DNA of 50,681 nt from positions 1 to 50,681 of the forward strand of contig JBHLON010000026.1 in assembly GCA_048940445.1 (NCBI GenBank), given 5' to 3'. Origin of the DNA: Promethearchaeota archaeon. Its GTDB lineage: Archaea; Asgardarchaeota; Lokiarchaeia; Sigyniarchaeales; SOKP01. Position 1 is the stretch's first letter. Each line of letters starts with the position of its first letter. A model generated the notes under the pieces. The model was not told the origin of the DNA. It did not search any database and worked only from the letters and a program-made list of their open reading frames with translations. The position numbers were made by a program, and so were the translations under genes. Positions 1-50,681 of the stretch are shown in pieces.

Positions 1-2
1 GA

Positions 3-92
3 AACCTTGTGAAAGATCTCCGATATGAAATTGAAGTCTACATGTCTGGAACAGAAGCTATGCCAATGATTGGACTTCAGATGCCCGAATAG
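3..92 (+). CDS. 3' end of a small hypothetical protein, paralog of 13795..14133 (truncated by window edge)
   Basis: Manual translation NLVKDLRYEIEVYMSGTEAMPMIGLQMPE* aligns with FEYRIEVWSNAEEAYSSIGQKPPE* of 13795..14133; oligo-T tract follows at ~114-134. Confidence 0.8.
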   Translation, partial: NLVKDLRYEIEVYMSGTEAMPMIGLQMPE

Positions 93-201
93 AAATAATA
101 AATGTTGGTAAAATTTTTAATCTTCTTTTTTTTTCATAGTGATTGAATTTTTATTCAATAAATAGTTTCTTCTAGTAATTTAGCAGGGGAAGTATGTTAT
201 C

Positions 202-1146
202 ATGAAAACTAAATTTTTAGAAAAACAGATGCGAAAAATAGTATTCGACCGGATGCCAAATTATGTAGAAGATGCTCAAGAAACGATTAAGGCTCTACCA
301 GAATCACCTGAATATGGATTTTTTACTTGGTTTAGAATTTTTCGAGAGAAGAATATAAAAGTAGAACCTAAGATAACCTTTCGGGCTATTCCTTATGGTT
401 TAAGAGCCATACTAGGTATCCGGAAATCCTTTAGAGACCTTAAAAAAAATCCAAAAAATCCCGTTACTTCAATAACTCCAGAAAGGTTGCATGAATTTGA
501 AGAATATGCGAAATCTATTGGTGTGGATAAGATCGGATACACTAAGCTTACACCAGAGCTTATTCTTGAAAGCGTAGAACTTCTCTACGATAATATGATT
601 GTATTAATAAAGGAGATGGATAAAAATCTCATAGACATGGCACCCCATAAAAAAACAATGGCGATGATTATGAAAACCTATTTTCAGATGGGAAAGCAAG
701 TTAACAAACTCTCTAAATTTTTACGTAAAAAAGGCTTTAGTGTCCACGCCGGACCAGCTCTTGCAGGATTATCGGTGTATCCCGTACTTGCTCAAAGGGC
801 AAATCTAGGAGCAATAGGTAGGCATGGATTATTAATTACTCCTGAATTTGGACCGAGACAACGAATTGCTGTTATTTATACAAATATTACGAATTTACCA
901 TTGGCAGAATCTAATTCATATGAATATATTTCCGACTTTTGTCAGAAGTGTGTGAGATGTATGCAAACTTGTCCTACTAACGCTATATACGATAAACCCA
1001 TTCAAAAAGCGTATGGAAGATTGACTCATATCGATGTAGAACAATGCGCTAAGGGATTCTTGTACTATGGGTGTAGTATATGTATAAAAGAATGTACATT
1101 TAATAAGAATCCTCCAGAAAAGATGAATCGGATTGTGTACAAGTAG
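202..1146 (+). CDS. Reductive dehalogenase-like / QueG-like cobalamin-dependent 2x[4Fe-4S] protein
   Basis: ANLGAIGRHGLLITPEFGPRQR motif, CQKCVRCMQTCP and C-x8-CSICIKEC cluster motifs; no TAT signal. Confidence 0.75.
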   Translation: MKTKFLEKQMRKIVFDRMPNYVEDAQETIKALPESPEYGFFTWFRIFREKNIKVEPKITFRAIPYGLRAILGIRKSFRDLKKNPKNPVTSITPERLHEFEEYAKSIGVDKIGYTKLTPELILESVELLYDNMIVLIKEMDKNLIDMAPHKKTMAMIMKTYFQMGKQVNKLSKFLRKKGFSVHAGPALAGLSVYPVLAQRANLGAIGRHGLLITPEFGPRQRIAVIYTNITNLPLAESNSYEYISDFCQKCVRCMQTCPTNAIYDKPIQKAYGRLTHIDVEQCAKGFLYYGCSICIKECTFNKNPPEKMNRIVYK

Positions 1147-1200
1147 TCCGGGAAAAAAGAAAATTAAAGAAAACAGGAGCTCATTAATTAAACAATTGAT

Positions 1201-2001
1201 TTAGCCTCTAAATCTTTTTTGAAGTGTTTTTTCGTGTAGTACAAAAGCCAAAATAAGAAAACTGAATCCAAATATTAAAAGATAACCAAAATCAATGAGT
1301 AGGCCAAAGGATCCAAAAGCACTTTGTTCTCCAAGAACTATATTTAAAGTATCCAAGAAATAACTTAAAGGAGAAATTAGTACTAGGGGATTCATTATAA
1401 TAGGCATAAATAACGGGCTGATGAATATTATGGGAAATTTGATTAGTATTGTAAGAATCATAGTCGAGGCTGGAGAGTCTGTTGGAGGTGCTGAGAGAAT
1501 TAAGCTGAATGAAGAAAATGAAAATGCTGCTAATATAATCCCCGGTATCAAGATCAATAAATTAATACTTTTCCATAGCTCAAAAAAGATTATGCCTAAT
1601 AATAGAGGAACTGTGGAAAATATACAGCCAAAAATGAATGAGCTCCAGACATTTCCAAGGAGTATTGTTCTTATAGAAACGGGACAAGTAATTAATCGTT
1701 CCAGAGTTTTTTGTCTTGTTTCCCAGGGGAAAACTACTGGTCCAATAGAAGTAGACGTTAAAAAAAGCACCATTGCCATTAAACCTGAAATAATATAAAC
1801 TGGGATAATCTGTCTTCCAACTGTAAATGCCAGAAAGAGCATAATTGGAAAGAGAATCCCTTGGATGACCACCGGACCTTTATTATAATATATGCGTAAA
1901 TCCTTTCTACTAATTGCAAAAGAACGTTTAATTTGAGTAATAAAGTTATCAAATTTAGATTGTACTTCAAAAATCTCTTCCTTAATTGCCCATCCCTCCA
2001 T
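1201..2001 (-). CDS. ABC-2 type exporter permease (start uncertain)
   Basis: About 6 TM segments, WETRQKTLERLITCP and SPLSY motifs; coupled to the upstream ATPase. Confidence 0.9.
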   Translation of the reverse strand: MEGWAIKEEIFEVQSKFDNFITQIKRSFAISRKDLRIYYNKGPVVIQGILFPIMLFLAFTVGRQIIPVYIISGLMAMVLFLTSTSIGPVVFPWETRQKTLERLITCPVSIRTILLGNVWSSFIFGCIFSTVPLLLGIIFFELWKSINLLILIPGIILAAFSFSSFSLILSAPPTDSPASTMILTILIKFPIIFISPLFMPIIMNPLVLISPLSYFLDTLNIVLGEQSAFGSFGLLIDFGYLLIFGFSFLILAFVLHEKTLQKRFRG

Positions 2002-2917
2002 TAATTGCGTTAATGAATACTTCTTCTAAAGATGCTTCTGGAGTATTGATCTTTTTAATCTTAATGTTCTTTAATTTTGTAAGTTTAATTAATTGTTCAA
2101 TCGCTTTATCTAAATCCTTGATGGTAATATGATAATAATCTTTTACTTTTTTGACAGAATTAATCTCGGTTAATTCTTCAATTTCAGATAGCTCAATTTC
2201 CTTCGAAAGATGGAGAATAATAGGTTGATATTCATTTTCTATGGTTCGTAAATTCTGAGGTGTATCCAATTTTATGATTTTGCCTTTATTAATTATTGCA
2301 ATTCTATCACATAATTCATTTGCGACATCCATATTGTGGGTCGTTAAAAAGATGGTCAAACCATTTTTATTATATTCTTTTATTAAATTTTTTATAATAA
2401 TACTGGATTGTACATCTAAGCCAGATGTAGGTTCATCTAAGAACAGAACCTTAGGCTCACTCATGAGAGCCATACATAACAGCAATCTCTGCTTCATTCC
2501 TTTCGAATATTTTTTTGCTAAACTGTTTCTTCTTTCAAATAATTCAAATTTCTTAAGAAGGTTTAAAGCTCTTTCTTTTCGTTGTTCTTTAGGAATGCTG
2601 TACAGTTCACCAATAAAGTAAAGATTTCTTAATCCCGTTAGATCCATATAGACATTAGCCTCTTCTGGAACATTCCCAAGAATCTGTTTAATCAAAGTCT
2701 GGTTTTTCCATATATTTTTCCCATAAATTTCTATTTTACCTTGGGTGGGTTTCAATACTCCTGTCATCATTCTGATTGTTGTTGTTTTTCCCGCTCCATT
2801 CGGACCAAGAAATCCAAAAATCTCTCCTCCATTTACAGAAAAGCTTACATCATCAACAGCTCTAATTTCACCAAAATACTTAGAGAGATTACTGACATGA
2901 ATAACACTTGAATCCAA
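1982..2917 (-). CDS. ABC exporter ATP-binding protein (DrrA/CcmA-like)
   Basis: Walker A GPNGAGKTT, signature YSKGM, Walker B LFLDEPT, H-loop; TTG start with GAGGTG SD. Confidence 0.95.
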   Translation of the reverse strand: MDSSVIHVSNLSKYFGEIRAVDDVSFSVNGGEIFGFLGPNGAGKTTTIRMMTGVLKPTQGKIEIYGKNIWKNQTLIKQILGNVPEEANVYMDLTGLRNLYFIGELYSIPKEQRKERALNLLKKFELFERRNSLAKKYSKGMKQRLLLCMALMSEPKVLFLDEPTSGLDVQSSIIIKNLIKEYNKNGLTIFLTTHNMDVANELCDRIAIINKGKIIKLDTPQNLRTIENEYQPIILHLSKEIELSEIEELTEINSVKKVKDYYHITIKDLDKAIEQLIKLTKLKNIKIKKINTPEASLEEVFINAINGGMGN

Positions 2918-2946
2918 TCGTAAAACACCTCTTATTTTAATAATTT

Positions 2947-3117
2947 TTACTTCTCTTCTTTTTTTACTTCTTCTATTTGAACATGCTTTAAAAGCTCGTT
3001 GATTGGCTGATCACCGTGGCATTTTATAATTTGATTCAGAGAGCAATATCCACCTGGAAATTTATTTCTAACTTCTGGTTTATCACAGGCACATTTATTT
3101 ACTTCTTCAATCTTCAT
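2947..3117 (-). CDS. 56-aa Cys/His-rich small protein, not in ORF track
   Basis: Manual translation MKIEEVIKCACDKPEVRNKFPGGYCSLNQIIKCHGDQPINELLKHVQIEEVKKEEK*; co-oriented and 29 nt upstream of the ABC ATPase. Confidence 0.75.
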   Translation of the reverse strand: MKIEEVNKCACDKPEVRNKFPGGYCSLNQIIKCHGDQPINELLKHVQIEEVKKEEK

Positions 3118-3182
3118 AGATTCTAACCCTACTTTTTATTATAATTTATTTGGAATTAAAGTTTTTCATAAAAATTTTAATC

Positions 3183-3225
3183 AGTTAAATGCTAGGTTTA
3201 ACTAATCAAACTATATATTTAAATA
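3183..3225. promoter_or_regulatory. Inverted repeat AGTTAAA-N7-TTTAACT next to a TATA-like element; probable operator in a divergent promoter
   Basis: Perfect 7-bp arms at 3183-3189 and 3197-3203; TATATATTTAAATA at ~3212-3225; lies between the mini-protein/ABC operon and the ArsR-like gene. Confidence 0.5.
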
Positions 3226-3269
3226 TTTCTATATTTTATTTATATTATAAAATATTGGTGTAATGGGAT

Positions 3270-3620
3270 ATGACAAGGGAGATAAATCTTGAAAATATAG
3301 GTCAATACATAAAAGCCTTACATTGTCAAATAAGATGGGTTCTAATAGACATTTTAAAAGATGGGCCTAAATCATCTGACGAAATTTTTACATTTCTCAA
3401 AGATATCGATAAAAAAGCAGATTATGATAATATGTGTCGCGGAATGTGTAATAAAGGAGATTTCAAGGACTTAAAAAAGGCTTCGCTTTATTATCACCTT
3501 AGAGAGCTAGAAAGCGTGGGAATAATTGAAGCAGAGTTTCAAGCCAGTGAGAGTGGAAGGGCTCCTGAGAAATTGTGGAAGTTAAATTTGGATAAATTAG
3601 TCATTAATTTTAGGGATTAA
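3270..3620 (+). CDS. ArsR-family winged-helix transcriptional regulator with a Cys-containing insertion
   Basis: KALHCQIRWVLIDIL...SLYYHLRELESVGII...GRAPEKLW; insertion MCRGMC. Confidence 0.85.
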   Translation: MTREINLENIGQYIKALHCQIRWVLIDILKDGPKSSDEIFTFLKDIDKKADYDNMCRGMCNKGDFKDLKKASLYYHLRELESVGIIEAEFQASESGRAPEKLWKLNLDKLVINFRD

Positions 3621-3749
3621 GATTCATAACTTCATTAATACCTCACGTAGTTTTTCTTCCTTTAGAAAAATTATTTAGATAAGTAAATTGAATTAAATCT
3701 TGGATGTTCAACTAGATTCGATTTTTCAATCAAGTAGGCTAATATATCT

Positions 3750-4631
3750 TCAAAAATTATAACTAGTTTCAAAGAATTGTGTTGTAATCTCCCAAAGAAA
3801 TTGTAATTTTAGTTTTTTACCCTTGATATCCTTAATTTTTAATGATGATATGTCAACTCTTTTGGTTCTCCAAGTACCAGTAAAGATAAGATTATACCAT
3901 TTCTCCCCATTTGAACCACTATCGATCGATAATTGTGGTTGACTGGCGAGATTGCTCCATTTCTGGCAAAATATGAAGAAAATATTCTTCCGGAATAGAA
4001 ATCCTTCGGGATGCAAAATTAACATCTTATTTCGAGCTGAAAAAAAAGCAACCAAACCTATTGTTAATGTTGAAGCAAGTAAAATTATAACTGTTTGAAC
4101 ATCAAAAGAAAAAATTGTACTTATTGCAATGGCTGTATTCACGATAATGATTAAGAACAAAGCCATATAACGTGGATCACCTTTTAAAACAATAACTTCC
4201 CCTTCACCCATTTTGCGCCTTAATTCAGATGAATTTTGAACTATATTTCTTCGATCCTTTCCCATTTTTAATAAAAGGTTTCTGAATTGGGAGATATCGT
4301 TATTAGAAGTTGGGATTATAGTTTTCACATCTAGCAGGGGTATCCCTGTAGTCGTGGCAATTTGCTCGGGAGTAGCGTTCGGATTGTATCGAAGCTCCTC
4401 AAGAACCAAATTACTTAACTTAATGTTAATGTTATGTCTTTTCATTATGTCCCAGATTAGTATAAACATGATTACAAGCCCGAGTCCTAACCAAATAAAA
4501 CCGAACCAGTTGATCCCGAAATTCCAGAACATATTAAAGAACGCAAATATGCTCCATATGATGAATATAGTTGCTATGAAAAATCCAAAACCATATGATA
4601 ATCTTTTATGATATTTCATTTTAATTTTCAC
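3750..4631 (-). CDS. Hypothetical membrane protein (2 TM + HTH-like segment + 2 TM + soluble domain); start possibly 4619
   Basis: 293-aa ORF with hydrophobic segments; NPNATPEQIATTTGIPLLDV resembles an HTH. Confidence 0.7.
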   Translation of the reverse strand: MKIKMKYHKRLSYGFGFFIATIFIIWSIFAFFNMFWNFGINWFGFIWLGLGLVIMFILIWDIMKRHNINIKLSNLVLEELRYNPNATPEQIATTTGIPLLDVKTIIPTSNNDISQFRNLLLKMGKDRRNIVQNSSELRRKMGEGEVIVLKGDPRYMALFLIIIVNTAIAISTIFSFDVQTVIILLASTLTIGLVAFFSARNKMLILHPEGFLFRKNIFFIFCQKWSNLASQPQLSIDSGSNGEKWYNLIFTGTWRTKRVDISSLKIKDIKGKKLKLQFLWEITTQFFETSYNF

Positions 4632-5017
4632 CCTTTACTTTTCTTTTTTCACTTTTTTTTCTCTTCTTATTATTTCAACACAATCAGTACATTTCTACAT
4701 GCGTATTAGAATTTATAAAACAATCAAAATTTTCGCAAGATTATTATAAGAGTTTTATAAAATTAGTGGATAATGTAAAATTACTTATACTTTTCAAGTA
4801 AGAGTTGTAATTTATCCCTGTTTCCTGATTTTATTTAAAATTATTTTCTAGACCTACTTAAAAAGTTAATAAAATTTAATTAAATGCTTATTCTATAATT
4901 TCAAGATTAAAATAAGCTTAAATGCACTTCATAAACTCTTTTTAATAGAAGGAAAACCTCTTCATTCATATAAACTTTGATAAAGAATATAACGGCACAT
5001 AACATCTAATTAATTAG

Positions 5018-5602
5018 ATGCCATTCACACCTTATCATTTAGGACCTGGTTTATTGATTGGGTTACTATTTCTTGACTTAATTGATTTCCCTACAATTCT
5101 TATTGCAAGTGTAATAGTGGATATTGAACCTTTTTTTGTTTTAATTTTTAATTTAGATTACCCTCTTCATGGTTTTTTCCATAGCTTTTTGGGAGGTACT
5201 ATAGTTGCTCTTATCCTTACCTTGATAATGACGAAAGTTAGAAAATATTTCACTCCTATTATGTCATTCTTTAAACTCAAACAAAAAATTTCTTTTATGA
5301 GAATTTTATTAGCCTCTCTAATTGGAATTTATGTTCATATTTTACTAGATTCTTCAATGTATACAGATATTCGACCATTTTTTCCATTTGATTTTAATCC
5401 TTTTTATAGAACTGCTAGTTTACTTGGTTTAACAGAAACCATTATATGTATATGGTGTTTCATAGCAGGATTAATTATTTATGGAATAAGATTGATTATC
5501 ATTGGAATAAAACAACGACGTAAGAATCATAAAGTTAATAACATTAAAATGTCAAAAGTTTTTCTTAAAATAGAAATAAAAAATTTTTTTAATTTGAATT
5601 AA
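5018..5602 (+). CDS. Membrane-bound metal-dependent hydrolase (YdjM/DUF4184-like)
   Basis: MPFTPYH, D-x-E, HGFFHS, HILLD and PFFPF motifs. Confidence 0.85.
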   Translation: MPFTPYHLGPGLLIGLLFLDLIDFPTILIASVIVDIEPFFVLIFNLDYPLHGFFHSFLGGTIVALILTLIMTKVRKYFTPIMSFFKLKQKISFMRILLASLIGIYVHILLDSSMYTDIRPFFPFDFNPFYRTASLLGLTETIICIWCFIAGLIIYGIRLIIIGIKQRRKNHKVNNIKMSKVFLKIEIKNFFNLN

Positions 5603-5611
5603 GTAGTATTT

Positions 5612-6382
5612 TTATTTTCTCGCAGTAAAAATCCCAAAACCAGAGATATTTTCATATATTATACCTTTAAAACCATTTTCATTGAGTAAATACTCCCAGT
5701 AATCTTTATTTTTAAAAACAAAGCAGCACAAACCACAAAATGCTATTAGTTGCCATGAGGTTCGGTTCCATTCACTTAAGTAAAGATAACCACCAGGTTT
5801 TAAAACCCGATAGAGTTCTTGTATTGCTTTAATTTTATCGTTTGGATCATGCACTTCATGCAGTACTGAAGAAACATTCACAATATCGAATTTATTTTCA
5901 TCGAAAGGGATCTCTATAGCAGAACCATATTGAAATGTTGTTTTGTCTTCAACTTTTTCAATTCTAGCATTATTTTGTACTGTATATAAAGCATTACCCG
6001 GAATTGCCAATTTTGAATAAATGTCAATACCATATAAATGGCCTCCATTCCTGAATGCTTTAGCAATTCTTAAAGCGGTTCTCCCTGTTCCACACCCTAC
6101 ATCTAATACTTGTGGATTTTTGATTTGATCTAATGCTTTCATTCTGGCAAGTAAGTTTATTTTTGGTATTTTTCGCAATAGCATTAGATGCATCATAATC
6201 ATACCAATTCCGGACCATAAAAATATAAGCATTAGGGCAATCCCACCAGTAATGAGGATGATACCCCATAAACCTAGGATAATTATTCCGTATATCAATG
6301 CAGTTAATCCCAGTAATCCAATTATAGTAAATCCTATAATTAGATTCTTTACATACCATCCATATTTAGGTTTTTCTTCCAT
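5612..6382 (-). CDS. Class I SAM-dependent methyltransferase with N-terminal TM helices
   Basis: VLDVGCGTG, LKPGG; hydrophobic N-terminus. Confidence 0.9.
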   Translation of the reverse strand: MEEKPKYGWYVKNLIIGFTIIGLLGLTALIYGIIILGLWGIILITGGIALMLIFLWSGIGMIMMHLMLLRKIPKINLLARMKALDQIKNPQVLDVGCGTGRTALRIAKAFRNGGHLYGIDIYSKLAIPGNALYTVQNNARIEKVEDKTTFQYGSAIEIPFDENKFDIVNVSSVLHEVHDPNDKIKAIQELYRVLKPGGYLYLSEWNRTSWQLIAFCGLCCFVFKNKDYWEYLLNENGFKGIIYENISGFGIFTARK

Positions 6383-6394
6383 CCTCGTTTCTAC

Positions 6395-6928
6395 CTATAC
6401 TTTAATAAAATTATATTGCTTATCCTTCTTTTCAGATAATTTGAATAGCCCTTCAGAAGTTATGAAATCTATAATTTCATTTTCTTTCAAATGATGGTCA
6501 TCAAATGAGAGTGTTGATGTAGGTTTTAAGACTCTATGAAATTCCTTTAATATATTGTATCTATAAGATATATCATGAATAACATCAAAGCAGATCACTA
6601 CATCGATACTTTCGTTATCTAATCCAGTAGCACAATCTGTTTGAATTATCTCAATATTATTGTATCCATTTTTTTCTGCTTTTTTACTCACCTTTTCAAG
6701 TGCTAATGGATGAATGTCTGCAGCAATTACTTTCCCATTTGGCTTTACCACTTCAGCAGCTACGATTGTATAACTTCCAGAACCACACCCATAGTCTAAA
6801 ACAATATCACCTTGTTTAATATTGGCTTTTCTAATTTTTTCTATAGGAGGGTGAAATCTATCTCGAATTTTAAAGAAAAATGACATAAATCTAAAATCGA
6901 TATTTGACTGTTTTTTATTCTTTTTCAT
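6395..6928 (-). CDS. Class I SAM-dependent methyltransferase
   Basis: VLDYGCGSG, ADIHP, HRVLKP. Confidence 0.9.
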   Translation of the reverse strand: MKKNKKQSNIDFRFMSFFFKIRDRFHPPIEKIRKANIKQGDIVLDYGCGSGSYTIVAAEVVKPNGKVIAADIHPLALEKVSKKAEKNGYNNIEIIQTDCATGLDNESIDVVICFDVIHDISYRYNILKEFHRVLKPTSTLSFDDHHLKENEIIDFITSEGLFKLSEKKDKQYNFIKV

Positions 6929-7373
6929 TTAAACCACCTTCATCATCTTCCTGAATATCCTCGAAATCTCCTAGAAATGCTTGAAATAACTTTGCAGCGA
7001 AGTTTTTCAGTCTTGTTGCTTTCATAAAGGCAATTCCTTTTTCAATATCTCCAAATACCAGAATTAGATCTCCAGAGTTTATTTTGAAGGTTTCTCGAGC
7101 ATCTTGTGGAATAACTATTTGTCCTCGTTCACCAACTTTTGCAGTACCAAAATAATGTTCATGATTTTTTAGCTTTTTTATATCTATATCAATATTTTTA
7201 GCTAAACCTAACCCTTTATTTAATTCACCAGCAATATGTACATCATCTTTAGCTTCAATTCCAAAAATCTCTCTAGCTTTAAGGGGAATAACTATTTGTC
7301 CTCTCTCTCCAACTTTTACAGAGCCAAAAAAAAATTTACCCTTTTTTCCAGGAAATTCAGTTACTTTAATCAC
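6915..7373 (-). CDS. Tandem AbrB/MazE/SpoVT-domain DNA-binding protein
   Basis: Two copies of (F/Y)FG(S/T)(V/A)KVGERGQIVIP..ARE.F.I. Confidence 0.9.
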   Translation of the reverse strand: MIKVTEFPGKKGKFFFGSVKVGERGQIVIPLKAREIFGIEAKDDVHIAGELNKGLGLAKNIDIDIKKLKNHEHYFGTAKVGERGQIVIPQDARETFKINSGDLILVFGDIEKGIAFMKATRLKNFAAKLFQAFLGDFEDIQEDDEGGLNEKE

Positions 7374-7393
7374 CTTTTTTAATTCATATTAAA

Positions 7394-7450
7394 ATGATCA
7401 TACCAATATGATCATACTGATATGATCATACGAATCATACTATTTAAATA
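7394..7450. promoter_or_regulatory. Three ATGATCATAC boxes at 14-bp period plus TATA box; probable autoregulatory operator of the AbrB-MTase operon
   Basis: Copies at 7394, 7408 and 7422, half-site at 7434, TATTTAAATA at 7441-7450. Confidence 0.75.
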
Positions 7451-7620
7451 TATTGAAAAGTAGATTTCTTTATATTCATAAATTCTTAATCAAAGGAAAT
7501 GGAATTAATAAGACAGCTTGATTCGAAATTTGGGCAATGGATAAAGGAGGAGCTTGATAAAATTCTTAAAGAATCTCCTTATGACGATAATTTATAATTA
7601 CTGAATCATTTGTATTTAGT

Positions 7621-9063
7621 ATGCATAAGGGATTTATTGAGCGTAACGAACCAGATGATATAAGAAAAAGAATGTTTGACAGAATAGGTGAGATAGAAAG
7701 AGAGCACGAATTATATAAACTTGATATAGATGAAATCGCTGAGAAAATTGCTCAAACAGATTTGTTATCAGACAGTCTTGTTACAATAGTAGCTGAAGTT
7801 TCAACTAATTATGCTTATTTCAAACACATAAGTAAAAGAGCATCCATTGAAAAACTTGAAGAACTAACAGAGCACCCTAATTATGTCGTGCAATGTTATG
7901 CTTTTGCGGCGCTCACTCAAAGAGCTCCTGATAGGCTCTATAAAATAATAATGTCTAAGCTACATATTACAAAAAAAATAAAAACAATAGGATTTGATAT
8001 TTTGGGAAGTGTCAAAGTTGCTGATTTCTTTATTTATGAAGGTTTGCCCTTTCTTACAGCAGAACAATATTATAATATCGTTGAAGAAGTGTTTAAACAT
8101 AACTATGACCTTGATTTCATATCAAATTATTTCTTAGAATTGAATCCTGAGGAAAAACATTATGATCGGGTAAAAAAATATGTTACAGAATTCTATAATC
8201 CTTACGCGCTTCTGGCTTTAGCGAAGTATCAAAAGAATTCTGATTTAGAACTTATTAAAAGTTTTTCTCATTCAGAATCATGGGAATTTTATAAAGCAGT
8301 ATGGATTTTTCCGCATCCTTCGTTTTGGAATGCATTATTGAAAAATCAACAAGGAGGAGTAGGAAATACGAAATTTTATCCGGCTAACCTTGAAGCTTTA
8401 TACGCAGCTATTTCCACATATCATAATAATGAAGCATTAGATGTTTTAACAAATACCTTTGATAGAATTAAAAATCGAGATTTTGTAAAATATCATGCAG
8501 AAGCAATTTTCAGGGCAGTAAAGGATTTTAAAGACGGTTTTTATGATAAACTGCTATTTAAACTTTGGAAAGATTACAATCAGACTAATTTAGAAACATT
8601 TGAATACCTACTAGAAAAATATTCAGATATTTCACTAGAAATGATCTCTCTTTCGGTAAATAATCCCGATAAATTATATGAATTGCTCAGTAATAGGTAT
8701 AATTTTAAAGATAGGATAATGGGGGACAAAAGGCTTGCAGAGAAAATGATTAGAATATTTATCGCTGAAGATAAAGAAGGTGCTTTTAAAGCAATTAAAA
8801 GAAATATCCTTGAACAAGATGTCTTCTATTTGCCAATATTTACTAAAATAATTACCGAATTTTCTGATGATAAGTTTATTGACGTTTTATTTGAAAGATT
8901 TTCGAATGATAAGAATTATCATGTTTTCTGCGAAATTGCTAAATGTCTTTTAGATTATAAATCACCTGAAGTTAACAGCAGACTACTCAAAACTGTTGAG
9001 AACAGATCATATTTAAACAGAAACAGGGATTTAAGGGAAATTTTAAGAAATAAAAATCTTTAG
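7621..9063 (+). CDS. Hypothetical alpha-helical (HEAT/ARM-like) protein
   Basis: 480-aa ORF; LEELTEHPNYVVQCYAFAAL is HEAT-like; amphipathic helices throughout. Confidence 0.7.
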   Translation: MHKGFIERNEPDDIRKRMFDRIGEIEREHELYKLDIDEIAEKIAQTDLLSDSLVTIVAEVSTNYAYFKHISKRASIEKLEELTEHPNYVVQCYAFAALTQRAPDRLYKIIMSKLHITKKIKTIGFDILGSVKVADFFIYEGLPFLTAEQYYNIVEEVFKHNYDLDFISNYFLELNPEEKHYDRVKKYVTEFYNPYALLALAKYQKNSDLELIKSFSHSESWEFYKAVWIFPHPSFWNALLKNQQGGVGNTKFYPANLEALYAAISTYHNNEALDVLTNTFDRIKNRDFVKYHAEAIFRAVKDFKDGFYDKLLFKLWKDYNQTNLETFEYLLEKYSDISLEMISLSVNNPDKLYELLSNRYNFKDRIMGDKRLAEKMIRIFIAEDKEGAFKAIKRNILEQDVFYLPIFTKIITEFSDDKFIDVLFERFSNDKNYHVFCEIAKCLLDYKSPEVNSRLLKTVENRSYLNRNRDLREILRNKNL

Positions 9064-9234
9064 CTTAATATGGTGAGTAGATAGTATCCAAATAAGTTAT
9101 TATACAAATAAAGAATTATTCTAAAGTTCAAGTTATTCAAAAACTTTTTAGAGTGAACTCATTAGGTATAACTAAGTTTAAATATGAAAAATAATAATTA
9201 ATTCATAGAATTCCAAGAGAAAGCACATTTAAAA

Positions 9235-9765
9235 GTGATTTCAATTAATACCCAAAAGTTTAGTCCGTCAGATATTTTCTTCACAACAGTTTTTACAATT
9301 ACCTTTATTTTTCAAATCATAATGATATTTTTTCTTAAACCTATATTTGATCTTCCTTTTTTAACAATTATAGGATGGATTATTTGGGGGATCAGCCTTT
9401 ATTTTGCCATAATTCCTTTTCTAATTCTTAAGAAAAGAGGAAATGTTGAAAAGGGAAAAAGCTATATTCATACGACTACGGTGGTAAAAAATGGTGTGTA
9501 TGCGATAATTCGCCACCCCCAGTATTTAGGGGGAATTTTATTTAGTATTAGTATTACGTTATGGAATCCTGTTTGGCTAAACATAATTCTAACCATCATA
9601 ATTATAATCTTAACCTATCAGTGGACTTATTCTGAAGATAGAATGCTTATCAAGAAATTTGGAGAAAAATATGTATCCTATAAAAAAAAAGTGCCTCGCC
9701 TTAATCCAATATTAGGTATAATTAAATACCTAGTCTATAAGAAGAAAAATGGAAAGATTAACTAA
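9235..9765 (+). CDS. Isoprenylcysteine carboxyl methyltransferase (ICMT/PEMT) family membrane protein
   Basis: GVYAIIRHPQYLG, ED..L...FG..Y..Y...VPR. Confidence 0.9.
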   Translation: MISINTQKFSPSDIFFTTVFTITFIFQIIMIFFLKPIFDLPFLTIIGWIIWGISLYFAIIPFLILKKRGNVEKGKSYIHTTTVVKNGVYAIIRHPQYLGGILFSISITLWNPVWLNIILTIIIIILTYQWTYSEDRMLIKKFGEKYVSYKKKVPRLNPILGIIKYLVYKKKNGKIN

Positions 9766-9878
9766 TTATTCTTCAGCATCCTTTTTCATGGTTAAAAAGG
9801 AGAAAGTAGATTCTTCTTAGAGAAGAATCATGAATTTATCTATGTCCTAAGCGCCAACTAAGTATTCCAAAATTCAAG

Positions 9879-10910
9879 TTATTCAAAAATTTTTCCTGCT
9901 CCTCCATGAGTGAGTTTTTCTCCCAATGCTAGGCGAACAAGATTACTTATGATATAAGGTTCTAATCCTTGAGCTTTTCCTCTGCTTCTAAGCCCTAAAA
10001 TACACATGGGACACAAAAACACCATCGCTTCAGCTCCAGCATCCTTCGCATCCATGATATTTTTCATTCTCCATTCTTCTTCAACTTCTTTAGAGACATT
10101 AACCATACTTCCCTGAATTCCACCACAACAGAGAGCTCCTAATCGATCATATTTTCTACTTACCCTTTTGACTCCTATTAGATCGAAGAGTTCGTCTAGG
10201 ATTGTATCTTTTTCGAAAGTATATCTTGATGCACATGGTTGCTGATACGCTATTTTTATATTTAGTTTCTCTATTTGATCTTTGTGTTCCTTAACGTAGT
10301 CTCTAAGATATTCTATTATATGTATTGGTTTGAATGGTAAAGATATATTATATTCTTTAACCTTGTTAGCTAACATAGCGTAGCAATCGTCATGATAACA
10401 TATAATTTCCTTAGCACCAATCTTTGCGAGATTATCTACAAAGGTTTGGGCGTTATCTTTAACAACACTTGGTGTTCCTGCGTGTATCAAACCAAAATAA
10501 CAGAAGTAATCAGATCCTTTAAGAAGGGTTAACCCCTCAAAAAGTTGTCCTTCAATAACCCCAGGAAGCATATCTCCAAAAAGGCAGAGATTCATAACAG
10601 GTTTCTCAGGATCGCCCTCTATAATTTCAGATCTCATTCGATTGCTCATTTTAAAAAAAGTTTGAGCTTGCTCATTCAATTTAAAAGTTCCAGTTTCTTC
10701 CTGTCTATCGTTAATTAAATCGAAGGGGTTAGCACCTTCAGGACAAAACATATTGCAAGCAGCACATGTAATACAATCTGCGGTTACTGGAGATGGCTCA
10801 CCATCTATCAACTTTTTAAACTCCTCTTTAGCCTTTTCCTCAGGATATGCTAAATAAGGACATTTCATTAAACACTCTCCGCAAAGAGTACATTTTTCTT
10901 TATAAAACAC
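9879..10910 (-). CDS. Fe-S oxidoreductase with CCG domain (HdrD/GlpC-like)
   Basis: Two CxxCxxCxxxCP motifs, YQQPC, CCGG, CPMC; AGGAGG SD with GTG start. Confidence 0.9.
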   Translation of the reverse strand: MFYKEKCTLCGECLMKCPYLAYPEEKAKEEFKKLIDGEPSPVTADCITCAACNMFCPEGANPFDLINDRQEETGTFKLNEQAQTFFKMSNRMRSEIIEGDPEKPVMNLCLFGDMLPGVIEGQLFEGLTLLKGSDYFCYFGLIHAGTPSVVKDNAQTFVDNLAKIGAKEIICYHDDCYAMLANKVKEYNISLPFKPIHIIEYLRDYVKEHKDQIEKLNIKIAYQQPCASRYTFEKDTILDELFDLIGVKRVSRKYDRLGALCCGGIQGSMVNVSKEVEEEWRMKNIMDAKDAGAEAMVFLCPMCILGLRSRGKAQGLEPYIISNLVRLALGEKLTHGGAGKIFE

Positions 10911-11175
10911 GTTTAATCCTCCTTTTAGATTTTACCCTTACTTTATATTGAAAATTACTAAAAGTAGGTTTTAAAAATATATAAATCCCTTTACTTTTAT
11001 ATCTCTGATATCTGTCTTATTCTAGCTTTATGTGAAAAAACCTAATTCAATTTAGATTTAATTATTTAACAATTACTAATAATTTTTAGTTAACTATCAA
11101 GGTTGATGTCATGCAACGACCAATCAAGCTAGAATCTTTAAATTAATTAGAAATAGAAAATGAATAAAGGACTAT

Positions 11176-11877
11176 TCAAGTGTTTGAGTTGTATATAATC
11201 AAATTTTGCATGTCTGCTTTTAATTTATACATCCCTTTTAAATCAGTATTATCTAATATCTCACCAATCTCTTCCTTGGTATAGCTGGCCATAATTGAAT
11301 TTCTCCACCCAATTCTCAAGAATTTAGGAATAGTAAATTTTAGAATATGAAACTTTAACTTTGCTTTGAATTTTAGATTCCTTTTTCCATCAGTAATGCA
11401 AAATACTCCATTTGGTTTCAAAACTCTACTGATTTCATTAAAAACATTTTCAGGATTTACCCAATGATGGAGACTCCCATTAGAAAAAACGACATTAAAA
11501 GAGTTATCTGTAAATAAATCCATATTTTCTGCGTTTCCTTTAACATATTGTACTCTACTTTGAACATTCTCTTCGATCTTATTCTTATTCGCTACGCGAA
11601 TCATATCTTCCGACAATTCTAATCCAGTTATATTAAGAGTGGGATTTTCTTGTGCCATCCATATACCGATCCATCCTGGACCTGGCCCAATTTCTAAAAC
11701 TTCTGAATAATTTTTTACGTTTAGATCTTCGAGAATAAATTGAATTAATTTTCGATATTTCATTTCAAGCTTTCTAATGATGTTACTAAAATCTTCCATT
11801 GTCAAGTTATTTTGATCTTCTAGGGCTTCACATTCAGCTTTTCTTGGAGGAATAGATTTTGATCTGAATTTCACCAT
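11176..11877 (-). CDS. Class I SAM-dependent methyltransferase (UbiE-like)
   Basis: VLEIGPGPG, SLHHW, RVLKPNG. Confidence 0.9.
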   Translation of the reverse strand: MVKFRSKSIPPRKAECEALEDQNNLTMEDFSNIIRKLEMKYRKLIQFILEDLNVKNYSEVLEIGPGPGWIGIWMAQENPTLNITGLELSEDMIRVANKNKIEENVQSRVQYVKGNAENMDLFTDNSFNVVFSNGSLHHWVNPENVFNEISRVLKPNGVFCITDGKRNLKFKAKLKFHILKFTIPKFLRIGWRNSIMASYTKEEIGEILDNTDLKGMYKLKADMQNLIIYNSNT

Positions 11878-12029
11878 ATTTTTTTCACTATACTATTCTT
11901 AACTTAATATATTAAATAATTTGTATAATTTAGAGGTTTTTTAAGCAATTACGTTGTTAATTATTATGTCTCTGTTTTTTTTAAACTTCAAACGTTAGAT
12001 TTTAATGATACTTTGATTTATTTCAAACT

Positions 12030-13556
12030 ATGGTTGAAAATAAGACTTCTCTGATCATCATTGGGGGTGGTATAACCGGAATATCCACAGGATGTTATGG
12101 ACAGATGAATGGTTTTTCCACGCAAATTTTTGAGATGAATCCGAGTGTTGGTGGATGTTGTACGGCTTGGAAACGTGATGGTTATACAATTGATACTTGT
12201 ATTCACTGGTTAATGGGTTCACGCCCACCAAGTCCATTTTATAATATTTGGGAGGAATTGGGAGTAATTCAAGATAAAACTCTGGTAGATCATGAGCTTT
12301 ATGTGTGGATTAAAATGAAAGATGGGCGTATTTTCAGTTTACCAAAGGATTTAGATGATTTACGTGCAATGCTGTTGAAATATGGTCCAAAAGATGGTAA
12401 GATCATAAATAAATTGATAAAAGCGATTAAAAAATGCCAAAAAATGCCCATATCAATTGAGAAACCGATGGCCTTGTTTTCTAAACTAGATTTTGTTAAG
12501 TATATATTTAGAATGCTACCATATGGTTTGTTTTTTAAAAAATTGACTAGTTTAAGTCTGGCAAAGTTTTCAGAAGAATTTGAAAGTCCCATCTTACAGG
12601 AAATGTTTCGTGAAGCTTTATCTCCAAGTTTTGGAGAAAACCCAGACCTTCCTATGTTTAATATATTAATGACATTAGCTATGATGAGTCAAAAAACGGT
12701 ATGCTATCCCTTAGGGGGCTCTCTGGGGATAACTAATTCGATTAAAAAGCGATATCTCAGTCTAGGAGGGGAAATTCATACAAATAGTAAAGTAATGAAA
12801 ATTTTAGTAAAAAATAATCGAGCAATTGGAATTCGGTTGGAAAATGGGAAAGAAATTTTTGCGGATTATGTTATTTCCACTGCAGATGGTTATGAGACAA
12901 TTTTTAACATGTTAGAAGGAAGTTATATTTCTGATCAACTCCAAAATTACTACAAAGAATTTCCCTTAGTTAAGCCAATTATTCAAGTTGGTTTGGGAGT
13001 GGAGTATGATTTCCAAGAATTACCTGAGTCAGTTGCGGGATATACATTGCCTGTTGAGACAAATATTACTATCGCAGAAAAATCAATACCATGGCTCCTA
13101 TTTCAAGCCTACATTTTTGATAGTAGCCTTGCTCCAACGGGAAAGACATTTGTAAAAGCTATGATTGGTTCGAATTATAATTATTGGGCTGAATTATATA
13201 ACTCTCCTGAAGAATATAAAAAAGAGAAGAATAAAGTTGCTCAAATGGTTATTAATGAGATTGATCATCATTTTCCTGGGTTTGCTGATGGTGTTGATAT
13301 GATTGACGTGGCAACTCCTGTATCTTTTTATAAGTGGACGGGAAATCAAAAAGGCGCATATATGGGTTGGCGAGTCACTCCAGATATAATAATGAAATTA
13401 ATTCCCAATACTTTACCGGATCTTTCTCATTTTTATATGGCTGGACAGTGGGTAAAGATAGGTGGGGGTTTACCGACAGCAGCTGTAGCTGGAAGGGACA
13501 TTATTCAAATTTTATGTGATGAATTAGATCAAGATTTTATAACCACAAAACCTTGA
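12030..13556 (+). CDS. Phytoene desaturase-family NAD(P)/FAD-dependent oxidoreductase
   Basis: IIIGGGITG, GG.C..W.R.GY..D, YP.GGS, FYMAGQW..GGGLP. Confidence 0.9.
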   Translation: MVENKTSLIIIGGGITGISTGCYGQMNGFSTQIFEMNPSVGGCCTAWKRDGYTIDTCIHWLMGSRPPSPFYNIWEELGVIQDKTLVDHELYVWIKMKDGRIFSLPKDLDDLRAMLLKYGPKDGKIINKLIKAIKKCQKMPISIEKPMALFSKLDFVKYIFRMLPYGLFFKKLTSLSLAKFSEEFESPILQEMFREALSPSFGENPDLPMFNILMTLAMMSQKTVCYPLGGSLGITNSIKKRYLSLGGEIHTNSKVMKILVKNNRAIGIRLENGKEIFADYVISTADGYETIFNMLEGSYISDQLQNYYKEFPLVKPIIQVGLGVEYDFQELPESVAGYTLPVETNITIAEKSIPWLLFQAYIFDSSLAPTGKTFVKAMIGSNYNYWAELYNSPEEYKKEKNKVAQMVINEIDHHFPGFADGVDMIDVATPVSFYKWTGNQKGAYMGWRVTPDIIMKLIPNTLPDLSHFYMAGQWVKIGGGLPTAAVAGRDIIQILCDELDQDFITTKP

Positions 13557-13794
13557 AGTGGGATGTTGAAAATTATGAATCAAATTATCATGCATTCCTA
13601 CAATGCCTTTCCATGGAATTTGAGGAAGTAATCAAGTTTTTAAACTTGGTAAAGATATCATTTCGAGCTATTGTATAGCAAATTTAATCTTTTTCTAAGA
13701 CAAAAAAGTAAAAAGATTATAAACCAACATAGTTAATTATTAATCACCTTGAAATCTAATTGAAAACCTAATAAAAATAGCATTTAAATGAGAG

Positions 13795-14133
13795 GTGAGT
13801 ATCATGCCGTATTTATTTATGTTTACGAAATGGCCGAGTGATAAAACGGCAGAGGTTGTAAAAAGAGTAATTGAGGGAGTCAACAAATTTCCCCGTGATG
13901 AATCAGCCTGGGATGACCTTACACCTGGAAATGCGATTAAAGCAACGGGTGATGCGATTGAGACTATAACTGTATTGAATGTAAAGAAGGGGAGACTGGA
14001 AGAGGCGTATTTCCATACGCAAAAAGTCGCGAACTTCTATGCAACCGCCATTCAAGGTTTCGAATACCGGATAGAAGTGTGGTCAAACGCGGAAGAGGCA
14101 TATTCTTCGATAGGGCAAAAACCGCCCGAATAG
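13795..14133 (+). CDS. Small hypothetical protein (ferredoxin-like barrel?), start probably ATG 13804
   Basis: GAGGTG SD; paralog fragment at 3..92; oligo-T terminator follows. Confidence 0.8.
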   Translation: MSIMPYLFMFTKWPSDKTAEVVKRVIEGVNKFPRDESAWDDLTPGNAIKATGDAIETITVLNVKKGRLEEAYFHTQKVANFYATAIQGFEYRIEVWSNAEEAYSSIGQKPPE

Positions 14134-14321
14134 CTGCTTAATAAAAATTTTCAAATTTTTTTTTTATTTTTTCATTCTAAGGGGAATTACTTCATAATTT
14201 AGCCAATTGCTATTTTTTGTTTTAATCTTAGAGAAGTTTATGTAATCAGAATTGCAATCCCGAAAAGTAAAAAGCAGTTGTTATAAGAAAGTCTTTTTTT
14301 GCTATTATGAGAATGACCAAG

Positions 14322-14633
14322 CTATTCTTTCTTAGAAAAGGACCTCAATCTAAGAATTGTTTCATCCCCCTTGGCCCAGTTTTTCAGATTAGCCAATCTT
14401 TCACCATGATCACCATGTTCTGGATGATTGAATGCTTTTTGAAGCTCTGTACAGGGTAGATCTGGGCAAAAACCACAATGAAGATATCCTTTATCATAAC
14501 AGCACTTTGCTACCCTGCACTCTCCATAGAACATGTCACCTTTACATCTTTGACATCCCAAGCAGTTAGTTTTCTCTTTCCATTCGCATAACCCACAATA
14601 TGCTCCACACATACCTATTAGTTCTTTATCCAT
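14322..14633 (-). CDS. DUF3795-family Cys-rich protein
   Basis: CGAYCGLC...CLGC...CRVAKCC...HCGFC..LPC. Confidence 0.85.
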   Translation of the reverse strand: MDKELIGMCGAYCGLCEWKEKTNCLGCQRCKGDMFYGECRVAKCCYDKGYLHCGFCPDLPCTELQKAFNHPEHGDHGERLANLKNWAKGDETILRLRSFSKKE

Positions 14634-14997
14634 TAGTCAATAACACTTCTTTTAGTTATTATTGAGGAGTATTTATTTATATAATTATATTATTGTATTT
14701 GATTATATTTTACGATTACTTATCAATGGGATCTTTATTCATAGCTAATCTCAATTAAAAATGGTAAAATACCACAGTATAATCTCTTTGATTATTTTAC
14801 AAAATTATCCTTTTAATTGATAATAAACTTATCTTTTGGTAAAAGGAATTATGAAGATAAGACAAAGGATTCATATCGCTTGAACAGGGAATTTAACCTT
14901 CTATACATTTTAAGTTGGGATTCTTAAGAAATGCAAAAGTATTAAATACTTTTTTGTCGAATATGTAAATAATCTAATAATTTAAGGGTAAAAATTA

Positions 14998-17835
14998 ATG
15001 AATAATAAAGACAGAATAAAAACAATTTTGTTAACCGTAGGAATTGTCTTCGGACTTTTCATCACTAATTATAATATCTTCTGTAATCAAGCGGATAATA
15101 ATGGAGTTAGAGAGATTCAAAACAAGGGTGATTTAGGAAGAGTAAAAGTATCGGGATCGTATATCGAACCGTTTATTCATGTTGATAATAACTGGTCAGA
15201 AACTGCAGTGACCTACGATTGGTGTAGTGGTGATGGTTCATGGGGTAATCCCTACATAATCGAAAATGTTACCATTGATGCAGGTACTTCACCGACGGGA
15301 AGTGGCATTCTTATAAGTAATTCGAAGAATATTTACTTCATTATAAGAAATTGCACAGTTTATAACGCAGCAACTGGATACTATAATGGTGGAATCAAAT
15401 TAGAAAATACTGATGATGGAATAATAATAAATAATGATTGTTCAAATAATCATCATTGTGGCATTATGTTAAGAAATAATTGCTATAATAACACAATTGT
15501 GGCAAATATCGCAAACAACAATGATTTTTATGGGATTGGCCTAAGTGGTAATTCTAATGAAAATAATATCAGGGGAAACACCGTAATGAATAATGGTCAG
15601 TATGGAATGTTTATATATTTTGGTTCCAGCAATAATAATGTATCGGGAAACACTGTAACCAATCAGTTTGTTGGGATCTATATATGGTCAGATAGTGTAA
15701 ATAATATCATTTCAAACAATACTGTAAATTCCAATGGTTATGGGATGTTCTTTCAGGGTACTAGTAATAATAACATCGCTACAAATAACACTGTTAATTA
15801 TAATTCAGGGACGGGGATACATCTTTGGGAAAATTGTATGAATAATATCATCTTTAAAAATACTATAAATTATAATAGTATAGGGATAGACTTAGATTAT
15901 GGGTGTGATAACAATATTATCACAGCTAATCTTATTAAAAATAATCAAGATTTCGGAATAGATATAATAAGTGCCGACTGTGAGAATAATCTAATTTATC
16001 AAAATTCACTAATAGGAACAATTGGAAGGCATGCAAGTGACTCTGGTACGAATAATCAGTGGGATAACTCCATAATTGGAAATTATTGGGATAATCACAC
16101 AACCCCTGATACCGATAACAATGGAATTGTAGATGTCCCTTATACTTGGATTGTTGGTAGTGGTGCTAGCATAGATCATTTTCCTCTAACAGAAAATCCT
16201 ATCTATTTCGGTGAAACTATTCATATAGATGATACAGGTGTGAATGCATTGAATTGGAATACAACCGCTACTGTAAAAGTTTGGTGTTCTGGTTTGGGAA
16301 CATATTCCAATCCATATGTTATCGAGGGGTTAGAGATTGATGCAAATGGTATAGGAAATGAAATCTTAATCGAAAATTCGAATGCCTATTTTATAATTCG
16401 ATCTTGCAACCTCTACAACGCAGAAGCAGCAATTTATTTAAACAATGTTACTAATGGCATGATAATCGAAAATCATCTTTCTGAAAATGGGTATGGAATA
16501 CGGCTAGATTATAGTTCTTATAATAATATTGTAGGAAATGACCTTTATGGAAATGCTTTTGGAACAGGAATCAATTTATACTATAGTAGTAACAATACAG
16601 TTGAAGGGAATCTTGTAGAAAATCATTATCAAGGTATTCGTCTTGACTCAGAGTGCTCTGAAAATACTATTTTAGGAAATACTGCCAATAATAATTCAAA
16701 TTATGGAATTCTCTTGCTTTATGGAAGTGAATATAATGATGTTACAGGGAATATCGTGATGAATCAGAGTCATTATGATGGAATAATTGTATATGGAAGT
16801 GATCATAACACAATCTTGGAAAACAACGTTTTTGATAATCCTTTGTACGGGATACATTTGGATGGTAGTTCTAATAATCTTCTATCTGGCAATGTTGTTT
16901 TTAATAATGAATTAGACGGGATCACTATAAGATCAGAATATACTACATTTATAAGTACTGCCAATAACATTACTATGAATACTATATATAGTAACACACA
17001 GAACGGAATTAGTTTAGATGATGATTGTAATGTAACTATAATTTGGGACAATGATATCTATGGAAATGATATGAGTGGTATAGTTTTTGCACATAGTTTC
17101 TTTGATATTTGTTATGGAAATGTAATACATGATAACGCTGAAATGGGTATTTACGTTGAGATCACTTCAGAGAATAACTTATTCTATGAAAATACTTTTA
17201 TTGGAAATTCCATAAATGCATTGGATAACGGGTCTAATAACAATTGGGATAATGGTATAATTGGTAACTACTGGGATGATTATCCTAGTGTAGACGCTAA
17301 CGATGATGGAATTGGGGATACTCCATATATTATTCCTGGTAATGCTAATAGTCAAGATAATTTCCCAATTTGGGATGATGGTATCGATGTGATTTATTTA
17401 TTTGTGGAGATTTGTGATCAAACATTCTCAGAAGAAAGTTTTAATTTTACTTTTTATATTTATGATGGAATCAATGAGGGAATCGATTTCGCAACTATAC
17501 AGATGTGGTGGAATGGAGTAGAAGTTTCAACCAGTATTCAGAATGTTGGAGGTGGATTATATTTTGTCTCTCTGGAACCAATTACAGTAGTTACTGGGGA
17601 AGATCCTATTTTATTAAATATGAGTATATTTGCTACCGGTTACCCAAATAAATACTTTGAGGCCTATATTGCAGTAGATCCAGATACTTTGAACAAAGAG
17701 GGGGGAAAACCTGCTGGGGAGTTTCCTCTCACTATAATCATTATAGCAATCGCATCAGTTGCAGTGGGAATAGGAGTAGCTGGAGTTTCGATATTTCTGT
17801 TGCGTAAAAGGAAACGAGGACGTGAAATTAAATAA
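14998..17835 (+). CDS. Cell-surface right-handed beta-helix (NosD/CASH) protein with two modules and a C-terminal TM anchor
   Basis: N-terminal signal/TM; repeated N-x-I-x-x-N/GI-x-L; two WCSG.G...NPY.IE ... N.WDN..IGNYWD modules; TM followed by RKRKR. Confidence 0.9.
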   Translation: MNNKDRIKTILLTVGIVFGLFITNYNIFCNQADNNGVREIQNKGDLGRVKVSGSYIEPFIHVDNNWSETAVTYDWCSGDGSWGNPYIIENVTIDAGTSPTGSGILISNSKNIYFIIRNCTVYNAATGYYNGGIKLENTDDGIIINNDCSNNHHCGIMLRNNCYNNTIVANIANNNDFYGIGLSGNSNENNIRGNTVMNNGQYGMFIYFGSSNNNVSGNTVTNQFVGIYIWSDSVNNIISNNTVNSNGYGMFFQGTSNNNIATNNTVNYNSGTGIHLWENCMNNIIFKNTINYNSIGIDLDYGCDNNIITANLIKNNQDFGIDIISADCENNLIYQNSLIGTIGRHASDSGTNNQWDNSIIGNYWDNHTTPDTDNNGIVDVPYTWIVGSGASIDHFPLTENPIYFGETIHIDDTGVNALNWNTTATVKVWCSGLGTYSNPYVIEGLEIDANGIGNEILIENSNAYFIIRSCNLYNAEAAIYLNNVTNGMIIENHLSENGYGIRLDYSSYNNIVGNDLYGNAFGTGINLYYSSNNTVEGNLVENHYQGIRLDSECSENTILGNTANNNSNYGILLLYGSEYNDVTGNIVMNQSHYDGIIVYGSDHNTILENNVFDNPLYGIHLDGSSNNLLSGNVVFNNELDGITIRSEYTTFISTANNITMNTIYSNTQNGISLDDDCNVTIIWDNDIYGNDMSGIVFAHSFFDICYGNVIHDNAEMGIYVEITSENNLFYENTFIGNSINALDNGSNNNWDNGIIGNYWDDYPSVDANDDGIGDTPYIIPGNANSQDNFPIWDDGIDVIYLFVEICDQTFSEESFNFTFYIYDGINEGIDFATIQMWWNGVEVSTSIQNVGGGLYFVSLEPITVVTGEDPILLNMSIFATGYPNKYFEAYIAVDPDTLNKEGGKPAGEFPLTIIIIAIASVAVGIGVAGVSIFLLRKRKRGREIK

Positions 17836-18079
17836 TTGAATCTATAATTTTTTTTAATTTTTTGTGATTTTCTCTAAAAACTAATTCTTTGTTTATTATA
17901 GTTATATTTTCATTTCATAATTGAGTACTTATTTATCGAAGAAATCGCATTTCAAAACATTAAGTAATAAAATAAAACCACAATTAAAAAAATATCATTG
18001 TTTTTTAATTAAAAAAACTCATAATATTTAATACAGCTTTAAAATTTTAAGTGTAGAAGAAGGGGAATTATGATTAATA

Positions 18080-18985
18080 ATGGATGAGATTAGAAAAAGC
18101 ACGAATATGGTTAAAGCGTATATTTACCTCCTGTTGAGTTATGTTATAGCGTTTTTGATTGCTTTGGCAATTGGACTTGTTTTTAGATTTTTACATCCAC
18201 TTTTGATGATTTTAATGGCAGATATAGCAGCAACCATTGTAATTTATATCTTTAGCACGATTTTGAAAAACACAAGCTTATATGATCCTTATTGGAGCAT
18301 AGCTCCCTTACTTATTTCATTTTATTATTTACTTTTCCCCCAAATCAATGCATTAAGTAATCCTCGATTTTTGATTGTTTTTATCCTCGTCTTTATCTGG
18401 TCAATTCGTTTAACGTATAACTGGATAAGACAATGGCACGGATTGAAACATGAAGACTGGAGATATAGAAAATACAGAACCGAAAAAGGGAAAAATTTCT
18501 GGTTAATCAATTTAATCGGATTACAACTAATGCCCACTATTCAAGTTTACTTAGGATCAATCTCTTTATACCCTGCTATTTCTCTGAGATCAAGATCTTT
18601 TGGTTTAGTGGATATTTTGGCTATACTTATAACAGCTAGCGCAATCCTCTTAGAGACTATCGCTGATCAACAACTCCACAACTTTATCAAGACCAGAAAA
18701 AACGAGAAAGAAATTATTACTACTGGATTATGGAGATATTCACGACATCCTAACTATTTCGGGGAAATACTGTACTGGTGGGGATTATATCTATTTGCAT
18801 TAGCTGCTGATCCTTCATTTTTTTGGGCGATAATTGGGTCACTTTGTATAACTGCACTTTTTATTTTTCTTAGTATTCCTCTAATGGAAGCCAGGAATTT
18901 AGAGCGGAAACCGGAGTATGAAGCCTATATTAAACAAACTTCAAGGTTAATACCTTGGTTTTCAAAAAACAAAAAGAATGATTAA
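18080..18985 (+). CDS. DUF1295 steroid 5-alpha-reductase-like membrane protein
   Basis: YDPYWS, EDWRY, ETIADQQL, GLWRYSRHPNYFGE. Confidence 0.9.
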   Translation: MDEIRKSTNMVKAYIYLLLSYVIAFLIALAIGLVFRFLHPLLMILMADIAATIVIYIFSTILKNTSLYDPYWSIAPLLISFYYLLFPQINALSNPRFLIVFILVFIWSIRLTYNWIRQWHGLKHEDWRYRKYRTEKGKNFWLINLIGLQLMPTIQVYLGSISLYPAISLRSRSFGLVDILAILITASAILLETIADQQLHNFIKTRKNEKEIITTGLWRYSRHPNYFGEILYWWGLYLFALAADPSFFWAIIGSLCITALFIFLSIPLMEARNLERKPEYEAYIKQTSRLIPWFSKNKKND

Positions 18986-19266
18986 GTTTTTTTTCTTTTA
19001 GTTTATTAAATTTTTTATAGAGAAAAATTTTTAATTAACATTCAAGTTAGATTTATTATCTATGCAATCTTGATCACGCGAATTCTGATGTAACTATTCT
19101 AAATATCTCCAATTAATAGTATAATTGCGGATAAAGGTGTAAAATCTGATAAAATGCCATTAAATAATTTTACTAAAATGTAAAATTTCCAAGCTTTACT
19201 TAAACAAATTTACTCCTTAAAACATAATAAATTGAAAATCTCACAAAATAGAAAAAATAAAAAAAA

Positions 19267-19479
19267 TTAGATTTTCTTTTTTAGTAGCATCTTACCCATC
19301 ATTTTTAAAGTTCCTCCGAGTCCTTTTTTCTTAATCATAATTTTCTGATATATAGCACCCTAATCTTTAGGGGGAACAATTTCTTTGTCTTTCTTTTTTA
19401 AAGATATTGCCCCATTTTCACAATTCGCGGCACAAATACCACAGGCAATGCAAAGAGCTAAATTCGCATTGGAATGTGA
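19267..19479 (-). pseudogene. 3' remnant of a 4Fe-4S protein gene paralogous to 25861..27018, with an internal TAG
   Basis: SHSNANLALCIACGICAANCENGAISLKKKDKEIVPPKD*GAIYQKIMIKKKGLGGTLKMMGKMLLKKKI* aligns with the C-terminus of 25861..27018; no start codon. Confidence 0.8.
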
Positions 19480-20127
19480 CTATTTTCGCTTTTTCCAAAA
19501 ATAAACTCCTTGCCCTATTAACCAAAGTATGACAAATACATAAAATGTCCATTCAGTAAGATAAACTACCGCATTACGTACCACTGGTGTATATTCCTGA
19601 ATTATAAAGCCCCCAAAAAATAGACCTGAAAAAATTCCTGCTAAAATTGCAATGATTGCTATTAATTTAGAATATTCAGTGTTAGTATATTGTAAATATC
19701 CAAGCCAAATGAAATTAAAAGCCATAAAACCAGTGAAAATAAGAACTGTTATTCTGTGAATTTCATATGCGAGAGTAATTGCTGGATTTAGAGGAAAAAT
19801 TCCGACTATTATTAGCCCGATTAGACCTATAACTCCTGTAATTATATATATCAAGGTCAATTTATTATCAATACCATTTTTCTTTAAATCTCTTGTTATA
19901 TACAGCATAAGAAAAATCGTGAAGATTGCTAATAAAACCATGCCTGTTGAATATGAAATTTGAGCTCCAATTGGTCCAGCCTGTAAATCGCATGAATAAT
20001 TTGTAAAAATGCTAAAAGAAGAATTAAACGGTAAATAAAGCATCAATGCTATTAACAAACCTGCTCCTGTAGCTATGACTGCTAAAAAAGCAAAATATGC
20101 ACCATTAATTTTTTCAAAAAATCCCAT
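19480..20127 (-). CDS. DUF998-like membrane protein
   Basis: NYSCDL, GIFP, H in third loop, EW near the C-terminus; 6 TMs. Confidence 0.75.
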   Translation of the reverse strand: MGFFEKINGAYFAFLAVIATGAGLLIALMLYLPFNSSFSIFTNYSCDLQAGPIGAQISYSTGMVLLAIFTIFLMLYITRDLKKNGIDNKLTLIYIITGVIGLIGLIIVGIFPLNPAITLAYEIHRITVLIFTGFMAFNFIWLGYLQYTNTEYSKLIAIIAILAGIFSGLFFGGFIIQEYTPVVRNAVVYLTEWTFYVFVILWLIGQGVYFWKKRK

Positions 20128-20195
20128 AATTCTTTTTAACTCCTTTTATTTTAGTTTAACATTGGATTTCTTTATTTGATTTTTATTAAATCTTC

Positions 20196-20401
20196 CGAAT
20201 CGATTCGTTAATTTTTAGTATATTTTAAGAAAATCATTATATACTAAAAAATATCGAATTCTCTATTATTCGGATTCATTTATAAATTAGATTACATTCG
20301 TATTTAAATATTTCGGTATTAATCGAATAATAGAAATCAGAATTTTCAAAATAACTTTAATAAATTTAAAATAAAAATATAAATTTATATGAATCGATTC
20401 G
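20196..20401. promoter_or_regulatory. Repeated GAATCGATTC palindromes in a divergent intergenic region
   Basis: CGAATCGATTCG at 20196-20207, GAATCGATTC at 20391-20400, further CGAAT/ATTCG half-sites between them in otherwise very AT-rich DNA. Confidence 0.55.
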
Positions 20402-20592
20402 ATATAATTCAATAAAATAATATAGAAGCAATAAAACTTTTAATATAATCGACTTTTTGTTATTCGTATTATTAATAACACTTATAAACTTGAATTGATT
20501 CTATTTAAACAAATAAAGAGAAAAAAAGGGGAGTAGTAAGTAATAAAAATTTGTTTTTTAACATTCATTAAATTGTCTTAAAGGTAGCTGCT

Positions 20593-21285
20593 ATGGAAGA
20601 AAATCAAATAAAACCAACAATAGATATGTCAGTTTTAACAGGAATACGATTACGAATATGGGGTCTTTTAAACGCATATCCGGAATTAAGTTTTACTGAG
20701 TTAGCAAAAAAATTAGGAAAGTCAAAATCTACAATACATCCTCATTTGAAAAAATTAATCGAGCTGGGAATTGTTGAAATTTCTAAAAGAGAACATATTA
20801 GGGCTAATATCGAGGCCCATTATTATTCTTTAACTCCTAATGCTGATGAAATAACCTCAATATCCGTTTATGATCTTTCACAAGGTTATAATAAGGAACT
20901 TGTCCAAAAGACTGCTAAAGCAGGAAAATCTCTAATAGTCTATCATAGAAGACTTTTAGATAGATTTATCAAATTCTTGACATATTTAGCAGAAACTGAT
21001 TCTGATGATATAGTAGAAATTAGAAAAAAAATTTATAAAACGGTTGATTATACAAAACTCGATATAAGTCATTTTTTTGGAGGTTTTTCCTTTCTTACTG
21101 AGAATCAATGGAAGAGATGGCAAAAAATACATTATGAAGTTAGAAGGGAATTTGATAAACAGTGTATCAAGGAGCAAAAGGAAAACCCTAATCAAGAAAA
21201 ATACATATATTGGTTTCACATGGGCATACCTGTTAAAATTCTATTTGAAGAATTGGATTTAAAAAAATTTACAGATAAAAAATAA
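20593..21285 (+). CDS. Winged-helix (ArsR-like) transcriptional regulator
   Basis: RLRIWGLL...LSFTELAKKLGKSKSTIHPHLKKLIELGIV...YYSLT. Confidence 0.88.
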   Translation: MEENQIKPTIDMSVLTGIRLRIWGLLNAYPELSFTELAKKLGKSKSTIHPHLKKLIELGIVEISKREHIRANIEAHYYSLTPNADEITSISVYDLSQGYNKELVQKTAKAGKSLIVYHRRLLDRFIKFLTYLAETDSDDIVEIRKKIYKTVDYTKLDISHFFGGFSFLTENQWKRWQKIHYEVRREFDKQCIKEQKENPNQEKYIYWFHMGIPVKILFEELDLKKFTDKK

Positions 21286-21546
21286 AAAAATATCCCTTTT
21301 ATTAAAAGCAATAAATCTTATTTATTTACTTTTTTTGATAAATAATGCTTTTCCTTACCATTTTGATGGGTTTATAGGATTCTTTTTCTCGTCTTAATCC
21401 TTCTATTCCCAAATCTTTGACTTTTTATTTAAAATAAATCTAAAATAATCGAAACGAAGAAAATGAGAAAGGAATTATTACTACCAGATTTTGGAGCCTG
21501 ATCTTTTAGACGCTTTGTTTCCTTTTCTATATGAATGCACTAAAAC

Positions 21547-22056
21547 TCAAATAATTAATTCTGTTCCACAGGAAACACAAAAATTATTCTTTTTACTGTT
21601 TTCTTCACCGCAAATGGCACAGAATACTTTTGATAAATTCGTAATTTGACCTAACGGAATTTCTTGAATTTTATCAAGATTAGCTAAGAAATTGTAATCG
21701 ACCTCTTTGACTAATTTCATAGGATTAATGCCCATTTCATAAGCCCATTCTTTAATCATGTCTTTTGGTACTTTTGATGGTATACCCCTTCCAAAATTTG
21801 AATATTTGACAGAAACGCTAATATAAGTAGTATTATCAGAAGGATTATAACCAAAAATCATTTCATATGTTTCACCCATAGATGTACCATAAAGATGTAC
21901 TGAAAAACCGTGGCGTATGGTAAGCTTTCGATATAAATTATTCCTAGATATATAATGATCTTTTATTTTAGCTTTATGCTTCTCAAAAAATATTAAGGTT
22001 TTATTCCAAGCATCATCTAAGGATAAATAAGTTGCGTAATATCCATACTTTTTCAT
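21547..22056 (-). CDS. Hypothetical protein with a C-terminal zinc ribbon
   Basis: FCAICG-x8-FCVSCG. Confidence 0.85.
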   Translation of the reverse strand: MKKYGYYATYLSLDDAWNKTLIFFEKHKAKIKDHYISRNNLYRKLTIRHGFSVHLYGTSMGETYEMIFGYNPSDNTTYISVSVKYSNFGRGIPSKVPKDMIKEWAYEMGINPMKLVKEVDYNFLANLDKIQEIPLGQITNLSKVFCAICGEENSKKNNFCVSCGTELII

Positions 22057-22226
22057 AATTTCTAACTTCTATCCTGTTTTGGACTTTTTTTTTTATAAAT
22101 CTATTTATATTTAGTAAGAAAAGAAAAAAAAATTAAAATATATAGGAGCCCAATTTTTGATCTCCGGTTCATTTTGAACGAAAATTGTAGTAATTTTGCA
22201 TCTTATAATTTTTTTCACGTCTATAT

Positions 22227-22805
22227 TTATTTGATGACCCGAAAACGTAGGTTGGTAATCTGATCTGATTGTGAGAAACTAATCAATTCTAGTTCTGTTC
22301 TTGTATCACCATTCCGTCTAAAAAGCGGAACTCCATCGCCAAGTAGGATAGGTGCAATATGGATAAAAATCTCATCAATAAGTCCCGCATCAATACATTG
22401 TCGAGCAACTGAAGCTCCAATAATAACGACATTTTTTCCAGCTGCTGCTTTGAGAGCACGATTAACAGCTTCAGAAATATCACCTTCTAGGAAAGTTATC
22501 AAAGGTTCATCGGATGTATTAGGAGGATGATGTGTAAGTACGAATTGGGGGCCTGTCCACTGGCCTTCATATGGTTGTTGGGTTTCAGGGCGTGCATTTT
22601 CATCCCTCCCTACGTCATAGCTTCGTCTTCCTACTAATAAGGCTCCTGTCGTTCGAATTACCTCATCAATTTCATCCTTGGGATAGGAATAGTTGAAAAT
22701 CCAGTCCATGCTATCACCTGAACCTGAGACGAAACCATCCAATGACATACTCGTATGCCATAAGACAATTCCTTCTGATTTTACAGGTTTTGATTGGTTA
22801 GACGT
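22227..22805 (-). CDS. Dihydrofolate reductase/RibD C-terminal domain protein; frame extends upstream of the called ATG (22748) to an ACG at 22805
   Basis: GIVLWHTS-MSLDGF first strand, GRRSY, GLIDEI..HIAPILLGDGVPLF. Confidence 0.85.
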   Translation of the reverse strand, partial: TSNQSKPVKSEGIVLWHTSMSLDGFVSGSGDSMDWIFNYSYPKDEIDEVIRTTGALLVGRRSYDVGRDENARPETQQPYEGQWTGPQFVLTHHPPNTSDEPLITFLEGDISEAVNRALKAAAGKNVVIIGASVARQCIDAGLIDEIFIHIAPILLGDGVPLFRRNGDTRTELELISFSQSDQITNLRFRVIK

Positions 22806-23047
22806 GCTTATTTAACCATTTTTTTAATATTATTGTTATAATTACTTTTGACAAAATCTTTGTATTAAAAATTTTGATGATAAAATATGTAATTTTTTTG
22901 ATTATCTCCTCTATTAGGAAGGAGGTTATGGGATTATGCACATAAAATATTAAACACAGTATTTTAAGTTCAACTCTCTTTATTACAATTTGATTTATAA
23001 CACTAAATTTTAAAATTGTATGAATTATAAAAAGAGGTGGAAAAAAT

Positions 23048-23929
23048 ATGCAAAAAATAACATTCCATTTGTGGTTTGATAAAGAAGCTAAAGAGGCTGC
23101 TGAATTCTATACTTCCATCTTCGAGGACTCTGAAATTAAAAACTTTGCTAAGCTTCACGACACTCCTTCAGGTTCAGTAGATATGGTAACCATTAAGCTT
23201 TTAGGTCAAGAATTCTCTCTTATCAGCGCAGGTCCACTCTTTAAATTCAATCCATCAGTGTCATTTTTAGTTGCCTGTAAAACTAAGGATGAAGTGGATG
23301 GATTATGGGAAAGATTATCCGCAGGTGGAGTAGTTCTTATGGAGCTTGGGAACTATCCATTTAGTGAGAAATATGGATGGATACAGGATAGGTATGGAGT
23401 TTCATGGCAAATAATGTTTACCACAAGCGAAATAAAGCAAAGAATTATCCCCACACTTATGTTTGTTGGGGATAATTGTGGAAAAGCAGAAGAAGCCATC
23501 AATTTTTACACATCGGTATTTCATAATGCAAAAGTTGGTGATATCCTACGGTACAATTTAGGTGAAGAACCTGATAAAGAAGGAACCATTAAGCATGCTG
23601 CTTTCATACTGGAAAACCAAGAGTTTGCTGCAATGGACAGTGCTCTTGAGCATAACTTTACGTTCAATGAAGCCATTTCCATCATGGTACATTGTGACAC
23701 ACAGGAAGAAATCGACTATTATTGGGAAAAGCTAACTGCAGTCCCAGCTGCAGAACAGTGTGGTTGGTTAAAGGATAAATTTGGTCTTTCATGGCAAGTT
23801 GTTCCTAGGATTATGGAGGAGATGTTGAACGACAAAGATGTGAGCAAAGTAGCACAAGTAACCGAAGCATTTCTCAAAATGAAAAAGTTTGATATCTATA
23901 AATTGAAGAAAGCATATGAGGGAGCATAA
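23048..23929 (+). CDS. VOC/PhnB-family protein (3-demethylubiquinone-9 MTase-like), tandem domain
   Basis: QKIT.HLWF, YGWIQDRYGVSWQ, QCGWLKDKFGLSWQ. Confidence 0.92.
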   Translation: MQKITFHLWFDKEAKEAAEFYTSIFEDSEIKNFAKLHDTPSGSVDMVTIKLLGQEFSLISAGPLFKFNPSVSFLVACKTKDEVDGLWERLSAGGVVLMELGNYPFSEKYGWIQDRYGVSWQIMFTTSEIKQRIIPTLMFVGDNCGKAEEAINFYTSVFHNAKVGDILRYNLGEEPDKEGTIKHAAFILENQEFAAMDSALEHNFTFNEAISIMVHCDTQEEIDYYWEKLTAVPAAEQCGWLKDKFGLSWQVVPRIMEEMLNDKDVSKVAQVTEAFLKMKKFDIYKLKKAYEGA

Positions 23930-24503
23930 TCTGAGGAAAATTATCGCTACAGAATTTTATACGCTAGATGGGCTCATGTCTGATCCAGGTGACTCAATGG
24001 ATTGGGTTTTAAGTTCTTTTGATCTAGAACTAGGTAGATATGAGAGTGAATTATACGAGCAAGCAGATATTTTGCTTCTGGGGAGAGTAACCTATAAAAT
24101 TTTCGAGAGTTATTGGCCAACGGCTGCAACAAATCCAGATACTCCAGAAGGTGATATTGAAATGGCTCATAAGATAAATAATATTACAAAAATTGTATTT
24201 TCTAAGTCTTTAAAAACGTCTAGCTGGAAGAACTCAAAGATATTAAATGAAATTAATACTAAAGAGATTGAGAGAATGAAAAAATCATCTGGTAAGAATA
24301 TTTTAATTGTAGGGAGTGCAAGCATTGTACAACAAATGACGAATCTAGGGCTTATTGATGAATATCATTTTGTAATATTTCCTATAATTTTGGGTAAGGG
24401 AAAACCTCTGTTCAAAAATATACAAGATCGTGTGAAGTTGGATCTTATAGATATAAGGACGTTTAAAAATGGAGTAGATTTAGTTCGGTATCAAAGAACT
24501 TAA
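23916..24503 (+). CDS. Dihydrofolate reductase/RibD C-terminal domain protein
   Basis: TLDG, LLGRVTY, GLIDEY...PIILGKGKPLF. Confidence 0.92.
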   Translation: MREHNLRKIIATEFYTLDGLMSDPGDSMDWVLSSFDLELGRYESELYEQADILLLGRVTYKIFESYWPTAATNPDTPEGDIEMAHKINNITKIVFSKSLKTSSWKNSKILNEINTKEIERMKKSSGKNILIVGSASIVQQMTNLGLIDEYHFVIFPIILGKGKPLFKNIQDRVKLDLIDIRTFKNGVDLVRYQRT

Positions 24504-24694
24504 GTTTATTTTTTTTAATTTTATTTAGAAAACACTAATTTCGAATGATCTTTAGTCAATAAAAAATTCATTAAAGGCAATAACTTTTTTTTCAAAAACT
24601 ACCCTTACTTTTTTTTTAAAGATTTTGATTATATAACTTATAACCAGTTGATTTATATTCCAAATTCGCTCTTTTTAATATAATATATATTTAG

Positions 24695-25141
24695 GTGATA
24701 ACTGAAATGATAGTACGATCAGCTAAAGCAGTTTGGGAAGGTACTATAAAAGAAGGGAAGGGTACACTAAGTGTAGAAAGTAGATCTCTTAATAAAGCTA
24801 AATATTCATTTTCTACAAGATTTCAAGAAGAAAAAGGAAGTAATCCTGAAGAATTAATTGGTGCCGCACATGCAGGATGTTTCTCTATGGCCCTATCTCT
24901 CGGTCTTAGTGAAAAAGGGTATAAACCAGAGAAAATCGAGACTGATGCGCGAGTTCATTTAAACATGGAAGTGGGAAATATTCATATCTCCAAAATCGAA
25001 CTCAACACGATCGCAAAAATACCTAATATTGAAGAGGAAATATTTCAAAATCTTGCAAATTCGGCTAAAGAAAACTGTCCCGTATCTAAAGCGCTAAAAA
25101 ACGTCCCTATTGAATTAGTAGCTAAGTTAATTCAAAAATAA
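24695..25141 (+). CDS. osmC: OsmC-family peroxiredoxin (start probably 24707)
   Basis: A.W.G...G.G, NPEELIGAAHAGCFSM, CPVSKAL. Confidence 0.93.
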   Translation: MITEMIVRSAKAVWEGTIKEGKGTLSVESRSLNKAKYSFSTRFQEEKGSNPEELIGAAHAGCFSMALSLGLSEKGYKPEKIETDARVHLNMEVGNIHISKIELNTIAKIPNIEEEIFQNLANSAKENCPVSKALKNVPIELVAKLIQK

Positions 25142-25161
25142 CTAATAATAACATCTTTCTA

Positions 25162-25824
25162 TTGCATTTTTATACTTTTTTGATGCTTCTAATTATAAAT
25201 ATCGTAGATAAAATGAGTGAACATAAATTTTGGTACGAAAATTGGCCGAAAGCAGGAATTATTGCGGCTGTTTTTCTCTTACTTTTGCTTTTCTTAAATT
25301 CAAAAGCACCTATATGGAGTTTTGAGTGGTTATATTGGTTTAGTTTACCTCTTTATATGATCCACCAATTCGAGGAATACGTATATCCAGGGGGATTTAA
25401 GGAGGAATTAAACAAGATTTTAGTTCGAGGAGAGAGGTCTAGGGAAATTTTAACAGATAGAATGGTTTTGATTATAAATGTAGGATTTATCTGGATTCTC
25501 ACACCAGTATTGATCGTCTTAGGCACTATTTCAATCATTTTTCCAGTGATATTGATGACCATTGTAGCATTTAACGGATTTATTCATATAATTTCAAGTA
25601 TCCGCTTTAGAAGATATAATCCAGGATTAATTGTTAGTGTGATAGGAAATATCCCTCTAGGATTATATGTATTAATTGGGTTGGGATTGAATGCCATAGC
25701 AAGTGGTATTGAGCTGTTTATTGGAATTTTAATTGGTGTTATTCTTCATTTGGGATTACTTATTATTTTAAGGGTGAGATCTCGCAAATATAATAGTACT
25801 TCTACCCTTAATATTAAAAAATAA
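25162..25824 (+). CDS. HXXEE-domain membrane protein (start probably 25213)
   Basis: HQFEEYVYPGGF, YNPGL. Confidence 0.9.
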   Translation: MHFYTFLMLLIINIVDKMSEHKFWYENWPKAGIIAAVFLLLLLFLNSKAPIWSFEWLYWFSLPLYMIHQFEEYVYPGGFKEELNKILVRGERSREILTDRMVLIINVGFIWILTPVLIVLGTISIIFPVILMTIVAFNGFIHIISSIRFRRYNPGLIVSVIGNIPLGLYVLIGLGLNAIASGIELFIGILIGVILHLGLLIILRVRSRKYNSTSTLNIKK

Positions 25825-25860
25825 AGCCAAATAGAATTTTAAAAAACCGAATTAATGTTC

Positions 25861-27018
25861 CTAAACTCTACGTCCGGATAAGATATTCCCTATCATTTTG
25901 AGAGAGCCTATGAAGCCTCTTTTTTTCATCATCATTTTCGCATACATTCTCCCAGAGGTCTTAGGTGGCGAGACATTCTTTCTTTTTTTATAAAGTTTCA
26001 TAGCTTTCATTCCGCAAGTTACAACGCAGTTTCCACATCCAATGCACCTATCCAAATTTACTACTGCTTTGTCGCTCTCCAGTGTGATAGCGTCCATTTG
26101 GCATCGTTTCACACATGTTTCACATCCATTGCAGAGTTCCGGATTCGATTGTGCATAAAAATTGGAAGAATAATATTCAGCCGGTTTAGGAAACTGTTTC
26201 GCCATTTGTAGAACACCACAGCAACACCCACAGCAGACACACATAAAGGAAGGATTTTTACTATTTTCTGGTTGTAGTACAAAACCTTCCTTTTGAAATT
26301 TTTTTAGAATTTCAAACATTTCTTCTTTAGAAACTTCTTTTCCTATTCCATCTTTAATTCGTCTATCCGCAGCATCATTGAACATAACACAGCACCGACG
26401 AATATTTGAAAGTGCACAAGGTTCTTCAAGAACATCATGTTGTTCACGGCATACACAGTTTATTATTGCGATTTTGTCAACTTTTTTTGTGATAATCTCT
26501 CGTATATTATCATAAGTACTGACAGTGTATTCTGGAGAAAGGCTTTTTTCTACGGGAATCGTATGCATTTGGCTGGTTTTCTTTTTATTATGAAATTCTT
26601 CATAAAACACATCAAGTGAGTAGTCTTTAGAGAGTTCGGCAAACTCTTTTGTAATCTTCCCTAATTGATATTCAAAAATACCAATAGCCCATGGAATTAG
26701 TCTATAGCGTCTTCTATTATGTTTTTTATCATATACTGAGCCTCCTCCCTGAATTGCTCCTTTTTCATTCAAATTATTTAACAACTCCTCCAGTCTCTCT
26801 TTTGATATTGAGATACCGCCATTTATAACCCGTTTATAAATCTTATCCAAAGGTTCTGGAAGAGCACTTAAATGGATCGCAATCGCAGCTTCTTCTGGTG
26901 TGAAAAGAAGTTTCAATATTTTTATCTCTAAACCAGATTTATGTGCAGGGAAATCAATGGGCATACGAGTATCAATTTCTCTATGAAGGTTCTTATAAAC
27001 CTCATCACTACTTTGCAA
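25861..27018 (-). CDS. 4Fe-4S dicluster protein (N-terminal HTH-like region, Cys-rich middle, C-terminal ferredoxin)
   Basis: CVCR, CVCCGCCC, CNGCETCVKRC, CIGCGNCVVTC. Confidence 0.9.
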   Translation of the reverse strand: MQSSDEVYKNLHREIDTRMPIDFPAHKSGLEIKILKLLFTPEEAAIAIHLSALPEPLDKIYKRVINGGISISKERLEELLNNLNEKGAIQGGGSVYDKKHNRRRYRLIPWAIGIFEYQLGKITKEFAELSKDYSLDVFYEEFHNKKKTSQMHTIPVEKSLSPEYTVSTYDNIREIITKKVDKIAIINCVCREQHDVLEEPCALSNIRRCCVMFNDAADRRIKDGIGKEVSKEEMFEILKKFQKEGFVLQPENSKNPSFMCVCCGCCCGVLQMAKQFPKPAEYYSSNFYAQSNPELCNGCETCVKRCQMDAITLESDKAVVNLDRCIGCGNCVVTCGMKAMKLYKKRKNVSPPKTSGRMYAKMMMKKRGFIGSLKMIGNILSGRRV

Positions 27019-27302
27019 AATATGATCACTATTTCATTTTTTATTAAAAATTATAATAAATAAACTGATATTAATACAACAATCTTATGGTAATTTATAT
27101 AAGTTAAACTTCTTAAAATGCTTTAATGTTAAAAAAGATGATAGTTAACTTTTTTATCAAATCGTGTTTAAAGATCAAATATGCCTTTTAGAAAGAAGCA
27201 TTATTCTTTCTTTTCAAGATGTTGAATTTAGATTGAAAGAAGATTATTTAAATAAACTTTTAGACTTTTTTTATTAAATAAAGATATAAAGTGATAATTA
27301 CT

Positions 27303-27764
27303 ATGAAAACGATAACCTTAACGATATTTGCCCCGGATCCCGAAAAAACACACTCTAAAGGTGTAAAATATGTCCTTGAGATGGATGAACGTGGATCGAT
27401 CATTGATGCTTTAAGTAAAATTGACAAAGATATGATAGAACATCCAGATAGATCCGTATTTCCCTTATACGAAGGCTTAATTCATAGTTATCTCCAACTT
27501 ATTTGGGATGCTGAAGAGAATAAGATTTATGATGATTGTGGTGTTGATGCATATGGGCCGAACAAGGAATTTATGCCTTTAAGGGACGATGTTGATTTCA
27601 ATTTACTTCCAGATTCTGATATTACAATTATAGTTCATGCTGATTGATGAGCTGACAATATGAAGGAACGTTTAGATTTTGGAGCATTTAAGAGAATCAT
27701 TCGAGAGAAATATGGAAAAGATAATGAAACATTTACTCACTATTTTAGTTTAATAAGAAAATAA
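27303..27764 (+). CDS. Candidate selenoprotein (153 aa, beta-grasp/ubiquitin-like) with two adjacent in-frame UGA codons; minimal ORF ends at 27647
   Basis: ...VHAD-TGA(27645)-TGA(27648)-ADNMKERLDFGAFKRIIREKYGKDNETFTHYFSLIRK-TAA(27762-64), followed by a SECIS-like hairpin. The CDS itself is confident; readthrough is inferred. Confidence 0.65.
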
Positions 27765-27773
27765 ATTAAAAAG

Positions 27774-27817
27774 TTGGAATGAATTCTTTCAAAAAAGCTT
27801 AGTGAAAGAACGACCAT
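27774..27817 (+). ncRNA. SECIS-like cis-acting RNA element (eukaryote/Loki type) in the 3' UTR
   Basis: TGG-A-ATGA-A-TTCTTTCA-[AAAAAGCTTAG]-TGAAAGAA-C-GA-CCA: AUGA/GA core, perfect 8-bp upper stem, A-rich apical loop, short TGG/CCA lower stem. Confidence 0.7.
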
Positions 27818-27983
27818 AGGATTGTGTCCTATAATATAAGCACATTTAATGAATAACCCCATCTCTGCGACTTTTTCTTTAATGGAGTAATTATAATAAC
27901 ACATTTGCTGAAAAAGTTTAATTATAATAGCTAATTATAAATATTGAATCAAAAAAATAATATTAAAAAAGGGGTATATTAAC

Positions 27984-28442
27984 GTGAAAGTACTTATTGT
28001 ATATTATTCAAAATATGGAAATACAGAAAAAGTGGCTAAATTAATTGCAGAAGGTATTACTTCTACTAATAGTCATGAAGTAATAATTGAGAACGTCAAA
28101 GATGTAAAGCTTAAAAAAGAAGCTTCCTATGATTTAATTTTAATGGGGTCTCCGGTTCATTTTGGAAAACATGTAGGGGCGATAAAGAAATTCATTGATA
28201 AACTTCCAAAATCTCAATTAAAGGCAAAAACTTATGCTGTATTTGATACCTATATAAAGACTGATTTTGAGAGCGGTGTTAAAAAGATGGAGAAACAGAT
28301 AAGTGAAGTGATGCCTGATTTAACAAAAGCAAGTTCTGGACTATCTATAAAAGTGGAGGGTACAGGGACTTCGAAAGGGCCTATAGTGAATGAAGAGCTT
28401 CCAAAATGTAAAGAATTCGGAATCAAATTAGCACAAGGATAA
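27984..28442 (+). CDS. Flavodoxin
   Basis: IVYYSKYGNTEKVA, GSPVHFG, AVFDT. Confidence 0.92.
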   Translation: MKVLIVYYSKYGNTEKVAKLIAEGITSTNSHEVIIENVKDVKLKKEASYDLILMGSPVHFGKHVGAIKKFIDKLPKSQLKAKTYAVFDTYIKTDFESGVKKMEKQISEVMPDLTKASSGLSIKVEGTGTSKGPIVNEELPKCKEFGIKLAQG

Positions 28443-28589
28443 AAATACATGCTTTAAATGTAAAGTAAGACATAAATTTAGAGAAACTTAAGTTTTTTTA
28501 AAAATTACTTTAACAAAAAAGTAAAATATTTAATTAGATACTATCTTAAAACTACATGTACAACAAAGGACAAAATTTAGTGAAATATT

Positions 28590-28916
28590 ATGAAATATAA
28601 ATGCAAAATATGCGGGAATGTCTTTAAAGCAGAAAGCTTAAACATAACTTGTCCAAGATGCCAAAAAAGTGGAGTAGTTCCCTATGATGAGCACTTTTAT
28701 ATGCTCTTAATTTCCTTGGGTTTATTATTAATTTGGTTCTCTATTGGCACGCCTGTTTTTGCTGTTATTCATGTAAGTATGTACTGGATTTTGGCTGGGG
28801 TTATAATATTAGGATCTCTTGCAGTTTTGGAATTAATTTTATGGATTAAAAACAAGATAAACTCTCCCGAGTATTATATTGATAAATCAACTAAAGAAGT
28901 ACACTATTATGAATGA
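28590..28916 (+). CDS. Zinc-ribbon membrane protein
   Basis: YKCKICG...CPRC followed by 2 TM segments. Confidence 0.8.
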   Translation: MKYKCKICGNVFKAESLNITCPRCQKSGVVPYDEHFYMLLISLGLLLIWFSIGTPVFAVIHVSMYWILAGVIILGSLAVLELILWIKNKINSPEYYIDKSTKEVHYYE

Positions 28917-29001
28917 AAGCACTATATAAACATATTTTCTTAATTTCTTTAAAGAAATCAACGAAAATCATTTTAACAATGCCAGCTTTATAACTTTGTA
29001 A

Positions 29002-30294
29002 ATGAATAATCAAGATTATGTAATTTTCCGAAATTCTAAAATATTCATTAAAAATAAAATACTTGATCTCGATAATAAACAGCTAAAAAACTTAGATGAA
29101 GTTGAAGGAATTGAATTATTAAGTAATCTAGAAACTTTATTACTCTATGATAATCATTTAAGAACGTTACCAGAATGGATCAGTAAATTAGACTCTTTAA
29201 AGTCACTGTATCTGATTAAAAATTTAATAGATGATCTCCCTGATTCTTTAGGGGAATTAAAAAATCTTGAAGAATTGTGGCTAAGTAGCAATAAACTACA
29301 TAAAATTCCGAGATGTATAAGTCACCTGCAATCCTTAAGATTACTTGATTTAGGCGATAATAAAATAATCAGAAATTTTGGAATCCTTGGAACTTTAACT
29401 TCATTAAAACTTTTAAGTCTTGCTGTGTGCGGGTTAAATAAAATCCCTAGTTCGATTAGAAAGCTAATTAACTTAGAAGAATTGTATTTGGGAGGAAATA
29501 AGCTAACAGATATCCCTATTTTTTTTGATAGTTTGCAATCTCTTCAGATATTAAATATAGGCGGGAATGATTTTAAAATTTTACCTAAACCAATTACTTC
29601 CTTACCGTTATTGAGAAATTTAAATGTTCAGGATTCTCATATGATTAAGCTTCCAGAATCTATAGGAAATCTTAGATCTCTTGAAGAATTATGGTTATTT
29701 AATAATCTATTAATTACAATTCCTAAATCAATTGGTTCTTTATCTTCTCTTAAAAGATTACAATTGAATCATAACTCCCTTACTTCAGTTCCAGAAGCAA
29801 TATGTAATCTTGAATCTCTCGAATTTTTATGGATCCAAGGTAATAATCTTACAACTCTTCCTGAATCAATAAGTAATCTTAAAAATTTAAAAGAACTTGA
29901 TCTTGGTTCAAATCAGCTTAAAACAATACCTAAATCTATTCTTGATTTAAAGTCTCTTGAATCTTTAAATTTGCAGTCCAATCCACTTGTTAGTAATCAA
30001 GATTTTAGAATAAAGTCAATTATTAAAAGATTAAAAGATAATAATGTTATCGTTATGGAGGGATATGAAAACATAACTGAAAAAGAACTGATGTCAAGAC
30101 ATGGTATAACCGAGAAAAATGTAATTGATACTTTAACTACTGATTGGCAGAAAATATCTTCTCTTATCTTCAAACTTAAAATAAAAGAAATGATGGGCGC
30201 TAGACATCTTCAAATGCTCTTACATGAACTTGTTAGAAAAGGTAAAGTTGAAGAAAAGATAATAAGAAGTAAAAAACATTGGAGATTAAAATAA
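29002..30294 (+). CDS. Leucine-rich repeat protein with a C-terminal winged-helix-like domain
   Basis: About 13 23-aa LxxLxLxxNxLxxLPxxIxxL repeats; tail ...LQMLLHELVRKGKVEEK..KKHWRLK. Confidence 0.92.
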   Translation: MNNQDYVIFRNSKIFIKNKILDLDNKQLKNLDEVEGIELLSNLETLLLYDNHLRTLPEWISKLDSLKSLYLIKNLIDDLPDSLGELKNLEELWLSSNKLHKIPRCISHLQSLRLLDLGDNKIIRNFGILGTLTSLKLLSLAVCGLNKIPSSIRKLINLEELYLGGNKLTDIPIFFDSLQSLQILNIGGNDFKILPKPITSLPLLRNLNVQDSHMIKLPESIGNLRSLEELWLFNNLLITIPKSIGSLSSLKRLQLNHNSLTSVPEAICNLESLEFLWIQGNNLTTLPESISNLKNLKELDLGSNQLKTIPKSILDLKSLESLNLQSNPLVSNQDFRIKSIIKRLKDNNVIVMEGYENITEKELMSRHGITEKNVIDTLTTDWQKISSLIFKLKIKEMMGARHLQMLLHELVRKGKVEEKIIRSKKHWRLK

Positions 30295-30418
30295 AAATAA
30301 TAATTGATGACTATATTTCAAAAGATTTATTTACCTTACAAGAGTTTATGAATCAATTCTCTAATATTTGTATTTTTTTCTTTAATAAAACTAGTAGAAT
30401 TTTGTCGTTGAAGAATTT

Positions 30419-31027
30419 TCACTTTTTAACTATATAATCTAAAATGCAAGTACGACGTGTATCGAAGTAATTACCTTTAAGAATGCGTCTCTTTTCTTTA
30501 TAAAGGATTTCAAAATTATTAAAGAAATGATCAGGTTCATCGTCATCATAGTAACTATGCAAATATTCTTTATTTCCATCCTTGCTTACTATTTCACCTG
30601 GTATTATTTCCATACTTTCGTCATACCATCTATCATCTTTTGATAGAAAGTTTAGATAGCATAATCCGCCTTTCATTAAAACACGATGTATTTCATTAAT
30701 AGCCTGGAAAGTGTCATTTTTACTCAAGTGAACCATTGAGAGATAGGAATAAACATTACCAAAATATTTAGATTTAAAAGGTATATCTCTCATATCTCCC
30801 TTAACAATCTTAAGTTTAACATTATTTTTTTTACAAAAATCTTCAGCTTTCTGGATCTGATCTTCAGAAATATCAATTCCATACGATTCAAAACCATTCT
30901 CATAAAAAAAGGCGAGCTTAGGATCAGGTCCACCAGCACCACAATCTAATATTCTCTTGTTAGTCGTATTAAATTGAATATATCTAAGATAGTTATACAA
31001 AGATGAAGGATAAATCTTTGTTATCAT
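30419..31027 (-). CDS. Class I SAM-dependent methyltransferase
   Basis: ILDCGAGG, GIDIS, GDMRDIPF, RVL..GG. Confidence 0.9.
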   Translation of the reverse strand: MITKIYPSSLYNYLRYIQFNTTNKRILDCGAGGPDPKLAFFYENGFESYGIDISEDQIQKAEDFCKKNNVKLKIVKGDMRDIPFKSKYFGNVYSYLSMVHLSKNDTFQAINEIHRVLMKGGLCYLNFLSKDDRWYDESMEIIPGEIVSKDGNKEYLHSYYDDDEPDHFFNNFEILYKEKRRILKGNYFDTRRTCILDYIVKK

Positions 31028-31318
31028 CTTTGAAGTAATTTTTCTTCAAATAAAAAGAAATTAGTAAAAGAAAGTTATTTTTTTAGAGTGTCCTTTTTCT
31101 GATTCCATTATCCCAAGAGAAATAAATATTTACTTATAATAACGGTCTCAACTTGATTATCCGAAATTGGAGAGCTGTTTTGGAGATAGATCTCTTTTTA
31201 TTTCTAAGGCTCTCTTTAGAGATATAATATTAAAGACATATTTTTCTGAAAAAGTTAATTAATACGATTAATTACGGATCTTAAACCACAATAATAATAT
31301 TAAAAGAGGTGTATCTAT

Positions 31319-31807
31319 GTGAAAGCTCTAGTAGCTTACGATACAAAATATGGAAATACTGAGCAAGTAGCAAGATTAATTGCAGAAGGAATTACTTCTA
31401 CTGGGAATAATGAAGTAATAGTAAATAATGTAAAAGATATAAATCTTAAGAAAGAAGATTCATATGACTTAATTTTAATGGGATCTCCAGTTCATTTTGG
31501 AAAGCATGTAGGGTCAGTAAAGAAATTTATCAATAAACTTCCAAAAGCAAAATTAAAGATAAACTCGTATGCTGTATTTAATACCTATCAGGGTGAGCCG
31601 ATAGAAGAAGGCCAGAAAGAAGGCGTATGTTATTATGAAAAAATGATAGTTAAAATGGAGAGCCAAATTAGTGAAAAGATGCCCAATTTAACAAAAGCTA
31701 GTCCTGCATTGTGTATAAAAGTTAAAGGGATGAAAGGCCCTATAACAGAAGAAGACCTACCAAAGTGCAAAGAATTCGGTATAAAATTAAGTCAAGGATC
31801 AAAATAA
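31319..31807 (+). CDS. Flavodoxin, paralog of 27984..28442
   Basis: YDTKYGNT, YDLILMGSPVHFGKHVG identical to the paralog. Confidence 0.92.
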   Translation: MKALVAYDTKYGNTEQVARLIAEGITSTGNNEVIVNNVKDINLKKEDSYDLILMGSPVHFGKHVGSVKKFINKLPKAKLKINSYAVFNTYQGEPIEEGQKEGVCYYEKMIVKMESQISEKMPNLTKASPALCIKVKGMKGPITEEDLPKCKEFGIKLSQGSK

Positions 31808-31974
31808 CATCCCAGATTGATAATTTGAGGTTTTATGGAAAAAGATCCTGAATTTTTCTTTTTTTTATTATTCTTATGAATTGAATCATTTAAAATCAAG
31901 ATTAATTACCTATATTTCTTACTTTTGAATCAACAAATGCATTTAATATTGTCTTTTAAATTTTTAACTTTTCA

Positions 31975-32733
31975 TTATTGCTTTATCAACAGATTTGTAA
32001 AATTTTTCAATTCTAAGGCATTTTCTATAGCCCAGCCGTGAGCATCATTATTAAAGTAGGCGAAAATTTTTATATTTTGTTTTAACCATTTAGTAATTTT
32101 CTTAGCCCATAGATTAACATGATCTGTTGAATACTTTCCATAATAAGGACCTACAGGTCCATGAAATCGGATATAAGTAAAGTTTGTCGTAATCTGCTCT
32201 AGTAATAAATCTCCCGTAAAGTCATGAATACATAAAGCAATGTTAAATTTCTTAAATAAATCGATAACATTATCAACGTACCAACTTGGATTCCGGATTT
32301 CAAAAGCAAAAAGGTATTGTTTTGGGAGAATTTCAACAAATTCTTCTAATCGTTCAAAATTAATTTTCCAATTAGGAGGAAGCTGGAATAAAATAGGGCC
32401 TAACTTATCTTTAAATAATTTAATAACTTCAAAGAATTTTTTAATAGTTGTTTGCCCGTCCTTAAGATATTTTCTATGAGTAATAAATCTGTTTGCTTTT
32501 ATAGCAAAAATAAAGTGATCAGGAGTTTCATTTATCCATTTTTTAACTGTGGCCACTGAAGGGATTCTATAAAAAGTGCTATTTACCTCAACAGTGTCAA
32601 AATATTTTACATAATGACTTAGCATCTCATTGTTAGGAAATTTTTTTGGATAAAAAGGACCTTTCCAATGATTATACATCCAACCCGATGTACCAATTAA
32701 AGCTGTAGTTTTACTATTTTTCATATTACTCAT
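31975..32733 (-). CDS. DUF72 (YecE-like) protein
   Basis: IGTSGW.Y..W...FYP, VEVNSTFY, LFQLPP, YIRFHG, YFNND. Confidence 0.95.
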   Translation of the reverse strand: MSNMKNSKTTALIGTSGWMYNHWKGPFYPKKFPNNEMLSHYVKYFDTVEVNSTFYRIPSVATVKKWINETPDHFIFAIKANRFITHRKYLKDGQTTIKKFFEVIKLFKDKLGPILFQLPPNWKINFERLEEFVEILPKQYLFAFEIRNPSWYVDNVIDLFKKFNIALCIHDFTGDLLLEQITTNFTYIRFHGPVGPYYGKYSTDHVNLWAKKITKWLKQNIKIFAYFNNDAHGWAIENALELKNFTNLLIKQ

Positions 32734-33103
32734 GTTCTAATGCTTAAAACCAGAATAACCAGATTTCAATTTATTAAATATTGTATTGATCCAACATTAT
32801 AATATTAAAATCTTTTTTAAATCTTATATCTCTTACCTATGTTTCTGGTTTACCCATAAGATAGAACCCAAATTTGTTATTTTTGAAAATTAATAAAGTA
32901 TGCAGAATATCATCTAAATTAGCTTTCATTTAGACTTTATTCAAAATTATATTTTAAATTATTGCATTATTGCTGATGATATTACAAAGTAATGAACTCG
33001 TTTCAATTTCTCATCTTCAAGAAATCTATATAAAAAATCTTAAATATTAATATTTTCTAAATTCACCTTAGAGTAAGTTTCAAATTTAAACTCAAATTAA
33101 GAG

Positions 33104-34654
33104 GTGACAAAAATCAGGAGAATTAAATTACACAATTTTTCACATGTAAAATTTAGATTATTTGTTATTGGCATCATTATCATCTTATTTTTTATGAGCT
33201 ATTTTAGTGTTAATCCAAAATTTTTAGCAACATTCAATAATAGTTCGTTCAAGGATGATTCTATTGTTCAAACGGAAGGGCAAGAACAAGTTCCGTTAAC
33301 TTCTGATTATACGTTAGTGGCGCCGATAAATATCAGTTCACCGAGTGATTGGGCTCAGTATCCATTTATAACAGGGAATGGGACTGATAATAATCCGTAT
33401 GTGATTGAAAATATTGAAATTCAAGGCAATGGTATAAAGAGTAGAGAGCAATCTGGAATGAATATGTTAAATTATTCGGATGTAGGAATCTATATTGGTG
33501 CGGCAGGTAATTTTACTATCCGTAATTGCCGAATCTCCTCCATTTCTTTAGGGATATATCTAGGTTTGGGAACTTCGGTTGATTATATGCATAGTATTCG
33601 AGGCGTGGAAATCGATGATTGCGGAATAGGGATTTATGTGTTGGGATTTGGTGGTGGAGGATTTATTACAGTCAATATTTCACGATGTAAAATTTCAAAT
33701 TGCAATTGGGTATCAGTAAAGATTCCTGAGGACTTGGAGTCTTCCCTATATGGGGGTTTTGGTTTGTGGGTAAAAGGAGATCAAGGGTCGATAATTGAAT
33801 ACTGTAAAATTCAAGGTTGTTCCATAGGATTATACGCTGGTCCTGCAGTATCTATAGTTAACAATCAACTTATAAATTGTGGTTTCTTATTTGCTTTTGC
33901 GTATATGTTTATCTATTATGAAATATCTAATAATACGATAAATGGAAAACCGCTTGGTTTATTTATGCTTGAAGACGATTTAACTTTATCGGGTTCAGAA
34001 GCATCTCAGTATGGACAATTAATTTTTGTAGCTTGTCATAATCTTCATCTTTCTAACATCCAAATTAAAGAACCTAGCAGTTTTGGATTGATGCTACTTA
34101 ACTGCAACCATCCCCTCTTAGATAATATTCTATGCGAAAACCAGCAGATTGGCTTTTACATTTATACTATGGATATGACAGCAGATAATTTACAAGCTAA
34201 AAATTGTGTAGCAGGATTTAGTTTTATACGGATAAGAAATAGTAATTTAGCCCATATCTCTATAAATGATACTGAAATACCCGTTTGTGGATATATCCTC
34301 ACGAATACAACTATTGGAATTGAAAAGTCGACGCGAATCTATCTTATTAATTATTTAGATATTCCTGAAATACAATTAAACTCATCAATTTCCTCAAGTA
34401 TAGTGCCCCGAATAAATATGACTGAATTTGATTTTGAAGGTTTTATAATTCAACTTGATGAGATCGATACATATCATATCACTGGCTTAGAACCAGGAAC
34501 TCAAAACGTGGTTTTCGATTTTATAATTGTTATATTTGAACCTTCTGAAGTTGTAGAGATTCCGGGATTTCCATTAATTTGGTTCTATACGACAATACTG
34601 TTAGTAATATCGATCTTGATATTTTCAATACGATATAAAAAAGATAATACATAA
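33104..34654 (+). CDS. Surface beta-helix protein with an IPGF-TM C-terminal sorting signal
   Basis: GNGT..NPYVIEN, GIYL repeats, N.INGKPL, EIPGFP + TM + basic tail. Confidence 0.85.
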   Translation: MTKIRRIKLHNFSHVKFRLFVIGIIIILFFMSYFSVNPKFLATFNNSSFKDDSIVQTEGQEQVPLTSDYTLVAPINISSPSDWAQYPFITGNGTDNNPYVIENIEIQGNGIKSREQSGMNMLNYSDVGIYIGAAGNFTIRNCRISSISLGIYLGLGTSVDYMHSIRGVEIDDCGIGIYVLGFGGGGFITVNISRCKISNCNWVSVKIPEDLESSLYGGFGLWVKGDQGSIIEYCKIQGCSIGLYAGPAVSIVNNQLINCGFLFAFAYMFIYYEISNNTINGKPLGLFMLEDDLTLSGSEASQYGQLIFVACHNLHLSNIQIKEPSSFGLMLLNCNHPLLDNILCENQQIGFYIYTMDMTADNLQAKNCVAGFSFIRIRNSNLAHISINDTEIPVCGYILTNTTIGIEKSTRIYLINYLDIPEIQLNSSISSSIVPRINMTEFDFEGFIIQLDEIDTYHITGLEPGTQNVVFDFIIVIFEPSEVVEIPGFPLIWFYTTILLVISILIFSIRYKKDNT

Positions 34655-34896
34655 ATTTTCAATTTAGAATCGTTGAGATTCCCTTTAAATCTATTTTTTT
34701 TATAAACTTCTTTTGAAAGAGTTGCTACATTTAGTTCAAAATTTCGGGAGATTTTTTTTTCATTAAAATACAAGCTAATTATTATTAATATAAAAAAAAA
34801 TAATGAATATTTCTAAAAAATAAATATTTTAGCAGACTCCATTAATTTCTAATTGAAAAAATTATAAAAGATGGTTTAAACTTCTTAAACCTACAT

Positions 34897-35523
34897 ATGA
34901 GTCAAACGAAAGTAAAGGTAATAGCATATTCCGACTATATTTGTCCATTTTGCTATATTGGATATCATCGAATGGAACAACTTAAAAAAGAATATGATCT
35001 TGATATTGAATGGAAACCATTTGAGATTCACCCAGAGACCCCAAAGGAGGGTGCTTTAACTGAAGATTTACCGTTTCCTAAAGGGTATTTAGAGATGGCA
35101 TTCGCTAACGTTCGACGTCTTGCGGATCAAGATGGATTAACTCTTAAATTTTCAGAAAAGCTACCAAATTCACAATTAGCACACTACATTTCTGAATTTG
35201 CGCGAAAAAAGGGAAAATTTGAAGAGTTTCACAAATTAGTGCTAGATGCTTATTGGTTAGAAGGAAAAGATATTGGAAATAAAAGTTTATTGCTAGATCT
35301 TGCTGAGTCAGTTGGACTAAATAAAAAGGAGATAGAGAGCTACTTAGATACAGACGAACCTCTTAAAGCTGTACAACAATCACTAAGAGAACTAAGAAGG
35401 TATGGAATAAACGGAGTTCCTTCCTTTCTTATTGAAGATAAGCTCGTAATCGGAGCTCAATCTTATGAGGTTTTTAGAGAGATAATCAATAAAATTCTAG
35501 GTAAAAAATCAAAGGAAAACTAA
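34897..35523 (+). CDS. DsbA/FrnE-family thiol oxidoreductase
   Basis: YSDYICPFCYIG, GINGVPSF, GAQ. Confidence 0.93.
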   Translation: MSQTKVKVIAYSDYICPFCYIGYHRMEQLKKEYDLDIEWKPFEIHPETPKEGALTEDLPFPKGYLEMAFANVRRLADQDGLTLKFSEKLPNSQLAHYISEFARKKGKFEEFHKLVLDAYWLEGKDIGNKSLLLDLAESVGLNKKEIESYLDTDEPLKAVQQSLRELRRYGINGVPSFLIEDKLVIGAQSYEVFREIINKILGKKSKEN

Positions 35524-35579
35524 ATATTCTAAATAAGTGGTATTATCTAAATTCTGAATGATCATTGTGGATTTCAATA

Positions 35580-35599
35580 TGAACTTCATTTGAAGTTCA
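35580..35599. promoter_or_regulatory. Perfect 9-2-9 palindrome upstream of the flavin reductase cluster
   Basis: TGAACTTCA-TT-TGAAGTTCA, about 12 nt before TATTTATA. Confidence 0.55.
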
Positions 35600-35673
35600 C
35601 TTATTTCAACTATTTATATTAGAATATCCTACTGAAATAATAAAACTCAACTTTTCTTTAATGTAAAAATAAT

Positions 35674-36252
35674 ATGAATAAAACAAAAATTCCTCCGAAA
35701 GCTTATTTATTCCCTATGCCCGTTGTTCTTATCGGGGCTAATGTGAATGGAAAACCAAATTTTGAAACCCTAGCATATGCTGGGATTGTCGAAAGTCAGC
35801 CTCCATTAATTTCAATATCATCGTATGAAACACATTATACTAATATTGGAATTAAGGAAAATGGAACGTTTAGCGTTAATACTCCTTCGGAAAATTTAGC
35901 AGAAATTATTGATTATTGCGGTATCGTTTCGGGTAAAGATGTAGATAAATCAGATGTATTTGATATTTTTTATGGGGATCTTAAAACTGCTCCAATGGTA
36001 AGTGATTCACCACTAAATCTAGAATGTGAAGTTGTTAAAACATTAAAGATGAAAGAATTATTAGAGCTAGACCAAGGCCATGAAGTTTTTCTCGGAAAAG
36101 TAGTTAATGTGTATGCTGATGAAGATTATTTAACAGATGGAATACCAGATATTGCAAAGCTTAACACCTATACCTACTCACTAAATAATTATTGGAAAGT
36201 AGGTAAAAAGCTCGCGCCGGCATTTGAGATTGGAGAAAAATATAAAAAATGA
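35674..36252 (+). CDS. Flavin reductase family protein (flavoredoxin-like)
   Basis: PMPVVLIGANVNGKPNF, FSVN.P, CG..SG, APM....LNLEC. Confidence 0.92.
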   Translation: MNKTKIPPKAYLFPMPVVLIGANVNGKPNFETLAYAGIVESQPPLISISSYETHYTNIGIKENGTFSVNTPSENLAEIIDYCGIVSGKDVDKSDVFDIFYGDLKTAPMVSDSPLNLECEVVKTLKMKELLELDQGHEVFLGKVVNVYADEDYLTDGIPDIAKLNTYTYSLNNYWKVGKKLAPAFEIGEKYKK

Positions 36253-36296
36253 TTGTATACATTAAATTTCAAATAATAATTTTTTTTTGAGTAAAA

Positions 36297-36878
36297 ATGA
36301 GTGAAGAAGTGAATACAAAACACCTAAATAAGGAAATAATTGATGGGAATCTTTTAAGTCCTTTACCTGTAATTTTGGTTGGGGCAAATGTACATAATAA
36401 GCCTAACTATTTGGTAATTGGATACAGTTGTCCATTTGTTTTTGGTAGATATATTTTTTTCAGCTTATATCCAAAACGTTATACGACAATTGGAATTCAT
36501 GAGAATATGACTTTTAGTGTAAATATCCCTTCAGAAGACCTCGTGGAAAAAACTAATATTTGTGGGAGTAAATCTGGGCGAGATATTGATAAAAGTACCC
36601 TTTTTAACAATTTTTATGGAGAATTAAAGACAGCGCCAATGATTCGTGAGTGTCCAGTTAACGTAGAATGTAAAGTACATGAAATCCTCGATTATGGTGA
36701 TGGTGAAGGAATTATTGGCAAGGTAATTAAATCGTATGTTAATCCGAAGTATATGATTAAAGAAAATGGTAAAATGAAGCTCGATTGGCGGAAGATTCAT
36801 CCGATTATCTGGACTACGGGGGGTGACTTTAATTATTACCGTCTCGGGGAACGAATCATAACCGAGGATGAGACATAA
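36297..36878 (+). CDS. Flavin reductase family protein (flavoredoxin-like)
   Basis: PLPVILVGANV..KPN, FSVNIP, CGSKSG, APMIRECPVNVEC. Confidence 0.92.
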   Translation: MSEEVNTKHLNKEIIDGNLLSPLPVILVGANVHNKPNYLVIGYSCPFVFGRYIFFSLYPKRYTTIGIHENMTFSVNIPSEDLVEKTNICGSKSGRDIDKSTLFNNFYGELKTAPMIRECPVNVECKVHEILDYGDGEGIIGKVIKSYVNPKYMIKENGKMKLDWRKIHPIIWTTGGDFNYYRLGERIITEDET

Positions 36879-36923
36879 ATTTCATTTAAATTTATAGAAT
36901 TTACTGACATTTACTGATAAAAT

Positions 36924-37262
36924 ATGAACTATCCTCTCAAAATAACAGTAATAAAGGTTTGCGAACCTAAAGACATCATAGGAAAAGATTTTATTCGAGA
37001 ATCTGGAAAATCAATACCAAAATGTGGTTTTTTCACTGAAGGAGATCAATTCATTATACCAGAAACGGGTGCAATGCCTGAAGGATTTATTTGTATACAT
37101 GCGTTTAATGCGATTAATAAACATGTTGAAGTCCTTAGGTTAGGTGGAAGTATTGAGGATTGGACAGGAGAAGATACTATCTATGGTGTTTGCCCAGATG
37201 GTATACGACCTGTAATCTTTAAAATTGAACGTATAAAAAAGGAAAATAATTTTGGTGATTAA
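36924..37262 (+). CDS. TIGR04076-family protein
   Basis: KITV.K, C..F..G..F, MPEGFIC..A, CPDG.RPVIFKIER. Confidence 0.88.
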   Translation: MNYPLKITVIKVCEPKDIIGKDFIRESGKSIPKCGFFTEGDQFIIPETGAMPEGFICIHAFNAINKHVEVLRLGGSIEDWTGEDTIYGVCPDGIRPVIFKIERIKKENNFGD

Positions 37263-37264
37263 AA

Positions 37265-37582
37265 TTGAGACCTAAAGTAAAAATAACTGTTTTGAAAAAA
37301 TTCACTTCAAAAGATGTTCTGGGTTATGATTTCAAATTCCCGAATGGTCCGATAGTAAAAGATTGTAAAATGGTTCAAGAAGGACAGGAATTTATTGTTG
37401 AAAATGAATTAACTATGCCAGAAGGTTTTTGTCGTTGGGCATGGGTCGATATTTACCGAGATATTGCTATATTAACTATGAAAGGTAATTTTGCAGAAGG
37501 AGAATTGGCAGGGATAAAATATTCAGCATGTTCAGATGGATTGAAACCAGTCATTTTTAAACTTGAACGCATTGAAGAATGA
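37265..37582 (+). CDS. TIGR04076-family protein
   Basis: MPEGFCRWAW.DI, CSDGLKPVIFKLER. Confidence 0.9.
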   Translation: MRPKVKITVLKKFTSKDVLGYDFKFPNGPIVKDCKMVQEGQEFIVENELTMPEGFCRWAWVDIYRDIAILTMKGNFAEGELAGIKYSACSDGLKPVIFKLERIEE

Positions 37583-37718
37583 GATGTATATGCTCCTTTT
37601 AAGCCTTTAATTATTACCACCTTGGAGAATGAATTATAATTGAATAAGAAGTATAATTAATTCTTTATATAATCCTTTGAAGCTTTTCTCTAAAGTGAAC
37701 AACCAATGCCATAATGAT

Positions 37719-39539
37719 TTAACTTCTAAGATTTCTCCATTTTTTCTCGATAATAATAACGACAGCAACAGATAGAACACCTATTAGAATGAATAAATTA
37801 TATCCTGGTACAAAATTTACGGTAGAAGGTAATAATACGTTGACATGAATATAATTTGACAATGTTTCGCCTGAGGCATTATAACTTGCCACAATAAAAT
37901 AATAATCTCCAGTTGTCAGATTAGTCATTTCAAATGGTGAATTATCATATTGGTGTGTAATCAGATCAAGTTTTTGGTTTATATATGTAATAGGAGAATT
38001 GGATGAATATAGAGAATAACTTTCAGCCCCTAGTGATTCTGTCCAGTTCAGAATTATATTACCGTCTGTATCAGGATCCTCAGCGTCAGTTATTAATGTA
38101 AAATCTCCTGGAAGGGCTCTCTTTTCGACAAGATCATAAATACCCCAATAAGGAATTAACAAAGGTGCCGTAGCCATTGAATTAGGATATATCATACCAT
38201 AACTCGAAACTACTTGTTTGATTCCATCCAATTGCCATTGACAAAAAAAGTTAGTATTAATGGGCCAACCTTCGACAAGATCATGAGATGGAGTAAATGC
38301 AATATTCCCACTTGCACCTATGAAGGGATATGTCTGAGTTATATCCTCTAATGCTGTAACTATGATATCGGAATCAAATGACTGAGTTGACTCCACAGCA
38401 GTTGTTAGTAATCTTACAGCATCATACGCGCCTACACCTGTATAAGAGGGTTCTTTATTATATTCATTTAAATAGGCATCCCAAAAAGGAATTGTCAGTT
38501 GCGTTTTATTTATACGATATAAATTTTGCATCATAACTTCGTATTGACAAGCGCCCTGTGTATCGTCCCAATTTGATTCAACCTCAGAAATGTGATCTAT
38601 CCCTGCAATTAAGCATTTAGGCTTCATATTTTCGTATTGAATATTCATAGGGATGCTGCCCGTGCCAGAAATTAATGGAATAAGGATTTGTGGCTCTACA
38701 GCTTTAATCATATTCATAAAAGTCATAAAATCAGTGGCAGTTGCAGTGATTGGGTAAGCGATGTCAGTTGTTATTATTAATCCAAAAAGTGGTAGATTAT
38801 ATTGGAGTGCATTGGCAAAAGGAATGGTCCAGTCTAAAGCTTCTCTAAGGATTGCAACTCTATTAACCGTTCCATTATATTCTGCCCCTAAAGCAGCTGA
38901 AAGAGCAATAATATAGTTACTTAATTCTTTTGCTCTTGATGTGGTATTAAGAGGTGTTATCCTAAACCAGTATTTATATCTATTATAGTTGTAAAGAACA
39001 TTTTGGCAGAGGTAATCGATTCCAGCTCCGGTCCCTAAAAATACTTTTTTAGCATCCATAATTACCTCTACATATGCTGCTAATGATTCTGTGCGATATC
39101 CACCTATAATGAAATGGGGATTGTGCACACTAACCATTTTATAAGCTGCCGAAACTGCTTTACCAATGTCTAGATCAGGATTTTCCTCATCGGTATTTTC
39201 TGCCACAATTCCTACGTAGTATTGTTTTCCACTTACTTCAATACCACCTGCAAGGTTTATTTCTTTTGCCGCTAATAATGCTCCATTTTTTGTATGTATA
39301 CCAGATGGGCGATTTAGATCATCAAGTATACCAATCCTTATAATGTCGTTAAGATTTAGAGGTACATTAACTCCTGGTACAGTATAATTACCAACAAGAA
39401 CATCTGATGAAATAGGATGATTTCTCACTTCTGTAATTTTTCTTGGAGGATTATAAAGTGGTTCGAATTTAAATAGAGCAAATGGTAACAAATTCAATAT
39501 TAAAAGTATCAAAATTGAATATTTTTGGAATGATTTCAT
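37719..39539 (-). CDS. Branched-chain amino acid (LivK-type) substrate-binding protein with an FN3-like domain and Loki-CTERM-like anchor
   Basis: GA.LA..EIN..GG, GGYRTE, YDAV, G.SG.I.F...HD; W..S.GA..Y; VPGYNL + TM. Confidence 0.88.
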   Translation of the reverse strand: MKSFQKYSILILLILNLLPFALFKFEPLYNPPRKITEVRNHPISSDVLVGNYTVPGVNVPLNLNDIIRIGILDDLNRPSGIHTKNGALLAAKEINLAGGIEVSGKQYYVGIVAENTDEENPDLDIGKAVSAAYKMVSVHNPHFIIGGYRTESLAAYVEVIMDAKKVFLGTGAGIDYLCQNVLYNYNRYKYWFRITPLNTTSRAKELSNYIIALSAALGAEYNGTVNRVAILREALDWTIPFANALQYNLPLFGLIITTDIAYPITATATDFMTFMNMIKAVEPQILIPLISGTGSIPMNIQYENMKPKCLIAGIDHISEVESNWDDTQGACQYEVMMQNLYRINKTQLTIPFWDAYLNEYNKEPSYTGVGAYDAVRLLTTAVESTQSFDSDIIVTALEDITQTYPFIGASGNIAFTPSHDLVEGWPINTNFFCQWQLDGIKQVVSSYGMIYPNSMATAPLLIPYWGIYDLVEKRALPGDFTLITDAEDPDTDGNIILNWTESLGAESYSLYSSNSPITYINQKLDLITHQYDNSPFEMTNLTTGDYYFIVASYNASGETLSNYIHVNVLLPSTVNFVPGYNLFILIGVLSVAVVIIIEKKWRNLRS

Positions 39540-39794
39540 ATTTTCGCCACTCTAATAAATAATAGTTAATAGAAAATTAAGATAATGAATTATTTAAATT
39601 TATGTTACCAAAAATTGAGAAGAACAATTTAGAAATTAATCCTCAACCTTTAGAAATATAAATAAATTTAGGGGTATTATTTACAATATAGAATCATTAG
39701 CAGATAATGATATTTTTTATATATTATCTTTTTTTTATTGAATTGATAAAATCATAAAATAGTTTTTTAAAAGATTTAAAAAGAGGAATTCAAA

Positions 39795-41276
39795 ATGAGG
39801 ACAAAAGAAGAATTTATGAAGGATTTAAGTAAAATGAAAAGCAATGTTTTCTTCGATGGCGAAAGGATTGATCGTTTAGATGAGCGTCAGATGCCATGCA
39901 TCAATACAATCGGTACAACTTTTGATGTAGTTGATGATCCTGAATATGCGGATTTAATTCTTGCAAGATCACATCTCACAGGGGAAATAATTAATCGTTT
40001 TACGCATATTCATCAAAATACTGATGATCTTCATAGGAAGCAAGATATGACGCGAAAAATATGTCAGAAAGTTGGTGGATGTATCCAACGTTGTATGGGA
40101 TGCGATGGAACAAACGCAGTATATAATGTAAGTTATGAAGCAGATAAATCTAACAATGGTACAACTCATTATCATGATAATTTTAAAAAATGGTTATTAC
40201 GATTTCAGAAGGAAGATTTAATTGCTGCTTGTGCTCAAACTGATGTTAAAGGTGATCGAATAAAAAGACCCGCGGATCAGGAAGATCCAGATATGTACGT
40301 TCGAGTTGTGGAAAAAAAAGATGATGGAATTATAGTTCGTGGTTGCAAGCTACACATTTCAGAGGCTTCTGTATCTGATGAAATTCTGGTTGTTCCAACA
40401 AGGGCATTACGACCAGAAGATAAAGATTATGCCGTATCATTTGCTGTACCTGCAGATTACGAGGGAGTAAAACAAGTTATAACAATTCATAATTTACGCC
40501 CGAGAGAATACTTTAAACGTGGTTTTATGCCGGGGGCAACAGATTCTTATATTATTTTTGATGATGTGTTTGTGCCATGGGAGCGTGTTTTTCTATGTGG
40601 TGAATACCAACATGCGGGTGCTCTCGCGTTGTTATTTGCTCTATTCCATCGTCATAGTTATTCGGGCTGTAAACCTGCTATTGGAGATTTAATAGTTGGA
40701 ACTGCTGCTTTAGCTGCTGAATATAATAATATCCATAATACATCCCATGTCAGAAGTAAATTAGCTGAACTAATTTTGGTTGCAGAACTTGGTTATGCGG
40801 GAGGATATACAGCTTCAGATTTGGGCAAACCGGAAGTATATATGCCTGGAGTAGGATTTATCCCTTATGGTCCCGGCAGTTTCATTCCAAATTCAATTTA
40901 TTGTAATGTTGGAAGATGTCTAACAGGAGAAAATGTGTTTCGTGAAGCTGAGATCATCACGGATATTTCGGGTGGGATTCCAGCAACATTTCCTCATGAA
41001 AGAGATTTTGTAAACTCGGAACTGAAGGATCATCTATATAAATATATTACTCGAAATCCAAAAATCTCACCCGAGAATGCCGCACAGTTTTGGCGATATG
41101 TTGGTGATATGTACTGCTCAGCAACGGGAGGAGTTCATCTCTTTGGAAGTTATCATGGTGGTGGTTCTCCAGTAATGGAGAGTATTGCAATTACAACTCA
41201 GTATGATATTGAATCCAGAAAAGAGATGGTAAAAAAAATTGCTGGAATTAATGATAAATTAAATAAAGCGACTTAG
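39795..41276 (+). CDS. abfD: 4-hydroxybutyryl-CoA dehydratase-like protein (HpaB/AbfD family)
   Basis: CIQRCMGCD, TDVKGDR, HRHSYSGCK and HGGGS supply the Cys/Cys/His/Cys [4Fe-4S] ligands typical of AbfD rather than HpaB. Confidence 0.8.
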   Translation: MRTKEEFMKDLSKMKSNVFFDGERIDRLDERQMPCINTIGTTFDVVDDPEYADLILARSHLTGEIINRFTHIHQNTDDLHRKQDMTRKICQKVGGCIQRCMGCDGTNAVYNVSYEADKSNNGTTHYHDNFKKWLLRFQKEDLIAACAQTDVKGDRIKRPADQEDPDMYVRVVEKKDDGIIVRGCKLHISEASVSDEILVVPTRALRPEDKDYAVSFAVPADYEGVKQVITIHNLRPREYFKRGFMPGATDSYIIFDDVFVPWERVFLCGEYQHAGALALLFALFHRHSYSGCKPAIGDLIVGTAALAAEYNNIHNTSHVRSKLAELILVAELGYAGGYTASDLGKPEVYMPGVGFIPYGPGSFIPNSIYCNVGRCLTGENVFREAEIITDISGGIPATFPHERDFVNSELKDHLYKYITRNPKISPENAAQFWRYVGDMYCSATGGVHLFGSYHGGGSPVMESIAITTQYDIESRKEMVKKIAGINDKLNKAT

Positions 41277-41382
41277 CTACAAAATTAATATATAATTTTT
41301 TAATTTCTTTTTAAAAATAATCACTTTACTTTATTATTCATCAATTCTAACATAATTCCTTAATAAATTTTGTTTAATATGT

Positions 41383-42759
41383 TTATGCTTTTCGTCGTTT
41401 TCTTATTAACAATATTAGTGCAATACATACTCCCATTCCACTCACCATTGAAACTACGATTATAGTTGTTATAATAATAATAGTTCCTCCATTATAAGGA
41501 TATCCTCCTAAATACTTATATTTTACTAAGGCTATATCAGCATTACCTTCACCGTAACTATATGTACTTCCCTCAAGATACACATTACCCTTCGAATCCA
41601 TCGCTATTCCTAAGCAACCATCAACATCTCCTCCACCCCAAGTGCAATTCCATTGTTGAATACCATCTTCATTGTAGTTTACCAAAACCATATCAATAGT
41701 CCCTACCCCAAAACTATATGTATATCCCCCAAGATACACATTACCCGACGAATCTACCACCAATCCTTCACCTGAATCGATGTTAACTCCCCCCCAAGTA
41801 CGGTTCCATTGTTGTACTCCGTTTCCATCATATTTTACTACAACTATATCGCTAGATCCAGCTCCAAAACTATATGTATTTCCTGCAAGATACACATTAC
41901 CTAATGAATCTACCGTCACTCCTTGGTCATAATCTGCATCAGCTCCACCCCAGGTACGGTTCCATTGCTGTACTCCCATTCCATTATATTTCACTACAAC
42001 AATATCGTCAGATCCAGCTCCAAAACTACTTGTAAATCCCCCACAATATACATTGCCTAATGAATCTACCGCCACTCCATTGCCATAATCTGCATCAGCT
42101 CCACCCCAGGTACGGTTCCATTGTTTTACCCCGTTTCCATCATATTTTATTACAACAATATCGCTAGATTCAGCTCCAAAACTACTTGTAACTCCTGCAC
42201 AATATACATTACCTGATGAGTCTACCGCCACTCCGTAGCTTCTATCATCATCAACTCCACCCCAGGTACGATTCCATTGTTGTACCCCGTTTCCGTCATA
42301 TTTTACTAAAAGTATATCGGTAGATCCAGCTCCAAAACTATGTGTACTTCCTCCGCAATATACATTACCTGATGAGTCTACCGCCACTGCATCGCAATAG
42401 TCTGAATTAACTCCCCCCCAGGTACGATTCCATTGCTGTACTCCCATTCCATTATATTTTACCAGAATCAAATCAAAACTTCCAGCTCCGAAACTCGCTG
42501 TATATCCCACACAAAACACATTTCCTGATGAGTCTACCGCTACTCCTTGCCCATAATCATAATCAATTCCTCCCCATGAGCGATTCCATTCATAAAGTAC
42601 ATCTTTTGTAGCAGATGAGATAGGTGTGATGTCCTTATTCCAAATATCATCATTATTTATCCCAAGAGGAAAATCAGTAAATTTAATAGAAAAATACAGC
42701 GAAGGAAAAAAGAAAACTATTATTAATCCAACTATTTTAACCTTTTTATTAGATTTCAT
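41383..42759 (-). CDS. SBBP-repeat beta-propeller surface protein with a C-terminal TM
   Basis: Seven 52-aa WNRTWGG...VAVDSSGNVY...KY repeats. Confidence 0.92.
   Translation of the reverse strand: MKSNKKVKIVGLIIVFFFPSLYFSIKFTDFPLGINNDDIWNKDITPISSATKDVLYEWNRSWGGIDYDYGQGVAVDSSGNVFCVGYTASFGAGSFDLILVKYNGMGVQQWNRTWGGVNSDYCDAVAVDSSGNVYCGGSTHSFGAGSTDILLVKYDGNGVQQWNRTWGGVDDDRSYGVAVDSSGNVYCAGVTSSFGAESSDIVVIKYDGNGVKQWNRTWGGADADYGNGVAVDSLGNVYCGGFTSSFGAGSDDIVVVKYNGMGVQQWNRTWGGADADYDQGVTVDSLGNVYLAGNTYSFGAGSSDIVVVKYDGNGVQQWNRTWGGVNIDSGEGLVVDSSGNVYLGGYTYSFGVGTIDMVLVNYNEDGIQQWNCTWGGGDVDGCLGIAMDSKGNVYLEGSTYSYGEGNADIALVKYKYLGGYPYNGGTIIIITTIIVVSMVSGMGVCIALILLIRKRRKA
41515..42590 (-). repeat. Intragenic 156-bp tandem repeat, 7 copies
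   Basis: AGCTCCACCCCAGGTACGGTTCCATTG recurs at 41941 and 42097. Confidence 0.9.
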
Positions 42760-43109
42760 TTAGATTTCACCAAAAATATCTTGAATATGTACCATAATTA
42801 TAATTATTAATATAAATATTACTGATTCTGTATTTAATTTAGAACTCGTATAACGATGGAATAAAATATTAAATAAAATAGATCATTTAAATGGGATTTC
42901 GCATATTTCTTTATTTAATTTAGTACTTGTCTCTTTTACCTTTGCAATTTTATATTGTTCATTCTTTATAGAGATTGCCACTTACTACGGAACTTAATTA
43001 ATAATTTGGAGATAATTCTGATTGCTTTAAAATCAATGGTGTTACTCTTTCAAACACTAATTTTACATTTTTCCCAATTTGATAGATATTTCCATGAATT
43101 TCGCTAAAT

Positions 43110-43574
43110 CTATTTAAAGTTTACAAATGGAGTTGCACTGGTAGAACGTAATTTTCTATGGGGCTCTGTATATTCATTATCACCATTGAAAAATCTATCT
43201 AATTTTCCCTTTAATTCTTTCACTGAACGTTTTAGAATTAATCTGATCCACGCTAAGTTTATATTAGGTCCAGATATGAGAGAAATTACTCCATTAGAAC
43301 CACAACTAGCCACAAACATTTTACCTTCGGAAAATTCGCTAGTAATAAGCTTCAAACCTCCAAGTCTAAGGTTAGTACCTTGGTCTTCTGACGCTGCGAA
43401 TATTGCACTAGCCGTCGCTCCTATTTCATCAATATCTATAGGGAAATAGCTAAACTTAGACACACTTGCAATAATTAACCCTGTTCTATCAACCAGCATG
43501 ACTTTTTTAATTCCTGGCTCTGATTTAATAATCTTACTTAAAATTTTATCAAAACTTATTAATACTACACTAAT
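43110..43574 (-). CDS. Roadblock/LC7 (MglB-like) protein; frame is open upstream of the called ATG (43499), probable ATT start at 43574
   Basis: FDKILSKIIKSEPGIKKV-MLVDRTGLIIAS...IGATASAIF...L..I..EF..G..F...NL..IRL. Confidence 0.85.
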   Translation of the reverse strand: MSVVLISFDKILSKIIKSEPGIKKVMLVDRTGLIIASVSKFSYFPIDIDEIGATASAIFAASEDQGTNLRLGGLKLITSEFSEGKMFVASCGSNGVISLISGPNINLAWIRLILKRSVKELKGKLDRFFNGDNEYTEPHRKLRSTSATPFVNFK

Positions 43575-43767
43575 GTTAATGCACCGTTTTATGATACATC
43601 AAATTTATTCCTCTATATTGTTACATATTCAATCAGAATTAATAAATAAAATGTAGCTTAAAGGTTCAAATGTATTTATAAGTGGAAAAAATTAATATCG
43701 TTTAATAATAATTAGTTCTGATATATTGAATCAAAAATGAACGTAATACTTCATTAAAGATCTCAGA

Positions 43768-44595
43768 TTAACCTCTAAATCTTTTTTGCAGTGTCTTTTC
43801 ATGTAGTATAAACGCCAACAAAAGAAAACTGAATCCAAATATTAAAAGATACCCAAAATCAATCAATAAACCAAAGGATCCAAAGACACTAAGTTTTCCA
43901 AAACTTGTATTTAAAATATCCAAGAAATATGTTAAAGGCGAAACTAGTACGATCGGATTTATTATAATAGGCATAAATAATGGGCTAATGAATATTAAAG
44001 GAAATTTTACTAATATGGTAAGAATCATAGTTGAGGCTGGAGTGTCTGTAGGAGGTGCTGATAAAATTAAACTAAAAGAAGAAAATGAAAATGCTGATAA
44101 TAAGATTCCGGGTATTAAGATCAATAAATTAATAGTTTTCCATAACTCAAAAAAGGCTATACCTAAAATTAGAGGAACTGTGGCAAATATACATCCAAAA
44201 ATGAACGAACTCCAAACATTTCCTAGAAGAATTGTTTTGATTGAAATTGGACAAGTAATTAATCGTTCAAGAGTTTTCTGTCTCGTTTCCCATGGGAAAA
44301 CTACCGGTCCAATAGAAGTAGAAGTCAAAAAAAGGACCATTGTCATTAAACCGGAAATAATGTAAATTGGGATGATTTCTCTTCCAACTGTGAATGCTAA
44401 GAATAGCATAATCGGAAAAAGTATCCCTTGAATGACTACTGGACCTTTATTATAATAGATACGTAAATCTTTCTTACTTACTGCAAAGGAGCGTTTAATT
44501 TGAGAAAGAAAGATTTCAAATTTTGATTGTTTTTCAAATATATCTTCTTTAATTATTCTCACCATCTTTAATTGCATTAATAAATACTTCTTCAA
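43768..44595 (-). CDS. ABC-2 exporter permease, paralog of 1201..2001 (true start ~44553-44565)
   Basis: Near-identical protein to the first copy. Confidence 0.9.
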   Translation of the reverse strand: MKKYLLMQLKMVRIIKEDIFEKQSKFEIFLSQIKRSFAVSKKDLRIYYNKGPVVIQGILFPIMLFLAFTVGREIIPIYIISGLMTMVLFLTSTSIGPVVFPWETRQKTLERLITCPISIKTILLGNVWSSFIFGCIFATVPLILGIAFFELWKTINLLILIPGILLSAFSFSSFSLILSAPPTDTPASTMILTILVKFPLIFISPLFMPIIINPIVLVSPLTYFLDILNTSFGKLSVFGSFGLLIDFGYLLIFGFSFLLLAFILHEKTLQKRFRG

Positions 44596-45484
44596 GGGAT
44601 GGTTCTGGTGTATTAATTTTTATAATTTCAATATTTTTAGACCTAGTTAAATTGATTAACTGAACAATAGCTTTATCTAAGTCATTAACAATTATGTGAT
44701 AAAAGTCTTTTACTTTATTGACCTTATTAATCCCGTCTAGATTTTTAAAGCTGTTAATATCGATTTCTTTAGAGAGATATAAATCAACTGATTGACATTC
44801 TTTTTCTATTGTGCGTAAATTCTTAGGAGTATCTAATTTTATAATTTTGCCTTTATTGATTATTGCGATTCTATCACATAATTCATTTGCAACATCCATA
44901 TTATGTGTAGTCAAAAATATTGTCATTCCATTTTGATTATATTCTTTGATTAAATTTTTTATAATAATACTTGATTGAACATCTAAACCCGAAGTAGGTT
45001 CATCTAAGAATAAAATCTTTGGTTCACTCATAAGAGCCATACATAATAACAATCGCTGCTTCATTCCTTTAGAATATTTTTTTGCTATATTATCTCTTCT
45101 TTCAAATAATTCGAATTTTTTAAGAAGTCTTAAAGCTCTTTCTTTTCTTTTTTCTTTGGAAATACCATAAAGTTCCCCAATAAATTCAAGATTCTTTATT
45201 CCTGTTAAATCCATATAAACGTTAGATTCTTCGGGGACATTTCCAATAATCTCTTTAACCAAGATTTGGTTTTTCCAAACATCTTTCCCATAAATTTCAA
45301 TATTACCTGAGGTAGGTTTTAAAACGCCTGTCATCATTCGGATTGTAGTAGTTTTTCCCGCCCCATTCGGACCAAGAAATCCGAAAATCTCTCCATGTTG
45401 TACAGCGAAATTAACATTATTAACTGCTTTTATTTCACCAAAATGTTTTGAGAGATTATTTACATAAATCACATTCGAATCCAT
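44549..45484 (-). CDS. ABC exporter ATP-binding protein, paralog of 1982..2917
   Basis: GPNGAGKTT, YSKGM, LFLDEPT; also 311 aa. Confidence 0.95.
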   Translation of the reverse strand: MDSNVIYVNNLSKHFGEIKAVNNVNFAVQHGEIFGFLGPNGAGKTTTIRMMTGVLKPTSGNIEIYGKDVWKNQILVKEIIGNVPEESNVYMDLTGIKNLEFIGELYGISKEKRKERALRLLKKFELFERRDNIAKKYSKGMKQRLLLCMALMSEPKILFLDEPTSGLDVQSSIIIKNLIKEYNQNGMTIFLTTHNMDVANELCDRIAIINKGKIIKLDTPKNLRTIEKECQSVDLYLSKEIDINSFKNLDGINKVNKVKDFYHIIVNDLDKAIVQLINLTRSKNIEIIKINTPEPSLEEVFINAIKDGENN

Positions 45485-45703
45485 TTGTAGACACCTTAAC
45501 TAAACTATTATCTCATTGGTTTTATTTTTTGTGGAGATTATTGATACTCTCTTAAACCATAACTAAAAATGATAAATTGCGATCTTTTTGAGATTTAACT
45601 TTGAACAGAAGAACATTATTTTTTTTAGATGCTTCCATAAACAATATTAGTAATACTAGATTGCAAAATAGTATGAAATAAATATATTTTAACTTATAAC
45701 GAT

Positions 45704-46312
45704 ATGCCTGATTATACATTAAGACCAATTGGTTTTGTAAAGAGTAAAGCAGATAAGGAAGTCCTAAAGTACTCAAATAAGGACATAAAATTAGATTTTG
45801 ATGTAGTCTTAAATCAAGGAAGTGATTTGAAGAAATCTGAGATTATAATAAATAAAGAATACCAAGATTGCTTAGATGGAATTGAAGATTTTTCTCATAT
45901 CATCATATTGTTTTGGACTCATAAAGTTCCTGAAAATGCGCGCCAAATTAAAAAAGTACATCCAGCTGGATTAAAGCAAATGCCAATTAAGGGAATATTT
46001 GCTACACGATCTCCAGTAAGGCCGAATTTGATTTGTAAAACTACTGTTAAACTAATTGAAAGAAAAGGAACTACATTAATCGTAGAAGGATTAGATGCCA
46101 TAGATAATACACCTGTAATTGATATAAAGCCACATATACCCTTTTATGATTCACCTCTAAATGTCAAACTAGCAAATTGGATGTATCAATTGATGCAGAA
46201 CTTGAAGGAATTAACAAGTTCCTTAGAGGTTGGCGAAACTCCAAACCCATATTCTATTGATATTCGTTTACATCCTTGTTTAAGTCCCGACCAACAAAAG
46301 AGTGAACCTTAA
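45704..46312 (+). CDS. trmO: TsaA/TrmO-family tRNA m6t6A37 methyltransferase-like protein
   Basis: LRPIG.V, L.G.E.FSH, GIFATRSP.RPN, GLDA.D.TPV.DIKP. Confidence 0.85.
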   Translation: MPDYTLRPIGFVKSKADKEVLKYSNKDIKLDFDVVLNQGSDLKKSEIIINKEYQDCLDGIEDFSHIIILFWTHKVPENARQIKKVHPAGLKQMPIKGIFATRSPVRPNLICKTTVKLIERKGTTLIVEGLDAIDNTPVIDIKPHIPFYDSPLNVKLANWMYQLMQNLKELTSSLEVGETPNPYSIDIRLHPCLSPDQQKSEP

Positions 46313-46382
46313 ATAGGAAACTAAGCTAATAATGGTATTCATTTTTACTATAAAATCAGATAATCTGCATTGAAATGTTAAT

Positions 46383-46802
46383 ATGATAATTGAAAAATTG
46401 TTTCCAATTAGTATCAACCCTAATTTATGTGTAAGATGTCAGCGTTGTATGTATAGTTGTCATCCAAAAGCTATTTTTTTTAAAGATTCAATTCGCTACG
46501 TAGATTATGATAAATGTGAAGGATGCTTAAAATGCGTAGATGTGTGCGAACGGGGAGCTATCGAAGTTATTTCAATTGAGGAGGGTAAATTAAAAGGATT
46601 TGATATAAATCCGGATAAATGTAACCTTTGTAAGGTTTGTTTAAGTTACGATTTTTGTTTTCATCAATTATTTGAACTTCAAAAAAATGAAAATGGAGAA
46701 GAATACATTATATTTCAGAAAAAAAACTATTCGGAATGCTATAAATGCTTAAAATGTTTTAAAAACTGTCCTAATAATGCCATCATACCAGAAATAGATT
46801 AA
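46383..46802 (+). CDS. Polyferredoxin (4 x 4Fe-4S motifs)
   Basis: CVRCQRCMYSC, CEGCLKCVDVC, CNLCKVC...C, CYKCLKCFKNCP. Confidence 0.9.
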   Translation: MIIEKLFPISINPNLCVRCQRCMYSCHPKAIFFKDSIRYVDYDKCEGCLKCVDVCERGAIEVISIEEGKLKGFDINPDKCNLCKVCLSYDFCFHQLFELQKNENGEEYIIFQKKNYSECYKCLKCFKNCPNNAIIPEID

Positions 46803-46822
46803 TTAAGAAATTACTTCTCAAA

Positions 46823-48001
46823 TTATAAGCGATTAATTTTTCCATCTTTTATGATGAAATGTTCTACCAATATTTTTGGATTCTTGCTAATTGTTTTCAT
46901 TACTTGTTGTTGAAGATTTTTAGCGTGGTTAAGAATTTTAAAGGACGGTTTTTCTCCTATTGCAATTTGGGCTAATTCTGTAATGTAATAAGACTTGATA
47001 TTTCTTTCAATGGCATAAGGAGATAATGTGGTTAGACACCCCGTACAGATATGAGCTATTGCTTCCGTATTGACATCCTCAGCTTCAGAAATTCTCTTTT
47101 TAGCAATATTTGTTGCTAATGAACGGTTTGATATGGAAAGTGGAGCTCCACAACATAGAGAGAACTCCTTATTGTGTTTCATCTCGACCATTTCTGCACC
47201 AATAATTTCAAGAAATTCACGAGGCCCATCATATATTTTCTTATCTAATGATCTCCAAGGACATGGATCTTGGAAAGTTATTCTTTGGTGAATCTTATTT
47301 TTTATGTTAAATTCATCATTATGATACTTTTCAATCAAATAATCTATGACAGTTTGTCCATCTATATTAAAACCATCAATAATAGAAGGATAAACACCTC
47401 TAATCATAATATCGCATCCTGGACAGAATGTAATAAGTTTTTCAACACCAAGTTTGTTGAACTTTTCACATAATTCTAATCCTTTGATCCTAGCTTCCTC
47501 TTTGCCAAAAAGCGAATAAATATAGCCACCACAGCAATATTTCATTCCGCCTAATATAGGTCGTTTCTCAAATAATTTACTTTTAGCAAGATCTGGAAAA
47601 CAGTAGGGAATGGCGCAACCTACATAAAACATTTGATTGTTTTTTGGAGGATTTTCATAGTGTATCAAATCATGCTTTTTAGCGTCAGTATCAATTTCTA
47701 GCGCAATTGACATTAAATTATTAGGTATTTCTTCCGTTATAAGAGCTATACATCGTGCACCTTTTTCCTGATGAGCCTTCAATCGTATCTCTCTTATAAG
47801 TTCATATGGATTAGACCCTGTAGGGCATATAACATTGCAGTAAGAGCAGCCTGCACAATTCTTGATTATCTTTCGTGAGCTTCTTGTCTCAATCATTTTA
47901 AAAATTTCTTCTTTAGCTCTATCTATCGGCAATTGCAGAAAAGGGCATTGTTCAAGACAAGTACCACACTGCTGGCAAGTTTTTTCATTATAACCATTCA
48001 T
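46823..48001 (-). CDS. Fe-S oxidoreductase with two CCG domains (HdrD/GlpC-like)
   Basis: Two ferredoxin motifs, CCGG/CPGC, FQDPC/CCGA/CTGC. Confidence 0.9.
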   Translation of the reverse strand: MNGYNEKTCQQCGTCLEQCPFLQLPIDRAKEEIFKMIETRSSRKIIKNCAGCSYCNVICPTGSNPYELIREIRLKAHQEKGARCIALITEEIPNNLMSIALEIDTDAKKHDLIHYENPPKNNQMFYVGCAIPYCFPDLAKSKLFEKRPILGGMKYCCGGYIYSLFGKEEARIKGLELCEKFNKLGVEKLITFCPGCDIMIRGVYPSIIDGFNIDGQTVIDYLIEKYHNDEFNIKNKIHQRITFQDPCPWRSLDKKIYDGPREFLEIIGAEMVEMKHNKEFSLCCGAPLSISNRSLATNIAKKRISEAEDVNTEAIAHICTGCLTTLSPYAIERNIKSYYITELAQIAIGEKPSFKILNHAKNLQQQVMKTISKNPKILVEHFIIKDGKINRL

Positions 48002-48218
48002 GGCCTCAAATAATTAGAATAATATTAAAAAAATGCTTATGATAAAACCGAGTGAAAGAGAGATAAAAACTTTTATTAATTGATTAAAGCTAATTGAAAC
48101 ATTAAAAAGGGATTTTATTTTTTGTAAGTCTTTCTTGAATATTTATCCAAAATTCTTAATCGATTATTTTACAACTTAATCAAACATATCGCTTCTTGAT
48201 CAGTAAAGAATTAAATAC

Positions 48219-49901
48219 ATGAAAAATCTATTCTATCTAATTTTTCAAAAATCTAGTTTTAAATTAAATTGTAAAATTGATGTTACAATGTCGAAAAGAA
48301 ACCGTAACAAGATTTTAATTGTATTTTTTGTTTCACTTTTAACACTCTTTATTGTAAATACATTTTCTTTGAAAATCGCTCCTCTAAAAGATTTTAATCA
48401 AAGTACTCATAGATTAAGTACATCTGATACTTTGATTCCTAATGATTTAGTAATTTGTAATGCTACTAATGATCAAGGTTCTTTTAAAACTTGTAGTGAT
48501 GGTTCAGGGGGAATGATCATTGCTTGGTGTGATCATAGAAATGGTGTTTATACTGATATTTATGCTCAACGATTCAATTCAACTGGAGATATAAAATGGG
48601 CTTTAAATGGAGTCCCGATATGTACAGCAGATCTTGATCAATCTGGTATAGATATTTGTAGTGATGGAGTAGGAGGAGCAATTATTGCCTGGACTGATGA
48701 AAGAAATGGAGATCAAGATGTTTATGCTCAAAGAATTAACGCAAATGGAAATGTGATGTGGGATTATAATGGAATATGTATATGTAATGCTTTAGATGTT
48801 CAATATTTTAATTATATATGTAGTGACGGTCATGAAGGTGCTATTATTACTTGGATGGATAATAGAAATAGCTTTTATTCAGACGTTTACGCTCAAAGAG
48901 TAAATTCAACTGGTGATATACAATGGAATGTCAATGGGATTCCTATATGTACAGCAAATGAATTTCAAAGGACTGTAGGTATTGAAAGTGACGAGAATGG
49001 CGGTGGGATAATTATTTGGCAAGACGAGAGAAGTGGTGTTGAAGATATTTATGGTCAAAGAGTAGCTCCAAATGGGAGCATCTTATGGGACTTTAATGGT
49101 AAAGCTATATGTACTCAAGCTTATAATCAATATGTCGTTAAAATGTGTTCTGATAATCAAGGAGGTATTTTCCTTGCATGGCAGAATTGGTGGAGTCCTC
49201 TTGGAAGGTACGCTATTTATGCACAATGGGTTAATTCATCAGGAGACATACAATGGGCACCTGATGGTAATACAATTTGTTACTTTTCGGGATTCGATGG
49301 TAATCGAGGGATTCCTGATATATGTGTTGATGGTAATGGAGGTGCTCTAATAGCTTGGCCTGATTCGAGAGGATGGATTTCTGATGACATTTACGTCCAA
49401 AAAGTTAATTCATCAGGGGACATACAGTGGACACCCAATGGTACACCTGTTTGTACGGCAGAAAGTAATCAAGATAACGCTCGGGTATGCAACGATGGTA
49501 ATGGCGGAGCAATTATAATTTGGAGTGATTTTAGGAATAATGTGGATTCAAATATTTATGCTCAACGGATAAGCTCTACTGGAGATCCACTCTGGACATT
49601 TAATGGTCAAGCTATTTGTATACTAAATGAAACACAACAATATCCTCAGATTTACGAGGATGGATTTGGAGGAGCGATAATGATTTGGGAAGATTTACGA
49701 AATGGTGTTGACTTAGACATTTATGCTCAAAGAGTAAATTCAACAGGTGATATTCAATGGGTAACAAAAACTATGAATGGAAATAATGGTGAAGTGCCTA
49801 ACATTCCATTTGGGAACTATTTTGTAATAATCGTAATTATTAGCTCTTTGGCTCTTGCTTATTTCAAGAAAAAGCAGTTATCTATTAAAAAAGCAATTTA
49901 A
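48219..49901 (+). CDS. Surface repeat protein (about 8 DG.GG.II.W.D.R...DIYAQR repeats, propeller-like) with an IPFG-TM anchor; start probably 48288
   Basis: About 55-aa repeats; signal-like N-terminus; IPFGNY + TM + KKK. Confidence 0.88.
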   Translation: MKNLFYLIFQKSSFKLNCKIDVTMSKRNRNKILIVFFVSLLTLFIVNTFSLKIAPLKDFNQSTHRLSTSDTLIPNDLVICNATNDQGSFKTCSDGSGGMIIAWCDHRNGVYTDIYAQRFNSTGDIKWALNGVPICTADLDQSGIDICSDGVGGAIIAWTDERNGDQDVYAQRINANGNVMWDYNGICICNALDVQYFNYICSDGHEGAIITWMDNRNSFYSDVYAQRVNSTGDIQWNVNGIPICTANEFQRTVGIESDENGGGIIIWQDERSGVEDIYGQRVAPNGSILWDFNGKAICTQAYNQYVVKMCSDNQGGIFLAWQNWWSPLGRYAIYAQWVNSSGDIQWAPDGNTICYFSGFDGNRGIPDICVDGNGGALIAWPDSRGWISDDIYVQKVNSSGDIQWTPNGTPVCTAESNQDNARVCNDGNGGAIIIWSDFRNNVDSNIYAQRISSTGDPLWTFNGQAICILNETQQYPQIYEDGFGGAIMIWEDLRNGVDLDIYAQRVNSTGDIQWVTKTMNGNNGEVPNIPFGNYFVIIVIISSLALAYFKKKQLSIKKAI

Positions 49902-50233
49902 ACTTTATTTTTTTTTAATTCTTTCTAAGTACCTTTACAACATAATCTTATAATGAAAAATAGGAAATGATATCAAAAAAATGGTTTTAGATTATATTTA
50001 AAATTATAACTATCTTACTTTAATGTATAACCCACATTAATTATAGTTAAATCGCATAGACAAACTGCTAAAATGGTTTTTTGAATCTAATGATCATATA
50101 ATGTAATTTAATCCACATTAAAGTCGAAGCACCATAGAACTATCGGAACTATAATTATAAATGGATTAGTATTTACATCTTTCATTAAGATATGTAATAT
50201 GATCTCTTAAAAATTAAAAAAAGTGATAAAAAA

Positions 50234-50681
50234 ATGGAAAATGATATTGATGCGAAATTTGATGAAGCAGTTAAAAAATTTGCAGAGTTGCTTCCAAAAG
50301 CAGATCCAACTCAAGGTGGCTGCGCAGAGGGAACATTAGCAAGTATCTTAAGTGTTCTAGGGATTGAGGATATCATGGTCAATAACGTGATGCTTCCCTT
50401 ATCGGGGGGATTGGGCGGCTACAAATCAGAAAAAGGGTGGTCTGGACCTTGTGGAGCGGTAATCGGTGGATGTGCTGCAGTGGGAGCAATAATAGGTGGA
50501 AAAGAAGGAAAGAAAATTCCGTCTGAATTAATTCTTCCTGCACTTATGAAATCGAGTCAGTTTGCTAAAGAATTTGAGAAAGAATTTGGTTCAGTAGTGT
50601 GTCAAGATTTATCGGGGTATGATTTCAGCGACCCTAATGCCATTACTAAGTATTTTGAAAATAATGTGTGGGGAACAACAT
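50234..50681 (+). CDS. C_GCAxxG_C_C family putative redox protein (runs off window end)
   Basis: Manual translation ...GGCAEG...LSGGLG...GPCGAVIGG...FEKEFGSVVCQDL. Confidence 0.88.
   Translation, partial: MENDIDAKFDEAVKKFAELLPKADPTQGGCAEGTLASILSVLGIEDIMVNNVMLPLSGGLGGYKSEKGWSGPCGAVIGGCAAVGAIIGGKEGKKIPSELILPALMKSSQFAKEFEKEFGSVVCQDLSGYDFSDPNAITKYFENNVWGTT

Follow-up and report, generated by a model that had tools for sequence, protein, structure and literature searches.

A candidate selenoprotein family of Lokiarchaeia with two consecutive selenocysteine codons, a 3′ lokiSECIS element, and a predicted beta-grasp fold

Several selenoprotein genes of Lokiarchaeia, namely VhuD/MvhD, HdrA, VhuU, PrxL, and SelD (PMC4989117, PMC11227280), have a SECIS element in the 3′ region near the stop codon. 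This element, lokiSECIS, has been defined as an AUGA, a 9-bp stem, an 11-nt loop with an A-rich start and a final G, and then GA (PMC4989117). One SECIS may serve tandem genes, as published for HdrA-VhuD, and several Sec residues can accompany one SECIS. A survey of 409 Asgard genomes, in which only known families were sought, lists seven selenoprotein families (PMC11227280). The gene described here resembles the known lokiSECIS genes in the position of its SECIS, in the geometry of that element (AUGA, 9-nt arm, A-rich 11-nt loop ending in G, GA), in having several Sec codons per SECIS, and in the apparent use of one SECIS by tandem genes; the recoding system itself is already known. It differs in that the protein and its fold are unrelated to theirs and the UGA codons are adjacent.

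Other systems show partial likeness. The MoaD, ThiS, SAMP, CysO, and Urm1 proteins have a beta-grasp fold with reactive residues at the Gly-Gly position, whereas the present family has no C-terminal Gly-Gly but an internal C/U-U site, a tail of 32-53 residues, domain insertions, and no Pfam ThiS match. The selenoproteins SaoL, SaoC, and HgcA (10.1101/2022.07.06.499078) also have vicinal Cys/Sec residues, truncation at the site in databases, and genes near those for metal(loid) transport or methylation, but they are bacterial and have one Sec per motif, other folds, and a bacterial SECIS. ArsD (PMC12415280) is likewise a small soluble protein of ars operons with a vicinal pair and a third As(III) ligand; however, it has no sequence match to the family, contains only Cys, and serves ArsA, and the analogy is purely functional.

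The window, by which we mean the whole 50,681-nt stretch of DNA analysed, carries the gene on the forward strand at positions 27303..27764. The reading frame starts at the ATG at 27303, runs through 114 codons ending in H-A-D, meets TGA-TGA at 27645..27650, and continues for 37 sense codons (27651..27761) to a TAA at 27762-27764, which gives 153 residues if both TGA codons encode Sec (Sec115-Sec116). A preliminary description of the locus, made before any database search, had placed the TGA-TGA, the 37 codons, the TAA, and an AUGA at 27779, the 15th base past the TAA, and all of these coordinates held. Its statement that standard gene callers truncate the gene also held, as approximately 110 of 120 database relatives, mostly labelled Promethearchaeota (Lokiarchaeia), end at the same point; three others are called through the site with TGA read as Trp. 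Residues 1-114 are the part kept in databases, as a hypothetical protein. A Shine-Dalgarno-like GTGAT lies at 27291..27295 (+), and its GTG is the start chosen by gene callers, which results in a 118-aa call. In most homologues, GGTGA or GGAGG is found 6-9 nt 5′ of the codon aligned with the ATG at 27303. A scan for promoters and terminators gave results below chance.

As a separate observation, 42 of about 79 parsed genes have ATT and 6 have ATA at the codon aligned with this ATG (e.g. L002, L009, L011-L016, L019, and L020), and about 25 lack any in-frame ATG, GTG, or TTG. Genome-wide, ATT is enriched 2.2-fold in frame after GGTGA/GGAGG-type motifs. AUU initiation in many family genes is a possibility suggested by these data, which are from sequence alone.

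The TGA-TGA pair is conserved throughout the family. Among 87 distinct homologous genes parsed from seven families of the class Lokiarchaeia, TGATGA was found in frame in all 87, with variable flanking codons. A single-protein search detected the gene in 49 of 61 related genomes, and two internal TGA codons were retained even at 25% identity. With a 28-sequence profile the family was found in 138 of the 161 Lokiarchaeia genomes searched (86%) and in all seven families sampled, and every listed full-length match has at least two internal TGA codons. It is present in the cultured Promethearchaeum syntrophicum MK-D1, whose genome belongs to the same order as that of the window; there the extended gene lies at about 805853-806335 (+) of NZ_CP042905.2. 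Some genomes hold 2-5 copies, and the window's own genome has a second paralogue, of the C-U-U type, at C63:16516. In 239 other Asgard genomes, the family was not found with the profile query used; two weak matches there were rejected, both being MoaD/SAMP-like ORFs with Gly-Gly at or near the end. In the window's own genome, TGA closes only 400 of 2675 long ORFs and TAA closes 1860 (70%). The invariant TGA is therefore not what would be expected of a plain stop, and the 400 ordinary ORFs ending in TGA indicate that UGA is not reassigned genome-wide.

The 37 residues after the pair behave as part of the same protein. Tails across the family are 32-53 residues long and conserve R123 and Y147. 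Within the U-U clade, changes at codon positions 1, 2, and 3 of the tail number 1434, 1107, and 3309, with 1993 synonymous against 865 non-synonymous changes, and this bias resembles that of the codons upstream of the site. Purifying selection on the tail is thus shown, with the caveat that the pairs compared are not independent. Two outcomes that would have refuted the initial proposal were checked. Homologues ending in TAA or TAG without downstream conservation were not seen. An independent 34-aa gene starting at 27660 is not supported either, since the Met at 27660 is not conserved; an in-frame ATG occurs in only 31 of the 87 tails, and 13 of the 87 contain no ATG, GTG, or TTG. At the RNA level, a 365-nt metatranscriptome contig of a relative crosses the TGA-TGA unchanged, which is only a weak hint. 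An MK-D1 RNA run gave a 38-kb contig of flat depth for which a DNA origin cannot be excluded, so it is uninformative on expression.

Homologues without Sec provide further evidence on the site. A profile search of the full library yielded proteins of about 130 aa with sense codons across it. Three Cys-only homologues, labelled Bathyarchaeota/Bathyarchaeia, have a single conserved Cys aligned with U115, followed by I, S, or G and a homologous helix. Another Sec-free protein, P0123, has C-V-S plus the whole tail and is nested among Lokiarchaeial sequences in the tree. These proteins run through the site with Cys at U115, which makes the tail part of the protein and U115 one half of a Sec/Cys pair. 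No Cys counterpart of U116 was found in the Sec-free homologues. Hence, of the patterns that the preliminary description had proposed to look for (Cys, Cys-Cys, or conserved TGA), Cys is seen at U115 only and TGA is conserved at both positions. Two further Lokiarchaeial-like homologues, P0174 and P0195, lack the Cys/Sec loop and retain the tail helix.

The hairpin at 27779..27814 (+) meets the published lokiSECIS criteria (PMC4989117), with AUGA, a 9-nt arm (8 pairs plus an A.C beside the core), the 11-nt loop AAAAAGCUUAG, and GA-C; the AUGA/GA SECIS-like hairpin initially noted was therefore confirmed. A strict descriptor including pairing gave 13 matches on both strands of the 3.64-Mb genome, compared to 2 in a reversed control. 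Seven of these lie at VhuD (three genes), VhuU, a PrxL-like gene, and the two family genes; of the other six, two are further candidates and four are unexplained or due to chance. Across the family, the strict form was found in 60 of 87 genes and, with loop length relaxed, in 81 of 87; the relaxed descriptor matched 1/87 on the reverse strand and 11/87 in upstream coding DNA. Several Watson-Crick pair types, and thus compensatory changes, occur at each of the 8 stem positions. Three of the six genes without SECIS are the first of a tandem pair whose second gene has one. A C-U-U gene in a single-contig genome (L049, G055) has no SECIS by the descriptors used, and no strict element was found at six Sec-free homologue loci. 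In MK-D1, a SECIS-like element accompanies the gene. A loose descriptor was too noisy (217 matches against 113 in the reversed control) and was dropped in favour of the published geometry. Taken without pairing, the sequence pattern alone does not reach significance in the window (0.78 expected), and the folding z-score of the hairpin is only −1.4, so the case for the SECIS rests on geometry and conservation rather than stability. A DNA search with the SECIS region in five genomes gave no match beyond the own genome.

A small auxiliary hairpin is located directly past the SECIS core (27816..27832, +). A similar one follows nearly all SECIS elements of the family and, by eye, those of the VhuD, VhuU, PrxL-like, and SelD genes of the same genome. 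In the genome it comes after the GA-C of most lokiSECIS (contigs C28, C80, C84, C100, C134, C27, and C2), and it often has GC in or at the loop. It is not mentioned in the passages of PMC4989117 consulted, and it may possibly be part of the functional element.

Other candidate selenoproteins were encountered in the same genome. A second uncatalogued candidate family (C27:8492-8689 (+), found as L131/L134, and C80:6165-6359 (−), with relatives L135-L153) consists of proteins of about 65 aa with one hydrophobic segment, then a Gly-rich-U-x-C sequence, followed by a lokiSECIS. Matches occur in 35 of 101 genomes of the class, most with one in-frame TGA. Small membrane selenoproteins such as SELENOK and SELENOS have a topology of which this is reminiscent. 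Strict lokiSECIS matches at C20:890 (−) and C110:8703 (+) have no recognised selenoprotein upstream; the former comes after a zinc-ribbon-like frame with several TGA codons and has the auxiliary hairpin.

A lack of Sec machinery would also have refuted the proposal. SepSecS (C61:60330), EFSec (C61:66168), PSTK (C59:35409), and SelD with an in-frame TGA (C2:48483) are all present in the own genome, EFSec and PSTK being best matches below curated cut-offs. No tRNA-Sec was found with Rfam or ARAGORN in this assembly, where only 10 tRNAs were detected in all. Relatives do have one that scores above the Rfam cut-off, namely the congeneric genome G023 and three single-contig genomes in which the gene also occurs. 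Collectively, we consider it very likely (probability about 0.92) that both UGA codons are decoded as Sec. The initial proposal of a 153-aa selenoprotein with a vicinal Sec-Sec pair is in this respect supported; Sec insertion is inferred and has not been measured, and there is no protein-level proof.

The preliminary description had also stated that the protein resembles none of the described Lokiarchaeota selenoproteins. This held in Pfam and NCBIfam searches: neither has a family for the protein, no member of a 27-row alignment gave an NCBIfam match under E 0.03, and no similarity was found to the seven described Asgard families (SelD, VhuU/FrhA, HdrA, VhuD/FrhD, PrxL, AhpF-N, and DsbA-like). 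What that description had missed are the beta-grasp fold, the C-U-U motif, the Cys-only Bathyarchaeia homologues, the second paralogue, and the arsenic/HgcAB-like context. An AlphaFold2 model with Cys in place of Sec (mean pLDDT 89.8, pTM 0.87) predicts a five-strand beta-grasp (residues 1-111), a loop holding the Sec pair, and two helices. The domain of residues 1-114 (27303..27644, +) is MoaD/SAMP/CysO/Urm1-like according to the model, structure comparison, and HHalign. Its nearest structures are CysO, the SAMPs, MoaD, and the transcobalamin beta domain, with Z scores of 6.8-7.5 that are middling alone (VIA Z of 7.5 for CysO, 7.2 for SAMP1, and 6.8 for MoaD; rmsd 3.0-3.4), and Foldseek gave probabilities up to 1.0 with E 0.006. 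HHalign to an Asgard MoaD-like protein (92.5%, E 5e-7) places U115-U116 on its last two glycines and Asp114 on the Gly preceding the terminal GG. For the Cys-only P0156, the ESM Atlas returned a Bathyarchaeota cluster at 0.88 and ThiS/MoaD at 0.81, which are leads only. A beta-grasp fold with U115-U116 where Gly-Gly would be is thus a prediction of the model. Since the terminal Gly-Gly is replaced by an internal selenol pair (U-U, C-U, or C-x at those positions) followed by the tail, the protein should be neither a conjugated modifier nor a thiocarboxylate carrier. It can be inferred from sequence and model that the family derives from a MoaD/SAMP-type fold, yet fails membership of these carriers.

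The motif around the pair is P-D-x-G-C-U-U in most members and H-A-D-U-U-A in the clade of the window gene. This U-U clade is monophyletic (support 100/97) and seen only in family f1, and genes of the two types often lie side by side. Gap-free alignment from both sides places the U-U of the clade on the C-U of C-U-U, so that U115 aligns with the Cys of C-U-U as well as with that of the Cys-only homologues; a compensating indel cannot be excluded. Cys79 (27537..27539, +) is specific to the U-U clade, being found in 22 of 23 of its genes and in 118/118 truncated database relatives, and the C-U-U genes have Val, Ile, or Leu there with 2 exceptions. From the strand register of the beta-grasp, Cys79 is inferred to lie beside residue 112, near the Sec loop, and it is a candidate third ligand. 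At the level of sequence, three chalcogen residues are kept in both clades, as C-U-U or as Cys79 plus U-U; the geometry of such a site has not been measured.

The gene neighbourhoods point in part to arsenic. In the own genome, the paralogue at C63:16516 lies in a cluster that comprises a divergent arsR, DUF166, acr3, a CpaM-type methyltransferase fused to an HgcA-like corrinoid domain, an HgcB-like ferredoxin, a CxC protein, the UU gene itself, and a YdjM-like hydrolase. We use 'like' here because HgcA and HgcB scores are below equivalog cut-offs. Among 20 wider loci, Acr3, ArsR, or ArsC was found in 18, with both clades taking part; these loci were hand-picked and 19 of 20 are from one family, so they are not independent. 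The genes arsM, arsP, DGC, and Trx3 occur in other loci. The ars link exists in two families, f1 (most loci) and f4. Of 20 loci from distant families, ars genes are found in three, all of f4, and aldehyde:ferredoxin oxidoreductase (AOR) genes adjoin another three, from f3 and f6; neither kind occurs within about 2 kb in the other 14. No ars gene was found within about 2 kb in f2, f3, f5, f6, or f7. The window copy has a divergent 4Fe-4S protein on one side and a flavodoxin on the other, and the 50.7-kb window contains no ars-cluster gene, just generic methyltransferase and ferredoxin matches. In MK-D1, acr3 is 2.8 Mb from the gene and unlinked. Neighbours of the Bathyarchaeia Cys-only homologues are mixed, and a NifU_N gene starts 4 nt after Sec-free P0123. 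No E1, MoaE, or JAB partner was recognised among recurring neighbours (flanks mostly 1.5-7 kb, not all annotated), and no arsA was noticed in family loci.

Some features of these surroundings were recorded as side observations. The HgcA-like corrinoid/membrane domain of L110:4173-6476 (own genome C63:14172-16478) has the cap motif NVWCAARG, and the CpaM-HgcA-like fusion, HgcB-like ferredoxin, and 90-aa CxC protein recur inside an arsR/acr3 cluster in many f1 genomes. In the window, two similar flavodoxin genes (27984-28442 and 31319-31807) are 3.3 kb apart, and ORF lengths with a repeated motif suggest another duplicated block at 1201-2917 and 43768-45484.

The following mechanism could be proposed. 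The lokiSECIS, 129 nt downstream, would let EFSec and Sec-tRNA decode both UGA codons, with truncated by-products likely too. The product would be a MoaD/SAMP-type domain with an internal selenol pair in place of the reactive C-terminal Gly-Gly, and with two helices after it. Its Se/Se/S site would be three-coordinate and would take up a soft metalloid or metal, As(III) or methylarsenite in the first place and Hg(II) in the second. The bound species might be buffered or handed to the Acr3 exporter, ArsM/CpaM methyltransferases, or the HgcAB-like pair, proposed partners whose genes adjoin most copies in the family. The neighbouring CxC thioredoxin-like protein is a possible reductant, and the window copy would be a paralogue that left the ars cluster. 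Such a three-ligand site is favoured because ArsA, ArsR, and ArsD each bind As(III) through three thiols, ArsD by means of vicinal Cys12-Cys13 plus Cys18 (PMC12415280), because CU motifs mark the metal-contacting selenoproteins SaoL and HgcA (10.1101/2022.07.06.499078), and because hgcAB is ArsR-controlled in Pseudodesulfovibrio according to the literature. Against this role, the window copy and MK-D1 have no linked ars genes, f2, f3, and f5-f7 have none nearby, and the Bathyarchaeia homologues have one Cys. In the absence of binding or transfer data, the inferred As(III)/Hg(II) role is as likely to be wrong as right.

The main rival, which remains possible, is that the same Sec-Sec protein is a general redox or sulfur/selenium carrier, using a vicinal diselenide or perselenide for tungsten/molybdopterin or Fe-S assembly or for oxidant defence, and that the ars link is a late recruitment in two families. 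In its favour are the closest folds, which are the sulfur carriers CysO, SAMP, and MoaD, the AOR neighbours in f3 and f6 and the NifU_N gene beside P0123, the housekeeping-like spread over 86% of class genomes searched, and the position of the window copy between a 4Fe-4S protein and a flavodoxin. However, the protein lacks a terminal Gly-Gly, an E1, MoaE, or desulfurase was not noticed among the listed neighbours, the AOR link (3 loci) and the NifU link (1) stand against dozens of loci with ars genes, and the retention of three chalcogen residues is left unexplained.

A selenium sink or store, in which two Sec per chain sequester Hg/As irreversibly or buffer selenium without hand-off, by analogy with the Sec-rich tail of vertebrate SELENOP, is unlikely. 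A variant locus (L103:430-441) with three TGA codons (U-G-U-U) plus SECIS, a Sec number held at two or more, and the 2-5 copies in some genomes would fit. On the other hand, the conserved fold and surface residues D41, D78, R123, and Y147 suggest specific partners, two Sec are little for storage, and the many copies that seem to start at AUU point to low expression.

Even less probable is that only the first UGA encodes Sec and the second is a stop. The protein would then end in Cys-Sec or Sec, as SaoC or thioredoxin reductase does, and the tail would be a relic. Decoding of consecutive UGA codons should be inefficient, CU-COOH selenoproteins exist, and ubiquitin-like proteins end at the same place. 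However, TAA makes up 70% of stops and a plain stop would drift towards it, whereas all 87 genes keep TGA as the second codon; the tail, moreover, is under purifying selection and present in Sec-free homologues. Finally, a double stop with an independent 34-aa gene from the in-frame ATG at 27660 (11 long ORFs of the genome do end in TGA-TGA), or a genome-wide reassignment of UGA, is all but excluded by the poor conservation of that ATG, the continuous homologous proteins in Bathyarchaeia, the conserved gene-specific SECIS, and the 400 ordinary ORFs closed by TGA.

Returning to the Sec-Sec reading, a bolder form of it would describe a class-wide selenoprotein on a ubiquitin/MoaD scaffold, in which Cys-Sec-Sec at the ancestral Gly-Gly serves an ArsR-controlled Acr3/HgcAB-like pathway by binding arsenic or mercury, and in which one eukaryote-type SECIS, without SBP2, recodes two UGA codons in a row (or as many as four on a bicistronic message). 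To the extent of the searches made, both its prokaryotic Sec-Sec motif and its combination of Sec with a beta-grasp fold would be firsts. As a joint claim, we would lean slightly against it. With respect to novelty, the family is absent from the lists of 7 Asgard and 11 archaeal families and could not be identified among the 119 prokaryotic families in the table of a 2026 review, none of which has a U-U motif (PMC13188914). The literature searched contains no description of it, most subscription journals being outside coverage. The sole Sec-Sec precedent found is the algal PDI_e with its GUGUU motif (PMC7539508), the end of which has the same spacing as the U-G-U-U of L103; that protein is eukaryotic and PDI/thioredoxin-like, and no relationship is indicated. 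As far as the searchable literature shows, the family, the fold for a selenoprotein, and a prokaryotic Sec-Sec are new.

The short archaeal selenoproteome thus gains a family as widespread in Lokiarchaeia (138/161) as the known ones, which homology surveys missed, since it is unlike any known selenoprotein and is stored in databases in truncated form. Its consecutive Sec codons offer a probe of 3′ SECIS action in a relative of eukaryotes that lacks SBP2, and the presence of the gene with a SECIS-like element in cultured MK-D1 makes this testable now. The chemistry of two vicinal selenols on a ubiquitin-like fold would also be new. Moreover, the operon context links selenium use to arsenic resistance and HgcAB-like genes, and bears on the question of why HgcAB evolved (10.1101/2022.10.17.512643).

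Follow-up and report, generated by a model that had tools for sequence, protein, structure and literature searches.

What reads two stop codons that stand side by side within a gene? The question is raised by a locus in a 50,681-nt stretch of DNA from a Promethearchaeota archaeon (hereafter the window, meaning the whole stretch that was analysed; it is contig C44 of a 3.6-Mb assembly, 93% complete). Here the coding sequence of a candidate 153-residue selenoprotein (27303-27765, forward strand; ATG at 27303, stop codon TAA at 27763-27765) carries two adjacent in-frame TGA codons (27645-27650) that would specify Sec115 and Sec116 in the motif HAD-U-U-AD. An initial annotation of this DNA had reported the in-frame TGA pair, and the frame is indeed open past it until the TAA; it had also placed a compact hairpin of the eukaryotic SECIS type behind the gene, and its coordinates for the AUGA, the stem, the AAAAA loop, the C-GA-C, the flanking TGG/CCA and the following hairpin are all correct, base for base. 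We conclude with high confidence that 27775-27816 is a Lokiarchaeota-type SECIS in the 3′ UTR, that both UGAs are probably decoded as selenocysteine, and that the hairpin behind it (hairpin 2) most likely belongs to the same functional RNA. The SECIS is a new member of a kind known since 2016, and so it is not new as such.

The AUGA motif can be read from the sequence at 27779-27782, beginning 14 nt past the TAA and 134 nt downstream of the TGA pair. A lower (C) stem of three base pairs, UGG/CCA (27775-27777 with 27814-27816), leads into a K-turn-like core, whose 5′ side (27778-27782) consists of unpaired A-A-U at 27778-27780 followed by G27781 and A27782, and whose 3′ side is G27812 and A27813 within the C-GA-C at 27811-27814. 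From what is known of K-turns and SECIS elements, G27781·A27813 and A27782·G27812 would form sheared pairs. Above the core, the 5′ strand of the upper stem, UUCUUUCA (27784-27791), pairs perfectly over 8 bp with the 3′ strand, UGAAAGAA (27803-27810, then C27811); the stem is uninterrupted and A/U-rich, with a single G-C pair. Its ninth position, beside the core, is an A27783·C27811 mismatch, so that the upper part comprises one mismatch and eight Watson-Crick pairs (27783-27791 with 27803-27811) closed by an apical loop of 11 nt, AAAAAGCUUAG (AAAAAGCTTAG in DNA letters; 27792-27802). Hairpin 2 (27816-27832) has the stem AUAGGA/UCCUAU and the loop UUGUG (in DNA, ATAGGA-TTGTG-TCCTAT), which a U·G pair may reduce to a UGU triloop. 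RNAfold predicted both the SECIS and the hairpin that follows, with a folding energy z-score of -1.38 at the SECIS site; this is ordinary for DNA of 31% G+C, and thermodynamics alone therefore proves nothing. Oligo-T can act as an archaeal terminator, and a T-rich run, TTTTTCTTT (27872-27880), about 40 nt past hairpin 2, is, going by its letters only, a possible transcription stop.

We compared the element with other SECIS elements using a covariance model (R1) built from 35 elements belonging to VhuD, VhuU, PrxL and one further gene; its training alignment (A2) comprised 30 elements of VhuD orthologs from related genomes and five from this genome, and contained no sequences from the family of the window's gene, which we call the UU family. 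When the whole 50.7-kb window was searched with R1 unfiltered, the top match was 27771-27837, at 38.2 bits (E 8.4e-8). The same model gave 37.9 bits for the element of a paralog on contig C63, and 44.2 bits for the SECIS of a UU-family member from another taxonomic family in the class. The runner-up in the window, 36268-36323 on the forward strand, reached 18.6 bits (E about 0.014); there AAUAAU replaces AAUGA, the AUGA is absent and no companion hairpin follows, and we regard it as probably a chance match. A whole-genome R1 search, in which only 150 of 7684 candidates were scored, did not recover the element in the window, and default filters also lost most UU-family elements; we relied instead on the unfiltered search of the window and on a genome-wide pattern scan. 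Rfam returned no SECIS family match for the whole window at gathering score, nor for 27650-27950 at E up to 10. This null was not counted against the SECIS reading because standard models miss Loki elements: the text of Mariotti et al. (2016; PMC4989117) describes their failure on Loki genes.

The pattern scan found the same geometry at further sites in the genome: behind three HdrA-VhuD pairs (contigs C84, C134 and C100), a VhuU gene (C47), a PrxL fragment (C28), two small membrane ORFs (C80 and C27), one further ORF (C20) and the C63 paralog of the window's gene. The similarity to the genome's other SECIS elements on which the initial annotation had staked its proposal is thus present, at the 38.2 bits given above. 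Several of these sites merit description in their own right. The ORFs on C80 (~6160, reverse strand; locus L014) and C27 (~8692, forward strand) are small single-pass membrane ORFs followed by a lokiSECIS and a companion hairpin; past the hydrophobic helix they carry the motifs ...SSGE-U-PCSG... and ...DGEG-U-GC..., and they may together make up a further undescribed family of selenoproteins, one with a UxC motif. The element on C20 (~890, reverse strand) is SECIS-like, with an R1 score of 30.8 bits, and lies behind a zinc-ribbon-like ORF (CPFCG...CQGC) that contains several in-frame TGAs, a U-N-U motif among them; the position of the second CxxC past the first TGA suggests read-through. At C47 (VhuU), C100 (VhuD) and at loci L030 and L036, the stop codon is a UGA within the AUGA of the SECIS core, and the coding sequence extends into the SECIS.

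Conservation in relatives places the element on firmer ground. In an alignment of the SECIS region from 30 relatives (A1), a SECIS follows the stop codon in 30/30, each of them with a TGA pair, and compensatory changes are present; where the TGA codons are retained, the element is retained with them. The AUGA is invariant in all 30, as it is in all the VhuD, VhuU and PrxL SECIS elements, and the dinucleotide 3′ of the stem is GA in 28 of the relatives and AA in two. The three-helix structure pairs 91.7% of cells in A1, against 83.8% in shuffles, and falls to 42-54% when the partners are slid; its covariation score was reached by none of 500 shuffles. The covariation among orthologs that had been named as a check was found, with ten pairs changed on both sides, counts which overstate independence as the relatives are kin. 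The lower stem (columns 5-7 with 45-47) is 90% paired, with both-side changes in two of its three pairs (UA/GC/AU); helix II, the upper stem, is 93% paired, with both-side changes in four pairs; and hairpin 2 (columns 48-53 with 57-62) is 90.6% paired, with four of its six pairs changed on both sides. Half of the relatives, and several other SECIS elements in this genome, have no pair at the ninth position of the stem. RNAalifold, applied to the relatives, predicted both hairpins independently, and sequence conservation stops just past hairpin 2; this leaves a conserved RNA block that essentially coincides with the interval first marked.

Hairpin 2 lies directly after the SECIS, as first noted. 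It is by no means peculiar to this gene, being a recurrent companion of SECIS elements across the class. Under strict requirements (4 bp or more, two or more G-C pairs, and a start no further than 8 nt from the GA), a hairpin stands behind 9/10 type I SECIS elements of this genome, against a background of 9.3% at random genome positions (binomial p about 5e-9), and six of the ten have GC in the hairpin loop, against a background of 1.2%. The tenth element, on C20, has a weaker hairpin, GGGAU-UGCG-AUCUU, and CCACUU-GCA-AAGUGG stands behind the type II SECIS of SelD. In the VhuD orthologs, all 30 of them, the hairpin is AUGG-(G/A/U)(A/U)GC(A/U)-CCAU and lies 3-4 nt past the GA. Stems of unrelated sequence occur in other families of the class (AUCC/GGAU, CUCUU/AAGAG, UCCUA/UAGGA, AGCGAU/AUCGCU, AGGGU/ACCCU), again with GC in the loops. 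The usual loop is NGC or NNGCN; the window's own loop, UUGUG, departs from the GC form. The text of Mariotti et al. (2016), of Huang et al. (2024) and of a 2026 review makes no mention of a hairpin after the SECIS.

The placement of hairpin 2 relative to the SECIS differs between families. In other families of the class an outer helix encloses the SECIS hairpin and hairpin 2 together, and its sequence varies by genome (CUCGAUGG/CCAUCGAG, AUAUAUGG/CCAUAUAU or CUGCCUA/UAGGCAG); VhuD elements of the window's own family have an outer helix of 4 bp with A-U to U-A swaps. The general architecture is thus that of a three-way junction branching at the G·A core. No conserved outer helix enclosing both hairpins was found in the alignment of UU-family relatives; there hairpin 2 stands in tandem, abutting the 3-bp lower stem. 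As the topology is a tandem here and a branch of a three-way junction elsewhere, the case for one simple structural role is weakened.

This variation bears on the strongest alternative, in which the SECIS is real and hairpin 2 is a separate element of 3′-end protection or termination with no part in Sec insertion. The UU-family arrangement suits such an element, as the hairpin lies outside the SECIS helix in a simple tandem, and so do the T-rich run about 40 nt downstream here and the T run directly after the hairpin in the C63 paralog. We nevertheless judge this alternative unlikely. Hairpin 2 keeps a tightly constrained distance to the 3′ GA, at 1-4 nt in UU-family elements and mostly 3-4 nt in those of VhuD; the NGC loop motif recurs on stems that are unrelated in sequence; in VhuD and other families the hairpin lies within the closing helix, a position ill-suited to a free-standing 3′-end hairpin; and a T run directly after it is absent from most copies, for which reason we rejected hairpin 2 as a terminator. 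Membership of hairpin 2 in the same functional RNA as the SECIS is the reading that we carry forward.

The gene served by this RNA has close company. Homologs occur in 137/161 genomes of the class, practically all with exactly two in-frame TGAs, and the TGA pair occupies the same alignment position in all of them, down to 23% identity. In an alignment of 29 sequences (A3) the UU column is invariant, and coding is conserved past the TGA pair. Members in other taxonomic families (23-29% identity) keep the pair, mostly within a GCUU motif. In a phylum-wide sample of 161 genomes the family was seen only in two families of this class, with two TGAs in every detected member, and no Cys form was found in the 133 sampled phylum genomes outside the two carrier families. 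The 153-residue protein had no family match in Pfam or NCBIfam. An AlphaFold2 model computed from A3 (pLDDT 89, pTM 0.87) consists of a β-grasp domain followed by two helices, with the UU pair just past the last strand, and the best PDB matches found by Foldseek were SAMP1, Urm1 and MoaD, all weak (E about 6e-3). Published Asgard selenoproteins, as set out in the text of the literature, comprise seven families, SelD, FrhA/VhuU, HdrA, FrhD/VhuD, PrxL, AhpF-N-like and DsbA-like; the UU family appears neither among these seven nor among the eleven archaeal selenoprotein families given in the text of Huang et al. (2024; PMC11227280) and the 2026 review. It is apparently an undescribed family of Sec-Sec proteins, present in most genomes of the class.

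Two features of the family and its surroundings can be noted beside this. In A3, the ortholog group of the window's gene combines HAD-UU with a conserved Cys in ...DDCGVD... (residue 80), and the paralog group and the members in other families have G-C-UU and lack a Cys at the residue-80 site; judging from the aligned sequences, the position of the Cys that partners the Sec pair seems to have shifted between UU groups. The upstream neighbour (25861-27018, reverse strand) is a divergent protein of 385 residues with two 4Fe-4S motifs and weak winged-helix matches, and the downstream neighbour (27984-28442, forward strand) is a flavodoxin. We considered a conserved gene neighbourhood and rejected it, since a flavodoxin lies downstream in only 1/35 related loci.

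Can one element serve two consecutive UGAs, as the initial annotation suggested it might have to? Each UU gene has one SECIS, and in two genomes that SECIS is shared: at loci L027 (genome G134) and L029 (genome G055), tandem UU genes lie about 20 nt apart, the GCUU type first and the HADUU type second, and the sole SECIS stands after the second, so that one element would then serve four UGAs. Both observations support decoding of the pair by a single element, and service of several UGAs by one element has been published for HdrA-VhuD. The distance from the UGAs to the AUGA is 131-134 nt in 27/30 relatives and 116-124 nt in the other three, and the distance from the stop codon to the AUGA ranges from -1 to 21 nt. 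We considered whether fixed UGA-SECIS spacing is a requirement and rejected this, as the UGAs of VhuD and HdrA lie hundreds to thousands of nt away and three relatives differ; the constant distance probably reflects shared descent free of indels. In several UU genes the stop codon is itself a TGA, located 0-12 nt before the SECIS or within its AUGA. These stop TGAs agree with the rule of a minimal UGA-SECIS distance, by which UGAs near the element are stops, proposed in the text of Mariotti et al. (2016).

The genome also encodes the means of inserting selenocysteine. Contig C61 carries SepSecS (388.7 bits; 60330-61487, reverse strand) and, about 5 kb away, a SelB/EFsec-like gene (233.7 bits; 66168-67055, forward strand); a PSTK-like gene is present in the assembly, and the SelD gene carries an in-frame TGA. 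The machinery cluster spans 60330-67055 of this contig, partly within locus L001. Beside SepSecS lies a tRNA-like gene of 87 nt (61736-61822, reverse strand) with the anticodon UCA in the loop CUUCAAA; it scored 23.6 bits against the Rfam tRNA-Sec model, under the threshold of 47, and its T arm is odd, and we treat it as a candidate tRNA(Sec). A tRNA-Sec search of the assembly at E up to 0.001 returned nothing, and the UCA candidate came from a looser search; ARAGORN called only 13 tRNAs in the genome.

This weak tRNA(Sec) call is one of two points that would favour read-through of the UGA pair by other means, through near-cognate Trp or Cys insertion or a suppressor tRNA, stimulated by the conserved RNA; the other is that the phylum-wide sample yielded no Cys-containing homolog with which to calibrate the site. 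We consider this explanation very improbable, as elements of the same form lie behind VhuD, VhuU, PrxL and SelD in this genome, the Sec machinery genes are present, and other UU-family TGAs near a SECIS act as ordinary stops. Least credible of all is a true double stop that completes a product of 114 residues, with an untranslated region or a separate small gene downstream and a chance hairpin in AT-rich DNA: standard gene calling does close the ORF at 27647, an ATG follows soon after the TGA pair (27660-27662) and the folding z-score is weak, but protein conservation continues in frame across and past the TGA pair in all homologs, to 23% identity, chance would not be expected to place a double stop at one fixed codon position in over 150 genes, each with a SECIS-like element behind it, and the covariance model match has an E of about 8e-8.

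Decoding of both UGAs through a Lokiarchaeota-type SECIS would then proceed as follows. The core would fold as a K-turn, with UGG/CCA as the C-stem, A27778-A27779-U27780 as the bulge, and the tandem G·A/A·G pairs with A27783·C27811 beside them. The folded SECIS would recruit archaeal EFsec with Sec-tRNA(Sec), either directly or via a K-turn-binding protein, and the ribosome would read both UGAs, 134 nt upstream, as selenocysteine, giving a β-grasp protein with a Sec-Sec pair. Hairpin 2 starts at the end of the 3-bp lower stem and therefore could stack on it, in which case it may take the place of the long helix I found in eukaryotic elements. Its loop, most often NGC or NNGCN, may also, or instead, be where a SECIS-binding factor makes contact. 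A more ambitious version of this scheme, which we offer tentatively and hold as possible though somewhat doubtful, is a two-part signal, in which the K-turn hairpin and a required companion hairpin with an NGC-type loop, which stacks on or branches from the short lower stem and docks a SECIS-binding factor, together drive efficient back-to-back Sec insertion into an obligately Sec-Sec family of ubiquitin-like β-grasp proteins.

Relative to the literature searched, what is new here is the Sec-Sec β-grasp gene served by the SECIS, and the companion hairpin. The text of Mariotti et al. (PMC4989117) names archaeal SECIS recognition as an unanswered question; a conserved second module whose loop motif recurs provides something concrete to mutate and a bait for pull-down. 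The companion hairpin would also sharpen SECIS search models, which are now limited to the core, the upper stem and the apical loop; models without it can miss selenoproteins like the one in the window.

How does this RNA compare with systems already known? At the level of general RNA folds, a K-turn consists of a canonical stem, a 3-nt bulge, tandem G·A/A·G pairs and then a non-canonical stem, and a k-junction is a K-turn elaborated into a three-way junction. At the sequence level the window's element resembles a K-turn in its UGG/CCA stem, its AAU bulge and its GA facing GA, with a lower stem that covaries. The elements of VhuD and of other families resemble a k-junction, in that hairpin 2 branches off the non-bulged strand just past the G·A pairs, with an outer helix around the whole; the window's element differs, as it has no conserved outer helix and its hairpin 2 abuts the 3-bp stem.

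The upper stem of a eukaryotic SECIS is about 11-12 bp long. The window's element shares with eukaryotic SECIS elements the AUGA...GA core, for which tandem G·A pairs and a K-turn are expected, the unpaired adenines at the start of the loop, the location in the 3′ UTR and the action at a distance on upstream UGAs. It differs in its shorter upper stem (9 positions), in a lower stem of just 3 bp, and in having a plain three-base bulge in place of a larger internal loop. The text of published searches reports SBP2 as not found in Lokiarchaeota and Asgard archaea.

The resemblance to lokiSECIS is closer still. In the text of Mariotti et al. (2016; PMC4989117) these elements are defined by an AUGA directly before a 9-bp stem, a GA (rarely AA) after it, and a loop of 11 nt whose first five bases are mostly A and whose last is an ultraconserved G, usually preceded by A. 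Every published feature is present here, with the AUGA, a 9-position stem, an 11-nt loop of the form AAAAA...AG, and the GA. The initial proposal of a eukaryote-like SECIS with a short stem is therefore borne out, and can be made more precise, as the element fits the lokiSECIS consensus feature by feature (PMC4989117). Huang et al. (2024; PMC11227280) state in their text that lokiSECIS elements form a type I eSECIS-like structure, and give for frhA the lower-stem pattern [U/C]GG_C[C/U][A/G], which the window's UGG_CCA fits. As in other lokiSECIS loci, the element lies a few nt past the stop codon of a gene with a conserved in-frame UGA, in a host genome with Sec machinery, of which the tRNA(Sec) is represented only by a sub-threshold candidate. 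The difference lies in the gene served, which is outside the published Asgard families, and in its two UGAs, which are adjacent.

Euryarchaeal SECIS elements, of Methanococcales and Methanopyrus, likewise occupy the 3′ UTR of archaeal selenoprotein genes, and methanogen VhuD elements with AUGA and GA/AA are described in the text of Mariotti et al. (PMC4989117). The GAA_A bulge and the run of G-C pairs in the upper stem that characterise the euryarchaeal elements are absent here. For the Sec pair itself, our literature search for published natural Sec-Sec motifs found only the algal PDI_e selenoprotein with its GUGUU motif, reported as the first case of natural consecutive Sec codons (Jiang et al., 2020; PMC7539508). 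Like the window's gene, it is a natural gene with two consecutive Sec codons and a SECIS in its 3′ UTR; it is a eukaryotic thioredoxin-fold protein, whereas the protein described here is an archaeal β-grasp, with a UU pair that does not vary across an entire class.
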